A stretch of 32,000 nucleotides of DNA. It comes from Deinococcus radiodurans R1 = ATCC 13939 = DSM 20539. Lineage in GTDB: Bacteria; Deinococcota; Deinococci; Deinococcales; Deinococcaceae. The DNA lies in contig NC_001263.1 of NCBI RefSeq assembly GCF_000008565.1, positions 1,790,603 through 1,822,602 on the forward strand, written 5' to 3'. The notes beneath the pieces are model-generated. The model worked only from the letters and a program-made list of their open reading frames with translations. It was not told the DNA's origin and did no database searches. Below are positions 1 to 32,000 of the stretch, piece after piece. The translations under genes were made by a program, and so were the position numbers. How positions within the stretch are numbered: position 1 is the first letter of the stretch; every line of letters begins with the position of its first letter.

Positions 1-407
1 GGAGCGTGCAGTGGGCGCGGGAAGTGCGCGCAGTCGTCATTCAGCAGATTGGTAAAAAGGGTCAGGTCACCGGCTACGCGGTGCTGTTCAGCACCGCTGT
101 GACCATGCCGGCTCATGAGGTCATGGCGCTGTATCGAAGCCGCTTTGAGATCGAACTGATCTTCCGGGATGCCAAACAGTTCCTGGGGGGCCAGGATGTG
201 CAACTGCGGTCACAGCAGGGCATCGAGGCGCATTGGAACGTGGTGCTGCTGACCCTGAATCTTTGCCGACTGGAGGCCCTGCGAGCGGCAGGTGGCGGGC
301 AGGATCTGGTGTTCAGTCTCGAAGACATGAAACGCAGGGCGTATAACGCCCTGCTGGCCCAGGTCATTTTATCCAATCTGGACCTCTCGGCTCGCTTTGA
401 AGAATGA
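1..407 (+). CDS. IS4-superfamily DDE transposase, C-terminal fragment (5' part lies outside the window)
   Basis: The ORF runs in from the window edge. The translation contains YRSRFEIELIFRDAK, which fits the IS4 signature Y-x2-R-x3-E-x6-K. The rest of the C-terminus looks IS4/IS701-like. Confidence 0.75.
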   Translation, partial: SVQWAREVRAVVIQQIGKKGQVTGYAVLFSTAVTMPAHEVMALYRSRFEIELIFRDAKQFLGGQDVQLRSQQGIEAHWNVVLLTLNLCRLEALRAAGGGQDLVFSLEDMKRRAYNALLAQVILSNLDLSARFEE

Positions 408-531
408 GCGAATTCGCCGTTCAGTCCGCTGGATTTCGGACTTAAAGCCGCCTAAAACTGCACGAACCATTGTTTATGCGCTCCGCGCAAAATTGCGCCC
501 GGACATGTCCGGTACTCAATTTGAAACCGTA

Positions 532-1284
532 TTACAGCGCTGCCCGGGGCCGCCGCCACGCGCTCAGGCTGCCGAGCAGCACCAGCCCCGCCGCCACCGC
601 CACGCCGAGCACGACGGTGGACACCTCAGGCCGGGCGACGTAGACGCCGTAAAAGGCCCACAGCAGCACCGCCGCGAAGGCGTAGTCGCGGAAGCGCCAC
701 AGGAAAAACACGCCGATGGCCGCCGCCACCACGAGCAGCAGCGCCGACCACACCGGCCCGGCAATCCCGAGGAAGCTCTGCGTGACCCCCGCACTGACGA
801 GGAACGCCGTGATGTTGGCGATGGTCGCCACGCTGATCCAGGCGAGGTAGAGGCTGACGGGAAGTTGCAGCGTCCAGCGCTCGGCGCCCTGCGGCGGCAG
901 ACTGCGCACGCTGAGGTACAGCCGGACCAGCACCGCGAGCAGCGCCAGCATGATCACCACGCTCAGCCCGATGTTGAGGCTCTGGAACGCGAGTAGCCAC
1001 GCGACATTGAGCAGGTTACCCAGGAGAAACGGCCAGAACAGCCGGTCCAGCCGCGCCCCACGCTGCGCCGGGAGCGCCTGATAGACGGCGAACACGAGCA
1101 GCCCCAGGAAAATCGGCCCCCACACCGTGAACGTCAGCCCCGCAGGGGTGAAGGCGTTCGGCAAACGGTCACTCACCTCCGCGTTGGAATTGCCGAACAG
1201 CGGCAGGGCGTTGGAGAGGTAATTCACCACCAGCGTGAGCACGGTCGCGGCGAGGAGCGTCACTTGGCGCGCAAGTCCAGTCAT
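532..1284 (-). CDS. Multi-pass membrane protein, TspO/MBR-related (long 'tryptophan-rich sensory protein'-like form)
   Basis: 250-aa ORF with high GC3 and several hydrophobic helices. The N-terminal motif NALPLFG..N.EVSD..PN.FTPAGLTFTVWGPIF resembles TspO-related membrane proteins. The family call is from memory only. Confidence 0.5.
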   Translation of the reverse strand: MTGLARQVTLLAATVLTLVVNYLSNALPLFGNSNAEVSDRLPNAFTPAGLTFTVWGPIFLGLLVFAVYQALPAQRGARLDRLFWPFLLGNLLNVAWLLAFQSLNIGLSVVIMLALLAVLVRLYLSVRSLPPQGAERWTLQLPVSLYLAWISVATIANITAFLVSAGVTQSFLGIAGPVWSALLLVVAAAIGVFFLWRFRDYAFAAVLLWAFYGVYVARPEVSTVVLGVAVAAGLVLLGSLSAWRRPRAAL

Positions 1285-1287
1285 GCC

Positions 1288-1465
1288 TCAGCTTATACGG
1301 AGCTGAACTCTTCTTCAGAGATGGCGGAAAAACGCCGCCATCTCTTCCGCGCCGCTCAGCTCCGTATTTTCTTTTACTCACTCCGTTCGGAAAAATAGTT
1401 TGATTATCCAAACTATTTTTCAAATTGGTATTAAAGGCCCTCTGCCCGCAGGGGCTGTCCGGAAG
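1288..1465. repeat. Deinococcus small noncoding repeat (SNR/SRE-type mosaic element), copy 1
   Basis: Positions 1296-1339 match 28844-28887 at 41/44 nt in the same orientation. Internal inverted repeats are TACGGAGCTGAAC (1296-1308) with GCTCAGCTCCGTA (1354-1366), and the palindrome AAAAATAGTTTG-N6-CAAACTATTTTT (1391-1420). The region is AT-richer and non-coding. Confidence 0.8.
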
Positions 1466-1539
1466 ATGACACACCCGGCATACAAACATTAGAAAATCAA
1501 TCGGTTGACTTTTTAAAGCATCTATTCCATCCTGGACCT

Positions 1540-2394
1540 ATGACGCCTCCCCCGCTCTCCCCCACCACGCACCTCGGCCCGGTGACGCTGCTCGCCCGCG
1601 ATTTGGAGGGACTGACGGCGTTTTACGCAGGGCTGCTGGGACTGAGCACGGCGCCGGACGGCTCAGGCCGCGTGGTGCTGAGCGCTCACGGCACGCCGCT
1701 GCTGCGCCTGGAAGCGGCGCCCGACCTGCCCCGCGCGCCGGTGAGCAGGCCGGGGCTCTACCACACCGCCTTCCTGCTCCCCACCCGCGCCGACCTGGGC
1801 CGCTGGGTGGCGCACGCGGCGGGACTGGGCAGCGGACTGGGCAGCGGCGACCACCTGGTGAGCGAGGCGTTTTACCTCAGCGACCCGGAAGGCAACGGCA
1901 TCGAGGTCTACGCCGACCGGCCCCGCGAGGGCTGGACCTGGCGGGACGGGCAGGTGCAGATGGATACGCTGGCGGTAGACGTGCCGGGCGTGCTCGCCGA
2001 GGCCGGAATCACGCTGGACGCGCTGCGGACCGGGGAGGCGCCGCCGTATGCGGGCGCTCCTGCCGGCACGGCGCTCGGACACGTGCACCTGAAGGTCGGC
2101 CACGCTGCCGAAGCCGCGCAGTTCTACCGCGCCGTCTTAGGACTGGAGGTGGTGTCGCACCTCCCCGGCGCCGCGTTCCTCTCCTGGGGCGGCTACCACC
2201 ATCACCTCGGCCTCAACGAATGGCACACGCGCGGGCAGGGTCACCCGGAAGCGCCCGCCGCCGGCCTCAGCGGGTTCGAGGTGCGGACCCCCGACCTCGC
2301 GCCGCTGCGAGAAGAGGGCGGCTGGGAAGACCTCGGAGACGCGCTGCGCCGGGCTGACCCCTGGGGCAACGTGGTGACGGTGCGCCGGGGCTAG
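1540..2394 (+). CDS. VOC-family (glyoxalase/bleomycin-resistance/extradiol-dioxygenase fold) protein, two domains
   Basis: 284 aa. Motifs include [34 protein letters not shown] and a second half with GHVHLKV...[10 protein letters not shown], typical of the CatE/COG2514-like VOC fold. Confidence 0.7.
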
Positions 2395-2410
2395 GGCGGG
2401 GGGCGAGCCG

Positions 2411-2986
2411 TCAGCGGCTCTGGATGTGGTACTCGGGGTTGGGAACGAAGCCCAGGGCGCTGCTCACGCGGTTGGTCATGTTGAACATGGCGATGACCTG
2501 CACCGCTTCCAGAATCGCCTCGTCGCTCAGGCCGGCGGCGCGCAGGGGTGCCAGGTCCGCTTCGGTCATCTCGGCGGGACGCAGCGTCAGCTTTTCGGCG
2601 TAGGCGCACATGGCCTGTTCGCGCTCCGACAATTCGGCCTGACGCCAGTTGACCGCCACGGCGTCGGCTTTCACGGCGTCGCCGGAAAACTCGCGCAGGG
2701 CGGCTCCGTGGCTGACCGCACAGTACACGCAGCGGTTGAGCCCGCTGACGACCACGGCGAGCAGTTCGCGCTCGGCATTGCTCAAGCCGCCTTCCTTGTT
2801 GACGAGCAGGTTGAAGTAGTTCCACCACGCCAGAAACTGCTCGCCGTTGAGCGCCTGCGCCCGGAACACGTTGGGCACGAAGCCCATGTTGGCCTCGGCC
2901 TTGGACCAGAGTTTTTTCACGCCTTCGTGGGCGTTGTCTTCGGTGGGAACGGCCAGGAAAGACAGCCGGGGTTGAGTTGTAGGCAT
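2411..2986 (-). CDS. AhpD-like / carboxymuconolactone decarboxylase family 'peroxidase-related enzyme'
   Basis: CxxC-type motif [11 protein letters not shown] in a CMD-like fold. I chose the start at M29 of the tracked ORF (ATG at 2986). A -10-like TATCCT (complement of 2993-2998) lies exactly 6 nt upstream, which suggests a leaderless mRNA. Confidence 0.7.
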
Positions 2987-3088
2987 GAGGAGAGGATAAC
3001 CCAGTGAGTTCACTTTCCTTTTGACAGTCTTCTGTCCCGCAGCCGTTGACACTGCCGCCTGCCCCGGCATCCGCGCTATCTTGCAGCC

Positions 3089-3136
3089 ATGTCCGCTCGC
3101 ACCCTCCGCCTGATCTGGTGGCCTCGCCTCACCTAG
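3089..3136 (+). promoter_or_regulatory. Candidate trp leader peptide ORF ([15 protein letters not shown]), tandem Trp codons
   Basis: 15-codon ORF with TGG-TGG at 3116-3121. TATCTT (3077-3082) lies 6 nt upstream of the ATG and there is no SD. A terminator hairpin follows, directly before trpG. Confidence 0.65.
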
Positions 3137-3163
3137 GCGGGTGACGTTGCGTCTTTTCTTCCC

Positions 3164-3200
3164 GCGCCTGGGTGAACTTCTCCGTTCACTGGGCGCTTTT
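3164..3200 (+). terminator. Attenuator-type intrinsic terminator in the trpG 5' leader
   Basis: GCGCC(3164-3168)..GTGAAC-ttctcc-GTTCAC..GGCGC(3192-3196) forms 5+6 bp with a small internal loop. TTTTCATTT follows. The structure ends about 15 nt before the trpG start codon. Confidence 0.6.
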
Positions 3201-3214
3201 CATTTGGAGTCTTC

Positions 3215-3820
3215 ATGTCTGATACCCCCCTGAGCCTGCTGCTGATCGACAATTACGACTCTTTTACCTACAACCTGGTGCAGTATTTCGGCGCTCTGGG
3301 CTGTGAGCTGACGGTGTGGCGCAACGACGCCTTTACGCTCGACGATGTGCGCCAGCTTGATCCCGACGCCATCGTGGTGTCGCCCGGCCCCTGCACGCCG
3401 CTCGAAGCGGGCCTGAGCGTGGACGTGGTGCGCGAACTCGGGCCGCAGTACCCGCTGCTCGGCGTGTGCCTGGGCCACCAAAGCATCGGGCAGGCGTTCG
3501 GGGCGCGGGTGGAGCGGGCGCAGCGGCCCGTCCACGGCAAGACGAGCGCGGTGCGGCACGGGAACACCGACCTCTTTGCCGGACTGCCGCAGGACGTGCG
3601 CGTGACCCGGTATCACTCACTGGTCGTGCGCGGGCTGCCGCCGGAGCTGGAAGCGACCGCCTGGAGCAGCGACCCCGAGGAAGAGGTCGTCATGGCGCTG
3701 CGCCACCGCGAATACCCCATCTACGGCGTGCAATTTCACCCCGAAAGCATCGAAACCCAGGAGGGCCTGCACATGCTGGAGAACTTTTTGCGCCTGGTAC
3801 GCGAGCGGAGGGCCGCGTGA
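3215..3820 (+). CDS. trpG: Anthranilate synthase component II (glutamine amidotransferase)
   Basis: 201 aa, class-I GATase. Motifs LLIDNYDSFTYNL, GVCLGHQSIG and GVQFHPES. GGAG SD upstream. Adjacent to trpD. Confidence 0.93.
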   Translation: MSDTPLSLLLIDNYDSFTYNLVQYFGALGCELTVWRNDAFTLDDVRQLDPDAIVVSPGPCTPLEAGLSVDVVRELGPQYPLLGVCLGHQSIGQAFGARVERAQRPVHGKTSAVRHGNTDLFAGLPQDVRVTRYHSLVVRGLPPELEATAWSSDPEEEVVMALRHREYPIYGVQFHPESIETQEGLHMLENFLRLVRERRAA

Positions 3821-4857
3821 CCGCTCCCACTGCTCAGTCCATGCAGGCCCAGCCCATTCACGCCCGGCTGATGAACGGCGAGGTGCTCAGTCAGGACGAC
3901 GCGACCGCCTTCATGCGTGAAGTCATGTCGGGGGACATGAGCGGCGTGCGGATGGCGGCGGCGCTCGCGGCCCTGCGGGTGCGCGGCGAAACGCCCGAGG
4001 AAATCGCCGGCTTTGCCCAGGCCATGCGCGAGAGCGCCGTCACGGTCAAGGTTCGCCCCCGCGACGTGCTGATGGACGTGGTGGGCACCGGGGGCGACGG
4101 GGCGCACACCTTCAACATCTCGACGACCACCGCCTTCGTGCTGGCGGGCGCAGGTGTACCCATCGCCAAGCACGGCAACCGCGCCGCGAGTTCGCGGGCC
4201 GGGAGCGCGGACGTGCTCGAAGCCCTGGGGGTCAACCTCGACGCCTCGCCCGAGGTGATTCAGGAAGCCATCGACACGCTCGGAGTGGGCTTCATGTTCG
4301 CCCGCAACTACCACCCCGCGCTGCGGCACGCCGCCCCGGTGCGCTCGGACCTCGCCGCCCGTACGGTGTTCAACATCCTGGGGCCGCTGTCCAACCCTGC
4401 CGGGGCCACCCACCTCGTCGTGGGCGTATTCCGCGCCGACCTGACGCGCACGCTCGCCGAGGCGCTGCGGCACCTGGGCGCGAAAGGGGCGACTGTGGTC
4501 TACGGCGACGGCCTCGACGAATTCACCGTCTGTGGCCCCAACACGGTCTCGGGCCTGCGAGATGGCGAAATTATTGACCGGACGATGCATCCCGAGGAAT
4601 TTGGTGTAGACCTGCACCCCAAAACGGCGATTGTGGGTGGCAGCCCCGCCGAGAATGCCGAAATCACCCACGCCCTGCTGACCGGCGGCGGCACCCCGGC
4701 GCAAAAGGACATCGTGGCGCTCAATGCCGGGGCCGCGCTGCGGACGGCGGGCCGGGTCGGGACTATTCGCGAAGGCGTGGAGCAGGCCCGCGAAGTCATG
4801 AAAGGCGGGCAAGGCTGGGAGATGCTGCAAAAGTACGGTGCGTTGACCAAGCGCTAG
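3817..4857 (+). CDS. trpD: Anthranilate phosphoribosyltransferase
   Basis: Motifs DVVGTGGDGAHTFNISTT, KHGNRAASSRAGSADVLEALG and NILGPLSNPA. The start is either the GTG at 3817, which overlaps the trpG stop (GTGA), or the in-frame ATG at 3841. The upstream part of the tracked ORF (3466-3816) overlaps trpG and is not coding. Confidence 0.92.
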   Translation: MTAPTAQSMQAQPIHARLMNGEVLSQDDATAFMREVMSGDMSGVRMAAALAALRVRGETPEEIAGFAQAMRESAVTVKVRPRDVLMDVVGTGGDGAHTFNISTTTAFVLAGAGVPIAKHGNRAASSRAGSADVLEALGVNLDASPEVIQEAIDTLGVGFMFARNYHPALRHAAPVRSDLAARTVFNILGPLSNPAGATHLVVGVFRADLTRTLAEALRHLGAKGATVVYGDGLDEFTVCGPNTVSGLRDGEIIDRTMHPEEFGVDLHPKTAIVGGSPAENAEITHALLTGGGTPAQKDIVALNAGAALRTAGRVGTIREGVEQAREVMKGGQGWEMLQKYGALTKR

Positions 4858-4868
4858 AGCAAGACGAC

Positions 4869-4910
4869 GAAAAAGGCGCCCCCACCATCGGGAGCGCCCT
4901 TTTTTTTATT
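4869..4910. terminator. Bidirectional intrinsic terminator between convergent genes
   Basis: AAAAAGGCGCCCCC-accatc-GGGAGCGCCCTTTTTTTT. It has an A-run on one side and a T-run on the other. It sits between the trpD stop and the stop of the minus-strand gene. Confidence 0.8.
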
Positions 4911-4918
4911 GCCGGGAA

Positions 4919-5437
<519 letters not shown>

Positions 5438-5570
5438 AGCGAGTCACATCTTAGGGCGCTAGTTTGAGGCGCGTCCACCAGTTGACCCAAGACCTACTCA
5501 CTGGGTAAAGGGTGCTTAAAGACACCATTGACGATCCCGTCCTGTCCCCCCACAAGGAGCCGACCTGTCC

Positions 5571-7295
5571 ATGCCTGACCCCGCTGCCCGCCGCTTTTCC
5601 CTGCCCCCTTTTCCGCTGGCCGCTCTGGCCCTGAGTGTGGCCCTGCTGGGAGCGCCCGCCTCCCTTGCGCAGACCGCCGCGCCTGCCCCTGCGCCGGCCC
5701 AGACGCCCGCTGCCGCCAGCCGCGCCGCCGCGCCCCGCGTGAGCTGGACCAAGCCGCTCAAGGTGTCGTCGCCGGTCAGCATCGGCCCGCGCGGCGAGCT
5801 GACCTACGTGGGCAACGACAGCCGAGTGCACCGCACCGATGCGAGCGGCAAGGAGCTGTGGTCCTTCGCCCTCGGGGACATAGGCCGCGCCCAGCCGGTG
5901 CTGACGCCCGACGGCGGCGTGATCACGGCGGCGTATGACGACACGGTGTACGCCCTGTCCCCCGCCGGGCAACTGACCTGGAAAGCCAAACTCGACGGCG
6001 ACGTGTTCGCCAGCCCCGCCCTGCGGCCCGACGGCAGCGTGGTCGTCGCCACGGCGGGCGGCACGGTCTATGCGCTGAGCAGCAGCGGACAGACCCTCTG
6101 GAGCTACAAGGTGGGGGCGCCGGTCTTCAGTTCGCCTGCCGTGGCCGCCGACGGCACCATCTACTTTGGGGCACAAAATGGCCGACTGCACGCGCTGAGT
6201 CCCGAGGGGCGGCTGACCTGGACCTACGCGGCGCGTTCGTCGGTGTTCAGCTCGCCCGCGCTCGACGCCGAGGGCAATCTCTACTTCGGCTCGGGGGACC
6301 GCAGCATCTACAGCCTCTCTCCCGCCGGAACGCTGCGCTGGGTGCAGCCCACCGGCCTGTTCGTGAACGCCAGCCCCATCGTGACCCGCGCCGGGCTGGT
6401 GGTGGTCGGCAGCTACGATGGTCAGCTCTACGCCCTGAACACCAATGGACAGGTCGCCTGGACCTACGCCGCCGGGGCCGCCATCGCCGCGCCTGCCGCC
6501 GAACTGAGCGACGGCAGCGTGGTGGTCGGTGACCTCAACGGCACCCTGCACGCGGTGACGCCCACCGGGCAGGCGTTGTGGACGCTGCCGGGTGGCGCCA
6601 AGATCGACACCGGCGCGGCGGTCAGCGACCAGGGCACCCTCTACTTCGCGGTGGACGGCGGGAACCTCAACGCCGTCGAGAACCTGCGTCCGCTGGCGAC
6701 CGGCCCCTGGCCCACCTTCCGCGCCTCGCCGCTGGGCTGGGGCCGCAGCGCGACGGCGGCGGAGTTGACCGCTCAGACCCAGGCGCGTCAGGCCGCCGCC
6801 GCCGCGAGCACCAGTCAGCAGCCGCGTCTGCCCACGCTGGCACAGGCACCGGCTCCAACGCCTGCACCGGCTCAGACGACGCCCCGGCCACAGCCCACGC
6901 CTGCTCAGCCGGCGACGCCTGCGGCTCCGGTGCCACCGGTCGCCAGCCCAGCCCCGGCCACTGCGCGCCTCACCCCCCAGGTCATCGGCGGGGTCATCTA
7001 CCTGCCGCTTTCGCCCATCGCGGCGGGGCTGGGGTATCAGGTCCAGGCAGGCAGCCCCACCCGCGCCCTGTTGGTGGCTGGGTCGCAGCGGCTGACCGTG
7101 CCAGTGCGGGCAGTGGGCGGCCAGAGCCTGATTGCCCTGCGCTTCGTCACTGGGTTGCCGGGCGTCAGTGTTGAGCGGCAGGCTGGGACTCTCACCCTGC
7201 GCCGCGAAGGCCTGAGCGCGGCGCTGCCACTCGACCTCGCGCAACTGCTGCCGTGGGCGCCGCAGCCGGAATTCCCGGGCGTCGTGCGCCGCTGA
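5571..7295 (+). CDS. Secreted PQQ-like (BamB/YncE-type) beta-propeller repeat protein with Pro/Ala/Thr/Gln-rich linker and small C-terminal domain
   Basis: Signal peptide ending ASLAQT. About 8 repeats of the pattern G.(V/I/L)YA(L/V)(S/N)..G...W. A low-complexity PAPTPAPAQTTPRPQPTPAQPATPAAP tract follows. The C-terminal ~90 aa resembles a copper-amine-oxidase N-terminal-like 'stalk' domain, which is weak recognition only. GGAG SD upstream. Confidence 0.8.
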   Translation: MPDPAARRFSLPPFPLAALALSVALLGAPASLAQTAAPAPAPAQTPAAASRAAAPRVSWTKPLKVSSPVSIGPRGELTYVGNDSRVHRTDASGKELWSFALGDIGRAQPVLTPDGGVITAAYDDTVYALSPAGQLTWKAKLDGDVFASPALRPDGSVVVATAGGTVYALSSSGQTLWSYKVGAPVFSSPAVAADGTIYFGAQNGRLHALSPEGRLTWTYAARSSVFSSPALDAEGNLYFGSGDRSIYSLSPAGTLRWVQPTGLFVNASPIVTRAGLVVVGSYDGQLYALNTNGQVAWTYAAGAAIAAPAAELSDGSVVVGDLNGTLHAVTPTGQALWTLPGGAKIDTGAAVSDQGTLYFAVDGGNLNAVENLRPLATGPWPTFRASPLGWGRSATAAELTAQTQARQAAAAASTSQQPRLPTLAQAPAPTPAPAQTTPRPQPTPAQPATPAAPVPPVASPAPATARLTPQVIGGVIYLPLSPIAAGLGYQVQAGSPTRALLVAGSQRLTVPVRAVGGQSLIALRFVTGLPGVSVERQAGTLTLRREGLSAALPLDLAQLLPWAPQPEFPGVVRR

Positions 7296-7308
7296 AGACA
7301 GAGCAAAA

Positions 7309-7354
7309 GAAGCGGGCCGCCTGGTGAACCCTGGGCGGCCCGCTTCCTGTTTTA
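7309..7354. terminator. Bidirectional intrinsic terminator
   Basis: GAAGCGGGCCGCC (7309-7321) pairs with GGCGGCCCGCTTC (7334-7346), a 13-bp perfect stem. CTGTTTTATTT follows. It lies between convergent genes. Confidence 0.8.
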
Positions 7355-8095
7355 TTTGCGTTTGGTCTTGGACTTGGCCGGCTTTGACGGGGCGGGAGGC
7401 GTCGCTGGGCTGGCAGAGGTGGTGACCACCGTGACTGCCGGGTCCGCCGCGACCACTTCCACTTCTTCCACCTCGGGGGTCGGTGTGGGAGTCGCGGGGT
7501 CAGGAGCAGTCGTAGTTGGGTCGGCGGCGGGCACCGGAACAGGCGTCGTCGGCAAGGGGCGCGTGGCCCGGCGGCGGCTGTGCCCACGCAGCAGCAGGTT
7601 CACGAGTTGCCGCACGAAGCTGAAGGCGAGCCCGATGATCATCGGGAGCAGAGCCACGCGGCGGAATTCCTCGCTGCCGAGGAGTTTGATGGGCGTGTCG
7701 AGCGAATGCCCCAACTTGTCGGCGCCGAGCACCGCCCCCGCATAGATCAGGCCGGCGAAGGGCAGCACGAGAACCCCACCCGAGTGCTTGACCAGCAGCA
7801 GGGCAAACAGCGCGGCGGCTATCAGGGGCGCCACCACGAGCCACTGCTCTGGCGTGGCCCCCGGCGCGAGAAACACCAACGCCCCCAGCGCCAGCCCCAG
7901 GTAGCCGAACCAGCCCGCGCACTCGTCGGCGAGGATAGTCAGCAGCACCCAGACGAACAGTTTGTTGGTCCAGACGCCGGGGGTCCACAGAAAGTAAGCC
8001 AGCCCGGCCAGCAGCGCCAGCCCGAGCAGAACACGCAGGAACGTCCACAGGGCCTTGCGGTCAGCCTGGGCAGAAGGAGCAGCGGCAACGGTCAT
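7352..8095 (-). CDS. Integral membrane protein with Pro/Thr-rich, Lys-terminated C-terminal tail
   Basis: 247 aa with about 6 hydrophobic helices, then PTTPVPVPAADPTTTAPDPATPTPTPEVEEVEVV...KPAKSKTKRK. High GC3. GAGGG SD 5 nt upstream of the ATG. Confidence 0.65.
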   Translation of the reverse strand: MTVAAAPSAQADRKALWTFLRVLLGLALLAGLAYFLWTPGVWTNKLFVWVLLTILADECAGWFGYLGLALGALVFLAPGATPEQWLVVAPLIAAALFALLLVKHSGGVLVLPFAGLIYAGAVLGADKLGHSLDTPIKLLGSEEFRRVALLPMIIGLAFSFVRQLVNLLLRGHSRRRATRPLPTTPVPVPAADPTTTAPDPATPTPTPEVEEVEVVAADPAVTVVTTSASPATPPAPSKPAKSKTKRK

Positions 8096-8195
8096 GCGCC
8101 CTCAGTTTTAGCACGTGCGCGCCAAAGTTCTCTGCTCCCGGCCCACTGACCGGCTTCCAGCGGGGCGAGGCGACACGGCCCAGTGGGATGCCGCT

Positions 8196-8336
8196 CGCCG
8201 TTGATACGTCCTGCGTCCGATTCCTTAAAATCCAGAAAAGCACTGGATTTTAGTCCATCTCCCGCAGGACGTATTCTTTGCTTCTCGCTCTGCTCGGGTT
8301 GAATCGCTCAAATTGAGCGCTTCAACCGCAACCGCT
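8196..8336. repeat. Deinococcus small noncoding repeat (SNR-type), copy 2
   Basis: Nested inverted repeats: ATACGTCCTGCG/CGCAGGACGTAT, AAAATCCAG/CTGGATTTT and GTTGAATCGCTCAA/TTGAGCGCTTCAAC. It shares modules (TGCT.CTCGC.CTGCT, GGxTTGAATC hairpin) with copy 4. It lies immediately downstream of the uvrA stop. Confidence 0.7.
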
Positions 8337-8337
8337 A

Positions 8338-11388
<3,051 letters not shown>

Positions 11389-11435
11389 GAAGCTCCTTTT
11401 GGCTGTCCTGCACGCCTTTTGGCAACAGGGCATGA

Positions 11436-11452
11436 TTACGGCAGGCGCGTAA
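11436..11452 (-). promoter_or_regulatory. RDRM-like 17-bp palindrome (putative DdrO operator) upstream of uvrA
   Basis: The gene-strand sequence TTACGCGCCTGCCGTAA fits TTMYG-N7-CRKAA. It lies 48 nt upstream of the uvrA ATG. uvrA is a reported member of the Deinococcus radiation/desiccation response regulon. Confidence 0.6.
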
Positions 11453-11590
11453 GGCAGCCTTGGCCCTACGTTCTCAAACGGAATATTCTAACAGGTCGCC
11501 CGGCCCTGAATGTGCTGCGTAAAGGCAGGAAAAACCGCCCCGGCGAGGGCGGCGTGGGGTAAATCATTCGATGTTCAACCTCGATCACCC

Positions 11591-11842
11591 TCAGGCAGCT
11601 GCACGCCCCAGCACCGCCTGCACGCCGCGCCGAGTGGCGACATACTCGAGGCCCTGTGCACCCCGGCACGGCTCGATAAGCTGCCGGTCTTCGAGCCAGT
11701 GCAGCGCCGCGCGGGGGTAGTCGCGCCAGTCGGGGCGCTGCTGGCGGGCGAGGGCCAGCAGGTAGCGGTGGGCCTGGCGCACGGTCATGCCCGGTGCAGG
11801 CTCGCTGGGCCTCAGAGGAGCAGAAGGGGCGACGAAGGTCAT
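11591..11842 (-). CDS. Small hypothetical protein (83 aa; possibly 65 aa from the second Met)
   Basis: High GC3 in this frame. I started it at an internal ATG (11842) because the longer tracked ORF would overlap the divergent gene start. I recognised no domain. Confidence 0.45.
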   Translation of the reverse strand: MTFVAPSAPLRPSEPAPGMTVRQAHRYLLALARQQRPDWRDYPRAALHWLEDRQLIEPCRGAQGLEYVATRRGVQAVLGRAAA

Positions 11843-11899
11843 GCCATCAGCTTGCGCGGCGGCGACGAGCGCCGGGTGACAGCGCCGGCCCTTTTCCTT

Positions 11900-11933
11900 A
11901 ACTGTAGCTTTCCCTGAACTGTGGCTTTCCCTG
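11900..11933 (+). repeat. Tandem 17-bp direct repeat (AACTGTAGCTTTCCCTG / AACTGTGGCTTTCCCTG)
   Basis: Two adjacent 17-mers differ at one position. They lie in the divergent intergenic region, 31 nt upstream of the repeat-protein ATG. Confidence 0.85.
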
Positions 11934-11963
11934 GCCGGGGCACTGGCCTTTATCCTCCTCCCC

Positions 11964-13358
11964 ATGACCTTTTCCGAACTCGACCCCCGCACGCTCACGG
12001 CGCTCGGCACCGCCGGGGCGCTGGAGGCGGCGACCTCGCCCCGCGCCCCGGCGGACGTGCTCAGCGGCCTCTCGGCGCATCCCGACGCCCGCGTCCGGGC
12101 TCAGGTGGCGCTCAACCCCAACACCCCCGCCGAGGTGCTGGGCCTGCTCGCCGCTCAGTTTCCGCGTGAGGTGCTGAGCAATCCGGGATTGCCGCTGCTG
12201 AGGCTCGCGCGCCCCGGCCTGCTGGGGTCGTTTCCTGCCGAGGGGGTCACGGCGCTGCTCGCGCTGCCCGACGCGCCCGGCTGGGTGGTGGATTCGGCGC
12301 TGCGGCACGAGGACTACGGGGTCCGCACGGCGCTCGCGGCCCGGCCGGGGCTCTCCCCCGAGCGGGTCACGGCGCTGGCGGGGGACGCCGGGTGGCAGGT
12401 GCGCGAGGCGGTGGCGCAGCGCCCGGACCTGCCCGAGCCCCTGCTGCGCCAGCTCGCGGAGGATGAGGACTACGACGTGCGCAAGGCCACCGCGCTGCGC
12501 CCCGACCTGCCCGGCGACCTGCTGCGGACGCTGGTGACCGACCCGCACACCCTGGTGCGGGCGAACGTGGCGCGGCGGCTGGATTTGCCGCTCGACTGCC
12601 TGCTCTCGCTGGCGACAGGCGGCGACCCCGACGTGCTGGCGACCCTGGCCCGCCGCACCGACCTGCCCGCCAGTGTGCGCGAGTGGCTCGCGGCCAGTGC
12701 GGAGCCGCTGGTGCGCTCGGCGGCGCTGCAAGCCTGGACGGTGCCCGAGTCGTGGCTCGCCCGCGCCGAAACCGACGCCGACCCCGACGTTCGCTCGGCC
12801 CTAGCCCGCCGTCCTGATCTGTCGCCAGAAGTGCTGGAACGCCTCGCTCATGACGAATCGGGGACCGTGCGCCGGACACTGCTCGAACGCAACGACCTGC
12901 CCGACGGCGCAATTCTTGCCCTCGCACAGGCCCCCGAGCCCGACCTCCGCTTGCAGGTGGCGAGTGCCGAGGAACTGCCCGCCGCCGCCCTCGAAGCCCT
13001 GCTGACCGACGAGAGCACCGACGTGCGGACCATCCTCGCCGTGCGGCCCGACCTCGGCCCCGAACGGCTCGCCCGCCTCGCCGCCGACGAGAGCGCCGAG
13101 GTGCGCCGGGGGGCGGCCCTGGCGCCGACGCTGCCGCCCGAGTTGCTGCGTCAGCTTTCCGCCGACCCGAACGCGGGGGTGCGCCGAACCCTTCTGACCC
13201 GCCGCGAGCTGCCCGCCGAAGTGATTCGCGAGCTCGCCGCCGACCCCGACGAGGGCGTGCGCCTGCTGGTGGCCGGGCGCGCTGGTCTGCCCGCCGACTT
13301 GCGCGAGCAACTGGCGGCGGACCCCGATGAAAATGTGCGGCGGGAGGTTGCAGGGTGA
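11964..13358 (+). CDS. Leucine-rich-variant (LRV)/HEAT-like tandem repeat protein
   Basis: 464 aa made almost entirely of ~23-24-aa units of the form D.D..VR..LA.RPDLP.E.L..LA. About 15 or more copies by eye. TATCCT lies 7 nt upstream of the ATG and there is no SD, which suggests a leaderless mRNA. Confidence 0.75.
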   Translation: MTFSELDPRTLTALGTAGALEAATSPRAPADVLSGLSAHPDARVRAQVALNPNTPAEVLGLLAAQFPREVLSNPGLPLLRLARPGLLGSFPAEGVTALLALPDAPGWVVDSALRHEDYGVRTALAARPGLSPERVTALAGDAGWQVREAVAQRPDLPEPLLRQLAEDEDYDVRKATALRPDLPGDLLRTLVTDPHTLVRANVARRLDLPLDCLLSLATGGDPDVLATLARRTDLPASVREWLAASAEPLVRSAALQAWTVPESWLARAETDADPDVRSALARRPDLSPEVLERLAHDESGTVRRTLLERNDLPDGAILALAQAPEPDLRLQVASAEELPAAALEALLTDESTDVRTILAVRPDLGPERLARLAADESAEVRRGAALAPTLPPELLRQLSADPNAGVRRTLLTRRELPAEVIRELAADPDEGVRLLVAGRAGLPADLREQLAADPDENVRREVAG

Positions 13359-13407
13359 TGATGAGGGGTTGATGGTTTCACTGCGTTGATGGGTGATGGG
13401 GATGGCG

Positions 13408-13848
13408 TTAGGCAGGCAGGAGAAATTCCTCCCACTTGCCGACCAATCCACCGTTCTGAACGTCCAAGAAGATTTTGGCCGAGGCGTCAGCAGTAGGGAA
13501 GGTATACGCCGCTTTGAGGACTTCGCCCGTTTTGGTGCAAGTAAAGGCGGAGTCGAGCGGAGCCGCCTGGACCATTGTGCTGACCAATCGGTATCCGCTG
13601 CCGTCCAGCACAATGTTTTGATTGGCGGCGCTGACGGCTTCCAGTGTGCCCGCCTTCCAATGCCTATGGCTGGTCAGTTGAGTCCCCGACCACACGAAAG
13701 AAGCGTCCGACCAAGTGACTGTTCCACACCGCGCTACCACCGCTGGGATCAGCGACACCGAGCGGGCGGAAGCGACGAAGCTGGGCGGATTCACCGAAGT
13801 GCAGGCAGTCAGACCGAGCAGGGCCGAAGTTATCCAACAAAAAGTCAC
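13408..13848 (-). CDS. Small lipoprotein, hypothetical
   Basis: N-terminus MTFCWITSALLGLTAC has a lipobox-like L-T-A-C. 146 aa. It lies in a locally lower-GC segment. Confidence 0.55.
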   Translation of the reverse strand: MTFCWITSALLGLTACTSVNPPSFVASARSVSLIPAVVARCGTVTWSDASFVWSGTQLTSHRHWKAGTLEAVSAANQNIVLDGSGYRLVSTMVQAAPLDSAFTCTKTGEVLKAAYTFPTADASAKIFLDVQNGGLVGKWEEFLLPA

Positions 13849-13887
13849 GCCTAGCCCAACTTCCTCTCCCTTGAATTTTGCAACCTT

Positions 13888-13904
13888 TTACGCTCCTGGC
13901 AGAA
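13888..13904 (+). promoter_or_regulatory. RDRM-like 17-bp site (putative DdrO operator) at the uvrD promoter
   Basis: TTACGCTCCTGGCAGAA (complement TTCTGCCAGGAGCGTAA) fits TTMYG-N7-CRKAA. It ends 10 nt upstream of a -10-like TAAACT (13915-13920). That box is 6 nt upstream of the GTG start. Confidence 0.6.
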
Positions 13905-13926
13905 CTGCCCCTGCTAAACTCTTTCG

Positions 13927-16164
<2,238 letters not shown>

Positions 16165-16183
16165 CCCGACGCTGTGGCCCGAC

Positions 16184-16657
16184 TCAGCTCCGGATGACGA
16201 GGTGCCGCACCTCCCCTACCGGCACACTCAGCAGGTCACGGACGAGCAGCGGATACACCGGGCGGGCACCCAGTTCGTCCAGCCGTACCCACTCGAAGCC
16301 GGTATCCGTGTTGTCGAGGACGCTGAAGGCGCCGTGTGGCAGCTCGGCGGGCACCTCCTCCAGGCGGAAATAAAAGCCGATTTCGTGCTGGCGCTTCTCG
16401 GGCGGGCCGAAGAAGTTTTCCACCACCGCCACCAGCCGCAGCGGGCCACAAAGTAGGCCCGTTTCCTCCTCCCACTCGCGCCGGGCGCAGGTGGCGGCAT
16501 CCTCGTCGGTGCTCAGGGCGCCGCCGGGCAGGAAGAAAAACGGCTCGGGGGCATTGGCTTCGCTCGTCTGCACGAGCAGTTCGCCGTTACGGACACACAG
16601 CAGGGCGACCCGGACACTGAATTTCAGGCCCCCGAGCGGCAGGCGGATATCGGTCAT
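16184..16657 (-). CDS. Nudix hydrolase
   Basis: Nudix box GGALSTDEDAATCARREWEEETGL (G-x5-E-x7-REUxEExGU). I chose the start at the ATG at 16657 (MTDIRLPLGG). Confidence 0.8.
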   Translation of the reverse strand: MTDIRLPLGGLKFSVRVALLCVRNGELLVQTSEANAPEPFFFLPGGALSTDEDAATCARREWEEETGLLCGPLRLVAVVENFFGPPEKRQHEIGFYFRLEEVPAELPHGAFSVLDNTDTGFEWVRLDELGARPVYPLLVRDLLSVPVGEVRHLVIRS

Positions 16658-16766
16658 GCCCGGCAGTCTGACACCCCATTCCCCCCACACGTCCACCCCA
16701 AGAGGGGGCAAAAGTTAAGGCGCGGCTGTCAGAACCCAGTGAAGGACGGACCGGCACAATAGTGAC

Positions 16767-17066
16767 ATGGTACCCGTTGAGAGACAGCTAGTCATTACGG
16801 CTTTGGGCCTGCCGCAGCGCACTCTCAACGGCAACGACTACCTCATCTGTCAGACGACCGAGGGCGAGGTCGTGCTGTGGCTGGCTCCCGACCCGGCGCC
16901 ACAGCTGCGGGTGCTCCGCGCGTTGACTTTGCCCCGCCGGGTGCGGCTGCCGTGCCTGCCGGACCGCGAGAACGCCGGGCGCTTCTGGGTGCCCGAGTCG
17001 GCCCGGGTGGTGGTCGTGGACAGCGCCGAGTGCGCGGCCCCGGCCCACCACTGCCAGCCTGCCTAA
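16767..17066 (+). CDS. Small hypothetical protein (99 aa)
   Basis: High GC3 in frame. No family recognised. Confidence 0.45.
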   Translation: MVPVERQLVITALGLPQRTLNGNDYLICQTTEGEVVLWLAPDPAPQLRVLRALTLPRRVRLPCLPDRENAGRFWVPESARVVVVDSAECAAPAHHCQPA

Positions 17067-17110
17067 CCTGCCCCCCAGCCCCGGCCCCGGCCCGGCGCTA
17101 CAGTCCAGGC

Positions 17111-17173
17111 ATGTTCAGCGTGACCCGTGAGAAACCGGCCCCGGCGGGCCTTCTTCTTCGTCTGGGGCGTTGA
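17111..17173 (+). promoter_or_regulatory. Candidate leu leader peptide ORF ([20 protein letters not shown])
   Basis: 20-codon ORF with CTT-CTT-CTT-CGT-CTG (17150-17164). CTT is an atypical Leu codon in this GC3-rich genome. TACAGT (17099-17104) lies 6 nt upstream of the ATG and there is no SD. A terminator hairpin follows before leuC. Confidence 0.6.
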
Positions 17174-17201
17174 GCGCGAGTTTCCCAGCCGTTCTTCACG
17201 T

Positions 17202-17236
17202 GCCCCCCGCAGCCGAGTAGCTGAGGGGGCGTTTTT
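17202..17236 (+). terminator. Attenuator-type intrinsic terminator in the leuC 5' leader
   Basis: GCCCCC(17202-17207)-cg-CAGC ... GCTG-a-GGGGGC(17225-17230), followed by GTTTTTCG. It lies 32 nt upstream of the leuC ATG and its GGGGGAGG SD. Confidence 0.65.
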
Positions 17237-17267
17237 CGTCCGAAGGATTGATCTGGGGGAGGTCCAT

Positions 17268-18563
17268 ATGGGAATGACGATTGCCGAGAAGATGCTGGCC
17301 GCCCACAGCGGGCACGACACCGTGGTGCCGGGCCAACTCATCGAGTGCGCCACCGACTGGGTGCTGTGCCACGAAATCACCACGCCCGCCGCGCTGAGGA
17401 TGCTCGAGGAGCGCGGCATGGACCGGGTGTTCGACCCGCAGAAGATCGTGGCGGTGCCCGACCACTCGGTGCCTGCCATGAACATCAAGGCCGCCAAGAT
17501 GTACCAAAAGCTCAAGAGCTGGGTGCAGGAAAAAGGCATCGAGCACTTCTACGACGTGGGGCGCGGCGGCATCGCTCACGTGGTGCTGGAAAACACCGGC
17601 CTGATGAAGCCGGGGCAGACGCTGGTTTCCGGCGACTCGCACACCTGCAATGCGGGCGCACTGGGCGCCTTCGCGACCGGCGTGGGCTCGACCGACCTCG
17701 CGGGCGCCATCTACGCGGGCAAGGTGTGGTTCAAGGTGCCCGAGACGATGCTCATCCGGGTGACGGGAAAAACCAACCCCGGCGTGACCCCCAAGGACAT
17801 CGTGCTGGAGGTCATCAAGCAGATCGGGGCCGACGGCGCCAACTACATGGTGATGGAATGGGTGGGCGACTACATCGACCAGCTCGACATGGAAGGCCGC
17901 TTCACCCTGACCAACATGGCGATTGAGGCGGGCGGCAAGACCGGCATCGTGGCGGTGGACGACACCACCCGCGCCTACATGCAGCAGCGCGGCGTGTCGC
18001 CCGAGCAGTACACCGAGTACCAGTCCGACCCCGACGCCAAGTACAAGGTCGTGGTCGAGATTGACGCCGCGCAGGTCGAACCCACCGTCGCCTACCCCCA
18101 CATTCCCAGCAACGGCCGGGTGGCGGGCAGCGACCGCATCCGGGTGACGCACGCCTACGTGGGCAGCTGCACGAACGGGCGCATCACGGACCTGCGCGAC
18201 GTGGCCCGGATTCTGAAGGGCCGCAAGGTGGCGCAGGACGTGCAGATGATTGTCGTGCCGGCGACGCAGGCCATCTGGAAGCAGGCGGCGCAGGAAGGGC
18301 TGCTCGAAATCTTCGTGGACGCGGGCGCGAGCGTCAGCTACCCCTCGTGCGGCGCCTGTCTGGGGATGCACTCGGGCGTACTCGGGCCAGACGACATCTG
18401 CATTTCGAGTTCCAACCGCAACTTCGTGGGCCGTATGGGCGACCCCTCGGCGCAGATTTACCTCGCCAGCCCCGCCACGGTGGCCGCGAGCGCAGTGGAG
18501 GGCTTCATCGCCGACCCGCGCCGCTATGACGCCGAGGGCAACGACCTGAACGCGGCGGACTGA
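17268..18563 (+). CDS. leuC: 3-isopropylmalate dehydratase large subunit (short LeuC/HacA type)
   Basis: 431 aa from [15 protein letters not shown]. Aconitase-family motifs [30 protein letters not shown] and SCGACLG. Strong SD GGGGGAGG. Confidence 0.92.
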
Positions 18564-18569
18564 GCGGAC

Positions 18570-18911
18570 ATGAACCCCGCAGACTTTCCGCCCAGTTGGC
18601 TGCTGACCTATTTCGTCATCGGCTGGGGGCTGGGTCTGCTGGCGGTGCGCGACTGGAAATGGGCGGCGCTGTGCGGCCTGACCACCACGCTGGCTGTGGT
18701 CTTTGTCTTGCACGGGCAAACACCACCTGTATTCCGTCTCGGGCCGCTGTGGGGGCTGTCGGCGCTGGGGCTGCTGGCGCTGTGGGGCGTTTCGCGCCTG
18801 CCAGTCCTTGCTGCCCGGGTGGGCCTCGCGGCGGTTCTGACGCCACTGGTGACATGGGTGGTGCTCAACGCTGGCTTTCTGCTCTTTATGAACGTCGCCC
18901 AAATCTCCTGA
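18570..18911 (+). CDS. Small multi-TM membrane protein, hypothetical
   Basis: 113 aa with about 4 hydrophobic helices. It starts 6 nt after the leuC stop on the same strand. Confidence 0.55.
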   Translation: MNPADFPPSWLLTYFVIGWGLGLLAVRDWKWAALCGLTTTLAVVFVLHGQTPPVFRLGPLWGLSALGLLALWGVSRLPVLAARVGLAAVLTPLVTWVVLNAGFLLFMNVAQIS

Positions 18912-18942
18912 AGGCCGCTCTTCTCCGGGAGACGCGGGCACA

Positions 18943-20007
18943 ATGAAAGGTGACATGACACTAGACCCCATGAAGTTGCTTCCTCCCGGCGTGCGACCTT
19001 TCGAGGTCACCCTGCACCCCGGCGGACAGCTGGACATTCGCGGCCTGGACGAGGAAGCGCAGGCCATGCAGGTGGCCGAGGCCCTGAAACAGACGCCGCT
19101 GGCGGGCGTGCGTGAGGACACGGCGCTCTGGCGGGTGCGCGGGCTGCTCATTCGCGGTCAGGCGCAGTTGTACGAATACGCGGTATCTGAAACGGGCGAC
19201 GCGGAGGAGGCGAGCTGGGAAACGCGCCCCTTTCCCGACATGCCCGGCGTGCCGGTGCAAGGGGACGGGGCGGCGCCGAGCACCTTCGACGCGCTGCACT
19301 ACCGTGAGGGCCGCATCGACCTCGAACCCGACGCGCCCGACGACCTGCTCGACGCGGTGGAAGACGCCGTGCGCGAGTACCACGGCACCGAGCAAAACTG
19401 GGCCGAGCGCCACGCGGCGGCGGGCGGCCCGGCAAACGAACTGCCCGAAGCGCGGCGGGTGCGGCTGCGGCTGGAGGAGACGGGGCTGGATGGCGCGGCG
19501 GGACTGCGGTTCGTTGCCCTGCCCGAGACGGCGGAGTATCTGCACGGCGGCGAGTGGCACCCTTACGCGCCCGCCCCGCAGAACCTCGCCCTCGACGCAC
19601 CCGAGCAGTCAAACGAGGAAGATGACAGCCCCTTCGACCTCTTTTCCTCGCTGTTCGACCTGCACAGCGTGACCGCCGAGCTGCACGCCGACGGGCGGGT
19701 GGAGGTGCAGGGCGAGGATCTCGCGCCGGAGCTGCGCGCGGCGTTGCAGTCTCACCTGGGGGCCGACCTCGGCGCGGGCGACCCGGCGAAGTGGGAGGTG
19801 GCCCTGCGCGGGCTGTTCGGCCTGGAAGAAGGCGACGAGGTGCCGAGCGGCCTGCGCGTGGGCCTGCTGCGTCAGATGGTGGAGGCCGACCCCGCACTGG
19901 CGGCGCAGGCCATCACCCCGAGCGCCGTGACCTTCGACGGGCAGACCTGGACCGAGCTGGATGATGGGGACGATGGGGACGAGCCCGATGAGGGGGACGA
20001 CGAATGA
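18943..20007 (+). CDS. Hyper-acidic hypothetical protein A (three-module repeat architecture)
   Basis: 354 aa with high GC3. The tail is ELDDGDDGDEPDEGDDE. It is a clear paralog of the next gene, for example HYREGRIDLEPDAPDD vs HWLEGRIDVTPDVGELDE, and VTFDGQTWTEL vs VTFDGETWRDL. An alternative start is the ATG at 18955. Confidence 0.7.
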   Translation: MKGDMTLDPMKLLPPGVRPFEVTLHPGGQLDIRGLDEEAQAMQVAEALKQTPLAGVREDTALWRVRGLLIRGQAQLYEYAVSETGDAEEASWETRPFPDMPGVPVQGDGAAPSTFDALHYREGRIDLEPDAPDDLLDAVEDAVREYHGTEQNWAERHAAAGGPANELPEARRVRLRLEETGLDGAAGLRFVALPETAEYLHGGEWHPYAPAPQNLALDAPEQSNEEDDSPFDLFSSLFDLHSVTAELHADGRVEVQGEDLAPELRAALQSHLGADLGAGDPAKWEVALRGLFGLEEGDEVPSGLRVGLLRQMVEADPALAAQAITPSAVTFDGQTWTELDDGDDGDEPDEGDDE

Positions 20008-20036
20008 CGCGCCGCTCTCTGCCACACTGGGGCCAT

Positions 20037-21351
<1,315 letters not shown>

Positions 21352-21352
21352 C

Positions 21353-21703
21353 ATGACGCTGCCCGGCCTGTTCCTGTGCGCGGCGCTGCTGTACGCGGCG
21401 TGGCTCAGGCTGGGCTGGCACCACACGGCGCCCGCTGAGGTTCCGGCGCTGTGGCGCAATGCGGTGTTGATACTGGCCGTATGTTTCTTGCCCGCCACCT
21501 ACACCTTGCAGGAATACAGGTCGTGGGCCCATCTGACCTTTCCCTTTTCCCTGCTCGTCTGGGCAGCCTTGCTGCTGATATCCCTGACCGCCGGACTCAT
21601 TCAACTGGCCCGGGGGCGTTTCGGGAGCGGCTGGCCGTTGCTGGGGCTGCCCGCCGGGGCGCTGGGCATGAGCCTGCTGAACGCGCTGCTGGGAGGGCGA
21701 TGA
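21353..21703 (+). CDS. Small multi-TM membrane protein, hypothetical
   Basis: 116 aa with about 4 helices. The ATG lies 1 nt after the previous stop. Its stop overlaps the next ATG (ATGA at 21700-21703). Confidence 0.55.
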   Translation: MTLPGLFLCAALLYAAWLRLGWHHTAPAEVPALWRNAVLILAVCFLPATYTLQEYRSWAHLTFPFSLLVWAALLLISLTAGLIQLARGRFGSGWPLLGLPAGALGMSLLNALLGGR

Positions 21704-22034
21704 CCCTGTGGTGGCCTCCTTTGCTCTTCGCCGGCACTTACCTGCTCTGGCTGCTGTGGGGTCAGCTCAGGGTGCCCGGCGTGCTGAGCCAAACGCTCTG
21801 GACGGCGGGGCCACTTGGCTGCTGGCCGTTACTGCCGCCTATCTCTGGGTCACGGCTTCGCCCGCACCCGACACGAGCTTGGCCGCTCTGTTGCCTCTCT
21901 TCCCCTTTCTCTTTCTCGCCACGTTGTCACTCGCGCTGGGCCGCTCGCGCAACCGTGCTCTGGCCTGGGCGTGCTGGGGCGTGACGCCCTGTCTGCCGCT
22001 GACCGCCCTTCTTCTCTTTGGCCTTTTTCACTGA
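21700..22034 (+). CDS. Small multi-TM membrane protein, apparently frameshifted (or misassembled) near 21795-21815
   Basis: From ATG 21700 the reading is MTLWWPPLLFAGTYLLWLLWGQL..., TM-like with high GC3. After about 21805 the high-GC3, TM-like reading switches to the frame of the tracked ORF 21708..22034 (..ATWLLAVTAAYLWV...LLLFGLFH*). That ORF's own N-terminal ~33 codons have poor GC3. Confidence 0.45.
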
Positions 22035-22055
22035 CCCGCACCCGGAGGTACCCCC

Positions 22056-22674
22056 ATGCCCACTGTTCACGTCTTTGCCCGTGACCACATCAACACCGAC
22101 GAAATCATTCCCGCCCGCCACCTGACCACCGACGTGGAATCGGAGCTGGCGAAGTACGCGATGGAGGACTACGACAAGGACTTCGTGCGGCGCGTGCAGC
22201 CCGGCGACATCATCGTGGCCGGGGCCGACTTCGGCTGCGGGTCGAGCCGTGAGCACGCCGTCTGGGCGCTGCGTGGCGCGGGCGTTTCGGCGGTCATCGC
22301 GCCCAACTTTGCCCGCATCTACTACCGCAACTCCATCAACAACGGCTTTCTGGCGCTGGAATGCGAGGGCATCACGGAGCTGTTTCAGGACGGCGAAGAA
22401 GCCGAACTCGACCTGAAGGGCGGCACCATTCGCAACCCGCGCACCGGGAAGGAACTGAGCTTCGTGCCGGTGCCGCAATTCGCGCTCGACGTGCAGAAGG
22501 CGGGCGGCTGGCTGGAATACATGAAGGCGGGCGAGGACGTGGAAGGCGAGCGGCTCGACAACGCGAGCACCTCGGCGGGTCACGGTCACGCGGGCACGCC
22601 GCTCGGCGACGACCCGGCCAAGGAAGACGGCCCCCGCCCCGAACAGGCCAGCGGCCACCAAAAGGAGGAGCACC

Positions 22675-22682
<8 letters not shown>
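22056..22682 (+). CDS. leuD: 3-isopropylmalate dehydratase small subunit with ~50-aa His/acidic C-terminal extension
   Basis: Motifs [24 protein letters not shown] and YRNSINNG. The core ends near residue 158. A low-complexity tail follows. Confidence 0.9.
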
Positions 22683-23733
<1,051 letters not shown>

Positions 23734-23751
23734 GGCCCTTTAAGACGGACT

Positions 23752-23790
23752 GGGAGACGTGGGGCGCTGGCCCACCGTCTCCCTTTTTTA
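23752..23790 (+). terminator. Intrinsic terminator after leuB
   Basis: GGGAGACG (23752-23759) pairs with CGTCTCCC (23776-23783), followed by TTTTTT. Confidence 0.8.
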
Positions 23791-23799
23791 GTCCGGCCT

Positions 23800-23981
23800 T
23801 CAGCGCCGCCCGTTCGCCTGCCGTTCGCTCTCCAGCTCAGCGACCCGCGCCTCCAGCTCGTGCAGGCGCGGGTCTGGCGTTCGGGGACGCCGCAGCCAGC
23901 GCACGAGCAAGGCCAGCGCGACCAGGGGCACGGCTATCAGGACCAGAATAAGCAGCAGTTCAGGTAAGCCGAGGGGGGCAT
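23800..23981 (-). pseudogene. Small TM + coiled-coil ORF disrupted at (or mis-sequenced in) a C6/G6 homopolymer
   Basis: A high-GC3 frame encodes ..[52 protein letters not shown] but has no in-frame start. The ATG at 23981-23979 comes into frame if the following C6 run (plus-strand G6, 23973-23978) had 7 residues. Confidence 0.3.
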
Positions 23982-24031
23982 AAAAGCTATACGCCGCCCT
24001 GAAGCCGAACGTTCCGCCCTACACTGACAGT

Positions 24032-24340
24032 ATGCCCCCCGCCGTCTCGTTTTCCGGTCCCAGACGCATTCCCTACCCCGGCGGCTGCGTGACCGAGCCC
24101 GCGCCTTACGCGCTCGACTACCTGCTGAAATGGCCCGCCGACGTGACAGTGAACGGCGAAGTTCATCATGGCAAGCCGGTCTTTCCCTTCGTGCAGGAAC
24201 TGCTGGCCGACCCCGCCGCGCACGGCCTGACGCCGGCGGAGGCCGGGGCCGCCCGTGACCTGTTTGTGGATCTGGCGGGGCAAGCGCTTGAAGCCGAAGG
24301 TGGGAAACGGGAATGGCTGCGGCGGGAGTTCGAGCGCTGA
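24032..24340 (+). CDS. Small hypothetical protein (102 aa)
   Basis: High GC3. -10-like TACACT (24020-24025) lies 6 nt upstream of the ATG, which suggests a leaderless mRNA. Its 3' end overlaps the MocR start by 28 nt. Confidence 0.55.
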
Positions 24341-25752
24341 GCAGGAACGCCGTGCTGGACGACCTCACCCTGCTGCCCCCCGAAACTGGCGAAGCGCTGC
24401 ACACCCGCACCGAGCGCACCCTGCGGGCAGCGATTGGGCAGGGACGGCTGCCGCAGGGCACCCGGCTGCCGGGGCACCGGGCGCTGGCGGCGGCGCTGGG
24501 CGTGTCGCGCAATACGCTGGTAGACGCACTGGCACAGCTCGAAATCGAAGGGTACGTGGAGGTGCGTGGGCGCAGCGGCACGCGGGTCTGTGTGCCGCCC
24601 GACGAGGCCGCGCCGCCTTCTCCCCCGCCCCTGCCGCTGAGTGCCTGGGCGCGCCGGGCGCTGGGCGGGCAGGTGGAGGACGCGGGCGGCGAGTATGAGT
24701 TCGACCTACGCATTGGGCAGCCGGTGCCGGAGCTCTACCCAGCGCGCGCGTGGGCGCAGGCCCTCGCTCGCCGCGCTGCCGCGCCGCATGAGGGAGAGGG
24801 CTGCGCGACCCCCTCGGCCCGCCGCGAAACCCGCCGCGCCCTGGCCGCCTACCTGCGCTCGGAACGCGGGGCGCAGGTGACGCCGGAGATGATTTTGCTC
24901 ACCGGGGGCACGCAGTCCTCGCTCGATGCCCTGTCGCGCATCCTGCTCGAACCGGGGCGGCTGGCGGTGACCGAGCAGCCGGGGTATCCGGGCGCCCACG
25001 CAGCGTTCAGCGCAACCGGGGCGCAGGTGCTCGGCGCGGCGGTGGACGGCGGGGGCCTGCGCCCGGGCGACCTCCCGGCGCGGGCTGACCTGCTTTACCT
25101 CACCCCGGCGTGCCAGTACCCCACCACCGTGACCCTGGGCGCGGCGCGGCGGCAGGAGGTCATTCGCTGGGCGCGGCGCAGCGGGGCATTTGTTCTCGAA
25201 GACGACTACGCCGCCGACCTGCACTGGCAGGGGCGGCCCCCGAGCGTCTTGCAGGGCCAGGCGCCCGACCGGGTGATTTTGCTCGGCAGCTTTTCCAAGA
25301 GCCTGGCCCCCGTGACCCGCAGCGGCTTCGTGGTGGCGCCGCCGGAGGTGACCGAGGTGCTTTCGCGCACCCGGCCCCTCACCGACCGGGTGCCCGGCGT
25401 GCTCGACGCCCTGGCGCTCGCCGACGTGCTCGCCTCGGGCGCCTACACCCGGCACCTGCGGCGCGCCCGCGCCCTGCTCGCGCACCGTGGGGGGGCGCTG
25501 CTCACGGCGCTGCGGACCGAGCTGCCCCAGTGGGAAGCGTTGCCTGCCCGCGCCGGGCTGCACCTGTACGTGCGCCTGCCCCCCGGCAGCGACGAACAGG
25601 CGATCCTGGCCAGCGCCGCGCGGCTGGGGGTGGCCCTGTCCCCGGCGCGGTCAGGGGAGGCAGGAGGCGAACCGGCGGTGCTGCTCGCCTTCGGGCACCT
25701 CAGCCCCGAGGCGCTGCGACGGGCGGTGCGGCGGCTGCGGGCGTTGTCCTAG
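24313..25752 (+). CDS. MocR/PdxR-type regulator: GntR wHTH fused to a class-I aminotransferase-like PLP domain
   Basis: N-terminal [41 protein letters not shown] is a GntR HTH. The C-terminal ~350 aa are aminotransferase-fold (GSFSKSLAP has the Lys position). The exact start is uncertain. Confidence 0.85.
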
Positions 25753-25754
25753 AG

Positions 25755-25935
25755 CCTTTGACAAAAAGATGGCACAGCTTTTTGGCGAGCGAAGCGAGTA
25801 CAAAACACGGAGCAGAACGGACTTGCAAAGCTGCGAAGCAGAGAATGAAGCGGGTGGCGGTGCCGCTGCCGACGCACGCGTCATTCGGAGAACTGCTCTA
25901 GCGGTCTCTGCTCTCCATTCCTCTGTTCTCACAGA
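25755..25935. repeat. Deinococcus small noncoding repeat (SNR-type), copy 3 (inverted relative to copy 4)
   Basis: Positions 25818-25843 (CGGACTTGCAAAGCTGCGAAGCAGAG) are the reverse complement of 28934-28959 at 24/26 nt. The region is AT-richer and non-coding. Confidence 0.75.
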
Positions 25936-25962
25936 ATGCGGCAGGGGTTACCATGTGGGCCA

Positions 25963-26346
25963 ATGCGTATCTTGCTTGTAGCTCTGGCGGCGGCTCTTGC
26001 CGCGCTGTATTTCACGCTGGGGCTGCGGCTGGGGTATCTCACCCTGACTGAAACGTACCTGCTGCACGCCTCAGGCACCAACACCTATTCCTTCCGCACC
26101 CTGGAAGACCGCCAGTTTGTCGGCGTGACCGGCTCGTGCCGCGTCCGCAGTGGGCGCGCTGCCGTGCGGCTTTACAACCCGCTGGGCAAGCAGGTCGCCG
26201 GACAGGTCTGCGAGCAAGGCCCCCGCAACGACTGGAGCCTGAACGTCCTCGGCGGCGGACAGGCCGGCACTTACCGCCTGGTCGTGAACTTCGACCAGTA
26301 CACCGGCAGCATCAACCTCAAGGAAGCGCGCTCGGGCGGGCAGTAA
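25963..26346 (+). CDS. Small exported/membrane-anchored hypothetical protein
   Basis: From the ATG at 25963: MRILLVALAAALAALYFTLGL is a signal or anchor. A beta-rich ~100-aa domain with two Cys follows. Confidence 0.55.
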   Translation: MRILLVALAAALAALYFTLGLRLGYLTLTETYLLHASGTNTYSFRTLEDRQFVGVTGSCRVRSGRAAVRLYNPLGKQVAGQVCEQGPRNDWSLNVLGGGQAGTYRLVVNFDQYTGSINLKEARSGGQ

Positions 26347-26432
26347 GCGGGGCAATAAACGGCAAGGACAGGAAGCGGGAAAAGTTGCCACGTTGGCCGG
26401 AACAGGGGCCGCCGTCCGCTACACTCCCCCCC

Positions 26433-27401
26433 ATGCCCGAATCGCCTGTCCCGCTTGAATTCACCGCCGACCCTGGCCGCCTCGACGCGGTCGTCTCTCT
26501 CCTCAGCGGGGTCAGCCGCTCGCAGGTGGCGGGGTGGATCGAAGCGGGGCTGGTCGAAATAGATGGCCGGGCGGCGAGCAAGGCCAGTCAGAAACTGCGC
26601 GGCGGCGAGGCCCTGCGCGTGTCTCCCCCGCCGCTTCCCTCGGCGCAGGTGGAGCCCGAGGACGTGCCGCTCGACGTGATTTTCGAGGACGAGCACCTTA
26701 TCGCCATCAACAAGCCGCCCGGCATGGTCACCCACCCGGCGCCCGGCGTCATCTCGGGCACGCTGGTTAACGCTTTGCTCGGGCGCATGAGCCTGCCCGA
26801 GCAGCAGGATTTCGACGGTCCGGACGGCTACCGCCCCGGCATCGTGCACCGGCTCGACAAGGACACCAGCGGCGTCATCGTGGTCGCCAAGACGGTGGCC
26901 GCGCACGCCCGCCTCGCCGCTGCGTTCAAGGACCGCGAGACGAAAAAGACCTACCTGGCGATTGCCGCCGGGGCGTGGAAGGCCGAGCGGCCCGTACAGG
27001 TGGACGCCCCCATTGGCCGCCACCAGATTCAGCGCCAGCGCATGACGGTGGGCGGCGCAGGAGCGCGGGAAGCGCAAACGCTTTTCACCCCGCTCGACGC
27101 CCACCCCGACGGGCACGGACGCACGCTGGCCCTTGTCCGCGCCCAGCCGCGTACCGGACGCACCCACCAGATTCGCGTCCACCTCGCGCACCTCGGCAGC
27201 CCGATTCTGGGCGACGCCGTGTACGGACGGGCGAGCGAAATCATGCCCCGCCACGCGCTGCACGCTCAGTTCCTGGAGGTGCCGCATCCGGTCAGTGGGG
27301 ACATCCTGCACCTGCAAGCCGCCGTGCCAGAAGACCTGCTGGGCGCGTGGGTGGGGCTCGGCGGAAGGTGGGACCCGGCGTGGGAGCAGGCGCCGCAGTA
27401 G
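26433..27401 (+). CDS. rluD: RluA-family 23S rRNA pseudouridine synthase (RluD-like, N-terminal S4 domain)
   Basis: Motifs HRLDKDTSGVIVVAK and TGRTHQIRVHLA, plus an S4-like N-terminus. TACACT (26420-26425) lies 7 nt upstream of the ATG. The longer tracked ORF overlaps the previous gene. Confidence 0.88.
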   Translation: MPESPVPLEFTADPGRLDAVVSLLSGVSRSQVAGWIEAGLVEIDGRAASKASQKLRGGEALRVSPPPLPSAQVEPEDVPLDVIFEDEHLIAINKPPGMVTHPAPGVISGTLVNALLGRMSLPEQQDFDGPDGYRPGIVHRLDKDTSGVIVVAKTVAAHARLAAAFKDRETKKTYLAIAAGAWKAERPVQVDAPIGRHQIQRQRMTVGGAGAREAQTLFTPLDAHPDGHGRTLALVRAQPRTGRTHQIRVHLAHLGSPILGDAVYGRASEIMPRHALHAQFLEVPHPVSGDILHLQAAVPEDLLGAWVGLGGRWDPAWEQAPQ

Positions 27402-27502
27402 AACATTAGACGGAAAGAAAGTGCGTGTTTTTGACCCTCTCCGCTGGTGGAGAGGCCCTTGCGAAGCAAGGGGTGAGGGGGTCTGTTTCCGCCAAGTCCT
27501 CC

Positions 27503-27539
27503 AACAAAACGCCCCGACCTCACGCTCAGGCCGGGGCGA
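27503..27539 (-). terminator. Intrinsic terminator of the MRJP/yellow-family gene
   Basis: Minus-strand RNA CGCCCCGGCC-ugagcguga-GGUCGGGGCG followed by UUUUGUUGG. It lies 17 nt downstream of the stop. Confidence 0.75.
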
Positions 27540-27555
27540 AGGGTCAACGTGCAGC

Positions 27556-28722
27556 TTATTTCAGCAGCACCGGCTTGGCATCGAGCTTCATCCGCAGCAG
27601 GGTGTAGGGCTTGACGCGCTGGTCCTTGCCGAAGTGGTAGCCGCCCTGACGGTTGAGCTGGTCGTTGAGGACGTACAGGTAGCTGCCCTGTATTGCCAGC
27701 GTATCGGGCCAGATCAGGCGGGGGTCACGCGCCAGCGTTTGCAGTTCGCCGGTCGGCAGGCGGCGCACCAGGGCGCCCTGCTCGTAGTTGGTGATGTAGA
27801 TGTTTCCGGCGGTGTCCTCGGCCAGGCCGTCGGCGGCGCCCTTCTCGCCCAGGTCCTTCACCTGCTTTTTCACCTCGGCGTCGCTGAGGCCCTGGTCACG
27901 CAGCGCGGCGGTCGGCACGGCGTAGAGCCGGCGCGAGGCGGTGGGCGCGTAGTAGAGCGTGGCGCCGTCGGGGCTGATGGCAAGCGAGTCGGCCCCGAAG
28001 CCCAGGTGGGTGGCCGGGCCGCCCTTGGGCCGCTGGAAGAGGGCCTGCCCCTCCACGTAGGGCACGAAGCCAGGCACGGGCTTAACGGTCTCGTCGCCCG
28101 TCAGCTTGCGCCACGATTTGCCGCTGGCGAGGTCCACCACGATCAGCCCCGAGCCGCTCTTGGCCCCCGAGTCGGTGATGTATGCCACGCCGCCCGTGCC
28201 CTGACGCAGGTCGATGCGCAGGTCGTTGAGGTAAGTATTTTTCAGCGCCACGTCGGCAGGAAAGTGGATGGTCTTGACGACTTCGTTGGTGTGGGTGTCG
28301 ATGCCCACCAGCTTGACCGCCCGCTGGTCGAGAATCGGTCCCAGGTTCCTGGTGCCGGTGTCGAGCACCCACAGCCGGTCCCGGGCGTCCACCAGCAGCC
28401 CCTGCACGCCGATGAAGGTGGTGTCGGGCTTCGATAGGTCACGGGTGTTGATGGCGCGGTTGGGGTAGGGCACTTCCCGCCCGCCCTTGATCTCGGCAAT
28501 CGAGAAGGGCACGTCGTCTTCCCAGTTGGGGTAGGAGACGAACATGCGGCCCTGCGAGTTGACGGTCACGCCGATGGGCATGTGGCCGTAGAAGCGGTGC
28601 ACGACTTCGAGCTTGCCCGCCGCCTGCGATACGGGAGCGCTCGGGAGGGCACGCGGCAGCGCGACGGCGGCGGACGACAGCAGCGCGAGGCTGGTCAGGT
28701 AGGCGGTCAGCTTGATTTTCAT
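27556..28722 (-). CDS. Secreted major-royal-jelly-protein/yellow family protein
   Basis: 388 aa with a signal peptide MKIKLTAYLTSLALLSSAAVA. The beta-propeller-like body (VNSQGRMFVSYPNW, LLVDARDRLWVLDTG, GVAYITD, LNDQLNRQ) resembles the MRJP/yellow family, which is known to have a Deinococcus member. Confidence 0.75.
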   Translation of the reverse strand: MKIKLTAYLTSLALLSSAAVALPRALPSAPVSQAAGKLEVVHRFYGHMPIGVTVNSQGRMFVSYPNWEDDVPFSIAEIKGGREVPYPNRAINTRDLSKPDTTFIGVQGLLVDARDRLWVLDTGTRNLGPILDQRAVKLVGIDTHTNEVVKTIHFPADVALKNTYLNDLRIDLRQGTGGVAYITDSGAKSGSGLIVVDLASGKSWRKLTGDETVKPVPGFVPYVEGQALFQRPKGGPATHLGFGADSLAISPDGATLYYAPTASRRLYAVPTAALRDQGLSDAEVKKQVKDLGEKGAADGLAEDTAGNIYITNYEQGALVRRLPTGELQTLARDPRLIWPDTLAIQGSYLYVLNDQLNRQGGYHFGKDQRVKPYTLLRMKLDAKPVLLK

Positions 28723-28842
28723 CAGGGGTATAAGACGCCCGCCCCCCGGTCCGGCGGATGTGAGCGGCGGGAGCTTTAAGGAAGCATAAACAGCGGTCTA
28801 GACGTGTTTTGCCGGGGTTCTATGGCCTCTGGCGGGCGAGTC

Positions 28843-29012
28843 ATACAGAGCTGAACTCTTCTTCAGAGATGTCGGAAAAGCGCCGCCTGTGCATCCATAT
28901 CGCGGAATCCGTATTTTTTCCTGCTCGCATCCGCTCTGCTGCGCAGCTTTGCAAGTCGGATTGAATCTGAAACCACCAGATTCAATCGGAATCCGTATCA
29001 GCTCCGTATCAG
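28843..29012. repeat. Deinococcus small noncoding repeat (SNR-type), copy 4
   Basis: It shares a 44-nt module with copy 1 and a 26-nt module, inverted, with copy 3. It contains the hairpin GATTGAATCTG-aaaccac-CAGATTCAATC and a duplicated TCCGTAT motif. Confidence 0.8.
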
Positions 29013-29025
29013 GCGGCGGGGAGCC

Positions 29026-30447
29026 TCACAGCCCCCCCGCCGCCAGCTCCACCGCCCGCATCAGGGCCGCCGCCTTGTTGCGCGTTTCCTGCTCCTCCAG
29101 CTCGGGCACGCTGTCGGCGACCACACCCGCCCCGGCCTGGATGTGGACCTTGCCGTTCGCAATCACCATCGTCCGCAGGGTGAGCGCCATGTCGAGGCTG
29201 CCATCGAAAGCGACGTAGCCGAAGCAGCCGCCATACGGCCCCCGGCGCACGGGTTCGAGTTCGTCGATGATTTCCATCGCCCGGATTTTGGGTGCGCCGC
29301 TGACCGTGCCCATCGGTAGCACCGAGGCGAGCGCGTGCAGTGGCGTCTGCCCCTCCCGCAGTTCGCCGCGCACGCCCGAGACGATGTGCATGACGTGGCT
29401 GTAGCGCTCGATGGAAAAGGCGTTTTCGACCTTGACGGTGCCGTAAGCGCTCACCTTGCCGATGTCGTTGCGCCCGAGGTCCACCAGCATTAAGTGTTCG
29501 GCGCGCTCCTTTTCGTCGGCGAGCAGTTCGGCGGCGAGCGCGTCGTCCTCGGCCTCAGTCGCCCCGCGCTTGCGGGTGCCGGCAATCGGACGGGTGACCA
29601 CGCTCACGCCGTCGCTGCGCAGCAGGCTCTCGGGGCTGCTCGCCACCAGTGTCACCTCGCCCAGCGCCAGATAGCCGAGGTAGGGGCTGGGGTTCACCCG
29701 CCGCAGGGCGCGGTAGAGCGCGAAGGGGTGCAGGTCGCCCAGCTCGGCGCTGAAACGCTGCGAGGGCACGAACTGGAAAATGTCGCCCGCGTGGACATAC
29801 TCCTTGCCCCGGCGCACCGCCTCCATGTACTCCGCCGGCGTGAAGTTGCTGCGGAACTCGGGCGCGGCGGTGGGCGTTTGCCCCGGCACCTCCGGCAGCG
29901 GGCCGCGCAGCCGGGTGAGCAGGCGCTCCACCTCGGCGTCGGCCTGCGCCTGCTCCTCCGCAGCCGCCACCACCACCAGCCGGTGCTTGAGGTGGTCGAA
30001 AATCACCAGCCCACGCGGCGCCACGAACAGCGCGTCGGGCAGCTTCAGTTCATCGGGGTTGGCGTCGGGCAGCTTTTCGTAGGCGCGGATGATGTCGTAG
30101 GCCGCGTACCCCACTGCGCCGCCTACCAGCGCAGGCAATCCGGCGGGCACGTCCAGCGGGCGGGTCGTGACGCGGTAGAGCCGGGCGAGCGGGTCGGCTT
30201 CCTCGCCGTCGAAGTCACCGAATTGCCCGCTGCTCTGCACCCGTCCGGCGCAGGCGCGAAACGTGCCCTGCTCGCCCACGCCGATAAACGAGTAGCGCCC
30301 CAGCTTTTCGCCCGCTTCCACGCTTTCGAGCAAGAACGACACCGTTTCTCCCTGTGCGGCCTTGAGGTAAGCGGTGACGGGCGTGTCGAGGTCGGCATTG
30401 AGTTCATGGACGGCGAGACAGGTCGGGTGGGCAGAGGTCTGGGACAT
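29026..30447 (-). CDS. trpE: Anthranilate synthase component I
   Basis: 473 aa. Motifs LLESVE, GAVGYAAYD, IAGTRKRG, HLMLVDLGRNDIG and GAPKIRAMEIIDELE. AAGGAG SD upstream. Confidence 0.95.
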   Translation of the reverse strand: MSQTSAHPTCLAVHELNADLDTPVTAYLKAAQGETVSFLLESVEAGEKLGRYSFIGVGEQGTFRACAGRVQSSGQFGDFDGEEADPLARLYRVTTRPLDVPAGLPALVGGAVGYAAYDIIRAYEKLPDANPDELKLPDALFVAPRGLVIFDHLKHRLVVVAAAEEQAQADAEVERLLTRLRGPLPEVPGQTPTAAPEFRSNFTPAEYMEAVRRGKEYVHAGDIFQFVPSQRFSAELGDLHPFALYRALRRVNPSPYLGYLALGEVTLVASSPESLLRSDGVSVVTRPIAGTRKRGATEAEDDALAAELLADEKERAEHLMLVDLGRNDIGKVSAYGTVKVENAFSIERYSHVMHIVSGVRGELREGQTPLHALASVLPMGTVSGAPKIRAMEIIDELEPVRRGPYGGCFGYVAFDGSLDMALTLRTMVIANGKVHIQAGAGVVADSVPELEEQETRNKAAALMRAVELAAGGL

Positions 30448-30476
30448 GGGCAGGACTCCTTATGGACTGAGCGGGG

Positions 30477-30513
30477 CACAACAAAACGCCCCGGGCGCGG
30501 AAAGCCGGGGCGT
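30477..30513 (-). terminator. Attenuator-type intrinsic terminator in the trpE 5' leader
   Basis: Minus-strand RNA ACGCCCCGG-cuuuccgcgc-CCGGGGCGU is a 9-bp perfect stem, followed by UUUGUUGUG. It lies about 30 nt upstream of the trpE ATG. Confidence 0.7.
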
Positions 30514-30538
30514 GTGCGGAGATAAGAAAACGCGGCAC

Positions 30539-30586
30539 TCAGACCCAGCGGGAGCGGGGCCACCACGAAGTGCGGCGGGTCAACAT
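30539..30586 (-). promoter_or_regulatory. Candidate trp leader peptide ORF (MLTRRTSWWPRSRWV*)
   Basis: 15-codon ORF with tandem TGG-TGG and a third TGG. TACCTT (complement of 30593-30598) lies 6 nt upstream of the ATG and there is no SD. It shares WWPR and a GCGU-U-rich tract with the trpG leader. Confidence 0.65.
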
Positions 30587-30643
30587 GAGGGGAAGGTAGC
30601 GCGGGGAAGGGCGGCGGCGGGCGGGGTGTCTAGCAGAGGTCGC

Positions 30644-31294
30644 TTAGCGCAGCGCCACCCAGCCCAGCGCCAGCAGCAGCGCGGCACCGATGCCCAGCAC
30701 GCTCAGGGCCTGCACGCGGGTCTTTTTCAGGAACAGCAGCACGCCGATGCCGGTGAGGGCCACCACCGTCAGAAACACGCCGCTGAGGTCAATCACCCAT
30801 TTCCACGCGCCGGGGGCGTCGCGGCCCTTGTGCAGGTCGTTGAGAACCGCTACCGCGCCCTGTTGCTGGATGTCCACCGTATACTTGCCGGTCTGCGTGT
30901 CGATGACTGCGTCGGCGCTGTAGCCGGGGGCCAGAAAGGACACGCTCGCCTCGGTGCCGTCCACCCGGGGGCTGTCGGCGTGCCCGTGCAGGTTTTGCTG
31001 CTCACGGAGGGCCTCGGCGGTGGTGAGCCAGTTGACCTCGCCGCCCTTGATCCAGCCGCCCGGCAGCGTGCCCGTCACCTTCTGCTCGACTTCCTGCGTG
31101 CCGAACACCCAATCGGGATGGTTGAGGGTCACGCCGCTCAGCGCAAAAAACAGCACCGCAAGCAGGCTGATCATGGAGGTGTAGGTGTGCAGCCAGCGCA
31201 GCCACTTGTTCGCCTGCGCCTTAGCATTGGGGGCCTTAGCGTTGGGGCGGCGGGCCGGGGCCACGTCCCGCTCAGGCCTTGCCGAAGCTGACAT
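30644..31294 (-). CDS. PepSY-associated TM helix family membrane protein
   Basis: WLRWLHTYTSMISLLAVLFFALSGVTLNHPDW is typical of PepSY_TM-like proteins. A second TM pair lies at the C-terminus. It overlaps the upstream gene's 3' end by 23 nt, so the start is uncertain. Confidence 0.7.
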   Translation of the reverse strand: MSASARPERDVAPARRPNAKAPNAKAQANKWLRWLHTYTSMISLLAVLFFALSGVTLNHPDWVFGTQEVEQKVTGTLPGGWIKGGEVNWLTTAEALREQQNLHGHADSPRVDGTEASVSFLAPGYSADAVIDTQTGKYTVDIQQQGAVAVLNDLHKGRDAPGAWKWVIDLSGVFLTVVALTGIGVLLFLKKTRVQALSVLGIGAALLLALGWVALR

Positions 31295-31862
31295 TCACGG
31301 CCTCGATGTCGCCGTCGGCCCCCAGGCTCTTTTTGAAGGCGCTCGTTCCGACGCTCACCTTCTGGCGCACCAGCCCGTAGGGACCATGCTCGCGGCCCGA
31401 CTCGACGCAGACATAGTAGTCGCCCTGCGGCGCGAGTGCGTTCTTGTCGGTTTTGCCGTCCCAGGCGACCGCGTAGGTGCCGGGGTTACGGGTGGCGCTG
31501 CTCACCGTGCTCACGAGCTGGCCGTTGTCGCGGGTCCAGCGGCGCAGACTTTCTTCGAGCCAGCGCGGGTTCAGGCGGCGCTGCTGTACCCACACCGTCA
31601 GGGTGCGGACGGTTTTGCCGCTCTCGTCCTCGATCCAGACCGCCACAAAGGGGCGCTTAACTCGCCCACTGGCTTTGGTCGCCACGCTGAACTGAATATC
31701 GAGCTGCATGCCGCTGGCCCAGGCTTTGCTGCTGGTCGCGGCCTCCGCCAGCGCGCCGGGCACCACGCGCGAGGCGCCGAGCGCGGCGGCAGCGACGGCG
31801 AGCTTGCCGAGAAAGGAACGGCGGGTCTGTTGGACTTCGGGGGCAGTTTCGTTTCTGGTCAT
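31272..31862 (-). CDS. Tat-exported DUF2271-like periplasmic protein (putative ApbE flavinylation substrate)
   Basis: Twin-arginine signal TRRSFLGKLAVAAAALGA. A beta-rich domain carries TVSSATRNPG, which is like [S/T]-[G/S]-A-[S/T]. It is typically found with PepSY-TM and ApbE. Confidence 0.6.
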   Translation of the reverse strand: MTRNETAPEVQQTRRSFLGKLAVAAAALGASRVVPGALAEAATSSKAWASGMQLDIQFSVATKASGRVKRPFVAVWIEDESGKTVRTLTVWVQQRRLNPRWLEESLRRWTRDNGQLVSTVSSATRNPGTYAVAWDGKTDKNALAPQGDYYVCVESGREHGPYGLVRQKVSVGTSAFKKSLGADGDIEAVNVSFGKA

Positions 31863-31928
31863 AGGTCTTCTCCTTGTGGCCGTGCTGTGGTTCTGAGCAG
31901 AAGATGCCCGGAAGACGTTAGGCGGCGG

Positions 31929-32000
31929 TTAACGCCAGTTCGTGCTCTGGAGCTGCGCGCCGTCCCGCGTGACCAGCAGGGCCGCGCAGCCGGGGGTTTC
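31929..32000 (-). CDS. 3' end of an upstream co-directional gene (possibly ApbE-like), truncated by the window edge
   Basis: The minus-strand frame reads ..ETPGCAALLVTRDGAQLQSTNWR* with high GC3. The ApbE guess rests on genomic context only. Confidence 0.3.
   Translation of the reverse strand, partial: ETPGCAALLVTRDGAQLQSTNWR

What the first reader, a model, noticed from the sequence alone, without database searches (positions are those of the whole stretch)
3073..3214. Tandem-Trp leader peptide plus terminator: candidate ribosome-mediated attenuator in front of trpG-trpD
- A 15-codon ORF (3089-3136, [15 protein letters not shown]) has adjacent TGG-TGG codons.
- It is followed by a 5+6-bp hairpin (3164-3196) with a U-run that ends about 15 nt before trpG.
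- The segment around the leader stop codon (CCTAGGCGGG, 3131-3140) can pair with the 5' arm region of the terminator (CCCGCGCCTGGG, 3161-3172). That gives a plausible antiterminator whose availability would depend on ribosome position.
- This is the logic of the classic trp attenuator, here on a fragment (trpGD) of a dispersed trp regulon in a Deinococcus-type genome.
- I do not recall this being described for Deinococcus.
Basis: partly seen in the sequence, partly recalled or inferred. Interest (0 to 1): 0.75.

Follow-up and report, generated by a model that had tools for sequence, protein, structure and literature searches.

The report
Tryptophan-sensing leader attenuator before trpGD
A 15-codon mini-gene with two adjacent tryptophan codons, followed by switchable RNA hairpins, sits in front of the Deinococcus radiodurans trpG-trpD genes and most likely turns them down when tryptophan is plentiful; this is the classic attenuation mechanism, and it has already been predicted for Deinococcus.

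Summary
The [18 protein letters not shown] lies at 3089-3136. A 5+7 bp GC hairpin (3164-3196) with UUUUCAUUU follows, and trpG starts at 3215.

The window is Deinococcus radiodurans. I collected 13 homologous leaders from Deinococcus and Deinobacterium. All have:
- a GCGCTAnnnT -10 box 6-7 nt before the ATG, implying a leaderless leader ORF;
- tandem or triple Trp codons;
- a strong terminator.

Three mutually exclusive helices (1:2, 2:3 antiterminator, 3:4 terminator) are conserved with compensatory changes. The antiterminator strand overlaps the leader stop codon. A ribosome at the stop codon would therefore mask it, and one stalled at the Trp codons would leave it free.

A covariance model built only from other species' trpE leaders hits exactly two places in the window. 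One is this site; the other is a second copy before trpE (30477-30603, minus strand). The trpGD copy looks like a duplicate of the trpE leader. A TGG-to-TAG change shortened its peptide, with compensating changes in helices 1:2 and 2:3.

The mechanism is supported. The novelty claim is not: de Groot et al. 2014 predicted a leaderless trpEGD leader peptide in D. deserti, and Merino et al. 2008 is cited for Trp attenuators in Deinococcus. Nothing has been shown experimentally.

The parts
3073..3082 (+). Conserved GCGC plus a -10-like box, TATCTT (3077-3082), 6 nt upstream of the leader ATG. The inferred promoter would start transcription at or 1 nt before the ATG, giving a leaderless leader mRNA.
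   Evidence: GCGCTAnnnT (GCCTAnnnT in L201) lies 6-7 nt before the ATG in all 13 leaders. In D. deserti the -10 motif sits directly upstream of leaderless start codons, and the trpEGD leader TSS is at -1 (PMC4007540). No TSS data exist for this window.
3089..3136 (+). Leader [18 protein letters not shown], with no Shine-Dalgarno sequence upstream.
   Evidence: Frame and length are conserved in the homologues (13-16 codons in 11 further leaders, 17 in Deinobacterium L202, 30 in D. peraridilitoris L201), and indels come in multiples of 3.
3116..3121 (+). Tandem Trp codons UGG-UGG, the inferred sensing site where the ribosome stalls when charged tRNA-Trp is scarce.
   Evidence: WW or WWW is present in 13 of 13 leaders.
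3121..3126 (+). Segment 1, the 5' strand of the 1:2 hairpin. It begins at the last base of the second Trp codon.
   Evidence: RNAalifold predicts columns 15-20 pairing with 27-32 on its own. The helix is 93.3% paired with 2 compensatory pairs.
3128..3142 (+). Segment 2 (CUCACCUAGGCGGGU), which spans the leader stop codon at 3134-3136. It pairs either with segment 1 or with segment 3 (the antiterminator).
   Evidence: Duplex dG is -24.5 kcal/mol against -14.5 +/- 3.0 for shuffles. The antiterminator columns are 84.2% paired, with 6 pairs changed on both sides and 0 of 500 shuffles reaching the score.
3161..3177 (+). Segment 3. It is both the 3' strand of the antiterminator (3161-3176) and the 5' arm of the terminator (3164-3177).
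3184..3196 (+). Segment 4, the 3' arm of the terminator hairpin.
   Evidence: The terminator helix is 90.4% paired with 3 compensatory pairs.
3197..3205 (+). U-rich tract UUUUCAUUU, the inferred termination point.
   Evidence: A T-rich tail follows the hairpin in all 13 leaders.
3206..3209 (+). GGAG, the Shine-Dalgarno sequence of trpG. It lies outside the hairpin.
3215..3820 (+). trpG, anthranilate synthase component II.
   Evidence: NCBIfam TIGR00566, 218 bits. The protein matches D. radiodurans AAF11321.1 exactly.
3817..4857 (+). trpD, anthranilate phosphoribosyltransferase. Its start overlaps the trpG stop (GTGA).
   Evidence: NCBIfam TIGR01245, 441 bits; sequence.
30477..30603 (-). Paralogous Trp leader in front of trpE. 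It has a -10-like TACCTT (30598-30593), the ORF MLTRRTSWWPRSRWV* (30586-30539), a hairpin (30513-30486) and UUUGUUGUG. The trpE ATG is at 30447.
   Evidence: Covariance-model hit of 34.5 bits, E=2.9e-7.

Best explanation
This is a ribosome-mediated (leader-peptide) transcription attenuator. It makes expression of D. radiodurans trpG-trpD depend on the supply of charged tRNA-Trp.

**Start of the transcript.** Transcription starts at or 1 nt before the leader ATG, from the TATCTT -10 box. The 15-codon leader ORF would then be translated as a leaderless mRNA (inferred).

**When Trp-tRNA is plentiful.** The ribosome runs to the UAG stop codon at 3134-3136. There it covers segment 2 (3128-3142). 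After release, segment 2 pairs with segment 1. Segment 3 is left to pair with segment 4, forming the terminator hairpin (3164-3196). RNA polymerase stops in the U tract at 3197-3205, about 10 nt before trpG.

**When Trp-tRNA is scarce.** The ribosome stalls with UGG 3116-3118 or 3119-3121 in its A site. It then covers segment 1 and reaches only to about 3128-3131. Segment 2 stays free to pair with segment 3 as soon as segment 3 is made. The terminator cannot form, and polymerase reads into trpGD.

**Shown by computation:** the sequence elements, their conservation and covariation, their mutual exclusivity, and their spacing.

**Inferred, not shown:** the transcription start, translation of the ORF, stalling, and Trp-dependent readthrough.

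**Origin.** The element is a duplicate of the ancestral trpE leader. It came to sit before trpGD when the trpE-trpG-trpD operon was split in the radiodurans, wulumuqiensis and reticulitermitis lineage.
For: - **Genes and anatomy.** ORF, hairpin, U tract and trpGD are as described.
- **Homologues.** Leaders with WW or WWW were found before trpG in D. wulumuqiensis and D. reticulitermitis. They were found before trpE in D. reticulitermitis, Deinococcus sp. Leaf326, D. aluminii, D. taeanensis, D. puniceus, D. peraridilitoris, Deinobacterium chartae and two metagenome contigs. One more lies before trpE in this window.
- **Terminators.** All 13 leaders have a hairpin of -18 to -28 kcal/mol followed by a T-rich tail.
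- **Covariation, terminator (3:4).** 90.4% of cells paired; slid controls give 33-49%.
- **Covariation, antiterminator (2:3).** 84.2% paired, 6 pairs changed on both sides, 0 of 500 shuffles reach the score, slid controls at most 55%.
- **Covariation, helix 1:2.** 93.3% paired, slid controls at most 60%. RNAalifold predicts 1:2 and 3:4 independently.
- **Geometry.** In all 13 leaders segment 2 starts 8-14 nt after the first base of the last Trp codon and overlaps or abuts the stop codon.
- **Constrained folding.** With a ribosome mask at a Trp codon, the nascent RNA forms 2:3 (-17.7 to -23.8 kcal/mol). With a mask at the stop codon, only -4.7 kcal/mol of structure remains and the terminator forms.
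- **Homology test.** A covariance model built from 7 trpE leaders of other species, with no window sequence, hits only 3072-3207 (34.9 bits, E=2.3e-7) and 30477-30603 (34.5 bits) in the window. It hits nothing at the trpG loci of 80 non-Deinococcus genomes.
Against: - No experimental data exist for this locus: no TSS, no 3' ends, no Trp response.
- The single-sequence fold z-score is only -1.67.
- With no ribosome on the RNA, and before segment 4 is made, the minimum-energy fold of the nascent RNA is already the antiterminator, not 1:2. An untranslated leader might therefore read through rather than terminate, unlike E. coli.
- At equilibrium the terminator is slightly more stable than the antiterminator even with a stalled ribosome (-26.9 against -23.8 kcal/mol). 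The switch must therefore be kinetic.
- The covariation rests on only 12 related sequences, and I derived the 2:3 helix from these same sequences.
- A ribosome stalled at the second Trp codon would cover the first 3-4 nt of segment 2.
Confidence: 0.85

Rival explanations
1. The attenuator is real, but the leader peptide is translated from a leadered transcript. The TSS would lie further upstream, and initiation would not occur at a 5'-terminal AUG.
For: - TTGACA hexamers lie at 3021-3026 and 3046-3051.
- No TSS data exist for D. radiodurans at this site.
- The sigma-70 scan found no canonical promoter at all.
Against: - There is no Shine-Dalgarno-like sequence before the ATG (the bases are GCAGCC).
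- A TAnnnT box lies 6-7 nt before the ATG in 13 of 13 leaders, whereas sequence further upstream is not conserved.
- The spacer from TTGACA to TATCTT is 25 nt, too long for a -35/-10 pair.
- In D. deserti the homologous-type trpEGD leader has its TSS at -1, and no -35 motif is general (PMC4007540).
Confidence: 0.08
2. The small ORF and hairpin regulate trpG at the level of translation, by ribosome-binding-site occlusion or reinitiation, rather than by transcription termination. The leaderless poly-Cys short ORFs of mycobacteria work this way.
For: - Leaderless sensory short ORFs that act translationally are documented in mycobacteria (bioRxiv 10.1101/834739).
- The hairpin ends only 10 nt before the trpG Shine-Dalgarno sequence.
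Against: - The trpG Shine-Dalgarno sequence (3206-3209) and ATG lie outside every conserved helix.
- All 13 hairpins are followed by a T-rich tail, typical of intrinsic terminators.
- The leader stop is 78 nt from the trpG ATG, too far for coupling.
- In other species the terminator lies 13-80 nt from the start codon of the downstream gene (15-20 nt in this window and its two closest relatives), so no fixed relation to the ribosome-binding site exists.
Confidence: 0.04
3. The terminator is controlled by a trans factor instead of the ribosome: a T-box-like tRNA sensor, a TRAP-like RNA-binding protein, or a Trp riboswitch. The WW ORF would then be incidental.
For: Other phyla regulate trp genes this way (established knowledge: T-box in Firmicutes, TRAP in Bacillus).
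Against: - Rfam 15 gives no T-box or riboswitch hit even at E<=10.
- The leader contains only two (G/U)AG triplets, so there is no TRAP site.
- Trp codons are retained in 13 of 13 leaders, with reading frame and spacing to segment 2 conserved.
Confidence: 0.02
4. Chance or unregulated: a spurious short ORF next to an ordinary hairpin with no switching function.
For: Single-sequence statistics are weak.
Against: - There is no co-directional upstream gene in the window for the hairpin to terminate.
- The element is conserved, with compensatory changes, across Deinococcus and Deinobacterium.
- Both WW short ORFs behind -10 boxes in the window precede trp genes.
Confidence: 0.01

Closest known systems
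Predicted leaderless leader peptide of the Deinococcus deserti trpEGD mRNA (de Groot et al. 2014, PMC4007540), one of 14 putative attenuation leader peptides in that species
   Same: - Same genus, same pathway and the same proposed mechanism.
- The start codon is at the 5' end of the transcript, directly behind a -10 motif (TSS at -1).
- The trpE-type leaders of 9 other Deinococcaceae collected here are clearly homologous to the window's element.
   Different: - The window's copy precedes trpGD, not trpE, in a lineage where the operon is split.
- Its peptide is truncated by a TGG-to-TAG change.
- I could not see the D. deserti sequence itself. Table S9 is not held and no D. deserti locus could be fetched.
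Escherichia coli trpL attenuator (Yanofsky 1981; Rfam Trp_leader RF00513)
   Same: - A short ORF of about 14-15 codons with two adjacent Trp codons.
- The 1:2, 2:3 and 3:4 alternative helices.
- An intrinsic terminator just before the first structural gene.
- A stop codon placed so that a terminating ribosome masks segment 2.
   Different: - No Rfam match, so no detectable sequence or structure homology.
- The leader ORF has no Shine-Dalgarno sequence and is apparently leaderless.
- Segment 2 actually spans the stop codon.
- The no-ribosome nascent fold favours 2:3.
- The genome carries two copies, one before trpE and one before trpGD.
Actinobacterial trp leader attenuators (Streptomyces venezuelae trpE, Corynebacterium glutamicum trp; cited in PMC4833913)
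   Same: High-GC organisms, a Trp-rich leader peptide before trpE, and a terminator/antiterminator switch. Two actinobacteria-like metagenome contigs (L152, L188) even share the GCGCTAnnnT-N6-ATG...TGGTGGCC layout.
   Different: A different phylum. The covariance model scores those contigs weakly (E=0.006 and 0.35). Homology is not established.
Mycobacterial leaderless poly-Cys short-ORF attenuators (Canestrari et al., bioRxiv 10.1101/834739)
   Same: A leaderless sensory short ORF enriched in codons for the pathway's end product controls the downstream biosynthetic genes through ribosome stalling.
   Different: Those act on translation by unmasking the ribosome-binding site, and sense Cys. 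This one has a terminator with a U tract and senses Trp.
Sinorhizobium meliloti trpL / rnTrpL / peTrpL (PMC6614838, PMC7968998)
   Same: A Trp attenuator in a genome with dispersed trp operons. The terminated leader RNA is a discrete small transcript.
   Different: In Sinorhizobium only trpE(G) has the attenuator, and the released RNA regulates the other trp operon in trans. Here the second operon carries its own copy. No trans function has been tested here.

Membership tests
Ribosome-mediated Trp leader-peptide transcription attenuator (mechanistic class) | A short ORF with tandem Trp codons immediately upstream of Trp biosynthesis genes | tested here: met
   ORF at 3089-3136 with UGG UGG at 3116-3121, and trpG at 3215. 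WW or WWW is present in 13 of 13 homologues.
Ribosome-mediated Trp leader-peptide transcription attenuator (mechanistic class) | An intrinsic terminator (GC hairpin plus U tract) between the leader ORF and the first structural gene | tested here: met
   Hairpin at 3164-3196, -18.5 kcal/mol, followed by UUUUCAUUU. The helix is 90.4% paired with compensatory changes.
Ribosome-mediated Trp leader-peptide transcription attenuator (mechanistic class) | An antiterminator helix that shares a strand with the terminator and so excludes it | tested here: met
   3128-3142 pairs with 3161-3176 at -24.5 kcal/mol, against -14.5 +/- 3.0 for shuffles. 84.2% paired, 6 compensatory pairs, 0 of 500 shuffles.
Ribosome-mediated Trp leader-peptide transcription attenuator (mechanistic class) | A 1:2 (anti-antiterminator) helix whose 5' strand lies at or next to the regulatory codons | tested here: met
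   RNAalifold predicts it unprompted. 93.3% paired with 2 compensatory pairs. Caveat: the single-sequence nascent fold without a ribosome prefers 2:3.
Ribosome-mediated Trp leader-peptide transcription attenuator (mechanistic class) | Spacing such that a ribosome stalled at the Trp codons frees segment 2, and one at the stop codon masks it | tested here: met
   Segment 2 starts 8-14 nt after the last Trp codon's first base and overlaps or abuts the stop codon in 13 of 13 leaders. Masked folds agree. The assumed footprint, A-site first base +12, comes from general knowledge.
Ribosome-mediated Trp leader-peptide transcription attenuator (mechanistic class) | Trp- or tRNA-Trp-dependent termination and readthrough in vivo or in vitro | not testable with these tools
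   Needs Term-seq, northern blots or reporter assays.
Rfam Trp_leader (RF00513) and other curated leader, T-box or riboswitch families | A covariance-model score at or near the gathering threshold | tested here: not met
   No relevant hit at E<=10 in 2500-4000 or 30300-30800, and none at gathering score in the whole window.
Deinococcaceae leaderless Trp leader (de Groot 2014 type; trpE-type leaders collected here) | Sequence and structure homology to the trpE leaders of other Deinococcus and Deinobacterium | tested here: met
   Model R1, built without any window sequence, scores 34.9 bits with E=2.3e-7 at 3072-3207. It is specific to Deinococcaceae among the 92 loci searched.
Deinococcaceae leaderless Trp leader (de Groot 2014 type; trpE-type leaders collected here) | The start codon at the transcript's 5' end, with a -10 box directly upstream and no Shine-Dalgarno sequence | tested here: inconclusive
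   TATCTT at 3077-3082 lies 6 nt before the ATG, this layout is conserved in 13 of 13 leaders, and no Shine-Dalgarno sequence is present. The TSS itself cannot be determined here; it was measured only in D. deserti.
TRAP-dependent trp attenuation (Bacillus type) | About 9-11 (G/U)AG repeats in the leader | tested here: not met
   Only 2 such triplets occur in 3089-3214.

The most novel reading that the evidence does not exclude
**Claim 1 (evolution).** The trpGD leader is a lineage-specific duplicate of the trpE leader, made when the trpE-G-D operon split. It was re-tuned by a single TGG-to-TAG change that moved the stop codon into segment 2. Matching changes followed in segment 1 (C to U) and segment 3 (C to U, A to G).

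**Claim 2 (mechanism).** Both copies work on leaderless mRNA. Ribosome-polymerase coupling for attenuation would then be set up by 70S loading on a 5'-terminal AUG, without a Shine-Dalgarno sequence.

**Why it would matter.** D. radiodurans would offer a natural paired system for studying how attenuation works and evolves on leaderless transcripts. The two roughly 115-nt terminated leader RNAs or their peptides might also act in trans, as rnTrpL and peTrpL do in Sinorhizobium.
Probability: 0.5. Interest if true: 0.4.

Novelty: new member of a known kind. Interest (0 to 1): 0.3.

Why it matters
- It explains how D. radiodurans can co-regulate trpE and trpGD, which lie about 26 kb apart on opposite strands: each carries its own copy of the same Trp-sensing leader.
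- It adds a well-documented example of classical attenuation operating, most likely, on a leaderless mRNA.
- It gives an unusually clear case of three interlocked helices co-evolving after a stop-codon shift.
- No Rfam family covers these Deinococcaceae leaders, so the alignment and model could seed one.
- It does not open a new mechanism. The idea was already published for the genus as a prediction.

Tried and rejected
- **Genome scan wasted.** These loci later served as negative controls.
- **Rfam.** Scans gave nothing relevant, so T-box, riboswitch and Trp_leader membership were rejected.
- **TRAP.** Rejected from the triplet count.
- **Sigma-70 promoter scan.** Found nothing. Deinococcus promoters lack a general -35 motif, so this is uninformative.
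- **Metagenome pattern scan.** It gave 111 matches, of which only L142 and L195 are true Deinococcus trpE leaders. L152 and L188 look like actinobacterial Trp leaders. The rest are chance matches, many inside a conserved ...[22 protein letters not shown]... protein N-terminus.
- **Papers not available.** Supplementary Table S9 of de Groot 2014, Merino et al. 2008 and Xie et al. 2003 are not held. I could not check whether the D. radiodurans trpGD leader itself was listed there.
- **D. deserti DNA.** It could not be fetched, because its proteins did not appear by name among the 120 listed hits.
- **D. geothermalis and D. hopiensis.** L083 and L084 were fetched with too short a flank to reach upstream of trpE.
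Full report
**Observation.**
- The ORF at 3089-3136 encodes [15 protein letters not shown], with UGG-UGG at 3116-3121.
- Positions 3164-3196 fold into a hairpin, GCGCC-UG-GGUGAAC-[UUCUCC]-GUUCACU-G-GGCGC. It has 5+7 bp at -18.5 kcal/mol, and UUUUCAUUU follows at 3197-3205.
- GGAG lies at 3206-3209, and the next ATG (3215) opens trpG. trpD overlaps the trpG stop at 3817.
- The upstream gene (2411-2986, minus strand) is a divergent AhpD/CMD-type peroxidase-related gene. The hairpin therefore terminates no upstream gene.
- The TrpG and TrpE proteins match Deinococcus radiodurans AAF11321.1 and AAF11345.1 exactly.
- Taken alone, the site is statistically unremarkable. The fold z-score is -1.67, and the terminator-pattern scan found 3 sites against 2.2 expected.

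**Related sequences.**
The single genome-collection scan was lost to an over-conserved peptide motif. I therefore reached orthologues through protein searches and exact-protein contig look-ups, plus one metagenome DNA-pattern scan.
- D. wulumuqiensis and D. reticulitermitis have the same arrangement as the window. Their leaders are MTARNAPTIWWPSLA* and MTARRVRWWPSFA*, each followed by a hairpin and then trpG.
- In most other Deinococcus the genes form a trpE-(small gene)-trpG-trpD operon, and the same kind of leader sits before trpE:

| Source | Leader peptide |
|---|---|
| Deinococcus sp. Leaf326 | MTVNAAWWWPSFAWD* |
| D. aluminii | MTVNGAMMWWPGFAWA* |
| D. taeanensis | MTVYGAWWWPSQAWV* |
| D. 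puniceus | MTVLGAWWWPSSAWA* |
| Metagenome contig L142 | MTVSGAWWWPRNSWV* |
| Metagenome contig L195 | MTVTGAWWWPSSAWA* |
| D. peraridilitoris | 30 aa ending RPWWWPS* |
| Deinobacterium chartae | MNAYVTYWWWQPEKPRV* |

- A Trueperaceae genome shows no tandem-Trp leader or terminator.
- The window itself holds trpE on the minus strand (29026-30447) with its own leader, MLTRRTSWWPRSRWV* (30586-30539).
- D. reticulitermitis likewise has a second leader before its separate trpE.
- So the lineage with a split operon carries two copies.

**Anatomy shared by all 13 leaders.**
- Each has GCGCTAnnnT (GCCTAnnnT in D. peraridilitoris) with the TAnnnT box 6-7 nt before the ATG, and no Shine-Dalgarno sequence.
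- In D. deserti the -10 motif lies directly before leaderless start codons, no general -35 exists, and the trpEGD leader peptide's TSS is at -1 (PMC4007540). I infer that the leader ORF here is translated from a leaderless mRNA. This is not shown for D. radiodurans.
- Every leader has a terminator hairpin of -18 to -28 kcal/mol with a T-rich tail.
- Leader length is nearly constant, at 13-16 codons in 11 of 13.
- Length differences are whole codons, as expected if the ORF is read.

**Alternative helices.**
I aligned 12 leaders from the Trp codons to the U tract (A1).
- RNAalifold on its own predicts two helices. One is a hairpin just after the Trp codons (columns 15-20 with 27-32; in the window, 3121-3126 with 3133-3138). 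The other is the terminator.
- The named structures were then counted on the same alignment:

| Helix | Cells paired | Pairs changed on both sides | Slid controls |
|---|---|---|---|
| Terminator (3:4) | 90.4% | 3 | 33-49% |
| Antiterminator (2:3; columns 22-31 with 71-80, window 3128-3137 with 3167-3176) | 84.2% | 6 | at most 55% |
| Helix 1:2 | 93.3% | 2 | at most 60% |

- For the antiterminator, 0 of 500 shuffles reach the covariation score.
- In the window the full antiterminator duplex is 3128-3142 with 3161-3176, at -24.5 kcal/mol. Shuffles give -14.5 +/- 3.0.
- Caveats: the set is small and related, and I derived the 2:3 helix from these sequences.

**Geometry and mechanism.**
- In all 13 leaders segment 2 begins 8-14 nt after the first base of the last Trp codon and overlaps or abuts the stop codon.
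- I assumed that a ribosome protects about 12 nt beyond the first base of its A-site codon (general knowledge). I then folded the nascent RNA with that stretch masked.
- With the A site on a Trp codon and polymerase not yet past segment 4, the antiterminator forms (-23.8 or -17.7 kcal/mol).
- With the A site on the stop codon, segment 2 is masked, almost no structure remains (-4.7 kcal/mol), and the terminator forms.
- This is the classical logic, and the same behaviour appears in the four other leaders tested.
- Two departures are worth noting. Without any ribosome the nascent minimum-energy fold is already the antiterminator. At equilibrium the terminator slightly beats the antiterminator. 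Control must therefore be kinetic, and an untranslated leader may read through.

**Homology and origin.**
- A covariance model built from seven trpE leaders of other species, with no window sequence (A2 and R1), finds exactly two significant matches in the 32-kb window. They are 3072-3207 (34.9 bits, E=2.3e-7) and 30477-30603 on the minus strand (34.5 bits, E=2.9e-7).
- In 92 other loci the model hits only Deinococcaceae leaders. It hits nothing at the trpG loci of 80 genomes from other phyla.
- The trpG-type leaders differ from the trpE type by TGG-to-TAG at the codon that is the last Trp in the trpE type...TTC GCC TGG G.. becomes ...TTC GCC TAG G...
- That same base (column 29) pairs with column 73 in the antiterminator. 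There the pair is G-C in 9 sequences and A-U in the 3 trpG-type sequences.
- It also pairs with column 18 in helix 1:2, which is C-G in 9 sequences and U-A in 2.
- The simplest reading is that the trpE leader and its promoter were duplicated in front of trpGD when the operon split, and the three helices then co-adjusted. This is inference.

**Rivals.**
- T-box, riboswitch and proteobacterial Trp_leader membership are not supported by Rfam.
- A TRAP site is absent.
- Translational control is unlikely. The trpG Shine-Dalgarno sequence lies outside all helices, the hairpins carry U tracts, and the distance from terminator to start codon varies between species.
- Chance is excluded by conservation. 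In addition, the only two WW short ORFs behind -10 boxes in the window both precede trp genes.

**What is known already.**
- De Groot et al. 2014 predicted 14 leaderless leader peptides for attenuation in D. deserti, including one on trpEGD mRNA.
- Melior et al. 2021 state that trpL-type attenuators occur in Deinococcus, citing Merino, Jensen and Yanofsky 2008. I could not read that review.
- Leaderless sensory short ORFs are experimentally established in mycobacteria, where they act on translation.
- I found no paper reporting an experimental test in Deinococcus, and no Rfam family covers these leaders.
- The finding is therefore a sound, well-supported member of a known kind. It has modest added value: the paired copies, the stop-codon shift with compensation, and three-helix covariation evidence.

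**Verdict.**
- The mechanistic interpretation is supported, at about 0.85 confidence.
- The novelty claim is not supported.
- Interest is about 0.3.

Noticed in passing
window 30477-30603 (minus strand), upstream of trpE 29026-30447: A second, paralogous Trp leader sits in the same window. It has a -10-like TACCTT, the ORF MLTRRTSWWPRSRWV*, the hairpin ACGCCCCGG...CCGGGGCGU, and UUUGUUGUG. trpE and trpGD thus each carry their own attenuator, about 26 kb apart on opposite strands.
   Followed up: yes
window 17095-17240 (+), upstream of leuC (true ATG 17268): A third candidate leaderless attenuator. It has GCGCTACAGT, an ATG at 17111, the peptide [20 protein letters not shown] (CTT CTT CTT CGT CTG), the hairpin GCCCCCCGCAGC-CGAGUA-GCUGAGGGGGC plus GUUUUUCG, then the Shine-Dalgarno sequence GGGGGAGG and an aconitase-family leuC. 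leuD (22056-22682) and leuB (22675-23733) lie further downstream. The mechanical ORF list starts leuC too early, at 17127.
   Followed up: partly
L081 428-1243 and L082 524-1342, compared with window ~2987-3010: D. wulumuqiensis and D. reticulitermitis carry a gene of about 271 aa with no Pfam hit, between the CMD/AhpD-like gene and the trpG leader. It is absent from the D. radiodurans window. Similarity between the window and D. wulumuqiensis resumes about 80 nt upstream of the leader ATG.
   Followed up: no
L083, L084, L086, L201, L202 (between trpE and trpG): In many Deinococcaceae a small unrelated gene is wedged between trpE and trpG. It is a PF05635 '23S rRNA-intervening-sequence' protein in D. 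geothermalis and D. aluminii, a tautomerase (PF14552) in D. hopiensis and D. peraridilitoris, and a chorismate mutase (CM_2) in Deinobacterium chartae.
   Followed up: no
L152 548-662 and L188 59-184 (metagenome contigs): Two high-GC, actinobacteria-like contigs have the same layout: GCGCTAnnnT, 6-7 nt, an ATG, a WW leader (MTARFSWWPSTRRP*, MSAHLTCWWPA*) and a GC hairpin. They score only weakly with the Deinococcus model (E=0.006 and 0.35). This may be convergent leaderless Trp leaders or distant homology.
   Followed up: partly
L203 1385-1500 (Trueperaceae MAG, upstream of trpE): There is no tandem-Trp leader and no U-tract terminator. Instead a 30-codon ORF (MNATSSWTGVLGRWRRTSATDPCRSGTARP*) sits behind a TATACT box, with two isolated Trp codons and the hairpin CCGUGCCG-AUC-CGGCACGG. 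Regulation there may differ.
   Followed up: no
about 30 metagenome loci among L089-L199 (e.g. L089, L092, L093): The search pattern also matched the start of a conserved protein (MS.[31 protein letters not shown]...). Its ATG lies right behind a GCGCTA...-type box, which suggests leaderless gene starts in other soil bacteria. These matches are chance with respect to the Trp leader.
   Followed up: no

Follow-up and report, generated by a model that had tools for sequence, protein, structure and literature searches.

The leuC gene of Deinococcus radiodurans R1 is very probably preceded by a leucine-responsive, ribosome-mediated transcription attenuator whose short leader open reading frame (ORF) is itself leaderless, as judged from the sequence of this locus and of its relatives. 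The element lies at 17095-17267 of the 32-kb stretch of DNA that we analysed (32,000 nucleotides, hereafter the window), directly upstream of leuC. All the parts of a classical attenuator were found in silico, namely an ORF, Leu codons, a terminator, an antiterminator, an anti-antiterminator and a suitable geometry for ribosome stalling. An earlier note on this DNA had proposed leucine-specific attenuation through a leader peptide, and the conserved frame, the Leu run, the antiterminator and the promoter geometry described below all support that proposal; when the sequence was read, every sequence feature listed for the element was found at its coordinates. The earlier note contained neither the leaderless start, nor the pairing of the transcript 5' end with region 2, nor the ~3.5-kb separation of leuC from leuD. 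The first two emerge here, and the region 1:2 pairing completes the classical attenuator design. The leader, leuC, leuD and leuB features given below are all on the + strand.

Leader ORF and leucine codons

The leader ORF (17111-17173) begins with an ATG at 17111-17113, runs for 20 codons and ends with a TGA at 17171-17173. Its regulatory codons occupy 17150-17164, where CTT CTT CTT (17150-17158, codons 14-16) is followed by CGT and then by CTG (17162-17164, codon 18). The encoded LLLRL thus places four Leu in five codons, just as the earlier note had it. The claim that a run of three CTT codons is unusual beside the prevailing CTG and CTC also holds in the window: among its 25 likely genes (8821 codons), CTT makes up 30 of 967 Leu codons (3.1%), as opposed to 56.8% for CTG and 33.7% for CTC (together 90.5%). 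The 9-mer CTTCTTCTT occurs once in the 32-kb window, counting both strands, where 0.07 occurrences are expected. A search of the window for tRNA genes returned none.

Promoter geometry and a leaderless start

The hexamer TACAGT (17099-17104), which resembles a -10 element, stands 6 nt upstream of the leader ATG. This arrangement was compared across 25 leaders, i.e. the window and 24 other Deinococcaceae leuC upstream regions, comprising 18 core Deinococcus leaders and 7 divergent ones (from Deinobacterium, D. proteolyticus, D. peraridilitoris, D. yavapaiensis, D. lacus and two metagenome-derived sequences). In 24 of the 25, TAnnnT ends 6-8 nt before the leader ATG, compared with a background of 0.39% of window positions, and the sole exception carries CATAAT. 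A TTGnnn lies 17-18 nt farther upstream in 13 leaders and is not clear in the window itself; a simple promoter scanner did not detect the leader promoter. No properly spaced Shine-Dalgarno sequence precedes any of the 25 leader ORFs, whereas leuC has one (GGGGGAGG, 17255-17262, from the sequence read).

With a -10-like TAnnnT only 6-8 nt before the ATG, the transcript would start at or adjoining the leader AUG, and the ORF is therefore probably translated from a leaderless transcript. The same hexamer, present in 24 of 25 leaders, argues against a start downstream of 17173. There is a precedent within the genus. According to the sections of de Groot et al. (2014; PMC4007540) drawn on here, dRNA-seq of D. 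deserti classed 60% of mRNAs as leaderless, and 14 leadered mRNAs for amino-acid biosynthesis or tRNA synthetases carry at their very 5' end the start codon of a short ORF with many codons for the cognate residue, for which those authors proposed transcription attenuation. The promoter geometry of the leuC leaders matches the arrangement that these sections describe.

Terminator, antiterminator and anti-antiterminator

Between the leader ORF and the leuC Shine-Dalgarno sequence we predict an intrinsic terminator at 17202-17236, consisting of a hairpin (17202-17230, -17.5 kcal/mol) followed by G and TTTTT (17232-17236), where the earlier note had already placed one. A homologous GC-rich terminator hairpin is found in 25/25 leaders, with inner stems and loops that differ among them. 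A simple terminator scanner did not detect the leuC-leader terminator, probably owing to unpaired bases that interrupt its stem. The terminators of L010, L013, L024 and L084 (our designations for loci of the comparison set) have poor T-tracts despite strong stems, e.g. CGCCTTCGTG and TGTGCTGG, and termination there may be weak or independent of a T-run.

The antiterminator is formed from two short strands around an internal hairpin. Region 2 (GGGGCG, 17164-17169) is its 5' arm and overlaps the last leader codons, with the stop codon at 17171-17173 next to it; region 3 (TGCCCC, 17201-17206) can pair either with region 2 or, within the terminator, with 17225-17230; and the internal hairpin (TGAGCGC...GCCGTTC TTCA, 17171-17198) starts at the leader stop codon. 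When a ribosome is masked at the first Leu codon of a truncated transcript, 17164-17169 pairs with 17201-17206 around the hairpin at 17171-17198. The RNAalifold consensus of the 18 core leaders is this same antiterminator (GGGGCGN, TGAGCGC...GCGTTCA and NCGCCCC). In the region 2:3 helix, 96.4% of alignment cells form standard pairs, compared with 34-53% after a shift of the 3' partners by 1-3 columns, and double changes occur at two pairs; the internal hairpin (helix 2) has 98.4% of cells paired and is near-invariant in the core clade, with little covariation. The antiterminator that had been suggested from GGGGCG and TGCCCC is thus borne out by the consensus fold and by compensatory changes.

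A third helix involves the extreme 5' end of the transcript. The free leader folds at a minimum free energy of -29.5 kcal/mol with 15 pairs that link the 5' end to sequence past the Leu run. Region 1, the 5' strand of this predicted anti-antiterminator, spans 17113-17133, and its part 17113-17121 pairs with 17167-17175, so that transcript nucleotides 3-11 are joined to the last part of region 2 and to the segment with the stop codon. Here 91% of cells are paired as opposed to 26-54% in slid alignments, 0/500 shuffles match the observed value, and double changes are seen at three pairs. In L021, L023 and L024 a G-to-A change in region 2 is accompanied by C to T in region 1 and by T in region 3; L015 likewise has the region-3 match to an A in region 2, and is gapped at region 1 in the alignment. 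Because these linked changes span three regions, one region-2 position is matched in both of its alternative partners.

The stability of the region as a whole would not have flagged the element, and it is the comparative data that carry the case: the full 173-nt region folds no better than shuffled sequences (z = -0.35), and whole-region stability was accordingly dropped as evidence. A small apical hairpin (GGCCC-CGGC-GGGCC, 17137-17150), which ends at the first Leu codon, recurs in most species with a stability close to that of shuffled 24-mers (mean z -0.62; 7/25 below -1), and may in this model serve as a pause element.

Constraint folding and the proposed switch

We simulated ribosome positions by constraint folding, in which the RNA was masked to 13 nt past the first base of the A-site codon and the transcript was truncated before the terminator 3' arm. 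The alternative pairings expected of an attenuator were found under these conditions, as the folding check proposed in the earlier note required. A ribosome placed at the first Leu codon gives the antiterminator in 25/25 sequences at -14 to -30 kcal/mol, and the minimal stems of the terminators in the 25 sequences have comparable energies (-14 to -26 kcal/mol). Moved to the third Leu codon (core leaders) or to the stop, the ribosome leaves no region 2:3 helix, and the stop position leads to the terminator. In the window, the region 2:3 helix is already weaker when the stall is at the second CTT and is gone when it is at the third; by this model the first CTT alone is well placed for a stall.

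At equilibrium, when the full terminator is included, every species favours the terminator, even if the ribosome is placed at the first Leu codon, and the switch is visible only in truncated, i.e. co-transcriptional, folds. It follows that the decision has to be a kinetic one, as it is in classical attenuators. In 15/18 core leaders the distance from the first Leu codon to the start of the G-run is 13-14 nt, a constancy that largely reflects shared ancestry within one clade, and the spacing is thus not independent evidence. Nor can it be read as a precise ruler, for the edge of the antiterminator helix, folded without a ribosome mask, ranges from 5 to 17 nt after the first Leu codon.

These structures suggest the following sequence of events. 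Transcription would start on the A of the leader ATG (17111) or beside it, 7 nt past the -10 element, and a 70S ribosome would load on the 5'-terminal AUG. Should no ribosome load, region 1 would pair with region 2 and the stop-codon segment, so that region 3 would be available to region 4 for the terminator and transcription would end at the T-run (17232-17236). A ribosome that reached the TGA would occlude region 2 together with the internal hairpin's 5' arm, again allowing the terminator to form. When charged tRNA-Leu is scarce, by contrast, the ribosome would stall with the first rare CTT in its A site and its leading edge ~13 nt downstream, so that GGGGCG (17164-17169) would be exposed; region 2, the internal hairpin and region 3 would then fold as the antiterminator before the terminator 3' arm is made, and RNA polymerase would continue into leuC and the genes behind it. 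The transcription start, the translation of the ORF, the pausing and the leucine dependence in this scheme are all deduced from sequence.

Conservation and loss across the Deinococcaceae

The comparison drew on 27 Deinococcus loci from a genome scan and on six more distant proteins that were traced to contigs; the loci of D. radiodurans, D. deserti and D. geothermalis are absent from this comparison set. An ATG-initiated mini-ORF with an in-frame Leu run and a stop before the hairpin was found at 20/26 Deinococcus loci and at five further Deinococcaceae loci. In the 18 core loci the ORF is 15-23 codons long, and the Leu run lies 27, 39, 42, 45, 48 or 60 nt from the ATG, always in frame. The encoded peptides have in common only M1, usually F2, the Leu run (LLL) and a G, and are otherwise unrelated. 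Outside the core the Leu run is spelled differently: LL is CTA CTG in D. lacus, LLL is CTG CTA CTA in Deinobacterium chartae, and LLLL is CTC CTA CTG CTT in L018 and CTA CTG CTG CTT in the D. proteolyticus leuC leader, while the leaders of D. peraridilitoris and one metagenomic relative also fit the pattern in which the amino acid is kept and the nucleotides are changed. Such synonymous Leu runs are the pattern expected from selection on codons, and not from selection on an RNA motif or on the peptide. The conservation check that had been proposed for the leader ORF therefore comes out in its favour, with frame and Leu run kept and codons varying. A Chloroflexi-like relative that has leuA immediately upstream showed no leader.

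A covariance model trained on the core alignment gives one strong match per locus, directly upstream of leuC, and also recognizes members outside its training set (D. yavapaiensis, 64.6 bits; D. peraridilitoris, 40.6 bits). The genes upstream of the leader in the window (pcrA, NUDIX and a 99-codon ORF) were undetected in 28 related loci, even at 93-94% LeuC identity. Since the upstream genes differ while the module stays, the leader module belongs to leuC and not to an upstream gene.

The leader has been lost or has decayed in several species that keep leuC, and is thus dispensable. This applies to the regions upstream of leuC (about 5800-6000) in L004, L014, L016, L017, L019 and L025. In D. 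antarcticus there is no leader, and the leuC ATG comes straight after a TAGACT hexamer; in D. marmoris the segment from the Leu codons to the terminator is missing; in D. saxicola and D. arenicola the Leu run and frame are lost; and in D. frigens the leader ATG is replaced by ACG. Within the ~6 kb fetched downstream, no leuD or leuB was seen at the marmoris, saxicola, arenicola, frigens and L013 loci.

leuC and its neighbourhood

The gene behind the leader (17268-18563, ATG at 17268) encodes a probable 3-isopropylmalate dehydratase large subunit of the archaeal or hacA type (TIGR01343, 675 bits), and its closest LeuC relatives are all from Deinococcus (77-96% identity). LeuC and LeuD had been taken to form a pair; in fact leuD (22056-22682) is not adjacent and begins ~3.5 kb downstream of leuC in the same-strand gene string, where it is followed by leuB (22675-23733; TIGR00169, 436.8 bits against a cut-off of 353.2). 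The further claim, that these genes serve leucine rather than lysine (homoaconitase) synthesis, finds support mainly in leuB, with additional support from the linkage to leuA or ilvB, one of which adjoins the leuC locus in relatives, and from leader codons that are for Leu only. It receives none from the family models, which do not separate LeuC from homoaconitase (the product scores above the cut-off for hacA_fam, TIGR01343, and below it for LEU2). On balance the context favours a role for leuC in leucine rather than lysine synthesis, and the leader points to that role for an aconitase-family gene that sequence models cannot assign.

Five ORFs lie in the leuC-leuD gap (18570-22034), and neither Pfam nor NCBIfam gave a match to any of them. 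Two encode acidic proteins that are paralogues of each other (18943-20007, 354 aa; 20038-21351, 437 aa), and the other three are small and hydrophobic. Most Deinococcus loci that have leuD carry a homologue of the 437-aa protein in the interval between leuC and leuD, and in nearly all loci one is found downstream of leuC; Deinobacterium, D. peraridilitoris, D. proteolyticus and D. yavapaiensis lack it and have leuC-leuD-leuB as an uninterrupted block. From its sequence and position, the 437-aa protein appears as an uncharacterised family embedded in the leucine operon. Two other genes of the window may be recorded here, a 464-aa ORF with ~12 LRV and HEAT-like repeats that is unrelated to the leader (11964-13358, +) and, downstream of leuB, a MocR-type regulator in which a GntR-family HTH is fused to an aminotransferase class I/II domain (24313-25752, +).

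Sister leaders before other branched-chain genes

Similar leaders stand before other branched-chain genes (L082:5990-6130, L084:5910-6030, L020:12558-12697, L023:11280-11414, L006:11510-11644, and L083, minus strand, ~2620-2750), each with a -10 hexamer ~7 nt before an ATG, a short ORF and a GC-rich terminator. The weak secondary matches of the covariance model are ilvB leaders that encode MYAPSTAIIVVVLLGSGGSGR and similar peptides. The runs encoded before ilvB are IIVVVLL, AIVVVLL, VLVL and LLVLVL, and the leuA leader of D. proteolyticus encodes LL as CTA CTA. With Ile, Val and Leu codons before ilvB and Leu codons before leuA, the regulatory codons track the pathway, as they do in enterobacteria. 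A broader proposal, on which we are evenly divided, is that the leuC, ilvB and leuA leaders form a Deinococcaceae-wide, uncatalogued family of leaderless attenuators in which the 5'-terminal nucleotides are both the landing site of the ribosome and the anti-antiterminator strand.

Alternative explanations

Other readings of the same features have to be weighed against an attenuator. The hairpin and T-run might simply terminate the upstream ORF at 16767-17066, the mini-ORF being a chance frame in GC-rich DNA, where spurious ORFs are common; the terminator does lie 136 nt past this same-strand ORF, and the frame of the mini-ORF is open back to a GTG at 16877. It is leuC, however, that keeps the leader and terminator beside it while the upstream genes go undetected in 28 loci. 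In addition, a -10-like hexamer separates the upstream ORF from the leader ATG, and the in-frame Leu run is kept with different codons, so this reading is already largely refuted and must be considered extremely improbable. It is also very improbable, if slightly less so, that the leader is a structured RNA which goes untranslated and detects leucine, tRNA-Leu or a protein directly, with CUUCUUCUU acting as a binding or pairing element instead of as codons. Such an RNA would fit with the nucleotides from CTTCTTCTT to GGGGCGNTGAGCGC being more conserved than the peptide and with the pairing of the CUU run to a purine-rich stretch in the free fold, and three alternative helices would suit a riboswitch too. 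Yet Rfam gave no match in the whole window at gathering thresholds, and none over 17050-17300 at E up to 10 (T-box and Leu_leader included); start codon, frame and a stop before the terminator are kept across indels in 25/25 leaders; distant leaders have CTA, CTG or CTC in place of CTT, so that the amino acid is kept although the sequence is not; and the ilvB sister leaders carry Ile and Val codons instead.

A different possibility accepts that the Leu-rich ORF is translated and assigns control to something other than classical attenuation, be it Rho polarity, coupling or reinitiation, mRNA stability, or a leader peptide or RNA that acts in trans. The weak T-tracts of several relatives are in keeping with this, as is the history of comparable leaders: Streptomyces ilvB and leuA leaders of similar appearance, when mutated, did not follow the classical model (PMC1262725), and Sinorhizobium provides cases in which attenuator RNAs and peptides have effects in trans, as far as the portion of that literature drawn on here describes. 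In the window, though, the terminator has a good stem and T5, and the distance from the leader stop to the leuC start (94 nt) is too great for simple reinitiation to be likely. Moreover, the classical model depends on 1:2, 2:3 and 3:4 helices that exclude one another, and such helices, here with compensatory changes, are not required by the alternatives. Non-classical control is accordingly improbable in our estimation, and ribosome-mediated attenuation of the classical kind is the reading that we retain.

Comparison with known attenuators

An attenuator of this kind is known and already predicted in the genus, and the mechanism is textbook. Nothing specific came up when the literature was searched for a Deinococcus leu attenuator or for DR_1778, and the element itself, its three-helix architecture and its distribution were not found in the curated RNA families or the literature examined. 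The leaderless leader peptides of D. deserti (PMC4007540) come from the same genus and likewise comprise a short AUG-start ORF rich in the cognate residue; they were described from transcription start data and peptide composition, with no alternative RNA structures or cross-species covariation in the sections of that paper drawn on here, and its main text, to the same extent, does not name leuC among the 14 predictions.

The closest experimentally studied analogue of the leuC leader is the three-hairpin attenuator of C. glutamicum ilvBNC (PMC11857589, 2025), which resembles it in outline, having a leaderless leader mRNA and competition between antiterminator and terminator. Its first hairpin involves the 5' end and translation start, acts as an anti-antiterminator and limits ribosome loading, with an apex proposed as a pause signal, and its control codons include CUU, which the leuC leader also uses (PMC11857589). 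The two differ in phylum, operon and control codons (Leu and Val in ilvBNC), and the C. glutamicum system is backed by mutational data whereas the leuC leader is known from sequence alone. With the enterobacterial leu leader (Rfam Leu_leader) it has in common the 1:2, 2:3, 3:4 design and an intrinsic terminator before the first leu gene. The enterobacterial ORF, however, is led by a Shine-Dalgarno sequence and precedes leuA, whereas the Deinococcus leader is probably leaderless, precedes leuC and uses CUU. In Thermus thermophilus, of the same phylum, leader-peptide attenuation operates before a lysine cluster that includes an aconitase-family homoaconitase, with Lys regulatory codons and lysine made by the aminoadipate route. 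The regulatory codons of the window leader, in contrast, are all for Leu, and the genes behind it form a leuC...leuD-leuB string.

Implications

The leuC leader leaves the current understanding of attenuation unchanged. What it provides is a conserved element, consisting of a promoter, a leaderless ORF and three alternative helices, that Rfam and gene callers leave unannotated, and, because its ORF has no Shine-Dalgarno sequence, a convenient case for timing leaderless initiation relative to transcription. If the broader family proposed above is real, ribosome loading would be possible only in a short transcription window, the leaders would offer a natural system for transcription-translation coupling with Shine-Dalgarno-less 70S initiation, and the cold-adapted species, in which the leader has decayed repeatedly, would constitute a natural loss-of-function series. 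And if the leuC attenuator works as proposed, branched-chain amino-acid synthesis in Deinococcus would be under classical ribosome-sensing control at the RNA level.

Follow-up and report, generated by a model that had tools for sequence, protein, structure and literature searches.

How might a bacterium keep the two halves of anthranilate synthase responsive to the same signal when their genes lie apart? In Deinococcus radiodurans R1, trpE is unlinked to trpG and trpD, and we examined whether the spacer upstream of trpE holds a transcription attenuator and whether any such element is kin to the leader that precedes trpG. Both transcription units fall within the window, by which we mean the whole 32,000-nt stretch of DNA analysed here, and their products are identical to AAF11345.1 (TrpE) and AAF11321.1 (TrpG) of D. 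radiodurans R1; the remaining trp genes of this organism (trpC, trpF and trpBA) and its aro genes lie outside it. Leader-peptide attenuation of trp genes is a textbook mechanism. On the strength of sequence and comparative evidence, we consider it probable that the element upstream of trpE is an attenuator of this ribosome-mediated kind.

Anatomy of the trpE leader

The original prediction, made from the DNA letters, had described a short minus-strand ORF with two adjacent Trp codons and a third one, followed by a perfect 9-bp GC-rich stem, a U-tract and the Shine-Dalgarno sequence of trpE. Inspection of the spacer recovers every one of these features at the expected position (Table 1), with the ORF, here termed trpL(E), ending 91 nt before trpE and the U-tract of the terminator being interrupted (UUUUGUUGUG). 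In constrained folds, the segment around the stop codon (segment 2) has two alternative partners, namely segment 1 together with the 5' part of the ORF, or segment 3. The hairpin formed by segments 1 and 2 encloses the Trp codons and, together with the UUUUCUU tract, scores as a terminator-like site in its own right (-17.0 kcal/mol in the terminator-like scan); by its likeness to the 1:2 pause hairpin of Escherichia coli, we infer that it may act as a pause site or early terminator.

Table 1. Coordinates of the trpE and trpG leader elements and adjoining genes within the window.
Feature	Coordinates	Strand	Sequence, basis or remark
Spacer, 196 nt	between PepSY_TM-like gene (30644-31294) and trpE	(-)	holds the whole trpE leader element
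TAGACA box	30627-30632	(-)	28 nt 5' of the -10 box; off -35 spacing; conserved
-10-like box	30593-30598	(-)	TACCTT (TAnnnT); 6 nt 5' of the leader ATG
Leader ORF trpL(E)	30539-30586	(-)	MLTRRTSWWPRSRWV, then stop; 15 codons, ATG at 30586, TGA ending at 30539
Tandem Trp codons	30560-30565	(-)	UGG UGG, codons 8-9 of trpL(E); sequence
Third UGG of trpL(E)	30545-30547	(-)	inside segment 2; sequence
Segment 1	30554-30561	(-)	GGCCCCGC; overlaps second Trp codon and Pro codon; partner is segment 2; MFE folds
Segment 2	30533-30549	(-)	GCUGGGUCUGAGUGCCG; includes third UGG and UGA stop; constrained folds
UUUUCUU tract	30524-30530	(-)	immediately 3' of the 1:2 hairpin
Segment 3	30504-30519	(-)	CCGCACACGCCCCGGC; predicted antiterminator 3' strand, including terminator 5' arm; constrained folds
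Intrinsic terminator hairpin (segments 3:4)	30486-30513	(-)	perfect 9-bp stem; -18.1 kcal/mol
Terminator 5' arm	30505-30513	(-)	ACGCCCCGG; sequence
Terminator 3' arm	30486-30494	(-)	CCGGGGCGU; sequence
U-rich tail	30477-30485	(-)	UUUGUUGUG; paired U at 30486 just before
trpE Shine-Dalgarno sequence	30456-30460	(-)	AGGAG; sequence
trpE, anthranilate synthase component I	29026-30447	(-)	ATG at 30447; Pfam Anth_synt_I_N and Chorismate_bind
-10-like box	3077-3082	(+)	TATCTT; 6 nt 5' of the trpG leader ATG
Leader ORF trpL(G)	3089-3136	(+)	15 codons; Trp codons at 3116-3121
trpG leader terminator	3164-3205	(+)	hairpin 3164-3196 and U-tract 3197-3205; hairpin and terminator scans
trpG and trpD	3215-4857	(+)	trpG 3215-3820, trpD 3817-4857; ORFs downstream of trpL(G)

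A chance origin of this arrangement of leader and terminator is excluded. Among 5000 dinucleotide shuffles of the trpE spacer, an ATG-initiated mini-ORF with two adjacent Trp codons arose once, and never in company with a strong terminator; the trpG spacer gave counts of three and zero in the same test. When both strands were scanned generically across the window for sites combining a TAnnnT box, an ATG or GTG start 5-8 nt further on, an ORF of 6-35 codons, a hairpin of -12 kcal/mol or lower and a U-run, three emerged: both Trp leaders, and one rich in Leu in front of a leuC-like gene.

The start of trpL(E) has the features that mark leaderless leader peptides in Deinococcus, with TACCTT-N6-ATG and no Shine-Dalgarno sequence upstream. 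This geometry recurs throughout the 13 leaders first collected: all of them carry GCTAnnnT or a close variant, then N6-7 and ATG (as does the Leu leader), none has a purine-rich Shine-Dalgarno sequence, and about 10 have a TAGACA/TTGACA/CTGACA-like hexamer 25-30 nt 5' of the -10 box. In Deinococcus deserti, leaderless start codons have a -10 motif directly upstream and dRNA-seq maps the start of the trpEGD transcript to 1 nt upstream of a putative leader peptide's first codon; a conserved -35 motif is generally absent from Deinococcus promoters (PMC4007540). Because a -10 box stands 6-7 nt before the ATG and no Shine-Dalgarno sequence is present, it is probable that ribosomes read the leader ORF from a leaderless transcript. 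For trpL(E), the most likely template is an RNA that starts at or next to the AUG, and from the -10-to-ATG geometry we infer leaderless status for both D. radiodurans leaders.

Conservation and alternative pairing

Related loci were collected by a TrpE protein search, after which the relatives were traced to their contigs. A mini-ORF with two or three consecutive Trp codons and a Pro codon, followed by a terminator, lies 5' of trpE at L081, L082, L084/85, L086, L087 and L098-L100. The encoded peptides are MTVNGAWWWPGNCLG in a Deinococcus sp. (L081), MTVNGAWWWPSFAWA in D. geothermalis (L082), MTVSGAWWWPRNSWV in D. soli (L084/85) and MNAYVTYWWWQPEKPRV in Deinobacterium chartae (L100), along with MFACRAQWWPRFRRV, MFACRAQWWPRFRWV and MFLPRAQWWPGLVRV at L087, L098 and L099, where TrpE identity is 87%, 88% and 86%, respectively; the leader of D. 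peraridilitoris (L086) has 30 codons and a C-terminal WWWPS. A scan of metagenomes with the pattern CGCTAnnnT-N6-ATG-N18-TGGTGGCCC yielded 24 matches. It revealed three more Deinococcus-type leaders at four loci (L115, L119/L121 and L124), with trpE confirmed downstream at L115, L121 and L124, and a Thermus-like leader (MALPSALWWPG, then stop) on eight contigs, five of which have trpE directly 3' and three of these five (L102, L107 and L109) trpG and trpD after it. The latter contigs are labelled Thermus-like on the basis of their GC content and of the TrpE N-terminus. The scan also found a leader (MSFQVQVWWPA, then stop) 5' of a tryptophanyl-tRNA synthetase gene.

Twelve leaders of the trpE and trpG types align end to end, with a mean column identity of 61% and an invariant TGGTGG. 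Conservation of the mini-ORF, whose absence would have told against the original prediction, is borne out in front of trpE across Deinococcus, Deinobacterium and contigs of Thermus-like type. A leaderless Trp attenuator appears to be common to these three groups, a distribution that marks the design as old and widespread in Deinococcota. One exception is L091, a close relative that shares the DUF2271-PepSY_TM-trpE gene order of the window and has a TrpE that is 86% identical; its trpE spacer of 40 nt, in which TATTCT stands 7 nt 5' of the start codon, contains no leader and no hairpin. At least one lineage can therefore do without the trpE attenuator.

To follow the pairing alternatives, we folded each nascent leader up to the 3' arm of the terminator with the footprint of a ribosome masked. 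When the second Trp codon occupies the A site, segment 2 is predicted to pair with 7-11 nt of the 5' arm of the terminator in 13 of 13 leaders, with antiterminator energies of -14 to -24 kcal/mol; when the ribosome stands at the stop codon, segment 2 is covered and the residual structure amounts to 0 to -8 kcal/mol. In all 13, segment 2 begins 7-13 nt (mostly 10) past the last UGG and either contains the stop codon or lies next to it. Of eight metagenome leaders that were folded, six show the antiterminator, with -4 to -9 kcal/mol left when the ribosome is at the stop; in two of the eight (L111 and L114), the terminator was not located. The antiterminator of D. radiodurans trpE, formed by GCUGGG..GUGC with GCAC..CCCGGC, contains one G-U pair and is the weakest of the set at -14.8 kcal/mol; taken alone, it is not better than shuffles, 42 of 500 being as good.

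Comparison of leaders with one another speaks for the pairing between segments 2 and 3. Duplexes of these segments, taken in fixed windows, average -17.7 kcal/mol for cognate versus -13.6 kcal/mol for non-cognate combinations, and none of 20000 permutations in a swap test was as good as the cognate set, although relatedness of the sequences inflates this test; for segment 2 of D. radiodurans trpE, its own segment 3 is no better a partner than those of other species. Between L082 (segment 2 GCCUGGGC, segment 3 GCCCAGG, segment 4 CCACCGGGC) and L124 (GCUUGGGC, GCCCAAG and CCACUGGGC, in the same order), a change of G to A in segment 3 is matched by changes of C to U in both segment 2 and segment 4, such that one substitution is compensated in two mutually exclusive helices, in support of each. 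The trpG-type leaders have A-U for G-C at the equivalent position of segments 2 and 3 (CCUAGGCG with CGCCUGGG), a U-A pair of the trpG leader terminator is replaced by C-G in L096, and the base of the terminator stem is 98.6% paired over 12 leaders, including exchanges of G-C to A-U. Covariation as scored by RNAalifold and by column-wise pair counts on a MAFFT alignment is modest (81-85% paired cells in the column-wise counts, with few double changes), a weak signal that arises because the leaders are shifted by 1 nt in register relative to the stop codon. These shifts, along with unequal lengths of the upper terminator stem, are the reason for our use of alignment-free tests.

The same comparison bears on the third Trp codon. 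Although the codon is present in D. radiodurans as predicted, it does not hold up as a conserved regulatory codon: it is replaced by CGG (Arg) in L087 and L099, and the CCUGGG of segment 2 is conserved but stands in another reading frame in L081. This pattern argues that the third Trp is a by-product of RNA segment 2.

Could the D. radiodurans element be a decaying relic, or a plain terminator that insulates trpE from the PepSY_TM gene or ends transcription of that gene, with a mini-ORF that no longer regulates trpE? The weak antiterminator, which lacks significance on its own, would be in keeping with such decay, as would the presence of two Trp codons as against three in most relatives, the loss of the leader in L091, and a nucleotide identity of the leader to close relatives (73-76%) that is slightly above that of trpE 4-fold sites (66-71%). 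Yet ORF length, the positions of the tandem Trp codons and of the stop, the -10 box and the terminator have all been kept in the window, L098, L087 and L099 while the terminator sequences themselves changed, and the element stays with trpE beside differing upstream genes. L091, moreover, has the same upstream gene without any hairpin, and the PepSY_TM gene therefore does not need one. We regard loss of function in D. radiodurans as very unlikely.

It is also conceivable that Trp is sensed by other means, be it a TRAP-like protein or a T-box, polarity dependent on Rho, or control of translation, and the 1:2 hairpin with UUUUCUU could, by itself, provide an early stop for an untranslated RNA. 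We found no direct evidence for any of these modes in either leader. Rfam at the gathering score returned no match in the window to Trp_leader or any other family, and searches of either leader at E<=10 gave only chance-level hits, all to unrelated sRNAs; with the window and both leaders searched, the Deinococcus element lies outside every Rfam family. A TRAP site needs 9-11 (G/U)AG repeats. Each leader has only two such triplets, on which ground TRAP control was rejected, as was the T-box on the lack of an Rfam match. The geometry of Trp codons, segment 2 and stop codon, together with the three-way compensation, fits a translating ribosome as the sensor, and control by one of these other routes seems very unlikely.

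Two leaders and a split operon

The original prediction had further held that the trpE leader is a paralog of the trpG leader, pointing to a shared WWPR and a shared GCGU(C)UUUUCUU tract downstream of the leader stop. Both motifs do occur in both leaders. In addition, the two leader types have the promoter context GCGCTAnnnT-N6-ATG in common, and each has 15 codons in D. radiodurans, as in D. wulumuqiensis (L092, also L094).

The distribution of the leaders follows that of the genes. A single leader stands before a contiguous trpE-(x)-trpG-trpD, where x is zero or one small gene, at L081, L082, L084, L085, L086, L100, L102, L107, L109 and L115, and direct reading of the trpE-trpG gap of L081 found no second leader with tandem Trp codons. 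All the trpG leaders found come from loci at which trpGD and trpE stand apart, namely in D. radiodurans, D. wulumuqiensis (L092/93, peptide MTARNAPTIWWPSLA), L094/95 and L096/97 (12 codons, MTARALWWPRSR).

Kinship of the two types was assessed by comparing local alignment scores with those of 1000 shuffles. Aligned directly, the trpE and trpG leaders of D. radiodurans give a weak result (z 2.9, with 19 of 1000 shuffles as good), which taken alone would suit convergence, since any GC-rich Trp attenuator shares UGG-UGG, a GC-rich hairpin and a U-tract. The relatives tell against this. The trpG-type leader of L092 matches the trpE-type leaders of L081 (z 9.8) and L082 (z 8.5), and the D. radiodurans trpE leader matches the trpG leader of L096 (z 6.7, with 19 identical nt, TGGTGGCCCCGCTCCCGCT), no shuffle in 1000 being as good in any of the three cases. 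The D. wulumuqiensis trpG leader thereby forms a bridge to the trpE leaders of L081 and L082, with which it aligns over ~95 nt, starting at the Trp codons and reaching the U-tract. The common trpE-type terminator (GCGCCCAGGUGGA..CCACCGGGCGCAUUUUUCUUUG) is likewise nearer to the trpG-type terminator (GCGCCUGGGUGAAC..GUUCACCGGGCGC UUUUUCUUUGG) than to the terminator of D. radiodurans trpE. Given these matches, the common promoter context and the equal codon counts, we judge convergence of the two D. radiodurans leaders to be quite unlikely. Paralogy is thus clear through the relatives, while the direct alignment remains weak.

The trpG leader is conserved in the radiodurans clade and homologous to the trpE-type leaders. 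The simplest history would be that an ancestral attenuator was duplicated, alone or with its operon, and that complementary losses followed. The ancestor would have had a single attenuator before trpE-x-trpG-trpD, as most Deinococcaceae have; in the radiodurans clade, the operon would have split, leaving a homologous copy of the attenuator before trpG-trpD, such that both trp units could answer the same signal. With leader and terminator conserved and homology established through relatives, a pair of related attenuators, one on each of the unlinked trp units, as originally proposed, remains the best reading of the locus, at the level of prediction. The locus would then be a natural example of what becomes of an attenuator when its operon splits: a homologous copy is retained on each half, and L091 has dropped the trpE copy.

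A model for trpE attenuation and its relation to known systems

The model we favor builds on the sequence anatomy, its conservation, and the predicted alternative pairings with their compensatory changes. Transcription would start at the leader AUG itself or 1 nt earlier, and the 15-codon ORF would be read from a leaderless 5' end, presumably with a pause of the polymerase at UUUUCUU. With ample Trp-tRNA, the ribosome would reach the UGA stop and cover segment 2, allowing the GC-rich 3:4 hairpin and its U-tract to form and ending transcription before trpE. With Trp-tRNA scarce, the ribosome would stall on UGG-UGG and cover segment 1; segment 2, which starts 10 nt past the last UGG and spans the stop codon, would be free to pair with the 5' arm of the terminator, and RNA polymerase would read on into trpE. 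This would constitute the presumed Trp response of the trpE leader.

A further layer of control beyond the two cis attenuators appears improbable. Were one to exist, the other unlinked trp genes or trpS could be regulated in trans by the terminated leader RNAs of ~100 nt or by their WWP peptides, in the manner of rnTrpL/peTrpL in Sinorhizobium, or the TAGACA/TTGACA box could be the site of a Trp-responsive transcription factor. The attenuators themselves offer a new example of a textbook mechanism and leave the concept of attenuation unchanged; they are most useful for their leaderless design, for showing a duplicated attenuator where an operon has split, and for correcting a gap in the literature.

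That gap concerns where the D. radiodurans leader lies. Deinococcus has been named among the taxa with trpL attenuators in an account that cites Merino et al. (2008) (PMC7968998). A 2020 survey that required a ribosome-binding site (RBS) found no TrpL where Merino et al. (2008) had predicted one, and only a trpGD peptide (PMC7755916); the D. radiodurans trpG peptide is given in its Supplementary Data 1 with the RBS entry "no good candidate". If the earlier prediction lay upstream of trpE, as we presume, the survey would have missed the trpE leader because its search required an RBS. A leader with tandem Trp codons does exist 5' of trpE, without an RBS and as befits a leaderless ORF, which settles this small inconsistency.

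Among characterized attenuators, E. coli trpL (Yanofsky 1981, as presented in PMC4007540) shares with the D. radiodurans element a short ORF with tandem Trp codons and a terminator before trpE, the four-segment logic of 1:2, 2:3 and 3:4 pairings in which a stalled ribosome favors the antiterminator, and the blocking of segment 2 by a ribosome at the stop codon. Unlike E. coli trpL, the D. radiodurans leader has no Shine-Dalgarno sequence, its ORF is predicted to lie at the 5' end of the transcript, its stop codon falls inside segment 2, and it would control trpE alone rather than a whole operon; nor do the two share sequence similarity, the Rfam Trp_leader model giving no match. Closer at hand is the trpEGD leader peptide of D. 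deserti, described together with 13 further leaderless leader peptides (de Groot et al. 2014, PMC4007540), which comes from the same genus, has a -10 box directly before the leader AUG, and was predicted to act in trp attenuation. In as far as that report describes it, we take this leader by its position to be orthologous to the one in D. radiodurans, the difference being that one leader serves trpEGD in D. deserti, and each of the two split units has its own in D. radiodurans. Amino-acid-responsive ORFs on leaderless transcripts have also been described in Actinobacteria, as outlined for Corynebacterium (PMC3890552) and for mycobacterial poly-Cys leaders (bioRxiv 10.1101/834739); by these outlines, they belong to another phylum and respond to other amino acids.

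Two systems bear on the coordination of separate trp units. Sinorhizobium meliloti, with trpL/rnTrpL, likewise has several trp operons and a leader-peptide attenuator before trpE(G), but only one operon carries the attenuator, whose RNA, once released, regulates a further trp operon in trans (PMC6614838); D. radiodurans has a second cis attenuator instead. Pseudomonas transcribes trpE and trpGDC as independent units, each behind its own trpL leader with a shared motif, and the leaders have been tested by reporter fusions and codon substitutions (PMC13434334). The coordination of a split trp pathway by two related attenuators is thus an already established arrangement, represented by trpL1 (trpE) and trpL2 (trpGDC) in P. 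putida (Olekhnovich & Gussin 2001) and P. aeruginosa PA14 (PMC13434334). Pseudomonas belongs to another phylum, and its leader motif, RWRWRA, is unrelated to the WWPR of Deinococcus, where the pair of attenuators is known by prediction.

Trp leaders: first hairpin and upstream box

The Trp codons of the trpE leader are enclosed by the early hairpin of the leader RNA (segments 1:2), directly 3' of which lies UUUUCUU. Because this combination scores as terminator-like, the trpE leader has two tandem hairpin-plus-U-tract units, the first of which may be a pause site. Upstream of both the trpE and trpG leader promoters lies a TAGACA/TTGACA/CTGACA box, equally placed in three loci with TrpE 86-88% identical to that of the window (L098, L087, L099), in D. 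peraridilitoris (L086), Deinobacterium chartae (L100) and D. wulumuqiensis (L092), and in the related locus L094. The 25-30 nt gap from this box to the -10 box exceeds normal -35 spacing; the box may be a regulator site.

Features of the window
Feature	Position	Strand	Remark
Segments 1:2 hairpin + UUUUCUU	30524-30566	-	terminator-like score, -17 kcal/mol
TAGACA/TTGACA/CTGACA box, trpE leader	30627-30632	-	upstream of -10 box
TAGACA/TTGACA/CTGACA box, trpG leader	3046-3051	+	upstream of -10 box
Third leaderless leader (Leu)	17111-17236	+	-10-like box, ORF, hairpin with U-run
Leu leader hairpin	17202-17230	+	-19 kcal/mol, then UUUUU
Major Royal Jelly/yellow-family protein gene	27556-28722	-	immediately downstream of trpE

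The Major Royal Jelly/yellow family is unusual in bacteria. TGGTGG occurs 48 times on the two strands of the window, versus 19 expected from dinucleotide shuffles, with nearly every copy intragenic; the excess is probably a codon-usage effect (GTG GTG, CTG GTG).

A putative leucine attenuator

The third leader looks like a leucine attenuator built to the design of the Trp leaders. Its ATG, at 17111, stands 6 nt downstream of a TACAGT box, and its ORF (20 protein letters) includes the codons CUU CUU CUU CGU CUG. Beyond the hairpin come an SD and, from about 17268, a leuC-like gene of the aconitase family. The TAGACA-type box is absent from this leader.

Trp leaders in other loci

In the close relative L091, which has a TrpE 86% identical to that of the window and the same DUF2271-PepSY_TM-trpE synteny, neither a Trp leader nor a terminator was found before trpE (6352-6392). 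Since this spacer, only 40 nt long, has TATTCT 7 nt before the ATG, trpE itself looks leaderless here.

Eight metagenome contigs (L102, L103, L105, L107, L109, L110, L118, L120; GC 0.68-0.72), presumably Thermus, carry a leaderless MALPSALWWPG* or MALSPALWWPG* leader with three CCCCGGGG repeats, able to form an antiterminator or, alternatively, a terminator. It directly precedes trpE in L102, L107, L109, L118 and L120 (near-full-length matches, 58-60% identity), with trpG and trpD also downstream in the first three. On the minus strand of another contig, L108, a WW leader (MSFQVQVWWPA*; 852 nt from the reverse-complemented locus end) with a 13-bp terminator (-30 kcal/mol) lies upstream of a tryptophanyl-tRNA synthetase gene; the same putative switch design therefore serves trpS in some high-GC organism.
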